Shown here: positions 1 through 64,000 of the stretch, piece after piece | How the letters are laid out: each line of letters begins with the position of its first letter | How positions within the stretch are numbered: position 1 is the first letter of the stretch | Source: Octopus vulgaris | Taxonomy: Eukaryota | Assembly (NCBI GenBank): GCA_951406725.2 | Contig: OX597826.1 | Location: forward strand, 39,494,001-39,558,000 | Direction of reading: 5' to 3' | DNA: 64,000 nucleotides | Notes under the pieces: model-generated | What the model was told of the DNA's origin: nothing | The model's input: only the letters and a program-made list of their open reading frames with translations | Database searches by the model: none | Program-made: the position numbers and the translations under genes

Positions 1-408
1 GAGCTCTTGAATAAAGAAAAGAGTATAAATTTTAATAAATTGCAACTATAAATCAAAATAGTTCAAATCGAGGTCATCATCTTTGTATTTTCATAATTTT
101 TTGCTAAATTCAGATTTTTGTTTATCATAATTTTAAGACTTTCAAGACGTTTGAAGACAGTTTCAAGCCGTATTCTTTACTTTTATGGAAACCGATATTC
201 ATTTTTCCCCCTTTTTCGATTGATGATTTTTATTGATTATTTCTGAATTGTTTTCTTATTTTTGCTATTTTGTTGGGTATTTGAGTTTGTAATGTGATCA
301 GGACGAATATCATTTTTCACATGTTAAAATGAACCAGGCGACTGTAGAAATAGAAATACAAACTGCATAGTAAATAATTTTTAGTACGTTTATAACCAGC
401 ATTATCCT

Positions 409-409
409 A

Positions 410-502
<93 letters not shown>

Positions 503-602
503 CATAGGATAATGTATATATATATATATATATACATAGGATAATATATATATATATGTATATATATATGTGTGTATATAGCCATGTGCATGTGTATGCA
601 TA
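409..602. repeat. (TA)n microsatellite complex
   Basis: Direct reading. Confidence 0.95.
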
Positions 603-1295
603 TCTTAATAATACTAAAACACTAGAGATGTTTGTGTTTAAACGAAATATCTCAGAAATAGTATAGTTTATCTTAATTTATTTTTGCATATTTATTTTCA
701 TACTTACCTTCGTCAGTGTAGTACAATTTTTTTGTGATATTTGGACCGCCCCATTTATTTATGAAAACGATTAAACACAATTTTTGTTTCTTATTTCTTG
801 ACAAAAAAATCATAACTTCCGTGAAGTCAATACACATACATACAGAAAACACATATTATGAATGTCATGGCGTGTCAATCAACACAAATACACGTCCGCT
901 ATCTGTAACATATACACACATAGACTTTTTGACATACACAATGTTTCAATCATTTAGAAATATTTTTAACTGAATGTGATTTCAAAATGTAAGTTGTTTG
1001 TACAGTAAGTATTTATATTTTAGCTTTCTTTAAACAGCTCATTAATTCCATTAATTTTTTTTTATTTGTTTACATTCGTTTCAAACTTAAAGTGAGGAGG
1101 AAGTGAATGATATAAGTGTATATGAAATCGTCGTGTGTGTAAAAGAGATAGAGATAGTGAGTGAAGGAGTGTGATGTCATGTATACGTACATACATCAAT
1201 ACATATGCATACATATTTTTCTATGTACGTGTCCATGTTTGTATTAGGGAGAGAGAGAGGCAGTAAGTGAGTGAACGTGTGTGTTCTCATGTATA

Positions 1296-1364
<69 letters not shown>

Positions 1365-1823
1365 TCCATTTCATATACACGATTATACATCTTTCACTGT
1401 CTCCTCTCACTTTAAAAAAAATACATAAATATAAATATTTTATGGAAATTAACGAACAAAACCAACTGATCTGGATGACAGTTCTGAGAGTTAGAGCGAA
1501 AGGTTGCCTGCCCCAAGGGAATACTACTACAATTTGTTTTCGAGTGCATTCAACGTATCTCAGCTCCAAAGATGTGGCTGCTATTTCTAGCATGCACCTG
1601 TTACCATGTAACAGCTATTTGCGATAAAGGAGCCGAAATACCTATTACGTAGTAGCAAGGCGGGCAAGACGTAGCAGCCAAATGTTTCCTTTCATGAGGA
1701 AAGTAGCCATTTACGCGTTATTTCAATGACAATTTCGTTAAGACACGCGAAATAACATGGAAAAGAGAAAACCCACGAAACAAAGCACCGTTGTTGGGAA
1801 ACCAACGGATCACTGGTAGCCTA

Positions 1824-1872
<49 letters not shown>

Positions 1873-1934
1873 CAGTATATGTGTGTGTAAATATCTATGT
1901 ATAGTATGTGTGTGTTTATATATATATATATATA

Positions 1935-2235
1935 TCACTGTGACCGAGCAGGCTATCAGATGTTGCTACACCTCGCTGGTTACAATGCGCTTCGCATTGT
2001 TTTTTAGCCTCCAAATGACGCCACCCCGCTGGCTAAGCGAGCAGGCTTACAGAAGAAAGAGTGAGAGAAACTTGTGGCGAAAGAGTACAGCAGAGATCGC
2101 CAGCACCTCCTGCCGGAGCAGCGTGGAGCTTTAGGTGTTTCGCTCAATAAACACTAACAACGCCCGGTCTGGGAATCGAAATCGCGATCCTACGACCGCG
2201 AGTTCGCTGCCCTAACCACTGGGCCATTGCGCCCC
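1935..2235 (-). mobile_element. tRNA-derived SINE, family A, body type 2
   Basis: Reverse complement of the tRNA-like head ggcgcaatggcccagtggttagggcagcg...ggtttcgattcccagaccgggcg. Body shared with 53810-54098. Confidence 0.8.
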
Positions 2236-2608
2236 CCCCATATATATATATATATATATATTTATACATATATACACAGACAAAGACAAGCAATTAAAGA
2301 ACACACACAAAGACGGAAAGCGTCAGTGAAGAGGTCACAGATGTGTGACGAAAGATTTCCGGACAATGGACATAAAATGGAAAGCAAAGGCAAGAGAGAA
2401 ATTGTAAGCAAATAAACAAGTTACCGATTATATGACATAAGAAATAGTGGAAATTAGAATATGATATAAAGCGTGAATAAGTGGTAGAGGAAACGATGTC
2501 AAGAAGAAGAGCTGAAGCAGATGCTGATTTTAAATGGCATGTATGATAGCAAAAAGGATGTCGGTAACACAAAGATACCAGTTGCTGCCATATCTATTCC
2601 GAATGGCT

Positions 2609-2992
2609 GGAGGCGCAATGGCCCAGTGGTTAGGGCAGCGGACTCGCGGTCATAGGATCGCGGTTTCGATTCCCAGACCGGGCGTTGTGAGTGTTTATTG
2701 AGCGAAAACACCTAAAGATCCACGAGGCTCCGGCAGGGGATTGTGGTGATCGCTGCTGTACTCTTTCACCACAACTTTCTCTCACTCTTACTTCCTGTTT
2801 CTGTTGTACCTGTATTTCAAAGGGCCGGCCTTGTCACTCTCTGTGTCACGCTGAATATCCCCGAGAACTACGTTAAGGGTACACGTGTCTGTGGAGTGCT
2901 CAGCCACTTACACGTTAATTTCACGAGCAGACTGTTCCGTTGATTCGGATCAACCGGAACCCTCATCGTCGTAACCGACGGGTGCTTCCATC
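2609..2992 (+). mobile_element. Full-length tRNA(Arg)-like SINE, family A, body type 1, with TSD
   Basis: tRNA-like head with A/B boxes and CTCGC anticodon region. Flanking direct repeat attccgaatgg (2596-2606 and 2994-3004). Near-identical copy at 63008-63392. Confidence 0.88.
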
Positions 2993-3743
2993 CATTCCGA
3001 ATGGGAAAATTGCAGAATGAATATATCTCATAAGTTGTACGAGAAATAGATAATTAATTAAAACAATTTAAAACACTTTATATGATTAAGAAATTAAAAT
3101 TATTTAGAGCTGTTTATAAGGTTATTCATTTAAAACTTGGGATGTGAAATCTATAATAAATTGGGTTGAAATCAAGGTGGGTGTATATGAAAGTAGAATA
3201 GAGGAAGAGAGAAAGAACAATTACAGAAGGAGAGCAGGGAAAGATAGGAAGAAGATATTGATGGGATGCCTAATGTCCTTTATCAGAAGTTGACAATATG
3301 CTTTTAAAAATTAGAGAAAATCGATATGTTAAAAGAATAGTCTTGAGAAGTTACGCGGGCGGTAGATACAGGATGTTAAATTGAATTATTAAGGATAATT
3401 TTAAAATCATGCAACTTAAAATACAAGATAAAAAAGCATTTCAAAGTAATTCTAAAAACTAAAACTCGGCTTAACGTAATTAATGTTATATGACTATAAA
3501 GAGAATTTTTGTATTGTTCCGTTGTGCAAAGTGATACGTGAAATAAATATTTGTATGTGTGTGTGTGTGATTACAGGAAAAGCAGGGCTAACTCAGATGT
3601 AGAAGAGATCCCACTGTATGGTTAAGAAGTTTACTTTTGGGGTTCAGTCCCACGGTGCGGAACTTTGGGCAAGTGCTTAGCCGAAGCGTTGAGACTGGGT
3701 TTAGTGGACAGTAACTGAAAGAGAGACGCCGTAAATACACACA

Positions 3744-3786
<43 letters not shown>

Positions 3787-3799
3787 CTCTTTCCCAGAG

Positions 3800-5135
3800 T
3801 CTTGTAACGTTTGAATGCTTTAATCGCCCTTCTCTTCAGTCTCACCCTTACATGTGTCTGATGGCCACCAAAAATCTTCATTGTGACTGGATTTACACCA
3901 GTAAAGGATTCTCTCCACCTTTCGAGTATGCTTTTCTCCTTAGAGAGAAGAACTCTAGTAGAGTTCTTAATGGCAGGTACGATTTAAGATCAGAGTCCTG
4001 TTTAATCTCAAAGTCCGCCAGTGACTTAACCTGGGACTTTCATACTGTCTCTGCTGCAACCTTTCGTACCTCACTGTATATCATGCACAAAAGGGGTGAC
4101 CTGATTCCAAGCCAAGCTTTGTAAACACCCTGCTTTGCTCGCTCAGCATCTTTAACTTCCTGGTTAAACCAAGGGATTCCTTTATCAGCTGGTGTCACAC
4201 CGAGCCGCTTTCCCCCACAGCATTATACCAGCCGAACAAGAAACTTCCCAAGAAAAACAATCACCACTCCGTTTCGGCGTAGACAGTTTGTTCAAGAAAG
4301 TCTTTGAAGTTGGATGTAATAATATCTGCATATTTGTTTCTGATCCCATTATCTACTAGGATTTCCCATTTTACCTGTAAGCCGCACTAGACATACCAGT
4401 TTTGTAGGTTTTGCAGATAGTCTGTTGCTGTAGACAACGATGTGAAGATCAGTTGATAGCTCAGCCTCCCTCTCTACACGAACATCCAGCACAGGATCTA
4501 AGAGGTCCGAGGTGACAATAAAATGACCTGTGTTCCAAAGTATACATATACCAGGTATCCTTATGGATATCTTTGTGCTGGAAGAACGTGTTCATAATGA
4601 GAGCCAATTTCTAGCAAAGAAGTCTAGTAAGGCCTCGCCATTCGTGTGGAGTTCAAGGGCGCCATTCCTCACTGTCATTCCTTTCCACGCCCGGGGATGA
4701 TTGCCAACATGTACATAGAAATCTCCTAGTAAAATAAACGACTCAGTCTTCACTACAGGTAAAGCTGCAGTGACTTCGTCAAGCAAGAGTTTGTAATTAG
4801 CCTCTCTGTTTAGTGCATACATTTGGTTCATTCTTCAGCCTACGCGTCGGGAGGCAAGCTTTCTCACCAAGTGGGATCCATTGCATAATACAGTACAACG
4901 GCTGGGATCATGCGAGTACCTTCACTTCCATCTGCGCAGACAGAGTCCGCACCATACCTGAATAGTGGAATTTACACCCTCCATCCAAATCTATCGTACC
5001 AGAGCCATGGAAAGACCTATTGAAGACACCAACTATATCTATCCGGCAGCGTTTTGCCTTTTCTACCAGTTCCTGCTTTTTACCCTTAGGTGTAACACGC
5101 ATCGCTTTTGCTATCATTCTAGTCTCCCAGAACAA
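3800..5135 (-). mobile_element. Degraded non-LTR retrotransposon ORF2 (AP endonuclease region, RTE/CR1-like)
   Basis: Fragments KKQELVEKAKRCRIDIVGV, QMYA..., ILLGDFYVHVGN, NGEALLDFFARNWL and STDLH match AP-endonuclease motifs; multiple frameshifts. Confidence 0.8.
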
Positions 5136-5419
5136 GTTGTAAGCCTATTACTAGTGGAGACTACAATATATTTCTCGAACGGATTCCTCTACCTAAGATC
5201 CAAACGCGTCATATTTTAACCTTCGGAACGGACAATACGGTGTGGTTATTCTTTCGAACCCTTTTCATCTTGCAGGTTTTTGTGATCTTATTCGTGATAG
5301 GCACCAAGCGGGTATTTCTATTGTCTCGTGACAATATACAGGTTGCAGTGAATATATTGTCATCGAAATTAGGCAAAAGCAAAAATAACACTGACATGTC
5401 GCTTTAACAGATATATTTA

Positions 5420-6637
5420 CCAAAATTACATAAAAATATCTTGAAATACTAAAGAGTAAATTTATTCAATAAAATCGCCATTGGATTCAACCACGGCCTC
5501 CAGATGACTTTGGAATCTCCTGCAGCTCTTCTGGACGGCCTCCTTGTTTAAGTTGGTGAATGCTGCCATAATCCTTGCCTTCAGTTCATCTTTGCTGTTA
5601 CAAGGAGTTTTGTTGGTCTTTCGCTCAACTGCGCTCCACATATAATAATCAAGGGGTTTCAGGCTAGGGAGTTAAGTGGCCAGATGTTCGGGGTGATGTG
5701 GTCGTAGAAATTGTCTGACAGCCATTACTAGGTTCTCCTGCGTGTGTAGCATGGTGCAGAATCCTGTTGCCAGACATAGGGTCTTCCAACAGCCACCCTC
5801 TTGACCCAGGGTAGCACTACTTCCTCCTGGCACTTGATGTAGGTCTCCGAGTTGAGTCTGAGGCAGTATGAGAAAACGAATGCAGGCATAACGTCGCCAT
5901 CCCTAGTCATCACTCCAAACACAATGATGTTGACAGGATGTTTTATTTTTATCACTCTTGGTACATGTTTTGGGGACACGGCAAGCCGTCGGTTGTTCTA
6001 TGTGTTCAGCATCTGATCCTGGCAGAAATTTTTCTCGTATGAGAAAAATCAAAGATGTTCAGTTAGTGGGGATGCTTGAATTTGTTCAAAAGCTTCGTAG
6101 CACAGTTTTTCCTTTTGTTTTTGATGGCTTGGGGTAAAAATTGGACCTTTCACATCTTGTATGAGGAATACCGAATGTCTTCGTGCACTACCTACCGGAT
6201 AAGAAACCCAGACACTCCCATATTGCTGGTGATGGTCCTGATTGAATTGGAGTGTTCGTTGTCAATCATGGATCTTATCTCACAAAAACTTTAGTTCTTT
6301 TCTTATCAGTGCGATAAGTGTGAGTTTTCCGAGCTGTCATACATTCGTAATCACCATTTGACTCATTCAAATCATTCCGAATCCTGTGTACACTGTCGTC
6401 AGATTGACACTCAAATACTCTGAAATGTTCATATTGGAGTTTGTGGCGCGAATGCTAAGCGGTACAGTATGTCATTTCCAAATTTCTAGCAGAGTGAATT
6501 ACGTCATCGTGGTGTATTTGTCGCAGACAGTGCCCAACTGACCCTACTATAATTTGTAGTCGACAAATCAAAAACAAACAAAGCGCATGTACGAAATAAA
6601 AAATGTAAAATGGTGACAATTTACCCATTGCACCCTG
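5420..6637 (-). mobile_element. Degraded Tc1/mariner-superfamily transposon (maT/DD37D-like)
   Basis: KHPVNIIVFGVMTRDG...YIKCQEEVVLPWV...YVWQQDSAPC and a WP..S..NPLDY-like region. 5' end TA|CAGGGTGCAATGGGTAAATTGTCACC at 6637; the other TIR is not evident. Confidence 0.82.
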
Positions 6638-6667
6638 TATATATATATATATATATAATTTTAATAT

Positions 6668-6879
6668 AATCTTTTACTTGTTTCAGTCATTTGACTGCGG
6701 CCATGCTGGAACACCGCCTTTAGTCGAGCGAATCGACCCCGGGACTTATTCTTTGTAAGCCCAGTACTTATTCTATCGGTCTCTTTTGCCGAACCGCTAA
6801 GTGACGGGGACGTAAACACACCAGCATCGGTTGTCAAGCAATGCTAGGGGGACAAACACAGACACACACACATGCATAT

Positions 6880-6912
<33 letters not shown>

Positions 6913-7070
6913 CGACAGGCTTCTTTCAGTTTCCGTCTACCAAATCCACTCACAAGACATTGGTCGGCCCGGGGCTATAGCAGAAGACACTTGCCCAAGA
7001 TGCCACGCAGTGGGACTGAAGCCGGAACCATATGGCTGGTTAGCAAGCTTACCACACAGCCACCGACCGG
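6668..7070 (-). mobile_element. SINE family C (tRNA head, ccttgggcaagt CORE-like junction, internal microsatellite)
   Basis: Recurrent family: other copies or pieces at about 3610-3730, 13457-13790, 30240-30670, 34150-34300, 42640-43290, 48520-48940, 49960-50130, 54780-54848, 57375-57742 and 63465-63640. Confidence 0.85.
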
Positions 7071-9089
7071 CGCATTTTTTTGATAACAGTTGAGTGAACT
7101 CAGTAAATATATTGTACTTACATTCTTAAATTATCTTCTTCCCAGTTGAATAAGCTGATGTTGGAGGGATTAGGTTTAAGCATGTAAAAGAGTCTAACTT
7201 CAGATGCACATTGTATTCCATTCGATTCTCTACGGCTGCTGTCACATTTTCGCCATCGCTCGTCCTATAACGGGAAATTCTTTTTCTTTTTATCATAATC
7301 AAAGTGACACAGGAATGTACGGCACAATAGTCTTATGTCAAAATAACAAGCTAATGTCACGCAGTAACGTTACCCAATACAATGCCATACCAATGTGATA
7401 CAAAGTGAGATGCAAAACAGAGCACACAATGACCCAGAGTAACATGATTAAAAGAGAAGTTGGTGCAGTGAAGTCACGCATGAAAATGGCACGCGAAAGT
7501 GGTACACATAGATGGCACGCTAAAGTGGTTTACTAAAATGAGATCCTCAAATTTAATTAAGAAAGTCATTCTGAAGGTGAACGCGTCACATTTGCCATTT
7601 TCAGGTCCTTCAACATACATGATGTTCAGTTTGAATCTTGAGTGATATTCGTAGAAAATATTTGAAGGTGAAGTATTCCGGGAAGAAATATCTTGGAACA
7701 CAAAGGGTAGAAATAGGGAATCCAGGATTTAAGAAATGAGAAGAAAGCTAGAATGGGCTTGGTGGTACATATTAGTATACGCTTTCAAGCGAGTAGAAAC
7801 CTTTGATGTAGCAGGAAGGCGACAAGGACAAGATACAAGGTGCTTATTGGTTTAGTGTACTGTTTTTAAGAATTGTTTTGGTTTTGGATTTACTACAGAT
7901 ATAGAGAAGTACATAATCAGGAATAAAATAAATATACAATGCTTCGTATACAGTCAGATGATTAGGAACATGTAATCTGAATAACTAGGTGTGAGGTGCC
8001 AGCTACAATTACCATAAACAACTCTCGCCCGTTGGCATATACAGTATGACGTCAAATTGACTTCAGTACTATATCTTATCTTTCTTGAGCTCAATTTTGA
8101 AATGTCGACGGGAGAATATTATTACAGACGCAGAGCTATGAGCAAAACAATGAAACTCCCCTTTCCTCTCGAATTTATCTTAATGTAAAAATTGTATTGA
8201 GATAATGATTTTTTTTTTATATTTCGTTTTTGGATTTGATTTGCAAGATTCTTTATATGAGTTCGTGTGTTGAAGCATATTCTATTGTGTCTGGGGAGAG
8301 TCATTTTCTTTTTGTGCCTTATTATTTAACACACTCACCGGTAAAATTTCCACTTTTTTTCTTATTTTTATTGTCCTAAAATTTTCGTTGCGCCTTGCAA
8401 CCTTTTCAATAGTCTTGACTCTGTCCGTTATTTACACTGCGTTCCCTTTTGTTTGTTTGTGCGCATGTGTGTGGGTCAGTGTGTGTGTGCATGTGTGTGT
8501 GTGTGACTATACATGCATGCATGTACATATGTATGTATGTATGTGTGTGTTTGCCTGTGTATATATGTATATATGTGTGTGTATCCATATGTATATATCT
8601 ATGTATCTGTGTGCATCTGTATGTAAGTATCCTGCATATTTATGTGCTTGCATGTCCGTGTTTGTGAATTTTCTATGTATGTGTATGTGAGCATGTGTTT
8701 GTATATGTATGCACCTCTGTCTCCTTGTGTGTGCATGTATGTGTGTGTGTGTGTGTGTTATGCAACTATGTACCATGTTTGTATGTATGGATGTGCATCT
8801 TTATATGTGTGGATCCGTGTATCCATATATGTCTGTTCATATAGTCTATATTACCTATCCGTCTGTATATTGATCTGTTTATTTACATATCTATATGCTT
8901 ACATACAGAAAAATAAATAAATAAATAAATAAATAAATAAATTTTTTTTAAAAGTGCATACACACACACACTCGCACCCACATACATACATACATTTATC
9001 TACGTAACAGTCCACTAACTATTCTACTCTACCTGTGTAAACTGTGGGTATGGAGGTATGTTATTTACTGTGTATATTTCCTATTTAGC

Positions 9090-9950
9090 ATTGGGGAGGT
9101 TTCATTTATAAGGACGTACTCCCGTATTTGTCTGAGTACTGGGTCTTTTGGGTGCTTGGATAAGATGCAGATGTCAAGTTGACCCAAGTTACCGCCATGG
9201 TGGTCTTTGGCATGTTGGTAGAGTATGGAGGACTGTTTTCTGTCGTCATATTGTCTTAGATGTCATTTATCCGTTCCGCAATGCTCCTAGACGTCTCCCC
9301 TATGTACGTCATGTTCATGTCCTTACAAGCACCTTCTATGTATCTTATGCTGTAAACTACATTTCGAGTTCTACAGTTAACACCAGGGCTAATCCTACAT
9401 ACCACGCAGTTATCATTGGTGCATATGGTATTCTTGAAGGGGTACGTCCTACATAGTTGTGATCTGACGGAGTTCCCTGGCTTTTCAACAATCTTAATGT
9501 TGAGTTTGGTCTCCCTCAGAGCTTTTCTAAATCTACGGGCTAGCTCTCCATGGGCTGTGGCCTCTACAAACATCACTCCTTGATATTTGTCGGTTTTATA
9601 CCACGTGTTCGCCCTATTTGCTTTGTCACAAGTTCTTTGTATCCTATTCCATTCTTTGTTTCTATATCTGGTATCATTACATATAATGTTATATAATTTC
9701 TTTCTAGCCCCCCCCCGTATACACGAACCCTATCTTTCTGATCATATCCAGAGAACTGCATGCGGTATATGAAGTTCTGTATATGTTGTTTCATTTCATA
9801 GGGTTCGCATAGTGGGGACACATTGTTCATTATTCTAACTAGGTCTGCTATTAGTATGTTAATTTTCATGTTGTGTGACAAAGCTGAGTTCTTGTGAACA
9901 ACATATTTTGAAGTTACGGGTTTCATGTAATAAGAGTAGAGGAGCTGCAC
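9090..9950 (-). mobile_element. Penelope-like element remnant (RT C-terminus and GIY-YIG endonuclease)
   Basis: ORFs YSYYMKPVTSKYVVHKNSALS...SGY and C..NDNCVVC...NCRTRNVVYSI...C...YIGETSRSIAERI (GIY-YIG bipartite motif). Confidence 0.88.
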
Positions 9951-10875
9951 TCTATTGTTCCAATGTTCAAAGTTTTTTTATATTTATGATTTATGAAGAC
10001 ACAAGAAGGAAGTGGCAAAGAAATCGTATAGAAGCGCTTTTTAATTTTTTTCTCTTGGCAAAGTGTATGAAAAAAATTACATAGATATACATTGAAAAGG
10101 TTAGGGTATTCAATAAAGACAAGTGAGTAGAGTCACGGGTTAACAGTTAGAATCTAAATTTTGTAAATTTTTGAATCTACTTAAACACGTTGGAATCGTA
10201 AGTGAAATTGATAGAAACGGTAGTGATATATTCCCCTTTTGACATAAAGGCAGGTGTTGTGTATTTAAACAGCTGGTGTTGATGGAATAAATCATTATTC
10301 ACCTGGTACGAAAAGAGAAAAACAAACTCTATGCTATCGGGAATTTGAATGTCATATATTTGGAAGAAAGTTTTCAGGCCAGATGCGCTAGTTCGAACAA
10401 CATAGAAGCGAAGATAGCTGGTGCAGGTTAGTAGAGAACAACGATTATCATTGCTCAGATGCCGCCGGATTAGCATGCCCTCGCGGAGATTTTTAGTTCT
10501 GGGATTAAATATTAGAGTTTCCTTCCTGTAATAAGACGAAATGCTACTACAATGGGGAGAGAAGTGGTGGCTCAAGCCAAACGACCTATTGTACTGGAGG
10601 CTTACATGTCTGGATCTTTCTTGTTATTTTCTAAATTTATTCATGCGGCGACCATTCACGTTAAAGAAAACTGCAATGCCGTCATCTCTGTGCATCTTTA
10701 CAGAGACTTGGTAGTTTGCTGAGAGCGTTTGCCAGTTCCGTCATAGATTCTTTTGGAGTCTTTGAAAAAAGGGGCTCCGTGAACATAAAGCGCCGCTCAG
10801 CAGTCTTTATGACTCATACCAATGCTACTTATACAAGTAAATGTTTTCCTGAATTTAGAGTTCAATTATATTGAA

Positions 10876-11270
10876 CTAGCAGTATCGCCCGGCGTTGCTC
10901 GGGTTTGTAAGGGAAATAACTATATAAGCATTTTTAGAGATGTAAAGTATAATAGCCATCTCAATATGGTTAATCACAAAGGAGGGGGGTGTTACTGTAG
11001 CTTTTTACGTTCTGAGATTTAATAATAAATTTTTAGAGAGTTACTTCCCTTATATATGCACAAAATGCATTAAAAATGGGAAAAATTGATGGTAAATTTT
11101 TTTTTAAATCGTAGACTCATCGTAGACGCACGCTAATACCCAGAAGGGCTCGATATGAATCACGACTATAAGATACCCAGTTTTGGTTAATCTGCACCGC
11201 AAAATGTGGGAGTAGTTAGGAATCTAAATTGTAGGAGACAGACACACAACCTCACTTTTATATATAAAGA
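10876..11270 (-). mobile_element. Non-autonomous Helitron (395 bp)
   Basis: Minus strand begins A|TCTTTATATATAAAAG and ends with a subterminal hairpin (cccg...cggg) followed by CTAG|T; no TSD. Sister copy at 54365-54661. Confidence 0.85.
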
Positions 11271-11593
11271 TTAGATAAGTCTGCTTTATTTTCTATTGAA
11301 ACGTTTGATGACGGTGACCCCCAATTTCCCTATGCTAACCTCGTAGTATTTTTTAATTTTAGAGTCACATACGCGCATGCTTCATTTTCGAGAGGGTCAT
11401 TAGTGTACACATGAGTTTGAGTAGAAAATTGTTCTTAAAATTAATTTAAAATGATAATGTTTACACATAACAACATGCTCTACGAAGTCCAGAGGATTTT
11501 TTCTGTAGTTATAATCGTTTCTGTCTCTCAACAGGAGTAAGACTTTATTTATTTGGAGATCATACACCTGAATCAAATTATATAAAGATCTAT

Positions 11594-11826
11594 AAGGCGG
11601 CGAGCTGGCAGAAACGTTAGTACGCCAGGCGAAATGCGTAGCCGTATTTCGTCTGCCGTTACGTTCCGAGTTCAAATTCCGCCGAGGTCGACTTTGCCTT
11701 TCATCCTTTCGGGGTCGATAAATTAAGTACCAGTTACGCAATGGGGTCGATATAATCAACTTAATCCGTTTGTCTATCCTTGTTTGTCCCCTCTGTGTTT
11801 AGCCTCTTATGGGTAGTAAAGAAATA
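11594..11826 (+). mobile_element. SINE family B (core gcctttcatcctttcggggtcgataaattaagtaccag, resembling the Meta domain)
   Basis: Recurrent family: copies at about 13090-13310(-), 13872-14090, 22068-22288, 29755-29972(-), 29990-30180(-), 34400-34790, 36030-36253(-), 46316-46985, 57856-58046 and 59530-59665. Confidence 0.85.
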
Positions 11827-12488
11827 TATATAAAGATCTTTAAATTATGGGGAAATAATGATCTAGGCCATTAACGAGATAAGATAAAACAAAGATAAAT
11901 AAATGAAGGAAAACGGGAATAGAAAGGTAACAAGTTTACTTCGAAACCACGTGACCTGAGATGGCAATGAGCTCTACACTTTCTTTCAGACCTAGCAACT
12001 ATAAAAAAAAAACAAAAAACAAACAAAACAAACAAAACAAACAAAAAACATAAACAAAGAGACAAAACAAAACACCGCTTTCAATAAATTGGTTGTCATT
12101 TCCTGCAGTTTGCATGACCACTTAGAGGCATCCTGATTAGTTCGTCGTGAATGTCATGCTTTGTTGGTTTCCTGTGTGCGTGTGTGCGCGTGCGAATGTG
12201 TGTGCGTGTGTTTGTTTCTTTGTTTATTTGATTGTTTTCTTCTTTTTCTCCCTCCCTTTGTCTGTCTATTTCTATTTCTACTGTTTTCCCCTGTTTCTCT
12301 ATTTGTCTTTCACTCTCACCTCCTCCTCAGGATTGTTCCCCTTCTATCCCCTCCTCTTTAACAACTCGACTCTCTTTAAGTTTTTCTCTACTTTTTATTA
12401 CTCTTTGCTTCTTTATTTCTATCTGTCTGTTTGTCTATATCTCCCCAACTCTTTTTCTGTTTCTTATCTGGCTATCTATCTCTGTAAA

Positions 12489-12657
12489 GTTAATCCAAAC
12501 AAGAAAGCACAAAAAAACACAACAACGTGAGGACGTGGAACAAATATAGTATTATTGGACGCTCAGGAAAGAAGGAAAGAGGGAGGGTTTAACGTTTCGA
12601 GCGGAGCTCTTCGGAAACATAGGAGAAGGGAAGACAGAGGAAAAAAATTCGCCAACG
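12489..12657 (-). repeat. Penelope-LTR-like/retrozyme-like short repeat
   Basis: Near-identical to 58387-58590. Carries the same hammerhead-like motif with a 3-nt core deletion (12587-12618). Confidence 0.65.
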
Positions 12658-13664
12658 CTATCTCTTATCCCCCTGTTCACCTCAATATCTACAGAGAAAT
12701 CCAGTAAACCATTCCTTAAATCCCGTCTATTTGCTTTTTTCTTGTGGATAAGAGTAATGGCGTGGCAAGGCGGTCGGAGGTAGAGTGTTGCCTTTTTTCT
12801 CTCCTTTGCAGCATTTCTCATCCAGTTACAGATTAGTTCTTTCTTTCTTTCTTTCTTGTTTTCTTTAGTGCACATCAATAGACACACTTAACAATTGGCA
12901 TGATAGCGTCACTTGAAAGCAACTCTCACAGAACAAAACCTGCCATACAAACAAACGAGATAGAAACCACAAACAAAATAACGAAAATTAAGGCAAACAA
13001 GTAAACAAACATGACAGAATTTGCCGAAAATTTCAAATGAAAACTAAACATTTACACAAGAAGCTTTTATTAATAACAATATTGGCACAGACACGCTGAT
13101 TACACTAATATTGGTTTCAAATTTCTGCACAAGGCCAGCAAGCTCGATTATATTGATTATATTGACTCCAGTGCTGAACTGGTACTTATTTTATCGACTC
13201 CGAAAAGATGAAAGTCAAAGTCGACTTCAGTGGAATTTGAGCTCAGAATGTACAGACGGACGAAATGCCGCTGAGCATTCCGCCCGACGTGCTAACGATT
13301 CTGCCAGCTGGTTGATTGTTGTAACATTAGCATTTGTTCTTGTTTATTCCTGTTTTTGTTTTTATAGAAATATTAACTCTGGGCTTCTCTTTATTGTAAT
13401 ATTAACATCAACCTTTTAGTAATACCCTACTTGTAGATAGCATATAGTTTTGATATCTCTTTTACTCTTTTACTTGTTTCAGTCATTTGACTGCGGCCAT
13501 GCTGGAGCACCGCCTTTAATCGAGCAACTCGACCCCGGGACTTATTCTTTGTAAGCCCAGTACTTATTCTATCGGTCTCTTTTGCCGAACCGCTAAGTGA
13601 CAGGGACGTAAACACACCAGCATCGGTTGTCAAGCAATGCTAGAGGGACAAACACAGACACACA

Positions 13665-13778
<114 letters not shown>

Positions 13779-14637
13779 GCATCTATATATATATATATAT
13801 ACATATATAGCATCTTTCTTTGAAAATCTCTAAAGCAATCGACGAACTGACTTGGAATGTTTATATAACTACAAGGCGGCGATCTGGCAGAATCGTTCGC
13901 ACGCCGGGCAAAATGCTTACCAATATTTCATCTGCCGCTACGTTCTGAGTTCAAATTCCGCCGAGGTCGTCTTTGCGTTTCATCCCTTCGGATTCGATAA
14001 ATTAAGTACCAGTTGCATACTGGGGTCGATCTGATCGACTGTCCCCCTCCTCCGATATTTCAGGCTTTGTGCTTATAATAGAAAGGAATATTTATATAAC
14101 TACATTGTTTTACCTTCTGGATTCTAATCGCATTAGGTAAATTGCATTTCATCCTTCGTGGGGTATGAGATAAAATATAAACTTAATCACGTGCACAGTG
14201 GTTGATTCCATATACTATTCCTTCCCACCCACAAGTAACAAAGGGATTTACAAACCCAGGCACATATCTTGTTAGCACTCTGTGGCTATCCAAAATTGGC
14301 TAGCTACAACGATGAATAGGAGCCCACAAAATCGAACTGGTTGTATTCCTGGCTTGAGTAGTAAATCCTAAAAGGATCCAAAGTATATAAAAAAGACATT
14401 AACTAATACGAAATGTATTACACCATGCGAGTGGCTTGTGTTGAAACAAATTGCGTTATCATAAATTTTTGGAAATAACTGATATCACAAGCGATTCAAT
14501 ATCGACTGATTGAAGCATTGAATTGTTATATCCAAATATACTTACATAATAGAAACGCGTGATAGCTTTTTGTAAAGTGTGATCCTCTTTTAAAGAGGTG
14601 TTAGTGTGTTGGTCTACATTCTAGTTAATGCCTTTAA

Positions 14638-14668
<31 letters not shown>

Positions 14669-14933
14669 GTAAAAAAACACAACTGGGACAAGAACGCAAA
14701 ACATTTAGAAGACGATACAAAAAAACCGACGGGACATTCGAAGCCTTCGATCTTCAGTCAAGAACCGGATCATCTTCGCAATTTCGGCTGATTAATCTTG
14801 AGATTGCTCCGACCTGGCCAGCCCCAAAGCAAAATCTAAGCCAAGCGCATTAGATTCCTTGGAAGAAAGCCTCGAATGTCTACTTCGTGTGGTGTGTGAA
14901 TTAAAATAATGAAGTATGATTAAATCTATATAC

Positions 14934-15372
14934 GGATCTTTTCGGTTTGAACGGCAGTTTTTTAAAATAATTTCCACGTAACTAAACACTTTTAAACTTC
15001 GTATACTGGTAGAATGTGTTTATAAAACATCTTTTTCTCTTGGCTTTATTGAAAAAATTCTATAGTTTGTAAGATATGTGTTGTCTTTTTTCTTCAATTT
15101 CTGCAATTTCAACCAATCAATGACGTCTATTGAGGTGAAAACATTCTGTGCCGCATGAATATGTCCCTCGTTTAAGAAACAGATTGGGTTTATTTACAGT
15201 TGTGAAGAAAAAAAAAACTTCCCCCCCAACCCTAACCATAACCCTAACGCTAACCCTAACTCTAACCCTAAAACAGATTGAAATGCAATAGATCGATACT
15301 AGGGTCATAATTATGGGTGACAATTTCATATGACACCGCTAGAAAAAACTGCCGTTCAAACCGAAAAGGTCC
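14934..15372. mobile_element. Non-autonomous DNA transposon/MITE (Merlin-like) with 8-bp TSD
   Basis: TIRs GGATCTTTTCGGTTTGAACGGCAGTTTTT and AAAAACTGCCGTTCAAACCGAAAAGGTCC. Exact TSD CTATATAC at 14926-14933 and 15373-15380. Internal (CCCTAA)n-like tract. GG termini with an 8-bp TSD fit Merlin. Confidence 0.85.
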
Positions 15373-15692
15373 CTATATACTTTTAAAATATGTGACCTGT
15401 GCCAATATACAATTATAATTATCATAATAAGTATTTCTACCATATGCACAAGACCAGAATTACAATAACTTCAGAACCTCCACCTTTTGGCATAGCCCAC
15501 ATCCAACACACGAAAATTCCATTTCGATGTCGTAGACCATGTAAAACTCACATTACATAACCAATACTGAATAAAATAGCACAACCGATGCAATACTTAA
15601 TCTACACAACCACCACCACGCAATACATACTCAGCATAATTCCTGGCCGATAACATAACATATAACACAAATCATATAGCGTCAACAAAATA

Positions 15693-16118
15693 GGATCTTT
15701 TCGGTTTGAACGGTAGTTTTTTCTAACTGTGTCGTATGAAATTGTCACCCATAATTATGACCCAAGTATCGTTCTATTGCATTTCAATCTGTTTTAGGGT
15801 TAGGGTTAGGTTTAGGGGTGGGGGGGAAGGGTATCTTTTTTTTTCTTCACAAATGTAAATAAACCCAATCTGTTTCTTAAACGAGGGACATATTCATACG
15901 GCACAGAATGTTATTTACCTCAATAGACGTCATTGATTGTTTGAAATTGCAGAAATTGAAGAAAAAACCCCACAAATATCTTACAAACTATAGAATTTTC
16001 TCAATAAAGCCAAGAGAAAAAGATGTTTTATAAGCACATTCTACCAGTATACGAAGTTTAAAATCTTTTAGTTACCTAGAAATTATGTTAAAAACTGCCG
16101 TTCAAACCGAAAAAATCC
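15693..16118. mobile_element. Second copy of the same MITE in inverted orientation
   Basis: Same TIRs; the interior is the reverse complement of 14934-15372 (TTAGGG tract at about 15794-15817). No TSD seen. Confidence 0.85.
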
Positions 16119-16212
16119 GTTATTTTTAATGATTACGCGCTGTTAAGACTGCATTCAAATAAAGTCAGTGTTCTATGCATGAGCATGTCTCGTTTTTACT
16201 TTACCAACATTC

Positions 16213-17368
16213 AAGAATGGCTGAAAACTTTGTAGGCCGACCATGGAAGAGTGGTTGTTAGAGCTGTGAAATCTTGCATTATTAATAACTGCATGGTTTC
16301 TTCCTAGGTAAATTGATATCTGACTGTTCAAACAAAACTTCAAAAGTAACTAGTAACGACTTCTTTTGAAAATCGACAAAATTTAGCATCGTTTTCTTAC
16401 GAGGCACCTGCAGAAAAAGGATTTAGCAACCCAAGGACATTCATGCTGACGTGGTTGCTACATTAGGGGATGACATTCCAGGTTTATCGACAGTGCATAA
16501 GTGGACAGTGGAATTTAGGAGGGGGAGGGGGTGTCTTGAATATAACCCAAAGTCTGGATATCCTATAACTTCCACCTCCGAGGAAAACATTGTTCGTGTT
16601 CACCACAGGGTGACAGGCGATTGACTATAAATCAAACAGTCAATGCTATTAGCATATCCAGTGAGAGAGTTGAGAACATTCTGCGCAATGAACTTTTCAG
16701 GACGAAGGTTTCTGCTCAGTGAGTGCTACGTCTTTTGATACCTGAGGAAAAGTACACCAGGCTAATCACATCATGGGAAAATCTGCCGTTGTTTGAGACA
16801 GATTCAGCTGGTTTCCATGAATGTTCCCTAACCCGAAATGACAGTTGCCTTCAGCACTTTGAGCCAGAGACAAAGAGACAATCTATACAGTGGAAATACT
16901 CTTAGCCAGCTCCAAAGAAGTCCAAGGTCGTTTCATCCCCAGAGAAGGTGATGGCCTCACTTTTTGGGGGATGCAAAGGGTATTGTGTTCATTGAAAAGG
17001 GCCGCACTATTAATGGAGAGTAGTATACCAATTTGCTGAGGCAGTTTCGAAAAGCTATCAAGAGCAAACGCCCAGGAAAATTAGCGAAAGGGCTTTTGCT
17101 TCACGAGGACAATGCTCCAGCTCGCAAGTCTTTCGTTTCAACGGCGCCTGTGTCATTGAACTGGTTGATCACACTCACTCTTCTTCTGATTTCGCCCCAT
17201 CTGACTATCATCTGTTCCCCGACATGAAAAAAAACACTCAGCTGGGAACCAGTATCGCAGTGATGATGACCTCACATCTACTATTGATGAAATTTTTGCA
17301 TGAAAGGATTTGCTCCCATTCTATGAAAGTATCTTGGTCAGCCTATAAACTTTTGAGCCAGCCCTCTT
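16213..17368 (+). mobile_element. Degraded mariner transposon (DD34D)
   Basis: Fragments EPETKRQSIQWK, KVMA, AIKSKRPGKLAKGLLLHEDNAPA and FAPSDYHLFPDMKK. Imperfect TIRs ggctgaaaactttgtaggccgacca and tggtcagcctataaacttttgagcc. Confidence 0.88.
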
Positions 17369-17643
17369 TATTATAGAACATTTTGAATTGATTTAGTCGG
17401 AAAGTTGATTTTAAGTAGATTATTACATAGCAATGCAAATATGTCCATTTTGGCAACAAAGTTTATCTGACTAAGCTTTGTATAAGTTTACCCTATAAGT
17501 AAACAGGCATTCAACCGTTTACGACACTAGCTGTGTATCTTAATTGATTAAACTGGCAACCTTGCCAAAATATTTTCATTTCTAATACTGAATCACCAAC
17601 TGTGAAAATCTGTTAATGGTTTCTGTTAATGGTGTATGTATGA

Positions 17644-17712
<69 letters not shown>

Positions 17713-20068
17713 TGAAAGGGAGAGAGAGAATGAGGAGGAGAGAAACTACTTGTGTGCGAGTGCATGTATATCTACATTTGTGTGAACGTGTGTATATTAG
17801 TATGTTCGATGTTTCAGTTAGTGTGTATATGTATATTTGTAATTTGTCCTTGTGTACGGACACGCACTCTTATATAATGAATGAGTGAATAGGTATTTTC
17901 ATATTTGTAAATGCATGCGCGCGCGTGTGTGTGAATATTTGTAAGCCTTTGTATGTATGCTTTTGTCTTTGTCTTTGTGTGTGTAATTATGTGCCTGGCT
18001 AAATCCAGTAATGATAACCATCGTAGAAGCCTGTTAGTCTAACGTCATCTCGCTAACGACACACGTCACCTCAAATACCTGCATGACTGAGGAGGAAACT
18101 AATTGATTTCTTAGTTAGGCATCAGAAGTGATTATAGCACTGATGTGATATTTAATTGTACCCTTTAACGTTTTCATTTCAAATATCGATGATATCGACT
18201 TTGACTTTCATCATTCCTAGATCGATAAAATAAGAATTAGCCAAGTAATGTGATCGATTTATTCCCCTATACTCCGCCAGCCATATGGTTCCCCAGGAAA
18301 AATTGTAGATGTATTACGCAATTGTTTATAGTTTTACGGTATCAGATGAAGTAATTAGCACATCACCTTATGTTTCTCTTGTATAGAGACTTATTACTTC
18401 TAACTTTGGTACAAGTTTATTATTTCTAACTTTGATCCGGCGAAATTCATTTAATCGTTTCGGAAGGGATTTGAACGTAGAACTATAGAAGATATCGCCA
18501 AATACCGCAAGGCATATCATCTGATGGTCTGCTAAATGATGTGGCTTTGGTGTTTATGTCAGGAACATTATTATAGTGATTGATGTTTTCCTTTAACATC
18601 ACGTCCGCTCTGATTGAGAGAACTATAATCAAAAGCGTTCCAACCAATGTTTTACCTTCAGTTTTCATATCTAACATAGCATTGTTCAGGCTGTTCGTTA
18701 CAATTTATTTTTAAATGACGGTTGGTTGTGATTTGAAAAGATTTGGCTACTATTTCTAGTAGTTTCAGTGTCTAAGTAGACTGTCACTCGCTGGTTCCTT
18801 TTCCTAGATGTGGTTTTTACTTGCATTCCTTTATATTCTGAACTTAAAACCAGATAAGGACAATTTTCTTCTTCATCCATAGTCAATGATATAGAAAACG
18901 TTTCACTGGGTGAAACTGAAGAGCATATCAGATCAAATGTGTTACGGAATTTAGCTACTGCACTTCGGGTTTTGAGTTCAAATCTAGTTCGGATCGATAC
19001 AATGATTTTCACGGAGTCGATTGTCGGCTCCCTAGAATTTGAACACTTGTAAATTTTCAAAATCTTATTGGCAGAAGAAATATATTGCTTCATATTTACT
19101 CCTTTCTCTGTCGCTATAAAACTGTGGACCACCATACAAGAAATTTGTAATGTTTGTTCTAGAAATGTAAGCTTAAAACCAAGGAAATATAGTGTTACGC
19201 ATCTAGTCCGACGCTATTTCTGCCAAAACTTTTCATAAAGTTTTGCTCTCGAGCCATTGGAGAATCCTATACATGGTTCTGCCAGAAATTGGAGTCCAAT
19301 TTCCTTCAAATTACACATGGGAGTATACATTTCATAGTGTAGTCCTAATCATGCAAAGACCTAGAGAAGGACAAAATGGTCAGTCTTTGGTTGGAACACT
19401 TTTGCTCCTATTCCCTGAAGGCTGCCCTGAGGCTACACAACAACAACTGGTACTTAATTTATAGGGTAACACAGGAAGATAAATATGAAGTTAACCTGGA
19501 CGTGATTTGGAATATGAATGCAGAGATTCTAAATGAAATACTGCGCCTCCAGTGCTGTGATTTTTAACTCTTTTAACCTGTCTGAGGGAACGAGGAAGCC
19601 TCTGTATGGTTGTTGGTTATGCTAAAAGTAGAAGCATGACAGATTCGAGAGTTTTGTTTGCCAAATTTCACAAGGAATTGGTAAACTTGCGGCAATGACA
19701 ATAGACACTCGTTCAAGTTACTGCCTAGTAGAATATATTTTTACTAATTGTTTTAACTAATTGATTTTACTGATTAACTTTAATAATTGATTTAGCTTGT
19801 GATAGATTTGTCATGTAATTTACCATTTATCTATTTTTCTATCACTATTTTTTTTTTAGTTAATTCCTCTATTGGAATATTAACCGTTTTCTTATTTAGT
19901 CAAAGGTCATTGTTTTCCGTAACAAAAACACGATTTCAATGTTCTCGTATTTCTTCCCTTGGGGTTTTATGTTATACCTATGTCAAATTATTTAACAATT
20001 TACTATTTTTGATAATTGTTCATTCTTTTTTGTATTCTAATATTATTCCATTATTCTTTCTTACACAG

Positions 20069-20442
20069 AAAACTTCACCTGCCTATATGCCAGCTTCTAT
20101 CTCAAGAGGGACATCGGTTACTATATGATACAACTGTATATACCTAGCATCCTTATCGTATTCTTGTCGTGGGTTTCCTTCTATCTAAATGTGTCAGCTG
20201 TACCTGCACGAATATCATTAGGAATTCTAACTGTTCTTACGCTGACAACTCAAAGATCTGCAGGAATAGCGGCCTTACCTAAAGTCTCCTATATCAAAGC
20301 CATTGATGTGTGGATGGCATCTTGTCTCTGCTTCGTTTTCGCAGCACTTTTAGAGTTTGCCTTCGTTAACGTTTTGGACAGGCGATATTTAAAGATTATT
20401 GCCTCCATGAAAGAAAACGAACTCACTGGAAAATGTCCCGAG
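20069..20442 (+). CDS. Internal coding exon of a Cys-loop ligand-gated anion channel subunit (glycine receptor/GluCl-like): end of loop C, TM1, TM2, TM3, start of intracellular loop
   Basis: Acceptor ttctttcttacacag|AA at 20068/20069 and donor GAG|gtgagt at 20442/20443. Translation (x)[105 protein letters not shown]... matches GlyR/GluCl hallmarks (YIPS, SWVSF, PAR anion-selectivity motif, [19 protein letters not shown]). Confidence 0.96.
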
Positions 20443-20554
20443 GTGAGTACACACACACACACACACACACGCATATGCATTTGTTTCATAATTCTGTTTT
20501 GTTTTCAATAATAAATCTCTGAACGAGATGTAAACAGTAACCGCTCGACAACGT

Positions 20555-20831
20555 AAAGTATACTAGCCATCTCAATATGGCTAACCACTAAGGGTGGGTG
20601 TTACTGTAGCTTTTAGCCCCAGGAGATCATCGTCTCCAGTTGGCTTTAAGGCACACTTTCTGTGCCCTTATGGTATTTGCTACGAGAGAGGGATGACCTC
20701 CTCGTAGCAAATACCATAAGGGCACAGAAAGTGTGCCTAAAGCCAGCTAGAGACGATGATCTCCTGGGGCTAAAAGCTACAGTAACACCCACCCTTAGTG
20801 GTTAGCCATATTGAGATGGCTAGTATACTTT
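20555..20831. repeat. Near-perfect 277-bp palindrome/hairpin (foldback or MITE-like element) in the channel intron
   Basis: aaagtatactagccatctcaatatggctaaccactaagggtgggtgttactgtagc...tttgctacgag pairs with ctcgtagcaaa...gctacagtaacacccacccttagtggttagccatattgagatggctagtatacttt. Arms about 130 bp, with few mismatches and a loop under 15 nt. Confidence 0.95.
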
Positions 20832-23196
20832 CTGTTTTGTTTTGTTTTAGAGTTACTGAGCTTTACAAATATCTGAGTGCTAAGGATCTCTGGTTCTGTG
20901 CTGCAGAATTAGCGATTTGTGTCTTATAACCAAAGATATGATGTATCCACATTTATGAAGATTTTTAACTGTCAGAAGGACACTGTCTACCATATTTCTC
21001 AACACACATTCTCTATTGAAAATGAAGGCTGACCTGCACAATTTACAGCCAGCCAAAAGAAACCCAAGTGTATGCATGTCGCAATATTTAGTATTGCTAA
21101 TATCTATCATACCTAAAAATCGGAAGAAATTCAGCTGGGCAATAATTCTTTCTATTTATTGGTTCTTTCTATTTATTTTAGTTGTTGCATGCTACTAAGG
21201 TAGTAAAGACGCACATGTCAGCCTAAGAAGTCTTTAAGTGTTGTGGAGCCGAGTCAATATGTTATTAAATACTTAAGTACTTACTACTCTGACTAAATAA
21301 GTTGATTGCTACTTTCATTCTCTCTCATATCTTTTAGATTCGTTTATGGTGACGTTAGGGGTGTGTAAATAAAACCCCCATTTCATTATGCCGGGTACCG
21401 CCTAATGATACTGGCTAGTCAGTCAGTTTTTCGGGGTTGCATTTTGGTTAGAGATATGATGTAGGATAAATATAATAATAACAATAATTCTAGGATGGCA
21501 TTTATAAATATTTAATACATCGCGACGTGCGTTTCCATAATTCACACGATTTCAACATCAGAGTCGGTGTCCTTGGGATTAGTACAGTATAGTCTGTATT
21601 ATCCGTGGGCATCATCATTGATTCATTTCATCAGGCGATATAACAATAGTGGATTATTCACAGAGGGATGTTTATCCTTTCTTGCCAGTATGAAAGCCTC
21701 TCTAACAATGTGAGCATTTCTGTAAGTACTTAGGTGGGGGAGGAAGGTGATGGGAGTAAAGGAAGGTGATGGTAGTAATATGGGGATGGAGATGTGTGTG
21801 GTGGTGTTGGATTTATCTCCTATTCATTCTGCAGACTTTAAAGATGGTCATTCATTCAGCAGATTTAAGAAAGGTAGTAATATTTCATTCATAACCTGAC
21901 TCTCTTAAATAAATTCTGAACTCAACAGGTCAGCTGCTATTCAGTGGGGTTTGTTGACCAAATTGATTAATACCACTGCTCTTGTAGTGACATTTTCATT
22001 GTTTCTATGAATAACCGATGTCGTAAAGTTCCATGAGAGATCCTGGCTTTCGTGAACATGTACAAGCGCAAGGCAGCGAGCTGTCAGAAATGTGAGCACG
22101 CCGGGCGAAATACTTAACTGTATTTCGCCTGTCTTTGAGTTCTGAGTTCAAATTCAGCCGAAGTTGACTTTGCCTTTCATCCTTTCGGAGTCGATAAATT
22201 AAGTACCAGTTGCGTACTTGGATCGATCTAATCGGCTGGCCCATTCCCCCACAATGTCGGATCTTGTGCCTAGAGTAGAAAAGAATATGTAGAAGCGTAT
22301 AGTGTCGGTACAGGTATCGAGCGTAAACCACGTGGTAGCCTTTGTAAGAAACTCCGTGTCTGGGTCGCGAATGGATCGTCAGTGGATCATATATCCGGAA
22401 AAAAAGTGCGAATATGGATTGAAATTTCCTCCTCTGTGTTAGAGAATGAAAAAATAAACCGAGTGGAAATTCTTAAAAGATGTGTGCGTGTGTGTGTTTG
22501 TACGTGCGTGTCTTTGTGTGTGTGTGTGTGTGCGTGTGTGTTTGCGTATGTGTCGGTGTGTGTGTGTGCCTGCGTGTGTGTGGTGGCGAAATTATTTAAG
22601 GTGTCAAGAATTACTGCACCGAGTAAATTTGTATGCTTTGCAAAATATCGGACTGATCTTTCTTTACTGATCAAGGGACAACAATTGACATGTTTCGGTT
22701 TATTTGGCCTCATCAGCATAAAATGATCTAATTGAGTCTGTAAAAATATGCAAAGTATTCCTTAAACAATTTAAGTAAACCTTTTTCTGTATGTTTAAAC
22801 CTATACACTGAGCTGCTGTCTAGGCTAGACTGTACCCTGCTGGTGATATTGAATGAGCTGACACAGATATCAATGAATATCTCTTCAAAATAAAGGTTAA
22901 ACTCTCCTTTCCTTAAAGATGTACTATGAAAATTATTTTTGAATTATCTCCCCTTCTTATTGAGACCCGTTATCAATCGTCACTGGGTTTACGTTTAGGA
23001 AAGAAATGACAATAAATAAATTATTCATTATATGCAGCTTTCTGACATGATCTTTATAATTTAATTAATCAAATTCATAGTATTGGTCTCTTTAGATCTC
23101 TTTTACATAAACGTATTAGTATGTACATGAACAGTATATAAACATATTTTTATACGTACGTATACATACATACATATATACATACATACACACACA

Positions 23197-23227
<31 letters not shown>

Positions 23228-23449
23228 GTAAATGGGTAACAAAGATGTACAGGTGTCAATTCATTGCGGCCATTTGAAGTGTCTCCTTTAATTGATTAAT
23301 GCAGACATTACATCATTGCAAAGAAACCGTTTTCGTCAGATGACTGTATAGACTTCACACACAAAAGACAAACCAATTGCTTTAACATATTCGTATCACC
23401 ACCGGAGCTCAAATATTTACATTGATTCGGCCTTTATATCTTTATAGCA

Positions 23450-23770
23450 GGCGGCTGGCTTAGTGGCTCGGGCATTCAGCTCACGATTATAAGGTCGTGA
23501 GCTTAAATACCAGTGACGCGTTGTGTCCGCGTGCAAGACATTTTATTTCACATTGCTCCAGTTCACTTAGCTGGTAAAAATGTTGTAGTACCCGTATTTC
23601 AAAGGGCCAGCCTTGTCACCCTCTGTGTGACGCTGAATCTCCCTGAGAACTACGTTAAGGGTACACGTATCTGTGGAAATACTCAGCCACTTGCATGTTA
23701 ATTTCACGAGCAAGCTGTTCCGTTGATCGTATCAGCTGGGGCCCTCGTCGTTGTAAGCGATGGAGTGTTC
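23450..23770 (+). mobile_element. Diverged SINE related to family A body type 1
   Basis: Shares gtatttcaaagggccagccttgtcac...gaactacgttaagggtacacg...ttcacgagca with 2609-2992; the head is different or diverged. Confidence 0.7.
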
Positions 23771-23832
<62 letters not shown>

Positions 23833-23907
23833 ATGTACATGCATACCGATATATAAACGTGTGTATGTTTTTTTCTCATTGTAATTCTATTTCTTATTCT
23901 GTTTCAG

Positions 23908-24078
23908 GTTAATGACAGAGTCAAATCAAAGCGATTTAAGTGGATTCGCGACCCCAGAGGTCAACAGAAGGCAGCATATATTGACTTTTTGGCTCGGATA
24001 ACTTTTCCAATAGCCTTTGGTATATTCTGTATAATATATTGGCTCGTCTATGGAGTAGTTGGGGTGAAAGAAGAATAA
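23908..24078 (+). CDS. Terminal coding exon of the same Cys-loop channel (TM4 and stop)
   Basis: Acceptor ttcttattctgtttcag|GTT, phase 0, matching the upstream donor. Reads VNDRVKSKRFKWIRDPRGQQKAAYIDFLARITFPIAFGIFCIIYWLVYGVVGVKEE*, with the ID..R..FP..F..F...YW TM4 signature. Not in the supplied ORF track because it lacks an ATG. Confidence 0.93.
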   Translation, partial: VNDRVKSKRFKWIRDPRGQQKAAYIDFLARITFPIAFGIFCIIYWLVYGVVGVKEE

Positions 24079-25228
24079 ATTCTCCCTCCATCTCCATTTG
24101 TAACTAACCTCTCTCCCTCCCTCCTTCCTCCCCTCCTTTCTTTCTCCCATTTTTGCTTTAAACCCCATAACTCAATACATTTTCTTTATTTCCCATCCTG
24201 AAATTGTGTATTTATCTGTCTCTCTGTCTGTCTCTTAAATAAAATATAACAAGATTTCGGGCATATGAACACATTCAGTTTACGAAAATACAAACATGCA
24301 TAACAAACATGTGTGTGCTTTGCGTGTACATACACACACATAAGAACACGCACCTGTAGATTCGCGCACGCGCGGACACACAAAAATACACATACATACA
24401 CACTCACACAAACACACATAACACACACGCACAAACACACACAGACACACGCACAAACACACACCCCACAAACGCACACACAGAGACATTTCAATATAGA
24501 TAGTTTCCTAAGTACGTGTGTAGAGGGAAAAGATCTAGTTAGATAATCGTGGTAATCTACACTAGAATATAAATCAATATTACAGAAGCATTAAACACAT
24601 GGTTTAATATATGAGAATATTCTGTCTGTCGTTTTTAATCAAAGATATCCACAGCAGTTATTTCAATTCAGAATTACCTTCCCTTCACACATGATGTTAC
24701 CACGCAGTCGCTTACTCTGTGGAATATTTCCATGTCCACACTTACTATTGCTAGGTAGTTATTGACCCTGTGTTGGGTCCATCCGTCCTCTTGACAGCTC
24801 TTGTGTTTTTGTCCTAAATGACTGGCAACCCTCGTCACCGGGCTAACCTGGAGGAGCAGGTTGAGACGCCGATGCTTAGACGTTGTATTGGATTAAGATG
24901 TTAAGAGTAGCACTCAAAGCGACTAGCTACACATGCAAACATACATTCACACTTATATAAACACACTGACAAACATACATACTTATATATCATGAATATA
25001 TACATGCCTTCTTACACACACACGCGCGCACACATATATATACGCATACATAACAATACAGAGTTATACAATATTAATGCACATAGCTACTCTAACTTGA
25101 CACTGAGTTCTGTGTTTTCTCTATGTAATCACACGTTGATAAGTATTACAGTATATACAAGTGGGTATTTTTCAAGCAAATTCTGCGTTATGCTGCACTA
25201 TATGGTTACATACATACATATGAATATA

Positions 25229-25975
<747 letters not shown>

Positions 25976-27406
25976 TTGGCAAACACGTAACGATACATCA
26001 CTCTCCACGCGCGCGCACTTATTTACACACACAAACATATACACACACATACACATACGCACGCACACACATAACATTGCAAAGCAATTCTAAATATCAA
26101 AAAAAAAAGCTAGACTATAGATGAAACTCTGGATTGAGAGTTCGTTATATTTTGTTGTATTGGTATACAGTTTGACGTGTTTGTGTTTATTATATTTTCC
26201 CCATCTTTCAACCAACCCCAGCAACAATATTCAAGATCAGACTTTGTCCTAACCTCGGTACCCCTTTATAAGCATCCATCCGCGCACGCACAACAGAATA
26301 CATGAAACACCTGATATCGCTAAATGAAATATCAGCTCTACTGTTCTGTTCCTGTTTATCAATTGTTTTTGTTATGGCGCAGAGATAGGTTGGCTCACAT
26401 GCTGTTGAGACCTATGATGAAAAGCGTTCCAACTGTGACCATTCCATCGAATTTTCTCATTCCTGTTGTGTTATGACAACAATATGCAATGTGATCATTC
26501 TCCTTTTTGTGACGAACACAGGACGTTGTGATTTGAGGGAGATTTTGGCTGTTATTTCAAGCAGGTCGACAACTGTTACGTAACGACGCACCCACGGGAT
26601 CGTCGCTGTTTTTCTATTTACTATTTACCGTTTATGAAATTTTGGAAGCATGAGTCCTTGATATTTGCAACCGATAAATCAAAGAAACTCCATAATAAGA
26701 CCCAAAACTAAGCCTCTATAGAGACTTCTTGCTTTAGCGACGACCTCTCTGTAGTTGTATCCCATGTCTACAAGTAAACACAGCCACTTGACTAGCCCAC
26801 ACCAAATGGCCTTACGTATCGATTCCCCTAGCAGTGACATCAAGGTCATTTTATTTTACAACCAAGAGTGTAGGTTTTGCTTTCCAGACATTCCGACAAA
26901 TATCCTAATAGCTGACGTTACTTTTCCTGTAATCAAAGTTCTGAGTAGACCGGACTAATAAACCTAATATCAAACGAAACACCACAGAAGGCACAGTTCA
27001 ACGTTTAAAATAATGTTCCTATAGTGTTCAGTTTTGCTGTTAATTCTTCTTGTAACACTAGCTACAAGACACATGATCAACTCGTTCTGCTTTTCAACTT
27101 CATGGATTCTACATGAATATTTATGTTCCCAAAGAGGCAAAGTATAGCCCACTAAGTCATATGAAATGCATCAACTTGACATGGCCCGCAATAAACTTGC
27201 AAAGTTCCTTTATTTGGCTTGTTTAACATATTTGATAGATACGGTTTTCCCAAAGTTCATGAAGGAGATACGGCAGAATTCACACGGGAAATATGCCAAG
27301 GACAATCATGAAAGTATAGTAATTATGAGTGTGTAAACTGTAACGATAACCGAGATTGAATAAATATTTCGACGAAGATATCACACACGCACACACAAGC
27401 GCACGC

Positions 27407-27486
<80 letters not shown>

Positions 27487-27878
27487 TGTGTGCATATGTG
27501 TGTATGTATGTGTATTTCTACATAAGTATATGCGTATACACATATATATTGTTTCAAATCTGGAGTTAGAAGCAGCTCAGTCATGTAAACATTATCAATA
27601 TCACATACTTAATTTATGTGTGTTGTTAAACGCTTGTTACTTAAAAGACTTATAGACATATATACAATATAATCTATTTGGTGATATAGAATTGCGTTGC
27701 GCAATTAGAACAACACACATACATAATGTATGATTATATTATTCAACTGCTTTCAACGCAATAGTTGAATTTTGTACTTGTGCGGCGCTTTTACACATCA
27801 GCAAATAGACTATACTCTATTTATATATGCTTCTAACTGACTGTTGCAGATTCGTTTCGAAATTAGAGTGTGTACACA

Positions 27879-27919
27879 ACACTGATGAGTAGCTAGCACT
27901 GCGAAATATTAATATATGT
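27879..27919 (+). ncRNA. Candidate minimal type I hammerhead ribozyme (canonical core)
   Basis: ACA-CTGATGA-GTAG(ctagca)CTGC-GAAA-TATTAAT-ATA-TGT: intact CUGAUGA/GAAA core, 4-bp stem II, palindromic stem III (ATATTAATAT), AUA cleavage triplet, 3-bp stem I. Confidence 0.55.
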
Positions 27920-28168
27920 CATTCTCGTTTACTTCCGGTGCGATTTCGTTTCGCCTAAAGTTGAAGTATACTACATTTTTTGACTCTATACGTCATTATT
28001 AGACGACCTCTCTTAGACGAAATATTGCAGCTACAAGCATTCAGTAAGTCACATACATTACGTATGTTATATATATATATATATATATATATATAGATAT
28101 TTATATATATATATATATACATAAATACATATATACATATATATATACATACGTACATACATAGATAT

Positions 28169-28202
<34 letters not shown>

Positions 28203-28286
28203 GTATAATAAGTTAGTGGTACAACAATGCAAATATTTACTGGAAACAGTAGTCGATAATATGCGACACTATAGTAAAGATTCACC

Positions 28287-28330
<44 letters not shown>

Positions 28331-29289
28331 GCAAACATCTTTGCCGACGGCGAACATAAAAGATTTCATCCTACCTGTAAGAAGAACATTAAATATATGT
28401 CCAACTCAGATGTGGATAATCTAGGACCTAGGTTTCGAAATTTTCAAATTGCGTTTGTTAACGTTAATTTGATTTGTTCTCATTGGCTACATTCACCTAA
28501 ACAAAATCTCAAATGTCGGTACATTAATTCCAGCATATACCCGTCTATATATATATATACTCGAAAAGTAGAAAATTACACCGAAAGAAGAAAACTCCGG
28601 TGCTGGATAAATATTTCAACAAAGGATATACGTGTCATAAATACATATTCATCTCACGTAATTACAATAAATAAGATCCATTTAATGACTCGATTACTTG
28701 CTATTAGAATTCTAATAATAATCCTTAATTGTTTTCCACTTGAGATTATTAATGCCTTACTGAATAATATCAAATATTTTAAGTGAGAATAGAAACCGTG
28801 AGAAGAATTCATTATTGAGACCTTACAGCTTTTGACCAGGGCTCATCACGTTTTAACAGTTTTATGTGAGTTTCTACTGAGCCACCTGGTTCACCTTCGT
28901 CTTATTATTATTATTGTTATTGAAATGTAAAAATGAGTTTGCATGCTACATTAATGGTTCTGTGTTGTGTTGTTGGTGTTATATGTTTTAGAGTTATATG
29001 TCTATAGAGTCCATGATGTGAGGGGTCGTGTTAGAAATGGACGACAACCATGTAGAATGGGGACTATATGAAGTTGTCGTCGCGTGTCATGTGTCAATTA
29101 TGCGAGAAGATGTGCTGTGTTAATTTATTGGGTGGTGATTGTAAAAGACATTTCCTGTGGCATAATATTTTCAGATGGGGACACTCCATAGAGTTTTTTT
29201 TTCTATTTCACAGGGTTGTGGTATGTGTAGTTAGCAGAACGCGAACTGTTTTAAATGTAGTTTTGAATTGGAATTGTGTTCATTAGGGT

Positions 29290-29600
29290 GTCAGCTGTGT
29301 CTAGCAGTACAACCTATCGCACAATGTGTAATATTGTGAACGCTGGTATAGTTTGTACGGTTTTGTTCATATTTTTGTTATGATCCCTACAGTGCCATTT
29401 TAATAATGTTGGTATTATGTTCACTTTCGTGTTACACTTACCGTAAATTTCAGTTTCTTTGTATTCTGATAGCTTCTGCTTCTTTTCCTGGTCAGTGCCT
29501 TGGTCAGAGAGGAGCAACATCTTTATCAGAGTAGCAGCGGTATATTTCTCTCCCCTTAATCATTATATTCAGGCGGTGCCGCATTGATCTAATTATCATT
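29290..29600 (-). mobile_element. 3' fragment of a restriction-like-endonuclease LINE (R4/Dong-like)
   Basis: Frameshifted PE/PDI...DVA.. and KKQKLSEYKETEI...KVNIIP pattern, typical of the PD-(D/E)xK domain. Confidence 0.55.
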
Positions 29601-29623
29601 AATACTATCATTGACAATAGTAG

Positions 29624-29754
<131 letters not shown>

Positions 29755-30391
29755 GCAATTCCAAATTTTAGCATAGCGCCATCAAGTTTGGGGAAGGGTG
29801 TGAGTCGATTATATCAGCCCCAATCGTCTACTGGTATTTATTTTATCGACCCCCTAAAGAATGAAAGGCAAAAGTCTACCTCGGGGAAATTTGAAAACAG
29901 GACTTAACGACGAACTAAATGCCGCTAAGCATTTTGCCCGGCGGGCTAAAGATTCTGCCAGCTCGCCGCTTTAACAACAATATTAATAATAATCCTTTCT
30001 ACTATAAGAACAAGACTTGAAATATTTGGTGTGGGGTAAATCGAATATATCGATCCCAGTACTCTAACTGGTACTTATTTCATCGACCTTGAAAGGATGA
30101 TGAGCAAAGTCGATCACAGTAGAATCTGAGCTTTAGAACATAAAGACGGACGGAATGCTGCTAACGATTTTGCCAGTTCATCACCTTCTTTAATAATAGT
30201 GAGAAAGAATCAAAGAAAACTGACGATAGGTACAAGCTTGGCTCTGGGGGTAAAAAGCTTGCTTCCCAACCACATGGTTCTGGGTTCAGTCCTACTGCCT
30301 GGCACTTTGGGTGTGTTCTACTACAGCCTCGGACCGACCAAAGCCTTCTGAATGGATTTGGTAGACGGAAAGTGAAAGTAGCCCATTGTAA

Positions 30392-30461
<70 letters not shown>

Positions 30462-33308
30462 CGTTGTGTCTGTGTTTGTTCCCCATCGCCGCTTGACAAC
30501 CGGTGTTGGTTGGTGTGTTTACGTCCCTGTAGCATACCGGTTCGGCTAAAGAGACCGATAGAATAAGTACTAAGCTTTAAAAAAGTCCTGGGATCGATTT
30601 GTTCGACTAAAACCCTTCAAGGCAGTGTTCCAGCATGGCCACAGTCAAATGACTGAAACAAGTAAAAGAATAAAAAATATATAATAAAGAAATGAAAAAT
30701 AGGTGTCCATACACTGATAAACAGTTTAGTCCCTTAAGATTAGAAGGGAGAAGGCGAGAAGAAACTTTCAAATTACAAGGAGCCCAAAATAAGGCAATAA
30801 AAACTAAATACGGATGTGTTTACCTGCTCCGCCTCACATTTAATTCCCAGTTCCCATTTTTTTCTCAAAACAATCAAAGACCTGATGGAACAACAAAACG
30901 AACTGAAGGGAAGACGAAGAAAGTGACCATAATGTGTTGGTTGACGATTATAGACTGAAATTTTGTAGAATATCTCAAAATGCTAGAGTATTATGGAGAA
31001 GGCACACATGCAGTCTATAAAGTCACAGACATTTTCGGATAAAGCAGTTTCGGGCATAGCAATTTCGTGGAGTTTCAAGCGTCCACGACAATGGGCTGCT
31101 CTGGCAGACCTATACTAACTAATGGTGTCTCACTCTTGTGGGTGGGTAACTCGAACATGTTTTTACATTAATATTATATCTTGTTTAATTATTGTGTATT
31201 TTATGTAATTTTCTATTTACTCTGTTTTTTATCAAATTTTAATAAGTTCACTGTATAATATTTGCACCCCCTCCCCTCGATTTTATATAACTTCATCGTG
31301 TCCGGTCCCACTTGTTTTGTAGCCTTCCATCCAGGTTTTAACGTTTATTAAATGTGTAAGTCCTTGAGGATAATAAAGAACAATTATTATCATTGTTATT
31401 ATTATTGTTATTATGATAATTTATATTTTATGCTGGAAGACATCTAACCTACTCAGACGTCATTCTTTTTGCCTCGGAGCGAAATAGTTTTACTGTGCGG
31501 AATATAGTTATACTTAAATTACTGGCAAAGTGATTGATTCGGAAAGTCTGGAGTCTATTTATGTAGGATCTAGACGAATTCCAAGTTACACTCTTCAAAA
31601 GAATAAAAGAGGAACGAATATTCACGTGCACAGGGCACGTAAGAAAAACCCAGAAAACATTGTACACAAAGAGACGAGATGCAACAGAAAAAATATATTA
31701 ATGACAATTATCTTGAGAGCATTTTGCTAATGTAAACGATACTAGTTTCAATGTTCAAAAACATTATCTCTCCCCCTCTCCTTTTCTCTCCCCCCTCTCT
31801 CTCGTACGCGCGCGTGCCCGGTACCAAACCAAAATACTAAAAACGTTAGATATGAATTCAGTTTTGTCCGTGTAACAAGTCAGACGGGGACCCGAAAATA
31901 GAGAATTTTCCCTAGTAAAGGGAGACTGCTGCGCGAGACAAGATATTTCTGTCTGAATAATACATACTACAACGAGCAAAATATAAATACCCTTATTTGT
32001 GATTTTTTAAGAGCAATTGGAAAATACATACATGCTTTATCTGGTGAAATTCTCTCATTTGATCTTAGTAAGGCATGCTGAACGGTATGCTGTGTTTTTA
32101 GTACCGAGAACTTGGCCTTAAAATAGGCTACCCATACACTCGTGCTCCAGTGTCTGAGGAAAAGAAATACAAAAGCTCAGTCGTTATACTTGTGTCAGTA
32201 AAAACCTTTTGAGGGCATTTTACGTTGAAGAGTTGAAAAAGTTAGAAAGGCGAAGACAAAGTCAAGACTGAGAACAACAGAGGCAGCAAGACCCATTTTC
32301 TATTACAGCTTTAATCACAGCTCCGGAAATGGCAGATCATTTTCCGGATATCATTTCGCGGCCGATGCTGGAAACAAATAAACAACCCATCTGTAGCAAA
32401 CACCGTTGGCACCCTATTTTCTCGTGATCAGCATGAAATAGAGGAGTACCAAGAAGAATTACCACCGAATGTACAAAAGGACAAAATCAAGGAAAACTTT
32501 GAAAGAGAAGAGTGGTTTCCAACAAGAGAGAAAAGAAAGTCTTTTTTATGAGAAAATAAGAGTTACTAGAGAGCTTTCTTAGAAGCTTGTAAAGTGGAAG
32601 GAGAAAGGGAGATAACGAAGGTAGCAGAAGGAAAGCAGAGTCAGCAATGCTAGCAGAAGCACCCTCATGCTACTGTTTCCAAAACATCACCTATTACAGC
32701 TCCATCAACGAAGCTGAAGCTGACAATCAGGAAAACTAAAAATCCTCTCTCAATAATATAAGTCCATCGTCTTGTGATAATAAAGAGAAAGAGAGAGAAA
32801 TAATTATATGAAAGCTAATGAATCCAAAACCAAAGTGTAGCTGAAACAATATATGAAAAGAATCCTGTTCCTAACGAAGACTGGCGAATGAAAATCATGA
32901 GCCTGAAATCAAAGAGGGTGTTCTGAAATGCAGTAATGAAGACGATCTTTTGTTCGAGGAAGGAGAAAAAGGGCAGGATTTTGGGCAATATTCAAACGAT
33001 GCATTTTTATTGAAAATTAGCACCATAAAACAATCATTTCCAGTTGATGTTGCATTCTATAAAGAAAATATTCAGTTGTATCTCGGTGTATCAATTTCCA
33101 AGAATGATTGGTAGACAGCCAAGTTAACTGAATGTGCTGACTCAACTTAGCTAATTGTTTGTCACCCATGTGGGTGGAGAGTAGCCCTATTCGTTTTTAA
33201 CCTTTCTTTAGATTATATATTTTGTTATTTATAACAATAATTATTATGATTATTAACAAAAAATAGTGAGACCTAGATTTTAGATCAGTAGAGGACTATT
33301 TAAATATA

Positions 33309-34142
33309 TTATAATTTAGAACAAAGAGTAAAGGGTTGTCATTATAGTCCTCGGAGTTTCGAATGTAGGAGCGAAAAGCTACGATACATTCTCGTCGGCT
33401 ATTAATGGCAACGGATGCTATGAAAAACCGTTGAATAAAGATGAACTTACTCTAACAGATAGAAAAAAAGATAAAAGAAAAAATTGCACGCAACCATATT
33501 CTCACAATACATAGACACAAATCTCCTGTGTTCACAACGTCTACATACGTACACACTCATACAAACATGTGTGTGAATATGTGTGTATGTATGAGTACGT
33601 CCATGCATATATGCTTGTGTGTGTATATGTACATGTACGTATACATGTTTGTGTAAGTGTGTACGTATGTAGACGTTGTGAACGCAGGAGATTTATGTCT
33701 ATATATTGTGAGAATATGGTTGCGTGTATTTTTTCTTTTTTTCTTTTTCTAACTATTAGAGTAATTTCCCTTTTATTCAACGGTTTTTCATAGCGTCTGT
33801 TGCAATTAATAGCCGACGAGAACGCATCGTAGCTTTTCGCTCCGGCATTCGAAACTCCGAGTACTATAATGACAACCTTTTACTGTTTGTTCTAAATCAT
33901 AACATATATGTGTGTATGTGTGTGTGTGCGCGCGTATGTGTGTGTGTGTGCTTTGTAAGTTTTCACACGTTTTGCTTTCTTTTAGTAATGAATCTATGTA
34001 TGAATTTCCCTTTTATTCAACGGTTTTTCATAGCATCCGTTGCCATTAATAGCCGACGAGAATGTATCGTAGCTCTTCGCTCCGGCATTCGAAACTCCGA
34101 GTACTACAATGACAACCTTTTACTGTTTGTTCTAAATTATAA
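33309..34142. repeat. Long inverted repeat (arms about 33309-33570 and 33643-33902) plus a direct partial third copy (about 34002-34142)
   Basis: ttataatttagaacaaagagtaaagggttgtcattatagtcctcggagtttcgaatg... is the reverse complement of ...cattcgaaactccgagtactataatgacaaccttttactgtttgttctaaatcataa. Confidence 0.9.
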
Positions 34143-35083
34143 CACAGGAGTGTTATTTGCTAACCAACCACATGGTTCCGGGTTCAGTCCCACTGCGTGG
34201 CATCTTGGGCAAGTGTCTTCTGCTAAGTCCCGGGGTCGATTTGCTCGACTAAAGGCGGTGCTCCAGCATTGTCGCAGTCAAATGACTGAAACAAGTAAAA
34301 AAAAAAATGAATTCTACCTGATGGGAAAAATATCACGAAAAATGTAGGATAATTACTAATAAATTGAGAAGTGGATAGTCTGAACTCCGATAGCCCTGGA
34401 TAAAATACCTTCCAGTATTTACGGTCCAACGGCATTTCATCTATACGCTCTGAGTTCAAATTCTACCGAGGTTGACTTTGATTTTCATCCTTTCTAATTT
34501 GATAAAATAGCAGCCAGTCGAGCACTGGCGTCGATGTAATTGACTTGCCTCTTTCCCTGAAATTACTGGCCTTGTGCCAAATTTTGAAGCTAATATTTAT
34601 TATTAATTTAGGGTAGCGAGCTGGCAGAAACCTTACCACGCCAGACAAACATGCATAGCAGCATTTCATCGGTCTTTACGTTCTCAGTTCAAATGCCACC
34701 AAGGTCATTCCAAGGTCTATAAAATAAGTACCAGGCGAGCAGCGAGGTTGATGTAAGCGACGTAACCCTTGGCCCCAAATTTCAGGCTTTGAAGTATTTA
34801 ATTATACTACAAGTAATAGTTAGTTATATTACAAGCCTCGTAGTATTTAGTTACGTACCTTCTGAGTTCAAATAGTGCAAATCTCGTATTTCATTCTTTG
34901 GAGGTCAATAACAGACAGCAGTCCATTTAATTGATTATTATTCTTCCCTAAATGTGTTGCATTGTACTAAAATAGCGTCATTGTTCCGCTTGTGCCGCAT
35001 TTGATACCATATCTCCCTCGGATGATTTTATAGAAAATGTTGCCCTTTCATACTAAAAAAAAAAATTATGATAGAAGACATTG

Positions 35084-35127
<44 letters not shown>

Positions 35128-36899
35128 TGTGTGTGTGAGAGATGTCAGCGTATCCCAATCAACTACTATAATAAAGCCATGATAAATTGTGGGAAAACTG
35201 CACCATCATTACTAATGGTATCACGAAATCCTGATCTGAAATATGGTGTTTTGACTTCGTGCCACAAATCATAAGTCTGTCTCTTCTGTACTGTACTCTT
35301 TACACATAAGTTATTTTAGATATAAATTAAAAATTTAACTTTAGAAAAAGGTTAATATTTGTTGTTAAATCGGTAGGTTTATCCTATCATGAGTACGAAA
35401 TATTAAAAGTACTTGGACGTTTATCTACTCGTAAAATATCACGTAGCAGATATACTTTACCACTGTAAGTCAATTGTCGCATTATCACACTGTTTTTTTT
35501 TTTTTAACTAACATTAATGCTTTCGATTTTTCTTATAGACCAAGAAAATGAGAGAAACCTGCTTCGATATATTTTACTCAGGGAATCTTTTAAATGCATT
35601 ATAAAAATAACACCGCCTGTTTTTGTATACAGCTGATAACCATACAGCAAGAGGTCACCATCCTACTTGATAATGTTACACTAGATGACTATGTCATATA
35701 GAAAGAAGTCCTCTTCTTAACTTCAAGGACAACATGATAAAATTAGGGGAGACGATCCTCCAAAAGCAGCTAACTGGATACTGAATTTCTATTCGGTTTC
35801 GACCACCAGATATTTCTGCGAAATATTCTTATTGAACGATTAAAAACTGAACTGAAATTTGTAAAGATTTTGTATGAATAATCAAACTTATTCTAGGAAT
35901 TGTATCTCTATATGATATCTTTATCAAATAGAGATCTTCATAATTTTCTGTTTTCCTAACAGTAAGTCACTATCAGGACATTCCACACCTATAAAAGAAG
36001 CAAAGCCGGTGGCCAAATAAAAAAGATTGAACGAATATTCTTTTCTACTCTAGGTACAAGGTTCGAAATTTTGGGGGAGGGGATCAGTCGATTAGATCGA
36101 GTCAGTACGCAACTGGTACTTAATTTATCGACCCCGAAAGGATCAAAGGCAAAGTCAACCTGGGCGGAATTTGAACTCAGAAAATAAAGACAGCCAAAAT
36201 ATTGCTTAGCATTTCGCCCCGCGTGCTAAAGTTTCTCTCAGCTCGCAGCCTTTAAGATTGATTGAATATTATAAAATAAATAGTTTTCTTCTGAATTATT
36301 ACGTCTGCTTTAAAATTGCGTTTTATGCATCCAGTATTTTGAATCCCGAAATTGATACTTCAGCTCATGAATAATTCTTTGGAAAATCATGTCAGGAAAA
36401 ATATCTTCAGGGTATGAAACAAAAGAAGTGGGGGAAAAAACGATTCAAGAAATAAATGAAACTGAAAAGAAAACAAAAGGGAAAAAATACAAAACTAAGT
36501 TTCCTCGCTCTCTCTCTTTATTTTAACATATAATGGAATTCAAAAATCTTGTATTATATATCACTGTATTTCTTACTTTCCTTTCATGGTTTTAGGATAT
36601 TGCACTAGAAACTTTTGCCTTCAGGACAGAAATAAAGGAGCTATTGATTTGTAACAGGTTTTATTTTTAATTTCATTTCGATATTACAGTAAGTCAATAG
36701 CACGCTTCTTAAAAATATTTCTTTATTGAAAATGTGATAGAGTGGCTAAATCAGTAGAGTTTCTTTGCCGATTGCCTCTCCCTTTACATTCTGAATTCAA
36801 ACTCCTCTGGTGTCGACTTATTGCTTCCTCCTTCCAAAGTCGGTAAGATAGAATATCAATCAAATACTGACGTTGATTTAATCAACAGCTCCCTTCCAC

Positions 36900-39155
36900 A
36901 AAAGCGAGTTGCTTCCTGCCTGTGTTACAAATTTTGTTATTGCTCTCTTGAATAATGATGGCTGGCTAAACAGGCAGAGCATCGGAAAAATGTCTACGCC
37001 TCTATATGTCCTGACTGGTCTTTTACGGAGTTCATTCTCTTGCAAAAATTCAAACCAGTTCTCTAGTTTCAAAATAAACCATGCTTCTTATTTATCTTCT
37101 TTTCCCTTACCAATCTCGGTTCCCGCAAGTCCTTCACCAATTTGTTTCACAATATTTCACAATATATTTCACAATGTTTCACAATATAGCTTCACAATAT
37201 TTGGTTGAGGTACAGATACTCTATTTCTCTCAGATTCTTTCCATCATTTACAGCTACCAACATCAAAAACCTCATCTTACAAATTAGTTACAAGATTTAC
37301 TTGATTAATATCATGCCATCTTAGCAGAGTAATTCTATCCTCCTTATCCTCAACTGCAAGCAAGTGCCTCGCGCAGCTTTGCACATATCCTGTAGCGGTG
37401 CCTTTTCTGTTCTATCCTTTCGAATAGTCCCAACACAAAAGAGACCATTGCTTGAAAAGGCATCGATAAAAGGTAGAGAAGTGAAGACACCAGTATGCAT
37501 GATCCTACTGGTACACATTTTAAACATAATTTTTCGGTAACTGAAGAACCAAGTGTTTTACCTGCAATTTTATCTCCTGCACCTGTGTAAGAATAGAATT
37601 TCACTAAGAATCTATCTGGTCTGGCAAGACACCAAAACTTGAAACCATAGCGTATGAGCTTGCCTCTTATAAACTGTTTCAGTCCCTGATGCCCATAATA
37701 AGGCTCTGTTGCTTCATCAAGAGAGAAATGGTTACCCATTGATTCTACAAATTGGCAAAATTTATCATTTAGATGATCTAAAAATGGCCTAACCTTATTG
37801 ACTTTATCATAAGGATCGAGTTTACTGTTGTCATTGAAATGCAGATATTGATGTATTTTCTCAAGCGTATTTCTTGACATTGCATGACTAAATGGTTGTT
37901 TGAATCTGATCTAGCCTCTCAGTACATTTTTCTGCAGGGTAGTTTATTGTAGCCAGCTAATAAAAGGATTCCCTGCAAATCTCATTTTTGTGTAGTATAT
38001 TTAACGGTTCTCTGCAAATACGATTCATAATATTTTTAGAGAAGCACTCCTTGAAGACGTCAGTTGCCTCAGACTTGTTGTCCCTAAATTTTGTCATAAT
38101 CGAAGGTTCAGTTACACTGGAATCACAATCGTACTTTGCAGAGGACTGTTTCAATGGTTTTATTATTACAGTTCCGAGAACTTTTTTTTGTGTGTAAACA
38201 GTGCTACTTAACAGAGCTTAGTGTCACCACCTTATCTAAATCGAGAACCTCAACACCAGCTATACTATATGCTCTGATCTCATCTTTCTCTGCAATAATG
38301 CCTCCAGCAATGTCTCGCTAATTTGCTGAAGATTCTTCGCTGTCACTTGAAGCATCATCTTTATCTGAATCATTGCCATCATTTGGTGGATAAAGTACCA
38401 GTTGAAGCTCATCAGCATGATCAATTTCCTCAATAAAATGTTCAGTACCATCACCAGATTCGATTATATGTAGAATTTCTTCAGTGTCTCTTTCACCATC
38501 AAGTTTTCTCTTAGATATATTTAATGATCTAGATACATATATATTTCACTTGCTCTTATGCAAACATTAGTTTCTAGTAAATAGGCTACTTTTTATGAAG
38601 AAAATAAATAATAGATATAGAAAATTTAAGATTCAAGAGCTAAATATTTTAATTTACAATTGTTTAAAAGTTTTTTGGTTTATTGATAACAGAATTAACG
38701 ATTGTACATTCAAACCGGAAAAACCTAATTTTGAAATGTACACACGGATTCCCATCGTATAGTTTATTATACGCACATATACAAACGTTAATAAATCGCA
38801 ACTTTATTTACGTAGATTACTAAGACCTGTTTGGTTTGCAAAAATAATGTTTACTTAATAAAAAATACAAAAGCAAAATAAAATATTGCAAAACCTTTAA
38901 AGCATACAAATAAAAAAAACTTCCCACCGATAGCACTTCTTCCTCATTTCAAAATTTGACACTGAAAGAAACGAGTCTAGAACAATGTATAAATGATAAA
39001 ATTATGGCTTTGATGCCAAATATTGCCTGGTAGGTTATTATTCTTTATCTCCAGAGAGGCTTTTGATGCCTAAATTTATGAAATTATTTTATATGAATAT
39101 TTTCGTCTGAAATAAAAAAAAGCGTATGATAAATCATAGGCTGGGCAATAATGGG
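36900..39155 (-). mobile_element. Degraded piggyBac transposon (PGBD2/3-like transposase)
   Basis: MSRNTLEKIHQYLHFNDN...DKVNKVRPFLDHLN...SLDEATEPYYGHQGLKQFIRGKLIRYGFKFWCL. The candidate 5' terminus reads gtaa|CCCATT on the minus strand at 39155 (mutated TTAA). Confidence 0.9.
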
Positions 39156-39563
39156 TTACGCTGTGAATGACGCATCAGATTGTGTTTCTACATTGGAGAG
39201 ACTGATTCTTCCTGCACATGACCAATGTTTTATCACAAGTAGTTAAAAGACCAAAACAATGAAAATGGATCCTATTATTAAATGCAGAATGACCTACCAG
39301 CTCAGCATCTCCGACTTCCCAATCCCAATCCTAATTCTCGGTAGTTGATTTCATCAAATACGAAACAATTGTTCTCTCTCCACTCTGTCTAAAAATCTTT
39401 ATCGTAATTTCATTGGTAGAACTTGTCAGTGTTATCAATTATATTTAAATTGCTAGGAAGCTGGTTTCATTGTATCTTCATTGAGGGATAGAAGTAGTCC
39501 CTTGGATGTTTCTACTTGCTGGAGAGAAAATTATTACTCCTATCTCTAGGCTGGTTTCTTCTA

Positions 39564-40805
39564 TCAGGTCATCCCATAAGTTCTGTCCGAACTTTGAATA
39601 ACGAAAACAAGTGATCAAATGTTATATTTAGTTGAAATTTAAACATCAATGTACTTTGCCTGATTATCTATGACTTCCTTCCATCTATTTACAAGCTTTT
39701 TAATCCCATCAGTGTAAAACTCTTTTGGATTCAAAGCGAAGAACTCTGAAATGTCATTTTCTACCTCCTCCTGGCTTACGAAAGTTATGTTCCCCAAATG
39801 ATTCTGTAAACTACGAAACAAATGGTAGCCTGAAGGAGCAAGGTCAGGAGAATAAGGCAAATGGGGAATTTTTCCCCCAACCAAGCTCTTCGATCTTCTG
39901 TGATGTGATCTTTGCAGTGTGGGGTCGCGCATTGTCCTGATGATTGGTTCAAACGCTCTAATTGCAGACAGTAGACTTGAGCATTGATTGTTGCATTAGG
40001 TGGTAACAATTCTAAGTGAATTACTCCTTTGCAATCCCTCCAGATAGAGATAAGAACCTTTTTTCGATGAAGTTACCTTCTCGGTTGTGGTTGAATTTTT
40101 TTTCCTTTTACCAAACCACTGTTTACGACATTTAATATTTCAATAGAAGATCCATTTTTCGTCACCAGTCACAAGTCTATCTAAAAAGGGTGAAATGAGT
40201 TCGTGAGAATGGAGAGAAGAGCAGATGTCAACTCAGGATTTGCGGTTGCTTTCGGGCAATTCATGAGGCACCCATTTTCCAAGTTTAGGAACCTTTCCAA
40301 GTTGTAGAAAATGACGATCAACAGTTGTATGGTTTGAACTAAGCTTTTACTCTCAATTCTTCAACTGATAATGCAGGATTTTCTTCAAGTAATGCCTCAA
40401 GGAGCTTATCATCAAACTCAAATGGACGTCCTATTCGATTTTCATCTTCAAGGCTGAAATCTCCACTTCTGAATTTTGCAAACCATCTTCTGCAAGTTTT
40501 TTTATTCAAGCATTCTTGAATAAAACCGAGTGTATGTTTCGAGTCGCTTCGGCTGCAGAATTTCCTTTTTTTTGTACTCATAAAGCATTATGTGCTTCAA
40601 ATGCTCTTTGGATACTTCCATATTAGAAAGGGTTTTAATCAAAGACATTTTAATTCTATTATTCTGTAAAATAATGTTTCATTAGTTTAAATGTACACAA
40701 ATGCATAAAAATAATTTTTAATTCCATTAGACATTCTAAAATACTATTAAATTTCATTCAATTTTAAAAAATGTAAAATCAGACAGAACTTATGGGATGA
40801 CCTGA
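39564..40805 (-). mobile_element. Full-length but frameshifted mariner element with TIRs and TA TSD
   Basis: TA|TCAGGTCATCCCATAAGTTCTGTC ... GACAGAACTTATGGGATGACCTGA|TA. Protein fragments RRWFAKFRSGDFSLEDENRIGRP, VTGDEKWIFY and HLPYSPDLAPSGYHLFRSLQNHL. Confidence 0.95.
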
Positions 40806-41091
40806 TATTATTATTTGTGAGTTGCCCCTATTCCTAGTTTGAGAACGGTTTGCTTCCAAGTGAGAAGTTAGTTTTGAGTGTTCTTTCAGATGTTTATAGT
40901 TTGATCTAGTTGGATGTTTATTCATGTCTGCATATGTATTTGTTATAGATTTTTTCAGGAAGAGTTTATCAGAATTGTATTCTCTTTTAAACTGAGTTTC
41001 GTTATTAAGGAATAAATTAACACTGCTTTCCTACCGTTGAAGGGAATTTATTTCTTCCGACTCACAGCTTTCTTCCCATAGTCTGATAATG

Positions 41092-42347
41092 TAGGGTGGA
41101 GCAGAGAGGACCGACGTTTTTGAAAAATTCACAAAATCATTAATTTTACCTGCAAACAAATTATCAATGTGTTTGTATTGAATTTGCATTTGTCAAAATT
41201 AAGTGTTGAAAACAACACCCGCCATGTGCATTGATGCATTTTCTGAAGGCGTTATTGGAAGTTGGCCTCCACTCTCTCCAGCAATGCTCTGTCGATCTGG
41301 GCGACTTGTATGCGAATAGCTTCCTTCAAATTAACCAATGTACGGGGTTTATGCGCTTATACACGTGCCTTGAAGTTTCGCCACAAGAAATAATCACACA
41401 GGGGACCGAAGGGACCAAGGAATGTCAGCATACCTGGAAATGAGGTGGTCACCGAAGAGAGGGCGAAGAACTTCTAATGATGTTCTGGCTGCATGACCGT
41501 TGCCCCATCCTGCTGAAACCACACACGTCGAATAAGTTTACGTTTTCGTCGTAATTCGGGCGCAAAGAAGTTATCATCTCGCTGTAACGCACGGAGTTCA
41601 CAGTAACAGCATTTCCATGATTGTCTTCAAAAAACGTAAGGACCAATGACAGCAACTTTTCCAGCAGCACACAAGACCGTCACTTATGGGTTGTGCAGTG
41701 GTCTTTCGTGCAGTTCTCTCGGATTTTCAAGATCCCAATAACAACAGTTCTGATGATTCACCATGCCACTGAGATGAAAATAAGCTTCATCACTCATTAA
41801 CAAAATGAGGTTATCATTTAACTCTAAAATTGCTTCTATATGACGTGTTAAGCCGCTGTGCAGGTGCTTTCAATGGCCAATTTGTACGGGTGAAAATGCA
41901 GGTCTACATGCAAAATATACCTTACCGATCGATTGCCGATGCCAAATTAAGTGGAATGCCACTGAGCAGATTCTGACTCCCTATCAAAGCTTGTCTGGCG
42001 CTTTCCACATTTTCCGCGGTCCGTACCGTTCGGGGCGCCCACACTAGTCTCCTATTCATTAGTGTACCTCGTGTAAGATTGTGCTACAGGTAGGAACAGA
42101 CTGATTTCGTAGAATGTTGAAGTGGTACCAATTTTCACGCCGAGCTGCTGTGACGCACTCGTTATTCTTCACGTAACTGTCTCAGGGAAACATGCGATGC
42201 TCTATCGTCAATAGCGCCATGGCTTCACCTGAAAAGAACAAATGCTGAGACACTACAGATCGAATGGTACCTGTGAGACATATGTCCCTCCTCCTGGGGC
42301 TGAGTAATAGCCATTTCAAAAACGTCCGTCCTTTCTACCCCAACCTG
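41092..42347 (-). mobile_element. Degraded Tc1/mariner-superfamily element (rosa/DD41D-like)
   Basis: TIRs tagggtggagcagagaggaccgacgtttttgaaa and tttcaaaaacgtccgtcctttctaccccaacctg|ta. Fragments SDEAYFHLSGMVNHQN, FFEDNHGNAVTVNSVRY and WFQQDGAT. Confidence 0.85.
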
Positions 42348-42577
42348 TACTTTCCAAAAGTTGTTCATCAATATGTTTAGTGAGTTCGGTATAGATTTCT
42401 TCATCGATGGTTTTATATTTTTGTTCAGTGTTCGACGCTCTAAGTTTAAGTGACTCAATTTCTATTTTAATTTTCTCTGGCGCTAATTTCTCCTTAAATT
42501 GTCTGTGTTGTTCGGGCTCTTCAAGATTGGTCTAATTTGTAGTTTGCGTGATAGAATTAATGGCGTTGAGTTCAGTT

Positions 42578-42631
<54 letters not shown>

Positions 42632-42809
42632 CATATTATTGGCGCAGGCGTAGCTGTGTTGTAAGAAGTTTGACTAAGTTTTCTTCTATAATCTCGGGCC
42701 GACCAAAGCTTTATGAGTGAATTTTGTAGATGGAAGCTGAAAGAAGACGGTCGTATGTGTGTGTGTCTTGTATATATATATACATACATATATGAAATAT
42801 ATGTGTGTA

Positions 42810-42842
<33 letters not shown>

Positions 42843-43049
42843 TCTTTTATTTGTTTCAGCCATTTTACTGCGGCCTTGCTGGAGCACCACCTCTAGTCGA
42901 ACAAATCGACCCCAGAACTTTGTAAGCCTAGTATTTATTCCATCCGTCTATTTTGCTGAACCGCGAAGTTACGGGGGCCTAAACACACCAACATCTGTTG
43001 TCAAGCGATGCTGGGGGTATAAACACAGACACACAATCATATACATACA

Positions 43050-43101
<52 letters not shown>

Positions 43102-44039
43102 CATATATATATATATGAATATATATGACGGGATTCTTTCAGTTTCCTTCCACCAAATCCACTCACAAGGCTTTATTCGGCCCGAGGCTATAGTAGAAGA
43201 CACCTGCCTAAGGAGCCATGCACTGTGACTGAACCCGGAACCATGTGATTGGTAAGCAAGCTGCTTACCATACATCCGCTCTTGCGCCTATATATATATG
43301 TATATATTTATGTATATATAAAGTAAACAACAGGTTGCACGGTGCGCGCATAAATAAATCAAAAGTTGAACAGAAAGAACACAACAAGGTGAAAACACCG
43401 CAAGCAGAAATCCAGCAAAAAAGTTACATATTGAAAACTAGACGATAACATAACAAACAGGAAAGTGGACAAAAACAAGTTGCACGGACCATTGGTAGCC
43501 GAATTCCGCGTCAGCCAATGTCGGAATGTTCTAGCTGTTTCGTGCTTTTTAGCATTCAGATGGTTCGATTCCGGTAAGCGCCAGAGTATTAAACTTCTGG
43601 GAAAAGTAAACGAATGCATACAAGAACAAAAACAAGAGCAAGAAAGCTAAAAAAGATACCTATACAATATAACATGATGAAAGAATAATAGATGTGCAAC
43701 AGAAAAGAATCATACATATACAACAGAAAAACGCCTTCCGGCTATACGTCATAGAGTAAATAATTATATATTTAGTACATGAATAAATAACAGAAAGAGT
43801 CTTTCGACTATCAGATGAACGTTGTAGGTTGGCGCAGAGGAGAAATGTAAAGTCTAACAGACTGCGCAGGAGAACAGACGAACGTGACCAGACTGGACGT
43901 TGGCTGGCCGATAAAGAACTGCAATACCCTGAATAGTCACAGATCACGTGGTAGAAGAGGGAAAGAGTTGTAGAGGGGAGGGGGAAGGGTGGTAAAAAGG
44001 GACTAAGGAATGAGAGAGAGGGTGAAGGAATCAAGAGCA

Positions 44040-44225
44040 AATCGCAGAAGGTCCTCTGATTGCTTGCGGAAGACGACTTCCAAGCCGGACTCGAAAAGTG
44101 ACACTAAAGCTGGGACCGGTGTACTGCTGCGCAAAATGACTATTTTGAAGGAGATGATGTTAAAACTTACTTCAATAATTTAATTTTTATTAAATATTAC
44201 TAGTTCTGGAAAGTTTTGATACCAT
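44040..44225 (+). mobile_element. 3' fragment of a mariner element
   Basis: Encodes a degraded ...DDFQAG...WDRCTAAQNDYFEGDDVK C-terminus; homologous to 63850-64000 (-). Confidence 0.65.
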
Positions 44226-44241
44226 ATATATATATATATAT

Positions 44242-44430
44242 ATATTGTTGTATTTAGGAATGGTCATTTTGCCAGTTTAGCCAATAAAAACACACGCACT
44301 ATATATTTGGTGTTACTTTGCTTCAGTGTTATTTATTTTTTACATTAATCTTATTCTTATTTCGGCCAGAGTTCTTTCGTCACACTCCTGGCTAAACTGG
44401 CAAAATGACCATTCCTAAATACAACAATAT
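44242..44430. mobile_element. Small foldback/MITE-like element with about 42-bp perfect inverted termini
   Basis: atattgttgtatttaggaatggtcattttgccagtttagcca ... tggctaaactggcaaaatgaccattcctaaatacaacaatat. Confidence 0.75.
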
Positions 44431-44475
44431 CTGTTTCAACACACGACTTCACATAAAAAATCTTGCACAACAAAC

Positions 44476-44514
<39 letters not shown>

Positions 44515-44517
<3 letters not shown>

Positions 44518-44905
44518 AAGAATGTAACGATCAAGAAAGTGAATGATTATGACCCATTTATGTGCACAGTCTGTGACAGACCATGCCTGTCTTTTGCTGA
44601 CCTCAAATCACATCTGCGAATGCATGGAAACGAACCTCCACCAACTATTCTGCCTATACGTCTGTGCACACCTTTGAATGCAGTATATGCCAGAAGGTTT
44701 GCAAATCCAAAGGAGGCCTCAAAATACATTATAAGATCCTCAAAGAGCAGAACTTATCTGCAGCTCTTGATGGTTGCAATCTATGTGGGTGTCTTTTCAG
44801 AACATTGTCTGGTTTAAAAAGCCACATCAGATGCCAAGATGGTGCTAAGTTGTAGGTGCAGGAGGTGGTCAAATTTTGCATAAGGAGTAGACAACCACCA
44901 TGATA
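44515..44905 (+). mobile_element. Degraded triple C2H2 zinc-finger segment, probably the 3' end of an RTE-type LINE
   Basis: FMCTVCDRPCLSFADLKSHLRMH, FECSICQKVCKSKGGLKIHYKI and CNLCGCLFRTLSGLKSHIR, with a frameshift, no TGEKP linkers, a short 3' tail and microsatellite flanks. Confidence 0.6.
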
Positions 44906-44942
44906 CCATATACATATACATACATATATATCATACATATAT

Positions 44943-44983
<41 letters not shown>

Positions 44984-45202
44984 ATGTGTGTGTGTGTGTA
45001 TAAATATATATTCATAATGAAGGCTTCTAGGGTAGTAGCAGCAATGCTAAAAATAGGAGTGGAATTTACTCAAAACCACAGTTTTCATTTGTACACACTG
45101 GGTAATTCCATGGAATGGGCAAACTATAACAACCCAAGTTACCATTAACGAAAAATTCCTAAATGAAAAAAGCCCTTGTCCATGCCATGCAGTACGTATA
45201 TG

Positions 45203-45240
<38 letters not shown>

Positions 45241-45519
45241 TTTATGCTTTTAAGTTTTTTACAAGAGAAGCATTAAGGTGCTGTATGTTGTAGTTCATGT
45301 CTACTTAGGGTTAGTAACCTAACCATTAAGTCGAGGCCATTAAATCCATTTTGCCAGTAAAGCGATAAAATAGGTGAATGCTTTCGATTTGTTTCCTTTG
45401 AAGAGCACTGTACTAACTTGTATTAATATTCACTTGCATACTGTCATGGAGCCATGTTACCTATGGATTTCATTAAATTATAACACAATATCAATAATCA
45501 CTTGTACATGCACAGGCAC

Positions 45520-45947
<428 letters not shown>

Positions 45948-46315
45948 AGGAAGTTTGTATTTATGTGCGTGTATGTATATGCAGGTTAAATAATAGTGCA
46001 TTTTGTAGTACAGTCAGAAGGAACAGTTTATAGCCCAATATTTTTTTATAATGCAATAAGCAACTTGACTCCTATCATGGAAAATGTTGTTTTGTCATAA
46101 AGTACTTCAAGAATGAAATATTGCAAAATTGCATTACCTGACAGTGTAGAATCGTTGTTTGTTTATTACTAAATGCCTTTTGTATAAAACCTTAGAATTT
46201 GTTTCATTCAGTGAATATGGTTTTATGATTATTATGCATGCAAGAAAACCTTTTGATTTAAGAATGACGGTGTTGCGCTATTAGTTATTTCTTTGGTATT
46301 ATTGGGCTTTATAAG

Positions 46316-46985
46316 GGCGGCGAGCTGGCAGAAACGTTAACACGTCGGGCAAAATGCATAGCATTATTTCGTTTGTCTTTATGTTCTGAGTCCAAATTCC
46401 GCCGAGTCGGACTTTACTTTCCGTCCTTTCGGCGTCGAGAAATTATGTACCAGTTGCATACTGGGATCGATCTAATCGACTGGCCTCCTCCTCCAAAATT
46501 TCGGCCCTTGTGCGTAGAGTAGAAAAAAAAAAGGAAAAAATTTTGGCCCTTGTGCCTAGAGTAAAAAAGTTTATTGGGCTTTATTAAGGCGGCGAGCTGG
46601 CAGAAACGTTAGCACGTCGGGCGAAATGCGTAGCCATATTTCGTCTACCGTTACGTTCTGAGTTCAAATTCCACCGAGGTTGACTTTGCCTTTCATCCTT
46701 TCGGGTTCGATAAATTAAGTACCAGTTACGCACTGGGGTCGATGTAATCGACTTAATCAGTTTGTCTGTCCTTGTTTGTCCTCTCTGTGTTTAGCCCCTT
46801 GTGGGTAGTAAAGAAATAGGTATTTCGTCTGCCGCTACTTTCTGAGTTCAAATTCCACCGAGGTCGACTTTGCCTTTCATTCTTTTGGGGTCGATTAAAT
46901 GGGTACCAGTTACGCACTGGGGTCGATGCAATCGACTTACCCCCTGCACGCAAATCTCAGGCCTTGTGTTTATAATAGAAAGGAT
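46316..46985 (+). mobile_element. Tandem cluster of three family B SINE copies
   Basis: Heads ggcggcgagctggcagaaacg at 46316 and 46588; a 5'-truncated third copy starts at about 46820. Confidence 0.85.
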
Positions 46986-47499
46986 TATTGGGCTTTATAT
47001 TCTAAACCTCCATAAAATTATTCATACATTACATAATAGATTTTACAGGGAACATAGCTGAATAATCTCTCTTGATATAAAGGGTTATAAATTAAATTTA
47101 GAAAGGATTTCATATATTCATTTAAAGAATGAATATATATTACCGTTGGTATTAATTTTAGGATTGCTAACTTACTGCTTAACATTAGAATAGCCTAATT
47201 TGTTGGAGGCATTACAGCACAGAGTTTTAAATGCTTTAGAAAACCGCAACAAATTAGGAATACGCGAACGAAATGGAGACATAACATGAACTCTGATCAG
47301 CACGGATATATGAGGATATTGAGGTGTGCGATATGAGCAAATGAATAGAAACAGAGAAAAATTTCAGTACATCAAACAATTCAAATCACCTTGCTATATA
47401 GTTTGAAAAAAGAGCCTTGTAATATTAGCTAATGTATTCTTTACGTTCTGAGTTCAAATTCCCCCGAGGTTGTCTTTGCTTTTCATCCTTTCGGGGTCA

Positions 47500-48478
47500 A
47501 TAGAATCGGTTAGCATTGCTTTGCGCGTATTTTTGTCTCTTTTAGCCTTCAGCATTTCTTTCACTTTTTTAATGACTTTATCACTTACCGATTTTAATTC
47601 TATGTCTTGTAATGCGACTGGCAGTACACGTATGACGTTACACAGAACATTTTTTATTTCATTTTCCGCTCGCAATGCAGCAATCACGGTATCATCAAAT
47701 GGTTTAACATTTTTTTGAAATCAGTCTTGGTAAACAATCAGCGTATCCGAATTGCTCAGATGGTATATACTCCATCTTTAAATCATAGTTCAATAATATA
47801 GTACCCCAGCGTTGCAACCTATTAGCAGTATGGGTAGGGATTCCTTTATTCGACCCATATATCGATTATAACGATGATGATCAGTCTGTAGTCGAAAAGC
47901 TCCACCGTGTAAAACTCTATGAATATTTTTTACGGTAATAATAATAGCTAGATCCTCTTTTTCGATTTGGCTGTAATTTTTTTCTACTGATATCAGAGAA
48001 CGTGAGGCATGAATCCCTGCTTTCATGTTACCATCTTTATACTTGTGTAACATTACTGCTCCGTCACCATACTGAGAAGCATCTCAAGTTACTGCAATAT
48101 ATACTGCAGGATCTAAGTGTGTTAACGACGAATCAGATGTTGATATTTTTTTAGTTTCGTCGAACGCCTTCTGATAATTTTCAAACCAATTCCACTTAAC
48201 ATGTTTTTTTAACAGATTATTTAGTGGAACTCATACCTTAGGCCTATTTGGAATATAATTTTGGTAATAATTTGCCAGTCCTAAAAAAGCTGGTAATGCC
48301 ATTATATTTGTCGGAGGGGGCATATCTTTAATTGCATCTGCCTTCGAAGGACCTGGTTGACGTCCATTTTTGTCAATGTTTAGTCCTAAATATTCCATTT
48401 TCGGTAATAAAGTAAAGCCGTAATCCCTAATTGTTTCGAATACATATTTTACTTGCTCTACATGCTGGATTCACTTTT
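47500..48478 (-). mobile_element. Ty3/Gypsy LTR-retrotransposon pol remnant (RT-RNase H)
   Basis: EYLGL, FLGLANYYQNYIPN, HASRSLISVEKNYSQIEKEDLAII...FRLQTDH, LQRWGTILLNYDFKMEYIP and FGYADCL. Confidence 0.9.
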
Positions 48479-48740
48479 TATGAGTATACCATCCAGATAT
48501 GGAATTGCGAATTCACAGTCCTCTCTTTTACTCTTTTACTTGTTTCAGTCATTTGACTGCAGCCATGCTGGAGCACCGCCTTTAATCGAGCAACTCGACC
48601 CCGGGACTTATTCATTGTAAGCCCAGTACTTATTCTATCGATCTCTTTTGCCGAACCGCTAAGTGACGGGGACATAAACACACCAGCATCGGTCGTCAAG
48701 CAATGCTAGGGGGACAAACACAGACACACATACATACACG

Positions 48741-48780
<40 letters not shown>

Positions 48781-49039
48781 CGGGCTTCTTTCAGTTTCCG
48801 TCTACCAAATCCACTGACAAGGCTTTGGTCGGCCCGAGGCTACAGGAGAAGACACTTTCCCAAGGTGCCACGCAGTGGGACTGAACCCGGAACCATGTGG
48901 TTGGTAAACAATCTACTTACCACACAGCCACTCCTGCGCCAGTCCGCTGGCATTGCATACACAATGTGTTGAAAAATCGCCAGTGCGACTTTTAAGCTAA
49001 ATGGTAGCCTGTTATACAGTTCTATATTAAAGAGATGAG

Positions 49040-49782
49040 GAATTATGTACATTATTTACTTTACTTACATTATTTACATTCGACGGATATTTGTCCTCAT
49101 CTTGTTTGTTGTTAACACGTTTCAATTGAAATACCCTCCAGCCTTCTTCAGGTGTCTTGGGGAAATTTCGAACCTGGGTTGTCATTCCTAAGGTATTTTT
49201 CGATGTTGTTGTTGTTGTTATTATTGTTATTGTTATTGTTTAGGTCACTGCTTGGCATCGAACTCGGAATCTAGGGGGATAGTAGCCTGCACTCTTAACC
49301 ATTACGCCATATGCCCGTGGGAAATTATGGATTGAATTTTAGGGCTTATAAATCTAATATTTTTCTATCCTTCCTTAATACCGGTTCCCATATGCTGCTC
49401 ATATCTGCACTCGGTCTGCTTAGGAGGTCGTTGTGTCCAAGCATATGTGCTGCTTCTTTCAGTTTTCGTATTTTCCAGTGGTGTTCTCTGTCTATTATTA
49501 TAACTTCATCTCACAAGGGGAGGTGGTCCCCATTTTTCCATACCTGATCAGCTATACCCGATTTATCAATACCTCCTCACGTCATAGCTTTGCGATGTTC
49601 GTCTATCCTTATTTTGAGGGGCAACATGTTTCGCCTTTGTAAAACTATCACAGCTGCATGGGATGGAATACACGCAGTCTGTGGTCATATTCTCTTCTAT
49701 TGGTGGTTTTACTCGAAGAGTATACTGCGCTTCATATATTTTACCCCAGTGTCACTTTGATGGCATGCACTGCTCTCTCACC
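49040..49782 (-). mobile_element. Penelope-like element 3' fragment (GIY-YIG) with downstream LTR-like region
   Basis: Minus strand DCVYSIPCSC, SGIADQVW and IIDREHHWKIRKLKEAAHM. A decayed hammerhead motif gacacCTGAAGAAGGCT...GAAACGTG lies at about 49114-49156. Confidence 0.8.
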
Positions 49783-49783
49783 C

Positions 49784-49836
<53 letters not shown>

Positions 49837-49853
49837 TAATAATAATGATAATA

Positions 49854-49940
<87 letters not shown>
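49784..49940. repeat. (AAT)n/(AATGAT)n microsatellite
   Basis: Direct reading. Confidence 0.95.
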
Positions 49941-50147
49941 TATAGGCAGAGGAGTGGCTATAGACGTAGGAGTGGCTGGGTGGTAAGTAGCTTGCTTACA
50001 AACTACATGGTTCCGGGTTCGTTCTCACTGCGTGGCACCTTGGGCAAATGTCATCCACTATAACCTCGGGCCGGCGAAGGCCTTGTGGGTGTATTTGGTA
50101 GACGGAAGCTGAAAGAAGCCCGTCGCATATATATAAGAATAAAAGAG

Positions 50148-50193
<46 letters not shown>

Positions 50194-51374
50194 TATGCAT
50201 ATCAATATGTGTATGCGTGTATATATATACGTTTGTTGTGTGAGTGGAGTGCGTGTGTATATAGAATATATGTAGATATATAAATACACAATTCAATTGC
50301 TTCTGTTCAGGAGTTTCTTTAAAAATTATATTCAAAATTTTATTGTCAAAAAGCTTTTCGTACCTCAGACAATACTGCTTCAAATTTTTATAGCTTTTCT
50401 ATATTGTACTCACTCGTATAATGAACCTAATCTATGCAGCCAATATATCTACAGGCATAAAGGACAAAAGGTCGGTTCCCCTTAAATGCTTAACGTTAAA
50501 ACTGATGTGACGAGATTGAAAGAAATATTAAGATATTAGCTTTGAATCGTAACTGAAGGTGGGGAATATAATTTCATAACTAAAACTAATCGCAGAAGAA
50601 ATTAAGAATCAATACATAGCCTCAATGAAAAATGCGTAGAATAGTAAATGGCCCACATAGCATAGTATGTTACAATCAGCCTGCTATGCTATTCGAGTTG
50701 CGGAAGTCAAGTATGAAATAGATTTTCCATTGATTCTCCGCTTTACTTGCGTGTCAATTTTCTTTTTCTTGCGAGGAACTACGAACACCGAAACAATGAA
50801 TTACTTTGCTTTTACTAAACCTGGGATATTGTTAGAATTTTCTTTGCTAAGAACGTCAACTTTAGTTGTGTATAATTTGCAATGATTCTATTTTAGCAAC
50901 AGGACAGAAAGTGTGCATGGATATGATTTATCCAGACTTGAAACTATAGTTAACGGAGATTTTTATGTAAAGGATATATAATGTCGATATATAAACATAA
51001 TTCTACACCTGCAAAAACACGTGGAAATATTTATATTATTAACAACAAATCTCAGAAAATTTTATATATGAAATATTAGAGATAGTTTTTCTACCAATAT
51101 TTTGTCTGCAATTTCATTAAATACTTTAAAATTAGCATTTATTAAACTTCTAAAATAATTAATTTAAATGTTACCTGTTCTTCATTTTTCTTAATTTTCT
51201 TGCTTTCCTTCAATTTTTTTTTATTGCCATCGGATACAAATAACAAACAAATCAGTAAATATTTGGATTACTATAATAAAATTCATTATCACTGAAAATA
51301 AAAAAATTAGGTTAAAATTGTGTTTTTACCGTCTCAAATTGAATAATGACCCACGGTTTCCTGTTTCCAGAATT

Positions 51375-51570
51375 AACGACATGTTATCATCATCATCTGG
51401 TCGAGCTTGCTCGACATCTTTAATCAGCGTACGCCATCGATCTTAATCCTGCATTAATCAAGGGAGTTCTTCAGGGAGCTATCCGGGTTCTGGTAGTTGG
51501 TCTACATACGTTGTGTTCAGACGACCTGCTCGAGGAGAGCCATGCTTTGGTAGTCATAACAGTAGGTTTA
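51375..51570 (-). mobile_element. 3' end fragment of an RTE/RTE-X-like LINE
   Basis: Degraded LLL*LPKHGSPRAGRLNTTYVDQL...LMQD*DRWRTLI, followed by a (GAT)n tail. Confidence 0.6.
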
Positions 51571-51929
51571 GCTCGTACAATAACAAAAGAAGCATGCACA
51601 TCATACACATTAAGAATACTAAGCACAAATCAAATTATGACAATAATCACAAAGATATAAATAATATATACTAAATTCCTTCTTTTGCAATAATCTTAAA
51701 ATTTATATTGCACTTTAACTCTACAATCGCAAAAATCACTCATATTATCACTGGAAATAACAGATGGGTTGGGGCGAGTAATCTCCCCTTGATTGTTATG
51801 TAAGAATGGAGCATTTACATTTCGTTTATTATGGGGCAGACTGAGCATGCGTTGAGCATAAAATTTATCTGGTGTAATAGAATTTAGAGAAGATATATAT
51901 CTAAATAATTTACGAGTAACTGAAAAGCC

Positions 51930-52920
51930 ATATCGAAAAATCGTGCTGTGGAATAATTCACACTAAATCAAAAAATGTAATTTTGCCAACCTCCCATACC
52001 AGTTTCGTGAAGCTATAGATAAGAATTTCTCAAAAAATTCAAGATACCATTCTATTATCAATTCACACCGAATTAGAATAAGGTTATCAGACACCAAAAA
52101 CCATTCACAAATCATCTCTTCGCATAACAATAAGTTATTAAATACAAATCCACGTAATGAAAATAATAACATTGATATTATTAACACTAACGATTCTTTG
52201 AACAATAATAACAATATTAGTATTTCTGATATAAATTCGAATCGTATTCGTTTTCTTAGCAGTCATTCTAAGACTAGAAACTCTGTTTATCAATGTAAAA
52301 TTACTTCCGGTTCTGATTTCTCCTTTTTTTTTTACATAGGTAGGTTTTCATCGAAAAGAATATCTAATCATTACTCCAAATTTAGATATACTAATAAACG
52401 CAGCAATACTGGGCTTAGTAAATTTATTTGGCTTCTAAAGGAACACAATAAACAATTTGATTTGGAATATTCTATCTAGATCCTTTCCATATGATGAAGG
52501 TAAATCTTTTTGTCCGTTCTGTAACGAAGAACAATATCTCATTCTGCTCTCGGAGAATTCTCTTGTAAACACGTTTAAAGAACGCGTTTATCGTTTCAAA
52601 CATTGGCAAAAACATACCTTTAGTTCCTATAAGTAATTTCTACCAATCTATCAAATTCGACCTTTAACTGTCTTCTTACATTTCATTTCCACTAAATATA
52701 CCTATTTCCACGCTTTTCAATTTTATTCCCATTCAGCTATCGTATTATATTTCGCCACTCTAAATTTTCTGTTAATTTCTTTGTTTCTCCTCCTTCTCTT
52801 TCCTTAAATTACCTTGGACGTTAAATCTATTAACAATTTTAAAAAAATAACTTGCCAGTAAACACATTCGGTTAAAATGCCTTATTGATGTGATTTGTTT
52901 CTCTTTTCTTCCTGATGAGA
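51930..52920 (+). mobile_element. Penelope-like element remnant (GIY-YIG domain)
   Basis: NSVYQCKIT...FYIG...KRISNHYSKFRY...TGLSKFIWLLKE...YSI, then PYDEGKSFCPFCNEE. Confidence 0.75.
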
Positions 52921-53185
52921 TGATTGCATTTGTACAGAATTCTAAGAGTCTCTGGCCATTCTCATTGATTTTCCCCAGTCCAAACTGTCCAAGGCAGTTG
53001 GGCCATGCTTAGGGATCATCGCCTACTTTTGCATTGAAATCGCCCATGAGAAAGAGTTGGTCTACCCTCGGGACACTGTTGATCACATCCTGAAGTACCT
53101 CGTAGAACTGATCTTTCTTCTCATTTTCTGCTGTTAGAATCAGGGCATAGGCACTAATGAGATGGGCCCTTCCAGTTTTTGTTCC
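52921..53185 (-). mobile_element. LINE AP-endonuclease fragment (RTE-like)
   Basis: HLISAYA...EKKDQFYEVLQDVINSVPRVDQLFLMGDFNAKVG and GKINENGQRLLEFC. Confidence 0.85.
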
Positions 53186-53483
53186 CACTTCCATGAACAT
53201 CTTATGTGGCTACCACAGTCCACAGATCTCAATATTATTGAACAGTTATGGTGCATTTTAGAAAAACAAGTTAGGAGTCGACATACTCCACCATCATCAA
53301 TGCAAGAACTGGAGACTGTTTTAGCTGAAGAATGGACAAAAATTTAATTGGAAACAATGCAAAATTTCTACGAGTCCATACCTTGTAGAAGTCAAGCTGT
53401 AATTATTGCCAAAGGCGGTCCTACCTCGTATTAAAATAAATTTTTTTGAAATTTTAAGGTGTTTCCATTATCTTGTCCAACCA

Positions 53484-53486
<3 letters not shown>
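53186..53486 (+). mobile_element. 3' fragment of a Tc1-like (DD34E) transposon
   Basis: WLPQSTDLNIIEQLW...LQ/QELETVLAEEWTKI; terminal ...ttgtccaaccactg|TA. Confidence 0.85.
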
Positions 53487-53560
<74 letters not shown>

Positions 53561-53809
53561 AAGAGGAAGAAAGAGAAAGAGGGAGAGATTAGGGAATAAA
53601 AGCGATTAACAAATCCAGGGAGATATCAAGAAACGAATTTCATTTTAAACGAATTTGGTTAACTAGATCAAACAATTAGACACCGATACATACAAGTAGA
53701 ATCAACATCCATGGGAATTCCTCATGTATGTTAAGTAAATCCAAATATCCTTTGGAAGAATTTCAAGAAATTCAGAGTATTAGACAATAAGGTTTATATA
53801 TATATCATC

Positions 53810-54098
53810 GTGATTCCCGTGACCAACCAGCCTATTAGATGTTGCTACACATCGCTGGTTACAATGTGCTCCGCATTGTTTTAGCCTTCAAATGACGCCA
53901 CCCCGCTGGCTTAGCGAGCAGGCCAACTGAAGAAAGAGTGAGAGAAAGTTGTGGCGAAAGAGTACAACACGGATCGTCACCACCCACTGCCGGAGACTCG
54001 TGGAGCTTTAGATGTTTTTGCTCAATAAAGACTCACAACACCCGGTCTGGGAATCGAAACCACGAGTCCGTTGCCCTAACCACTGGGCCATTGCGCCT
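53810..54098 (-). mobile_element. tRNA-derived SINE, family A, body type 2
   Basis: Aligns along its length with 1935-2235. Confidence 0.8.
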
Positions 54099-54129
<31 letters not shown>

Positions 54130-54248
54130 CGGTTTAAGCAATTGAGATTCAAGTGAGTTCTAATGAATTCAAATGAATATGGTCCTTAACTAGGATGCAC
54201 CGGAAATCTATATGGTGTTAACCATACGACAAAGTGGGGTGATTACAA

Positions 54249-54351
54249 ATAGGAAAAAAGCAACAAGAATGGATCAATATATCGGTACAATAGTTTCGTA
54301 CGAGGACAATTGTACCGATATATTGATCCATTCTTGTTGCTTTTTTCCTAT
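54249..54351. repeat. 103-bp near-perfect palindrome
   Basis: ataggaaaaaagcaacaagaatggatcaatatatcggtacaat ... attgtaccgatatattgatccattcttgttgcttttttcctat, centred on tcgt|acga. Confidence 0.9.
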
Positions 54352-54364
54352 ATATATATATATA

Positions 54365-54661
54365 CTAGCAGTATTGCCCGGCGTTGCTCGGGCTTTTAAG
54401 GGAAATAACTATATAAGCATTTTTAGAGAGTTACTTCCCGTATATAATAGCAAAAAAATGCATTAAAAATGGGAAAAAATGATGGTAACTTTTTTTAAAT
54501 CGTAGACTCATCGTAGACGCGCGCTAATACCCAGAAGGGCTCGATATGAATCACGACTATAAGATACCCGATTTTGGTTAAACTGCACCGCAAAATGTGG
54601 GAGTAGTTAGGAATCTAAATCGTAGGAGACAGACACACAACTTCACTTTTATATATAAAGA
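54365..54661 (-). mobile_element. Non-autonomous Helitron (297 bp), shorter variant of 10876-11270
   Basis: Same TC and hairpin-CTAG termini, inserted in an AT dinucleotide; lacks about 98 bp of internal sequence. Confidence 0.85.
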
Positions 54662-54684
54662 TATATATATATATTTATATATAC

Positions 54685-54780
<96 letters not shown>

Positions 54781-55045
54781 CAAAGTGGCTTCTTTCAGTT
54801 TCTGTCTTCCAAATCTACTCACAAGGCTTTGGTCGGCCCGAGGCTATAACATCCTCCAGTTGGTGACTCAGCAGAGGTGATCAAATCACCGACTCATGTC
54901 CTCCTCTGTGTGTATGCGTGTATGTGTGTGCGTGCTTAGGTATAACCATACTAATAACCTGGTTTGGAACTCAATATATATAGTGATATATGGTTCAGAA
55001 AAAGTGTCTATTGTGAACAGAACGTAATAAGAAATTATGTATATA

Positions 55046-57208
55046 CTAGCAGAATGACCCGGAGTTGCCCGGGTTACTGCTGTTCTTTTTCAGATTAGTA
55101 AACAATAAATATGAAGATATTTTTTTCCTCATAATTATTTCAAAATATCTACATTTTATTATATAGAATCCAAATTGTAATGCTAATCGAATTTAGAACT
55201 GAAGATCTGTCAATCTTGAAGCACCTCAGGGTAAACATTCTTTACTGTGTAATTTTCTGCTGGTATCCAAATGAATAAATTGTTGATGCTTCCAACTCAT
55301 GAGCAAGCAATATAGAGTTGGCCGTGCAAGAAGCATGTAGTAGAGAGATTAAATCCAACTACCTTGAGGGTTTGACCGTGAGATTTGTTAACTGAAATGG
55401 CAAAACATAGTTTGACAGGAAACTAGTACCTTTTAAATTCAAATGGAACATCTGTAGGTATAGAGAAATAAAGACATTTTCTCCTTTGTGACTACCTGTT
55501 ATGATTGTTGCCTCTAGGACGCGAGACTTTATGGAATTAACAATTAAGCGAGTTCCATTACACAGGCGAAGTTGGTCAAGAGTCCTAAGCAACATAATTG
55601 GAGCAACCCAGCTATAGTGTCAAGTTATGCGGTGGCATCCCAGTGGGCTTAAGTGTGTTCAGAAATTCAGCAGGGTATTGAACAGTCAGATCTTGATCGA
55701 CTGTTGTGTCACTTGATCGAAAAGTCATTTCTGATGTATCTGTTGACTTTTGAAGAAGATCATGATTGAGTTTATCAACCATTTCATTATTTGGAGCCAG
55801 TATAGCTCTTTCACATAACCAGTTTACATCAGTGTAATTGACAGATAATTAGGAAATACTTTATCCATAACATCCATAAGAGAAAGTACCATTTGACCGC
55901 ATGTAATTTCATGTAGCTGAAGTCTTGGTTTGAATGTTAATATCCCATTACCAATTTTAAGAAGCTCCTCTGAGAATTCACCAACTGTATGATAACCTTG
56001 TAGAAGTACTCTCATGCTGCTTGTAGGTTGAATGCGATTCGGCTGTTGTTTGCAGAAGGTCGAGTCGCTGCGTAGACACTATTCTGTTATCTCGATTTTT
56101 CACCTAGTTTACAATAAAGTCAACTGTTCCAAATGAGGTCAAGTCTTTTAAGACATGCAGTACTCTATCAGTTATGGCTATATCATTCATGAAATCAAGC
56201 TACATGTTTTATACAAATGAAATGTTTCCTCAACCCGACCATCTGATGACTTTTTCTTATTAAGACGATTTGAAGAAGGACCTTTGGTTGTGTTTTTTAA
56301 ATATGCTTCGTGTCTAAAACGACTGCTTACATCAACTACGATATTGTTTTGGAAAACAATTTACAGGGTAAGTATTTTGGTATACATTGAATAAGATCAT
56401 TGCTGGACATCGTGCGATAGTCGAGATTCGAACCTTCAAATACAGTATCCAATACATCAGCATACTACCAAGTCAATATTGGCAAAATATCCATACTCAC
56501 ATATCTCTCAAATGAAACCTCATCATTTCAGAGTAATATCATTTAAGCATTTTCTATTATTGTCAATATATTATGTAATTAATAATATTTTAGCACAAAA
56601 AAATCATATCCTGGGATTCTCATTTCCAATGTTATTTTTGCAATTAAATTATACTATATTAACTTTCAAATTATGAGTTTTCATGATTTCTAGGAAAAGA
56701 ACATTCGAAATTATTGGTTTTTAGTTTACCTCAGAATCAAAATCACGTCCCATCCCACACACAAACACACACTGATGTAAAAAATAATTTCATGAAAATT
56801 GTCATTGCACAACAACAATATAGAAACAAGTGAATATTATGCAGCGAATTGAACATTTCTTTGCGGTAAATTAATTTCTGAAAATGACTGAATGTTAATT
56901 TTGTTTGATGAACATCCATACAACAGCAAACTTACAACAATAAATATTAAGATTATAAATACAAGGAGAATTGAAGTTGAAGTTAACCACACTATGTAAA
57001 ATGTGTGTTTGTGTGTGTGGCAAAGGAAAGACGGAAGATGAAATATGCGAGTGTTTATTTCTAATCACGACAATTGTTTCGACACATCTAGCATCGATTC
57101 CTTTCATTTGCCATATACCTAACGATCACTGTGAAAGTGACTGTGCTTTACCAGTTAGCTACCAGGTGTAAACCATTCGTTTTATTATCCATTATATATA
57201 TATAAAGA
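55046..57208 (-). mobile_element. Degraded Helitron with PIF1-type helicase remnant
   Basis: MLLRTLDQLRLCNGTRLIV...VLEATIITGSHKGENVFI, plus a degenerate QFP/TINKSQGQTL-type region and HGQLYIACS. Hairpin and CTAG 3' end at 55046. The 5' end (TCTTTATATATATA at 57208) is tentative. Confidence 0.85.
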
Positions 57209-57577
57209 AACCAGAAAATGGAGATAGAGATACACAAGCAAAATGGAATGTTTACAACCGTATAAAACTTTTCGTTTTTCTTCTCTACGCTCTTCTTTTT
57301 TATTTATTCTTCACTCTGGTGAAGCTCCGTGTTTCAGATCGGTTTCATTACCAAATATTCTTTTATTCTTTGATGCTTTTACTTCTTCCAGTCATTTGAC
57401 TGTGGTCATGCTGGAGCACCGCCTTCAGTCGAGCAAATCGACCCCTGGACTTATTCTTTGTAAGCATAGTACTTATTCTATCGTTTTCTTTTGCCGACCG
57501 CTAAGTTACGGTGACGTAAGCACACCAGCATCGGTTGTCAAGCGATGTTCGGGGGACAAACATCGCTTGACAACGCG

Positions 57578-57617
<40 letters not shown>

Positions 57618-58246
57618 TACATATATATATATTTATATATATATATACGACAGGCTTCTTTCAGTTTCCATCTACCAAATTTGAACTCAGAGCCATGTCG
57701 TTGGTAGGCAAGCTACTTACCACACACCCACTCCTGCGCCTATGATAAATATTTTTAGCATAACAATGTTAATACTATACAACATTGGAAGCAGAAACAG
57801 CTGTTGGATGGGATGTTATTTGTATTGAATTAATCTTCAATATTTCTCCATTTTTAAGGTGGCGAGCTGGAAAAAAACATTAGCACACCGGCTGAAATGC
57901 TTACGGTATTTTGTCTGTCTTTACGTTCTGAGTTCAAATTCTACCGAGGTCGACAGTACCTTTCATCTTTTTGGGGTCGATAGATTAAGTACCAGTTGTG
58001 TACTCACCAAAAATTTTCGCCTTGTGCCTAGAGTAGAAAAGAATATTTCTCCATGTTCTATTTCCTTTAAATGTTGATTCTTGATAACTCACATTAATTT
58101 TTGTCTTTACCTATAATTTATGGGCATAATATGCTTGCATTTGTATGCCCATGGTTAAACATAGGTAACATACCGGTAGTGTAATGGATACTTCTATCCC
58201 GAAGACGGTTATTTTAAACTCTAACTCAGCTAACCTTTCATATAAA

Positions 58247-58297
<51 letters not shown>

Positions 58298-58351
58298 ATA
58301 TTTATTTATCTAGTTTCAGCTCACGAGCTGTGGCCATGCTGGGGCACCGCC

Positions 58352-58386
<35 letters not shown>

Positions 58387-58390
<4 letters not shown>

Positions 58391-58592
58391 ATCCAAACAA
58401 GAAAGCACAAAAAAGCACAAAAAACACAACAACGCGAGGATGTGGAACAAATATAGTATTATTGGACGCTCAGGAAAGAAGGAGGGTTTAACGTTTCGAG
58501 CGAAGCTCTTCGTCGGAAACATAGGAGAAGGAAAGATCCAGAGAAGGAAAGACAGAGGAAAAAAATCGCCAACGGTACACACGCGGTCACAT
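58387..58592 (-). repeat. Penelope-LTR-like/retrozyme-like short repeat
   Basis: Copy of 12489-12657 embedded in (TA)n; related to 60000-60192. Confidence 0.65.
58486..58520 (-). ncRNA. Minimal hammerhead-like motif (variant core) inside a Penelope-LTR-like repeat
   Basis: Minus strand GTTT-CCGACGA-A-GAGC(ttc)GCTC-GAAAC-GTT-AAAC. U4C core variant, palindromic ACGT stem III. Confidence 0.5.
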
Positions 58593-59671
58593 TTTGTGTG
58601 TGTGTAACATATATATATGCTGGTGGTTCACCCCTTATGCAGAGTCTGACAACCTCTTGTACCTCTACTTTAGATCCATCATGGCGTCTGATGCGGTTGA
58701 TCTCTAAAAAGAAGAAATATGCTATATTAAATCTATGAGCGAGACACAAACAGTAGCAATACAGAATCGCATCACGTAAGGCTAGAGATGAGAGGGATGA
58801 CCTCCCCTTGCAAATACCGATCGGGCACAGAACGTGTGGAGGAGATGTCTTCCTGGAGCTATAAAAGTCAGTAGCACTGTCCTGTACAGGACGCCACACT
58901 TGGTTGGCAATCATATGTTACGATTGCGAATTGCTACTGTTTATATCTCACTCAGAGATTTAATATAGCTTTATTTCTCCTTTTTCGAGATCACTACAAC
59001 TTCAGAATATTTCGCAAAGCTTCATTAAAATGTTCATATGAAGCGAATAAATTCAAATTCGCAGCCATAATACATAATATAATGCATAATATACACGCAC
59101 ATATGCACTCAGATACACACATACATGTACATATACACATACATGTGTACATGTGGGTGTTTGTGAATATTATAAATGGTGATATTAAATTATTTACTGG
59201 GAATTACTGTTTAAATACTTTTTTGTTTTTTTTTACTATTCTTTTCGTGTGTTTCCTATATTGAAACCATTTGTGAATTCGTGTATAATTTAATTGGTAT
59301 GTGCAACATGTATTTTATTATCTGTTTACAGAAACCAATGTTCCGGGAACAGAGCGAATGGTTAACTAAAAGAAAATATTTTGACATAAATTAAATTTAA
59401 ATGTTGAAGTGAATCTAACGGTTTTTGTGTGTTTTTTTTAAACAGCTTCTAAACACCTTCCACGCAGCAATTGTTAATTTCTATTTAATTAAGTATCTAA
59501 TGCTCCAGAGTATAATTTAAACATTTTATTTTTAGCGGCATTTCTTCCGGCTCTTTACGTTCTGGGTTCAAATTCTGCCGATGTAGAATTTTCCTTTCAT
59601 CCTTTCAAGGTTGATAAAATAAGTACAGTTGTGCACGGGGGAGGGGGGTCGATTCAATCGACTAGCCCATT

Positions 59672-59835
59672 GAGTGTGTTATCAAGAAAAATCTCAGCAA
59701 AACACCAAGATGTAAAAATGAGCAAGTCAAATGAAAATATACGTAGATATTAACAAGTGAAACCATGGTTCGTAGGTAATAGTTTTCTTTTATTTCGTAT
59801 GGTGTTTTGCTGGGACTTTTCTTGAGAACACACTC
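59672..59835. mobile_element. Small MITE-like element with imperfect inverted termini of about 36 bp
   Basis: gagtgtgttatcaagaaaaatctcagcaaaacacca ... tggtgttttgctgggacttttcttgagaacacactc. Confidence 0.6.
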
Positions 59836-60095
59836 TTTGTAGTAATGGCGATTCGACGTCTATCATAGTGGTCATTCCTCTTAATTTTGTATGTAACACA
59901 ATTTGTAATTTTCGGATCTTTTAAATAGGCTAAGCCACTGGTTTTAATTGTGTGCATTTAAACACATAAGAGACCACCATAATAGGACATATATATATAT
60001 ATTGGGAAAGTTTACGAAAAAAACAAAAGACGAAGACAGGTAGTGTACAAAAACAAACAGATGTATTAGTATAACGCTCAGGAATAGAAAAAGTA

Positions 60096-60130
60096 TTTTA
60101 CGTTTCGAGCCTACGCTCTTCTACAGAAAG
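60096..60130 (-). ncRNA. Minimal hammerhead-like motif (degenerate core)
   Basis: Minus strand CTTT-CTGTAGA-A-GAGC(gtag)GCTC-GAAAC-GTA-AAA. Same architecture as 58486-58520, but A6 is substituted. Confidence 0.4.
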
Positions 60131-60190
60131 GAACACAGAAAAAACAAGGAGAGAAAAATGTATGTAGTGACTAACGATCTATCATGGCGA

Positions 60191-60246
<56 letters not shown>

Positions 60247-60980
60247 TACTTTGAAATGGATGCGTGGCGTTCAATCAAATAATAATATAAGTAATATATA
60301 TATATATGCATACTTATATATATTTACACATATGCACATATACATACATATACGTACATACATATATATGTATGTAGATATGCATATATGGATACAGGAC
60401 GTCAAAAAACGTAAACAACATGAAATACGAAAATAAAGTTGTGTACGCGAACAACGAGAGAAGCAAATGGAAAAAAAAAACAAGTAACATAAAAAACAAC
60501 GCTTCATCAGTTGTCCGCTGTCTTTCTACTCCTTATTTCGAGCATTGAACGACAATATAAGACTTTGAAGACAGATGCTCCCGTGAACCAAAATAAAATT
60601 TGGGATTTGCGGGGAATCAACGTTGGTAACAAAAACAGGACAGTGGAGACATACAAGGAAACCGAACGAACATAAACATGGAGGGTCGGTAGACTAGACG
60701 AGGTAAAGCAGTGAACGCTTGAGAAATATTGTTTTTGACATGAGAAGAGATAGAAGAGATTGATAGGAATACGTTCAGTCTGTACGACAGCACTGAAGGG
60801 AAAGAAAGATGACCACGTGAGGAAAAGAAGGATGGACGATGGTTACGTTTGAACAACCACAGAGAGTAAAGGAAGAAGAGGGGGAGAGAGCCGTTTTCTA
60901 TATGTCTCTCGCTCCCTCTTCCTCCTTTACTCTCTCTCGTTGCTCACACGTGACTATCGTCCATCTTTCTTTTTCTCACG

Positions 60981-61015
<35 letters not shown>

Positions 61016-62177
61016 ATGTATATGGATAACACAAAGTACAGAAAACTATACTAATCATAACTCGTTCCACAAATCTGGGGAAAGTAGAAAGCATTTGCAT
61101 TAACTTTCTGATATAGTTCAACAACAACGATGACGACGACGATGAAGACAACAACAACACAACTATCAAAGCTTAACCTCAGGTAAAAATAACGAAACTA
61201 CTGACTTCAAGATACATTTCATTGATCTTCATCAACATATAGAAATAATGGTATTACCTCAACAGAAATCCTCCAAATACTCCAGTAAGGTATAACAGGA
61301 TTATCTCCGCCAACGTTTCATAGCATGCATAAAAATTATGCAACCAATAAGAAGACAGCAGAGATAAGCCTCAAAAGGGCATAGCAACATATAAGAAATA
61401 GAAGATATTTAAAATAACCACAACCCACATAAAACATAGGTAAAATATCGACGTTATCAACCAAAACACAAGTTTACGAGACGGTTTTCTATGCACTTGC
61501 TCCATAATGTGGCAAAGGAACCAAACAAATATCTCTCGAATTACATCTTACTATCTTTCAAAAAACGAAAAGACGCAATTATCACGACTGAGATACATTT
61601 GATCATACTCTTGTTCAGTCAGGGTTGATCTGGGTCTGTACCACAATCTGATAGTCCTACTCGTCTACACACCTAAAGTGGGATTCCCTCCAAAAATCTG
61701 AAACGTCATCAGTGGGAAAGACATTATCAGAGACTACATATCCTACTATCAAGATAATACAGTTAACATAAGAGGTGATATAACATTAGCGTGCCAGCAA
61801 GGAAGCTTCTACGCAGTTGCTATTTGAATGAATCTCTTGCTTACCGTCTTAAAAATAGTTCCTTTAATACAATGCCAAATCTTCCTAAATACTGTTTCAT
61901 TGTCTTAAAAACAGTTACATATACAAGATAATCTAGCACTGAATATAACATGCTAGAAAAAGACAAAGTAGTTATGCATAGAATGTTGTTTGAACGACAA
62001 TTTATCAACGCATAGATCTATCTCTTTATACTGAACACTATCGGAGAATAAGCAGAAGCTGTATAGCTGCCTGAAAGAAATCCCTACACAACGCTAGTAA
62101 AGTTCTTGAAAAGTACTCAAAATAGTAACAAATGTCCACCATTTGCAATACCTAAAAATATGCATTACTTGAATAAT

Positions 62178-62518
62178 ACCACCACCACCACCACCACCAC
62201 CACCACCACCACCACCACCACCACCACCACAATCACCACCACCACCACCACCACCACCACCACCATCACCACCACCACCACCACCACCACCACCACCACC
62301 ACCAACACTATCACCACCACCACCACCATCACCACCACCACCACCACCACCATCACCACCACCACCACCACCACCAAACCACCGCCATCACCACCACCAC
62401 CACCACCACCAAACCACCGCCACCACCACCACCACCACCACCACCACCACCACCACCACCACCACCACCACCACCACCACCAACAACAACAACAATAACA
62501 ACAACAACAACAACAACA
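62178..62518. repeat. About 340-bp (CAC)n tract grading into (CAA)n
   Basis: Direct reading. Confidence 0.95.
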
Positions 62519-63007
62519 GTGACAACGAGCATAGCTTTTAAAACCTGGACGTACCATCTTCCGCCAAAATAACATAGGTCCTCACAGAATGCATTTAAAA
62601 ATAAACGTTTCATTCACTAAAGCTTTGCGAACATGACACAAATAATCTAAAAATGCTGCGATACAACGCTAGCAGCATTATAATATTTTTATGGAACTAA
62701 ATGCTTTTACCATCATTCACGACATATGATATAGCAATAATTCGGGAATCATCCTTACTACCAGAACACCACCGTTCCAGATTATGCACAAATGAGACTG
62801 GACAGTCCCCTGCAACAATATGGGTGGTCTTATACACGAAAAAGCTTTCATTCAGTAATGTAAACATCGGAAATGACTTTCATAAACTAATAGGGAGCAA
62901 TATTATTATAGCGATAAGGCTTTCATGAAGCGCACTCATGAACACAACCACATACATATATGTGTATATATGTGTGTGTGTGTGTGTATATATATATGTG
63001 TGTGTAG

Positions 63008-63392
63008 TGGAGGCGCAATGGCCCAGTGGTTAGGGCAGCGGACTCGCGGTCATAGGATCGCGGTTTCGATTCCCAGACCGGGCGTTGTGAGTGTTTATTG
63101 AGCGAAAACACCTAAAAGCTCCACGAGGCTCCGGCAGGGGATGGTGGTGATCCCTGCTGTGCTCTTTCACCACAACTTTCTCTCACTCTTACTTCCTGTT
63201 TCTGTTGTACCTGTATTTCAAAGGGCCGGCCTAGTCACTCTCTGTGTCACGCTGAATATCCCCGAGAACTACGTTAAGGGTACACGTGTCTGTGGAGTGC
63301 TCAGCCACTTACACGTTAATTTCACGAGCAGGCTGTTCCGTTGATTCGGATCAACCGGAACCCTCATCGTCGTAACCGACGGAGTGCTTCCA
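63008..63392 (+). mobile_element. Full-length tRNA(Arg)-like SINE, family A, body type 1
   Basis: Near-identical to 2609-2992. Confidence 0.88.
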
Positions 63393-63635
63393 CATATATG
63401 TGTGAGTTTGTGTATGCATATGGTTAAACGTGGTTACGTGACAGCAATAATAGCCATCTTTTATATGTTTCAGTCAGTCATTAGATAGCGGCCATGTTGG
63501 GGCATTCTCTTGTGCAATTTGTTCAGCTTAGTACTTATTCTAGCGGCTTCTAAGCCGAACTGCTAAGTTACGGGAACGTAAACACAACACGGTTTTCACG
63601 CGGTAGTGGGGACAAACACAGACGCACCCACCATG

Positions 63636-63666
<31 letters not shown>

Positions 63667-63680
63667 GCGTGTGTATGTAT

Positions 63681-63732
<52 letters not shown>

Positions 63733-63849
63733 TTATTGATATTTAGCAGAAGCAATAGAGTGCCTCAAGGTCGAAGAGTTTCGTGTGTTGGCACTTACCA
63801 AACTAGTTCCTGTACTAGTTATTTCCTGGATTAGATATGTTAAGTAAGG

Positions 63850-64000
63850 AAATAACTTATTTACATAGGTTTTTAACATCATCTTCTTTGACGTAGTCTC
63901 CTTGTGCAGCAGCAAACCGGTCCAAGCCTTCCTGCCAGTTTTGGAATCCGGCCTGAAAGTCGTTTTCCGTAATACAAGTCAAGGACCTTCTGCATTTCGC
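63850..64000 (-). mobile_element. 3' fragment of a mariner element running off the window
   Basis: Minus strand ...ITENDFQAGFQNWQE...DRFAAAQGDYVKEDDVK, homologous to 44040-44225. Confidence 0.65.

What the first reader, a model, noticed from the sequence alone, without database searches (positions are those of the whole stretch)
20555..20831. Long intronic hairpin 112 nt downstream of the pore exon: candidate ADAR editing-inducer element
Seen: a near-perfect stem of about 130 bp, starting 112 nt after the donor of the TM1-TM3 exon. Established: coleoid cephalopods recode neural transcripts heavily by A-to-I editing, and in the mammalian Cys-loop gene Gabra3 a long intronic stem-loop just downstream of the edited exon recruits ADAR and boosts editing. 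Inference: this transposon-like foldback could act the same way on the channel pre-mRNA. It could equally be a neutral recent insertion, since related sequence occurs at about 10942-11005 and 58785-58915.
Basis: partly seen in the sequence, partly recalled or inferred. Interest (0 to 1): 0.7.

Follow-up and report, generated by a model that had tools for sequence, protein, structure and literature searches.

The report
Young retrozyme fold-back beside channel exon
The hairpin is real and is one recent head-to-head insertion of an abundant octopus repeat whose family carries a hammerhead-ribozyme motif, likely pasted by a Penelope-type retrotransposon, so it is probably an ordinary mobile-element footprint and not an evolved editing enhancer, although one possible A-to-G recoding site in the neighbouring exon leaves an incidental effect open.

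Summary
The hairpin at 20555-20831 is real (-268.8 kcal/mol, z -37), 112 nt after the donor of a glycine-receptor-like exon. It is part of a 326-bp insertion (20506-20831) with a 49-nt extension at one end and a 14-bp target-site duplication. The family has a 357-nt tandem, ORF-less unit with a type I hammerhead motif (420 canonical and 83 U3-A8 exact cores, control 0). This copy lacks the ribozyme. Of 56 copies picked by ribozyme or spacer, 28 are inverted, all head-to-head, with ends at two fixed sites: the Penelope-type insertion pattern. The copy is young: 3 differences from the family majority in 298 nt. The exon has no predicted structure beyond chance. RNA contigs from four studies are spliced; three show A at 20268, and one shows G (Ile to Met at the GlyR R271-equivalent position, UAG context, 287 nt away). 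That is either editing or an allele. Verdict: a new member of a known kind. A dedicated, conserved editing inducer is not supported; an incidental Alu-like effect stays open (about 0.13). The scan has noted similar octopus retrozyme fold-backs on other DNA before.

The parts
20069..20442 (+). Penultimate coding exon (pre-M1 to M3-M4 loop) of a glycine-receptor-alpha-like Cys-loop channel gene
   Evidence: peptide identical to Octopus proteins P0004, P0122, P0123; spliced RNA contigs in 4 of 4 runs
20266..20268 (+). ATA codon (Ile321 in P0004 numbering, aligned to GlyR alpha-1 R271). A>G at 20268 gives Met; candidate editing site or allele, UAG context
   Evidence: 1 of 4 RNA-run contigs (X2); DNA contig of X17 over this base has 0 differences; alignment
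20492..20505 (+). Left copy of the 14-bp target-site duplication
20506..20554 (-). 49-nt 3' tail of the repeat (monomer positions about 170-218), present at this end only
20555..20688 (-). Left arm: 5'-truncated 3' part of the 357-nt monomer (from position about 37), antisense on the + strand
20681..20831 (+). Right arm: monomer positions about 20-169, ending at the tail-less 3' site. The rearranged junction lies at about 20681-20712; no hammerhead is included
20830..20843 (+). Right copy of the 14-bp target-site duplication (overlaps the last two T of the arm)
23908..24078 (+). Last coding exon (M4 and stop); the host intron is 20443-23907
10942..11005 (-). 60-65-nt piece of the same monomer (positions 110-171) carried inside a different dispersed repeat
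58790..58971 (+). Old, 66%-identical relative of monomer positions 25-221

Best explanation
The hairpin is a young 326-bp head-to-head insertion of two 5'-truncated 3' ends of a 357-nt, ORF-less, hammerhead-motif-bearing repeat (a non-LTR retrozyme type), flanked by a 14-bp duplication and likely made by a Penelope-type RT/GIY-YIG enzyme acting in trans, so its place next to the exon is probably chance and it is probably near-neutral. Shown: boundaries, duplication, family, tandem unit, ribozyme motif, two fixed 3' ends, head-to-head geometry, low divergence. Inferred: the enzyme makes a staggered cut about 14 nt apart in AT-rich DNA and primes reverse transcription from both strands, one from the tailed start site and one from the tail-less site. 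The two cDNAs stop shortly before the ribozyme and are joined at their 5' ends, which gives the fold-back. Once in the intron it would form long dsRNA in the pre-mRNA and would likely be edited itself by ADAR, like other repeat duplexes, with no evidence that it was selected to steer exon recoding.
For: All 40 scored candidates (of 2625) gave near-full-length fold-back matches at 84-95% identity across many chromosomes. The spacer query gave 2075 candidates. The monomer is 357 nt, 41.7% GC, in partial tandems; no PLE-type ORF was recognised beside 60 copies. Hammerhead: stem I 6 bp, stem II 4 bp, 2-bp stem III with a palindromic TGCA loop. 95% of cells pair, with a U3-A8 to C3-G8 double change. 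There are 420 canonical and 83 variant exact cores against 0 in reversed controls. 14 of 27 ribozyme-picked and 14 of 29 spacer-picked loci are inverted, 28 of 28 head-to-head. Outer ends cluster at monomer positions about 171 and 220. In 17 of the 18 inverted copies with both ends classifiable, one end has the tail and the other does not (10 of 28 unclassifiable; hand count). A duplication of 10 nt or more is found in 14 of 18 hairpin copies, three of them TA-rich and weak. Intact-looking RT+GIY-YIG ORFs of 781 aa exist in the genome. This copy has 3 differences from the family majority in 298 nt, whereas the flanks differ by about 7-9% in DNA run X20. The literature describes this architecture (PMC8557442, PMC3846280) and two-strand cleavage with two RT start sites (PMC11167929).
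Against: No autonomous partner sharing the repeat was found. The monomer matched none of the sampled Penelope terminal repeats in 25 loci; the single hit was a separate copy about 600 bp from a Penelope fragment. The tail is 49 nt against the 30-40 nt reported. The two arms within a copy are more alike (2.6%) than arms between copies (4.4%), which also fits fold-back copying from one template. Ribozyme activity and circular RNA were not tested. Neutrality is inferred, not measured. One A>G candidate lies 287 nt upstream.
Confidence: 0.82

Rival explanations
1. Same origin, but the fold-back acts as an incidental, lineage-restricted editing inducer (inverted-Alu type): it concentrates ADAR on the pre-mRNA and raises Ile>Met recoding at 20268, the 19' position at the mouth of the pore.
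For: One RNA contig (X2) differs from the window only by A>G at 20268, a non-synonymous change in a UAG context (the ADAR preference for UAG is recalled). Ile is genomic in all four Octopus proteins, and the DNA contig of X17 has A. Induction is sequence-independent and still works at double the Gabra3 distance (PMC4053975, passages). Known edit-to-inducer distances are 32-230 nt (PMC5654063, section 9); ours is 287.
Against: X1, X5 and X11 carry A at the site; contigs drop minor variants, so this is absence of majority editing only. There is no matched DNA for X2, so an allele is not excluded. The exon is not structured beyond shuffles (z -0.33; -1.11 around the site), and its predicted fold around the site changes with the window used. 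In squid, robust recoding is neural-type and mostly separate from repeat-associated editing (PMC9068888, passages).
Confidence: 0.13
2. An evolved, conserved Gabra3-type editing-inducer element maintained by selection.
For: Position, 112 nt downstream of a Cys-loop TM exon, and a long stable duplex.
Against: Transposon hallmarks and 1% divergence from the family majority. The 3 private changes weaken rather than compensate the stem. The same structure occurs at dozens of unrelated loci, and six other fold-backs lie in this 64-kb window.
Confidence: 0.03
3. A MITE or foldback DNA transposon with long terminal inverted repeats.
For: Short, non-coding, high-copy, near-perfect inverted repeat.
Against: The ends are asymmetric (49-nt tail), the duplications are long and variable (12-16 nt), the centres differ in every copy, half the copies are not inverted, and the unit is tandem with a ribozyme motif.
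Confidence: 0.02

Closest known systems
Metazoan non-LTR retrozymes (Cervera and de la Pena 2020, PMC7229834; bioRxiv 10.64898/2026.07.22.740005)
   Same: Tandem unit of 150-450 bp (357 here; 350-390 in mussel), GC under 50%, type I hammerhead with a 2-bp helix III, no ORF, long target duplications
   Different: Here copies are mostly partial tandems and inverted pairs, and this copy lacks the ribozyme; a subfamily has the U3-A8 core; circular RNA is not shown
Insertions of endonuclease-bearing Penelope-like elements (PMC8557442, PMC3846280, PMC11167929; U3-A8 core in PMC4209133)
   Same: 5'-truncated copy inverted head-to-head, tail at one end only, two fixed 3' ends, AT-rich targets, target duplication
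   Different: No ORF; no autonomous element sharing the repeat found; tail of 49 nt; duplication of 12-16 bp against 8-10 bp in Adineta
Gabra3 intron-9 editing-inducer element (PMC3479170, PMC5654063)
   Same: Long intronic stem-loop just downstream of a Cys-loop TM exon; the candidate change is also Ile>Met
   Different: The Gabra3 element is conserved from chicken to human, has 54 bp in 149 nt, and serves an exonic hairpin 143 nt away in M3. This one is a young near-perfect 130-bp repeat insertion, the candidate site is at M2 19' and 287 nt away, and no exonic hairpin is predicted
Inverted Alu repeats as editing inducers (PMC4053975)
   Same: Lineage-specific transposon duplex near an exon; the best model for any effect here
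   Different: Shown by deletion experiments there; untested here

Membership tests
Non-LTR retrozyme | Tandem monomer of 150-450 bp, GC under 50%, no ORF | tested here: met
   357 nt, 41.7% GC, partial tandems, no coding ORF in the unit
Non-LTR retrozyme | Type I hammerhead motif in the monomer | tested here: met
   Family level. The window copy itself lacks it. Rfam did not report it in 3 loci
Non-LTR retrozyme | Target duplication longer than 4 bp | tested here: met
   14 bp here; 10 nt or more in 14 of 18 hairpin copies
Non-LTR retrozyme | Self-cleavage and circular RNA intermediates | not testable with these tools
   RNA-run contigs match the family but show neither cleavage nor circles
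Penelope-type insertion | Inverted 5'-truncated copy, head-to-head | tested here: met
   28 of 56 loci inverted, 28 of 28 head-to-head
Penelope-type insertion | Tail at one end only (two fixed 3' ends) | tested here: met
   Ends at about 171 and 220; 17 of 18 classifiable inverted copies have one of each; the tail is longer than the 30-40 nt reported
Penelope-type insertion | Autonomous RT+GIY-YIG element sharing the terminal repeat | tested here: inconclusive
   Such ORFs exist but none of 25 loci sampled, out of 6136 candidates, shares the repeat as its own terminus
Editing-inducer element | Long stable duplex in the pre-mRNA | tested here: met
   (predicted fold)
Editing-inducer element | An efficiently edited site within a few hundred nt | tested here: inconclusive
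   A>G at 20268 in 1 of 4 RNA contigs, no matched DNA
Editing-inducer element | Edited site lies in its own short duplex | tested here: inconclusive
   Exon z -0.33, site region z -1.11 and 0.01; best duplex partner (-41.1 kcal/mol at about 26536) is within the range of other exon 51-mers (-25 to -42)
Editing-inducer element (conserved Gabra3 type) | Evolutionary conservation with compensatory changes | tested here: not met
   Young repeat copy, 3 private changes in 298 nt and none compensatory. Orthologous introns could not be read directly
Editing-inducer element | Duplex itself edited; deletion lowers exon editing | not testable with these tools
   No RNA contig links the hairpin to its unique flanks; needs raw reads and a minigene
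MITE / foldback DNA transposon | Symmetric terminal inverted repeats, fixed short duplication, uniform structure | tested here: not met

The most novel reading that the evidence does not exclude
Penelope-type two-ended priming mass-produces perfect fold-backs, and those landing beside exons act as ready-made ADAR recruiters. This one would switch on or raise Ile>Met recoding at the R271-equivalent gating position of an octopus glycine-receptor-like channel, only in the species that carry the insertion: a transposon route to species-specific recoding in cephalopods.
Probability: 0.13. Interest if true: 0.65.

Novelty: new member of a known kind. Interest (0 to 1): 0.24.

Why it matters
As it stands it is an ordinary footprint of a known element type. 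It is useful mainly as a caution that long perfect intronic hairpins in octopus come by the hundreds from Penelope-type insertion. If the incidental-inducer reading held, a young insertion that is present in close relatives and probably absent in farther ones would be a natural with-and-without experiment on how new recoding sites arise in cephalopods, at a residue known (recalled) to control gating in the human glycine receptor.

Tried and rejected
Rfam on 3 loci found no hammerhead, only chance microRNA-like hits; the motif was found by eye and then counted by pattern. The 5,220 exact matches of an arm 23-mer are not a copy number for this element: 24 of the 30 sampled were a 51-65-nt piece, as at 10942-11005, apparently carried by another repeat. 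The search for an editing-complementary sequence gave nothing outside the background range. Edits fixed in DNA among 103 family loci: no strong one-strand A>G or T>C excess (largest 9 against 2), none in this copy. A>G rows inside the hairpin in RNA runs come from family transcripts of other loci, and the thresholds differed from the DNA call, so they were not used. No listed sequencing run is on record as RNA; the four used are guessed RNA, supported by contigs that begin at the exon edge and skip the intron. Published editing tables: no glycine-receptor rows in the single supplementary file held for each of PMC8382921 and PMC9068888; PMC5499236 is not held. Unseen site tables could confirm or exclude the Ile>Met site. 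My descriptor script found no hammerhead in the 781-aa Penelope copies, although a similar U3-A8 core is visible by eye in the printed 3' ends. In one search two loci were oriented wrongly; one search replaces that analysis. The binomial value printed used wrong counts and is discarded.

Full report
Observation. The fold-back at 20555-20831 is real: MFE -268.8 kcal/mol, z -37.5, none of 100 shuffles as stable. The arms differ by one bulge, one C-A mismatch and one G-U pair. It starts 112 nt after the donor at 20443. The exon 20069-20442 encodes the transmembrane region of a glycine-receptor-alpha-like Cys-loop channel. Its peptide is identical in Octopus proteins P0004, P0122, P0123 and P0124. 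The last coding exon is 23908-24078, and no earlier exon was found in the window.

True extent. Comparing 18 distinct genomic copies shows that the element begins at 20506, 49 nt before the stem, and ends at 20831. A 14-bp direct repeat flanks it (20492-20505 and 20830-20843). Duplications of 10 nt or more flank 14 of the 18 copies, mostly 12-16 nt; three are TA-rich and weak. The loop differs in every copy, so each fold-back was formed separately.

Family. All 40 scored candidates of 2625 gave near-full-length fold-back matches. Longer copies reveal a 357-nt unit, 41.7% GC, in partial tandems. The part missing from the window copy holds a type I hammerhead motif: 6-bp stem I with an extension, 4-bp stem II, 2-bp stem III closed by palindromic TGCA, and a GUC cleavage triplet. 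In 31 distinct rows 95% of cells pair, against 24-55% when slid, and the core pair switches from U3-A8 to C3-G8 in one row (the rows are close relatives, so covariation is thin). Exact counts are 420 canonical cores and 83 of one U3-A8 sequence, with reversed controls at 0. The window's sense arm matched all 30 canonical-core loci examined. An arm 23-mer has 5,220 exact matches, but 24 of 30 sampled are a short piece spread by another repeat.

Mechanism. Among loci picked by ribozyme (27) or spacer (29), without regard to hairpins, 28 are inverted, all 5'-to-5'. Outer 3' ends fall at monomer positions about 171 or 220. In 17 of 18 inverted copies with both ends classifiable there is one of each (10 more were unclassifiable; hand count). 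This is the layout described for Penelope-like elements: an inverted 5'-truncated copy and a tail at one end (PMC8557442 and PMC3846280, passages). A purified Penelope protein cuts and extends both strands of AT-rich DNA from two internal RT start sites that delimit the tail (PMC11167929, parts 1-2 of 4 read). I infer a staggered cut, priming from both strands at the two start sites, and joining of the truncated cDNAs. Arms within a copy are more alike than arms between copies (2.6% against 4.4%, 16 copies), so copying from one template or fold-back priming is not excluded. The genome holds many RT+GIY-YIG ORFs of 781 aa, but none of 25 such loci shares this repeat as its own terminus, so the helper is unidentified. 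The unit fits non-LTR retrozymes (PMC7229834, passages; bioRxiv 10.64898/2026.07.22.740005, part 1 of 5 and passages, 'octopus' not mentioned). The U3-A8 core is known from Schistosoma (PMC4209133, part 1 of 4). A search for octopus + hammerhead ribozyme + retrozyme returned 3 papers, 2 listed, neither presented as describing such a family (listing, plus passages of PMC8557442); Repbase and Dfam were not available.

Age. The copy differs from the family majority at 3 of 298 positions. DNA run X20 differs from the window by about 23 of 269 and 20 of 310 letters in the flanking introns. At half that rate, 3 or fewer changes has P 0.002-0.008, so the insertion probably postdates that split. Contigs of X16 (right junction) and X17 (left junction) show it in close relatives. 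An empty site in X20 is suggested but not shown.

Editing. Four guessed-RNA runs from four studies each give one contig over 20069-20439 that skips the introns. X1 and X5 have 0 differences. X2 has one, A>G at 20268. X11 has two that were not displayed, neither at 20268. The change turns ATA into ATG (Ile321Met), at the position aligned to GlyR alpha-1 R271, in a UAG context. It may be editing or an allele, and contigs hide minor editing. It lies 287 nt from the stem. Known inducers lie 32-230 nt from their sites (PMC5654063, section 9), but the Gabra3 element still worked at double distance and inverted Alus act over several hundred nt (PMC4053975, passages). Against a dedicated role: the Gabra3 element is conserved and serves an exonic hairpin (PMC3479170, passages), whereas this exon folds no better than shuffles and no convincing complementary sequence was found. 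No RNA contig ties the hairpin to its own flanks, so editing of this copy is untested. In squid, repeat-associated editing is ubiquitous and largely distinct from neural recoding (PMC9068888, passages). Six other fold-backs lie in this window, two of them upstream of the exon. With hundreds to about a thousand family fold-backs and roughly 4% of the genome within 300 nt of an exon (rough estimate from recalled gene numbers), tens would lie this close to an exon by chance.

Verdict. Observation confirmed and extended. The element is a new member of a known kind; this scan's earlier notes report similar octopus retrozyme fold-backs on other DNA, consulted after I had reached this reading. A conserved inducer is unlikely (0.03); an incidental inducer effect is possible (0.13). 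Interest 0.24.

Noticed in passing
window 20266-20268: Candidate Ile>Met recoding site at the GlyR R271-equivalent position; a more distant ortholog cluster (P0006, 78-83% identical) has Ala there. This channel also has Arg at the position aligned to GlyR S267.
   Followed up: partly
window about 10875-11271 and 54364-54662: A dispersed repeat, Helitron-like by its ends (recalled), that in many copies carries a 60-65-nt piece of the retrozyme 3' end; it accounts for most of the 5,220 matches.
   Followed up: partly
window 401-545, 14932-16120, 33304-33907, 44242-44430, 54249-54351, 60815-60981: Other fold-backs or inverted pairs (up to 612 bp, 84-100% arm identity); no hammerhead core was found in them by a simple pattern.
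   Followed up: partly
window 58698-58993: A 66% relative of the monomer enclosed by 73-bp inverted ends; an older fold-back of a related family.
   Followed up: partly
L136-L142 (for example L139:268-3968): Young Penelope-like family with a 781-aa RT+GIY-YIG ORF, an overlapping 479-aa upstream ORF in some copies, terminal direct repeats, insertion into (TA)n, and what looks by eye like a U3-A8 hammerhead core near the 3' end.
   Followed up: partly
window 20243-20293 with 26536-26590: Best predicted duplex for the candidate site region (-41.1 kcal/mol; other 4-kb blocks -25 to -36.5), 2.5 kb past the stop codon and rich in G-U pairs; within the range seen for other exon segments.
   Followed up: partly
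window before 20069: None of the upstream exons of the channel gene was found in the first 20 kb, so the preceding intron exceeds 20 kb.
   Followed up: no
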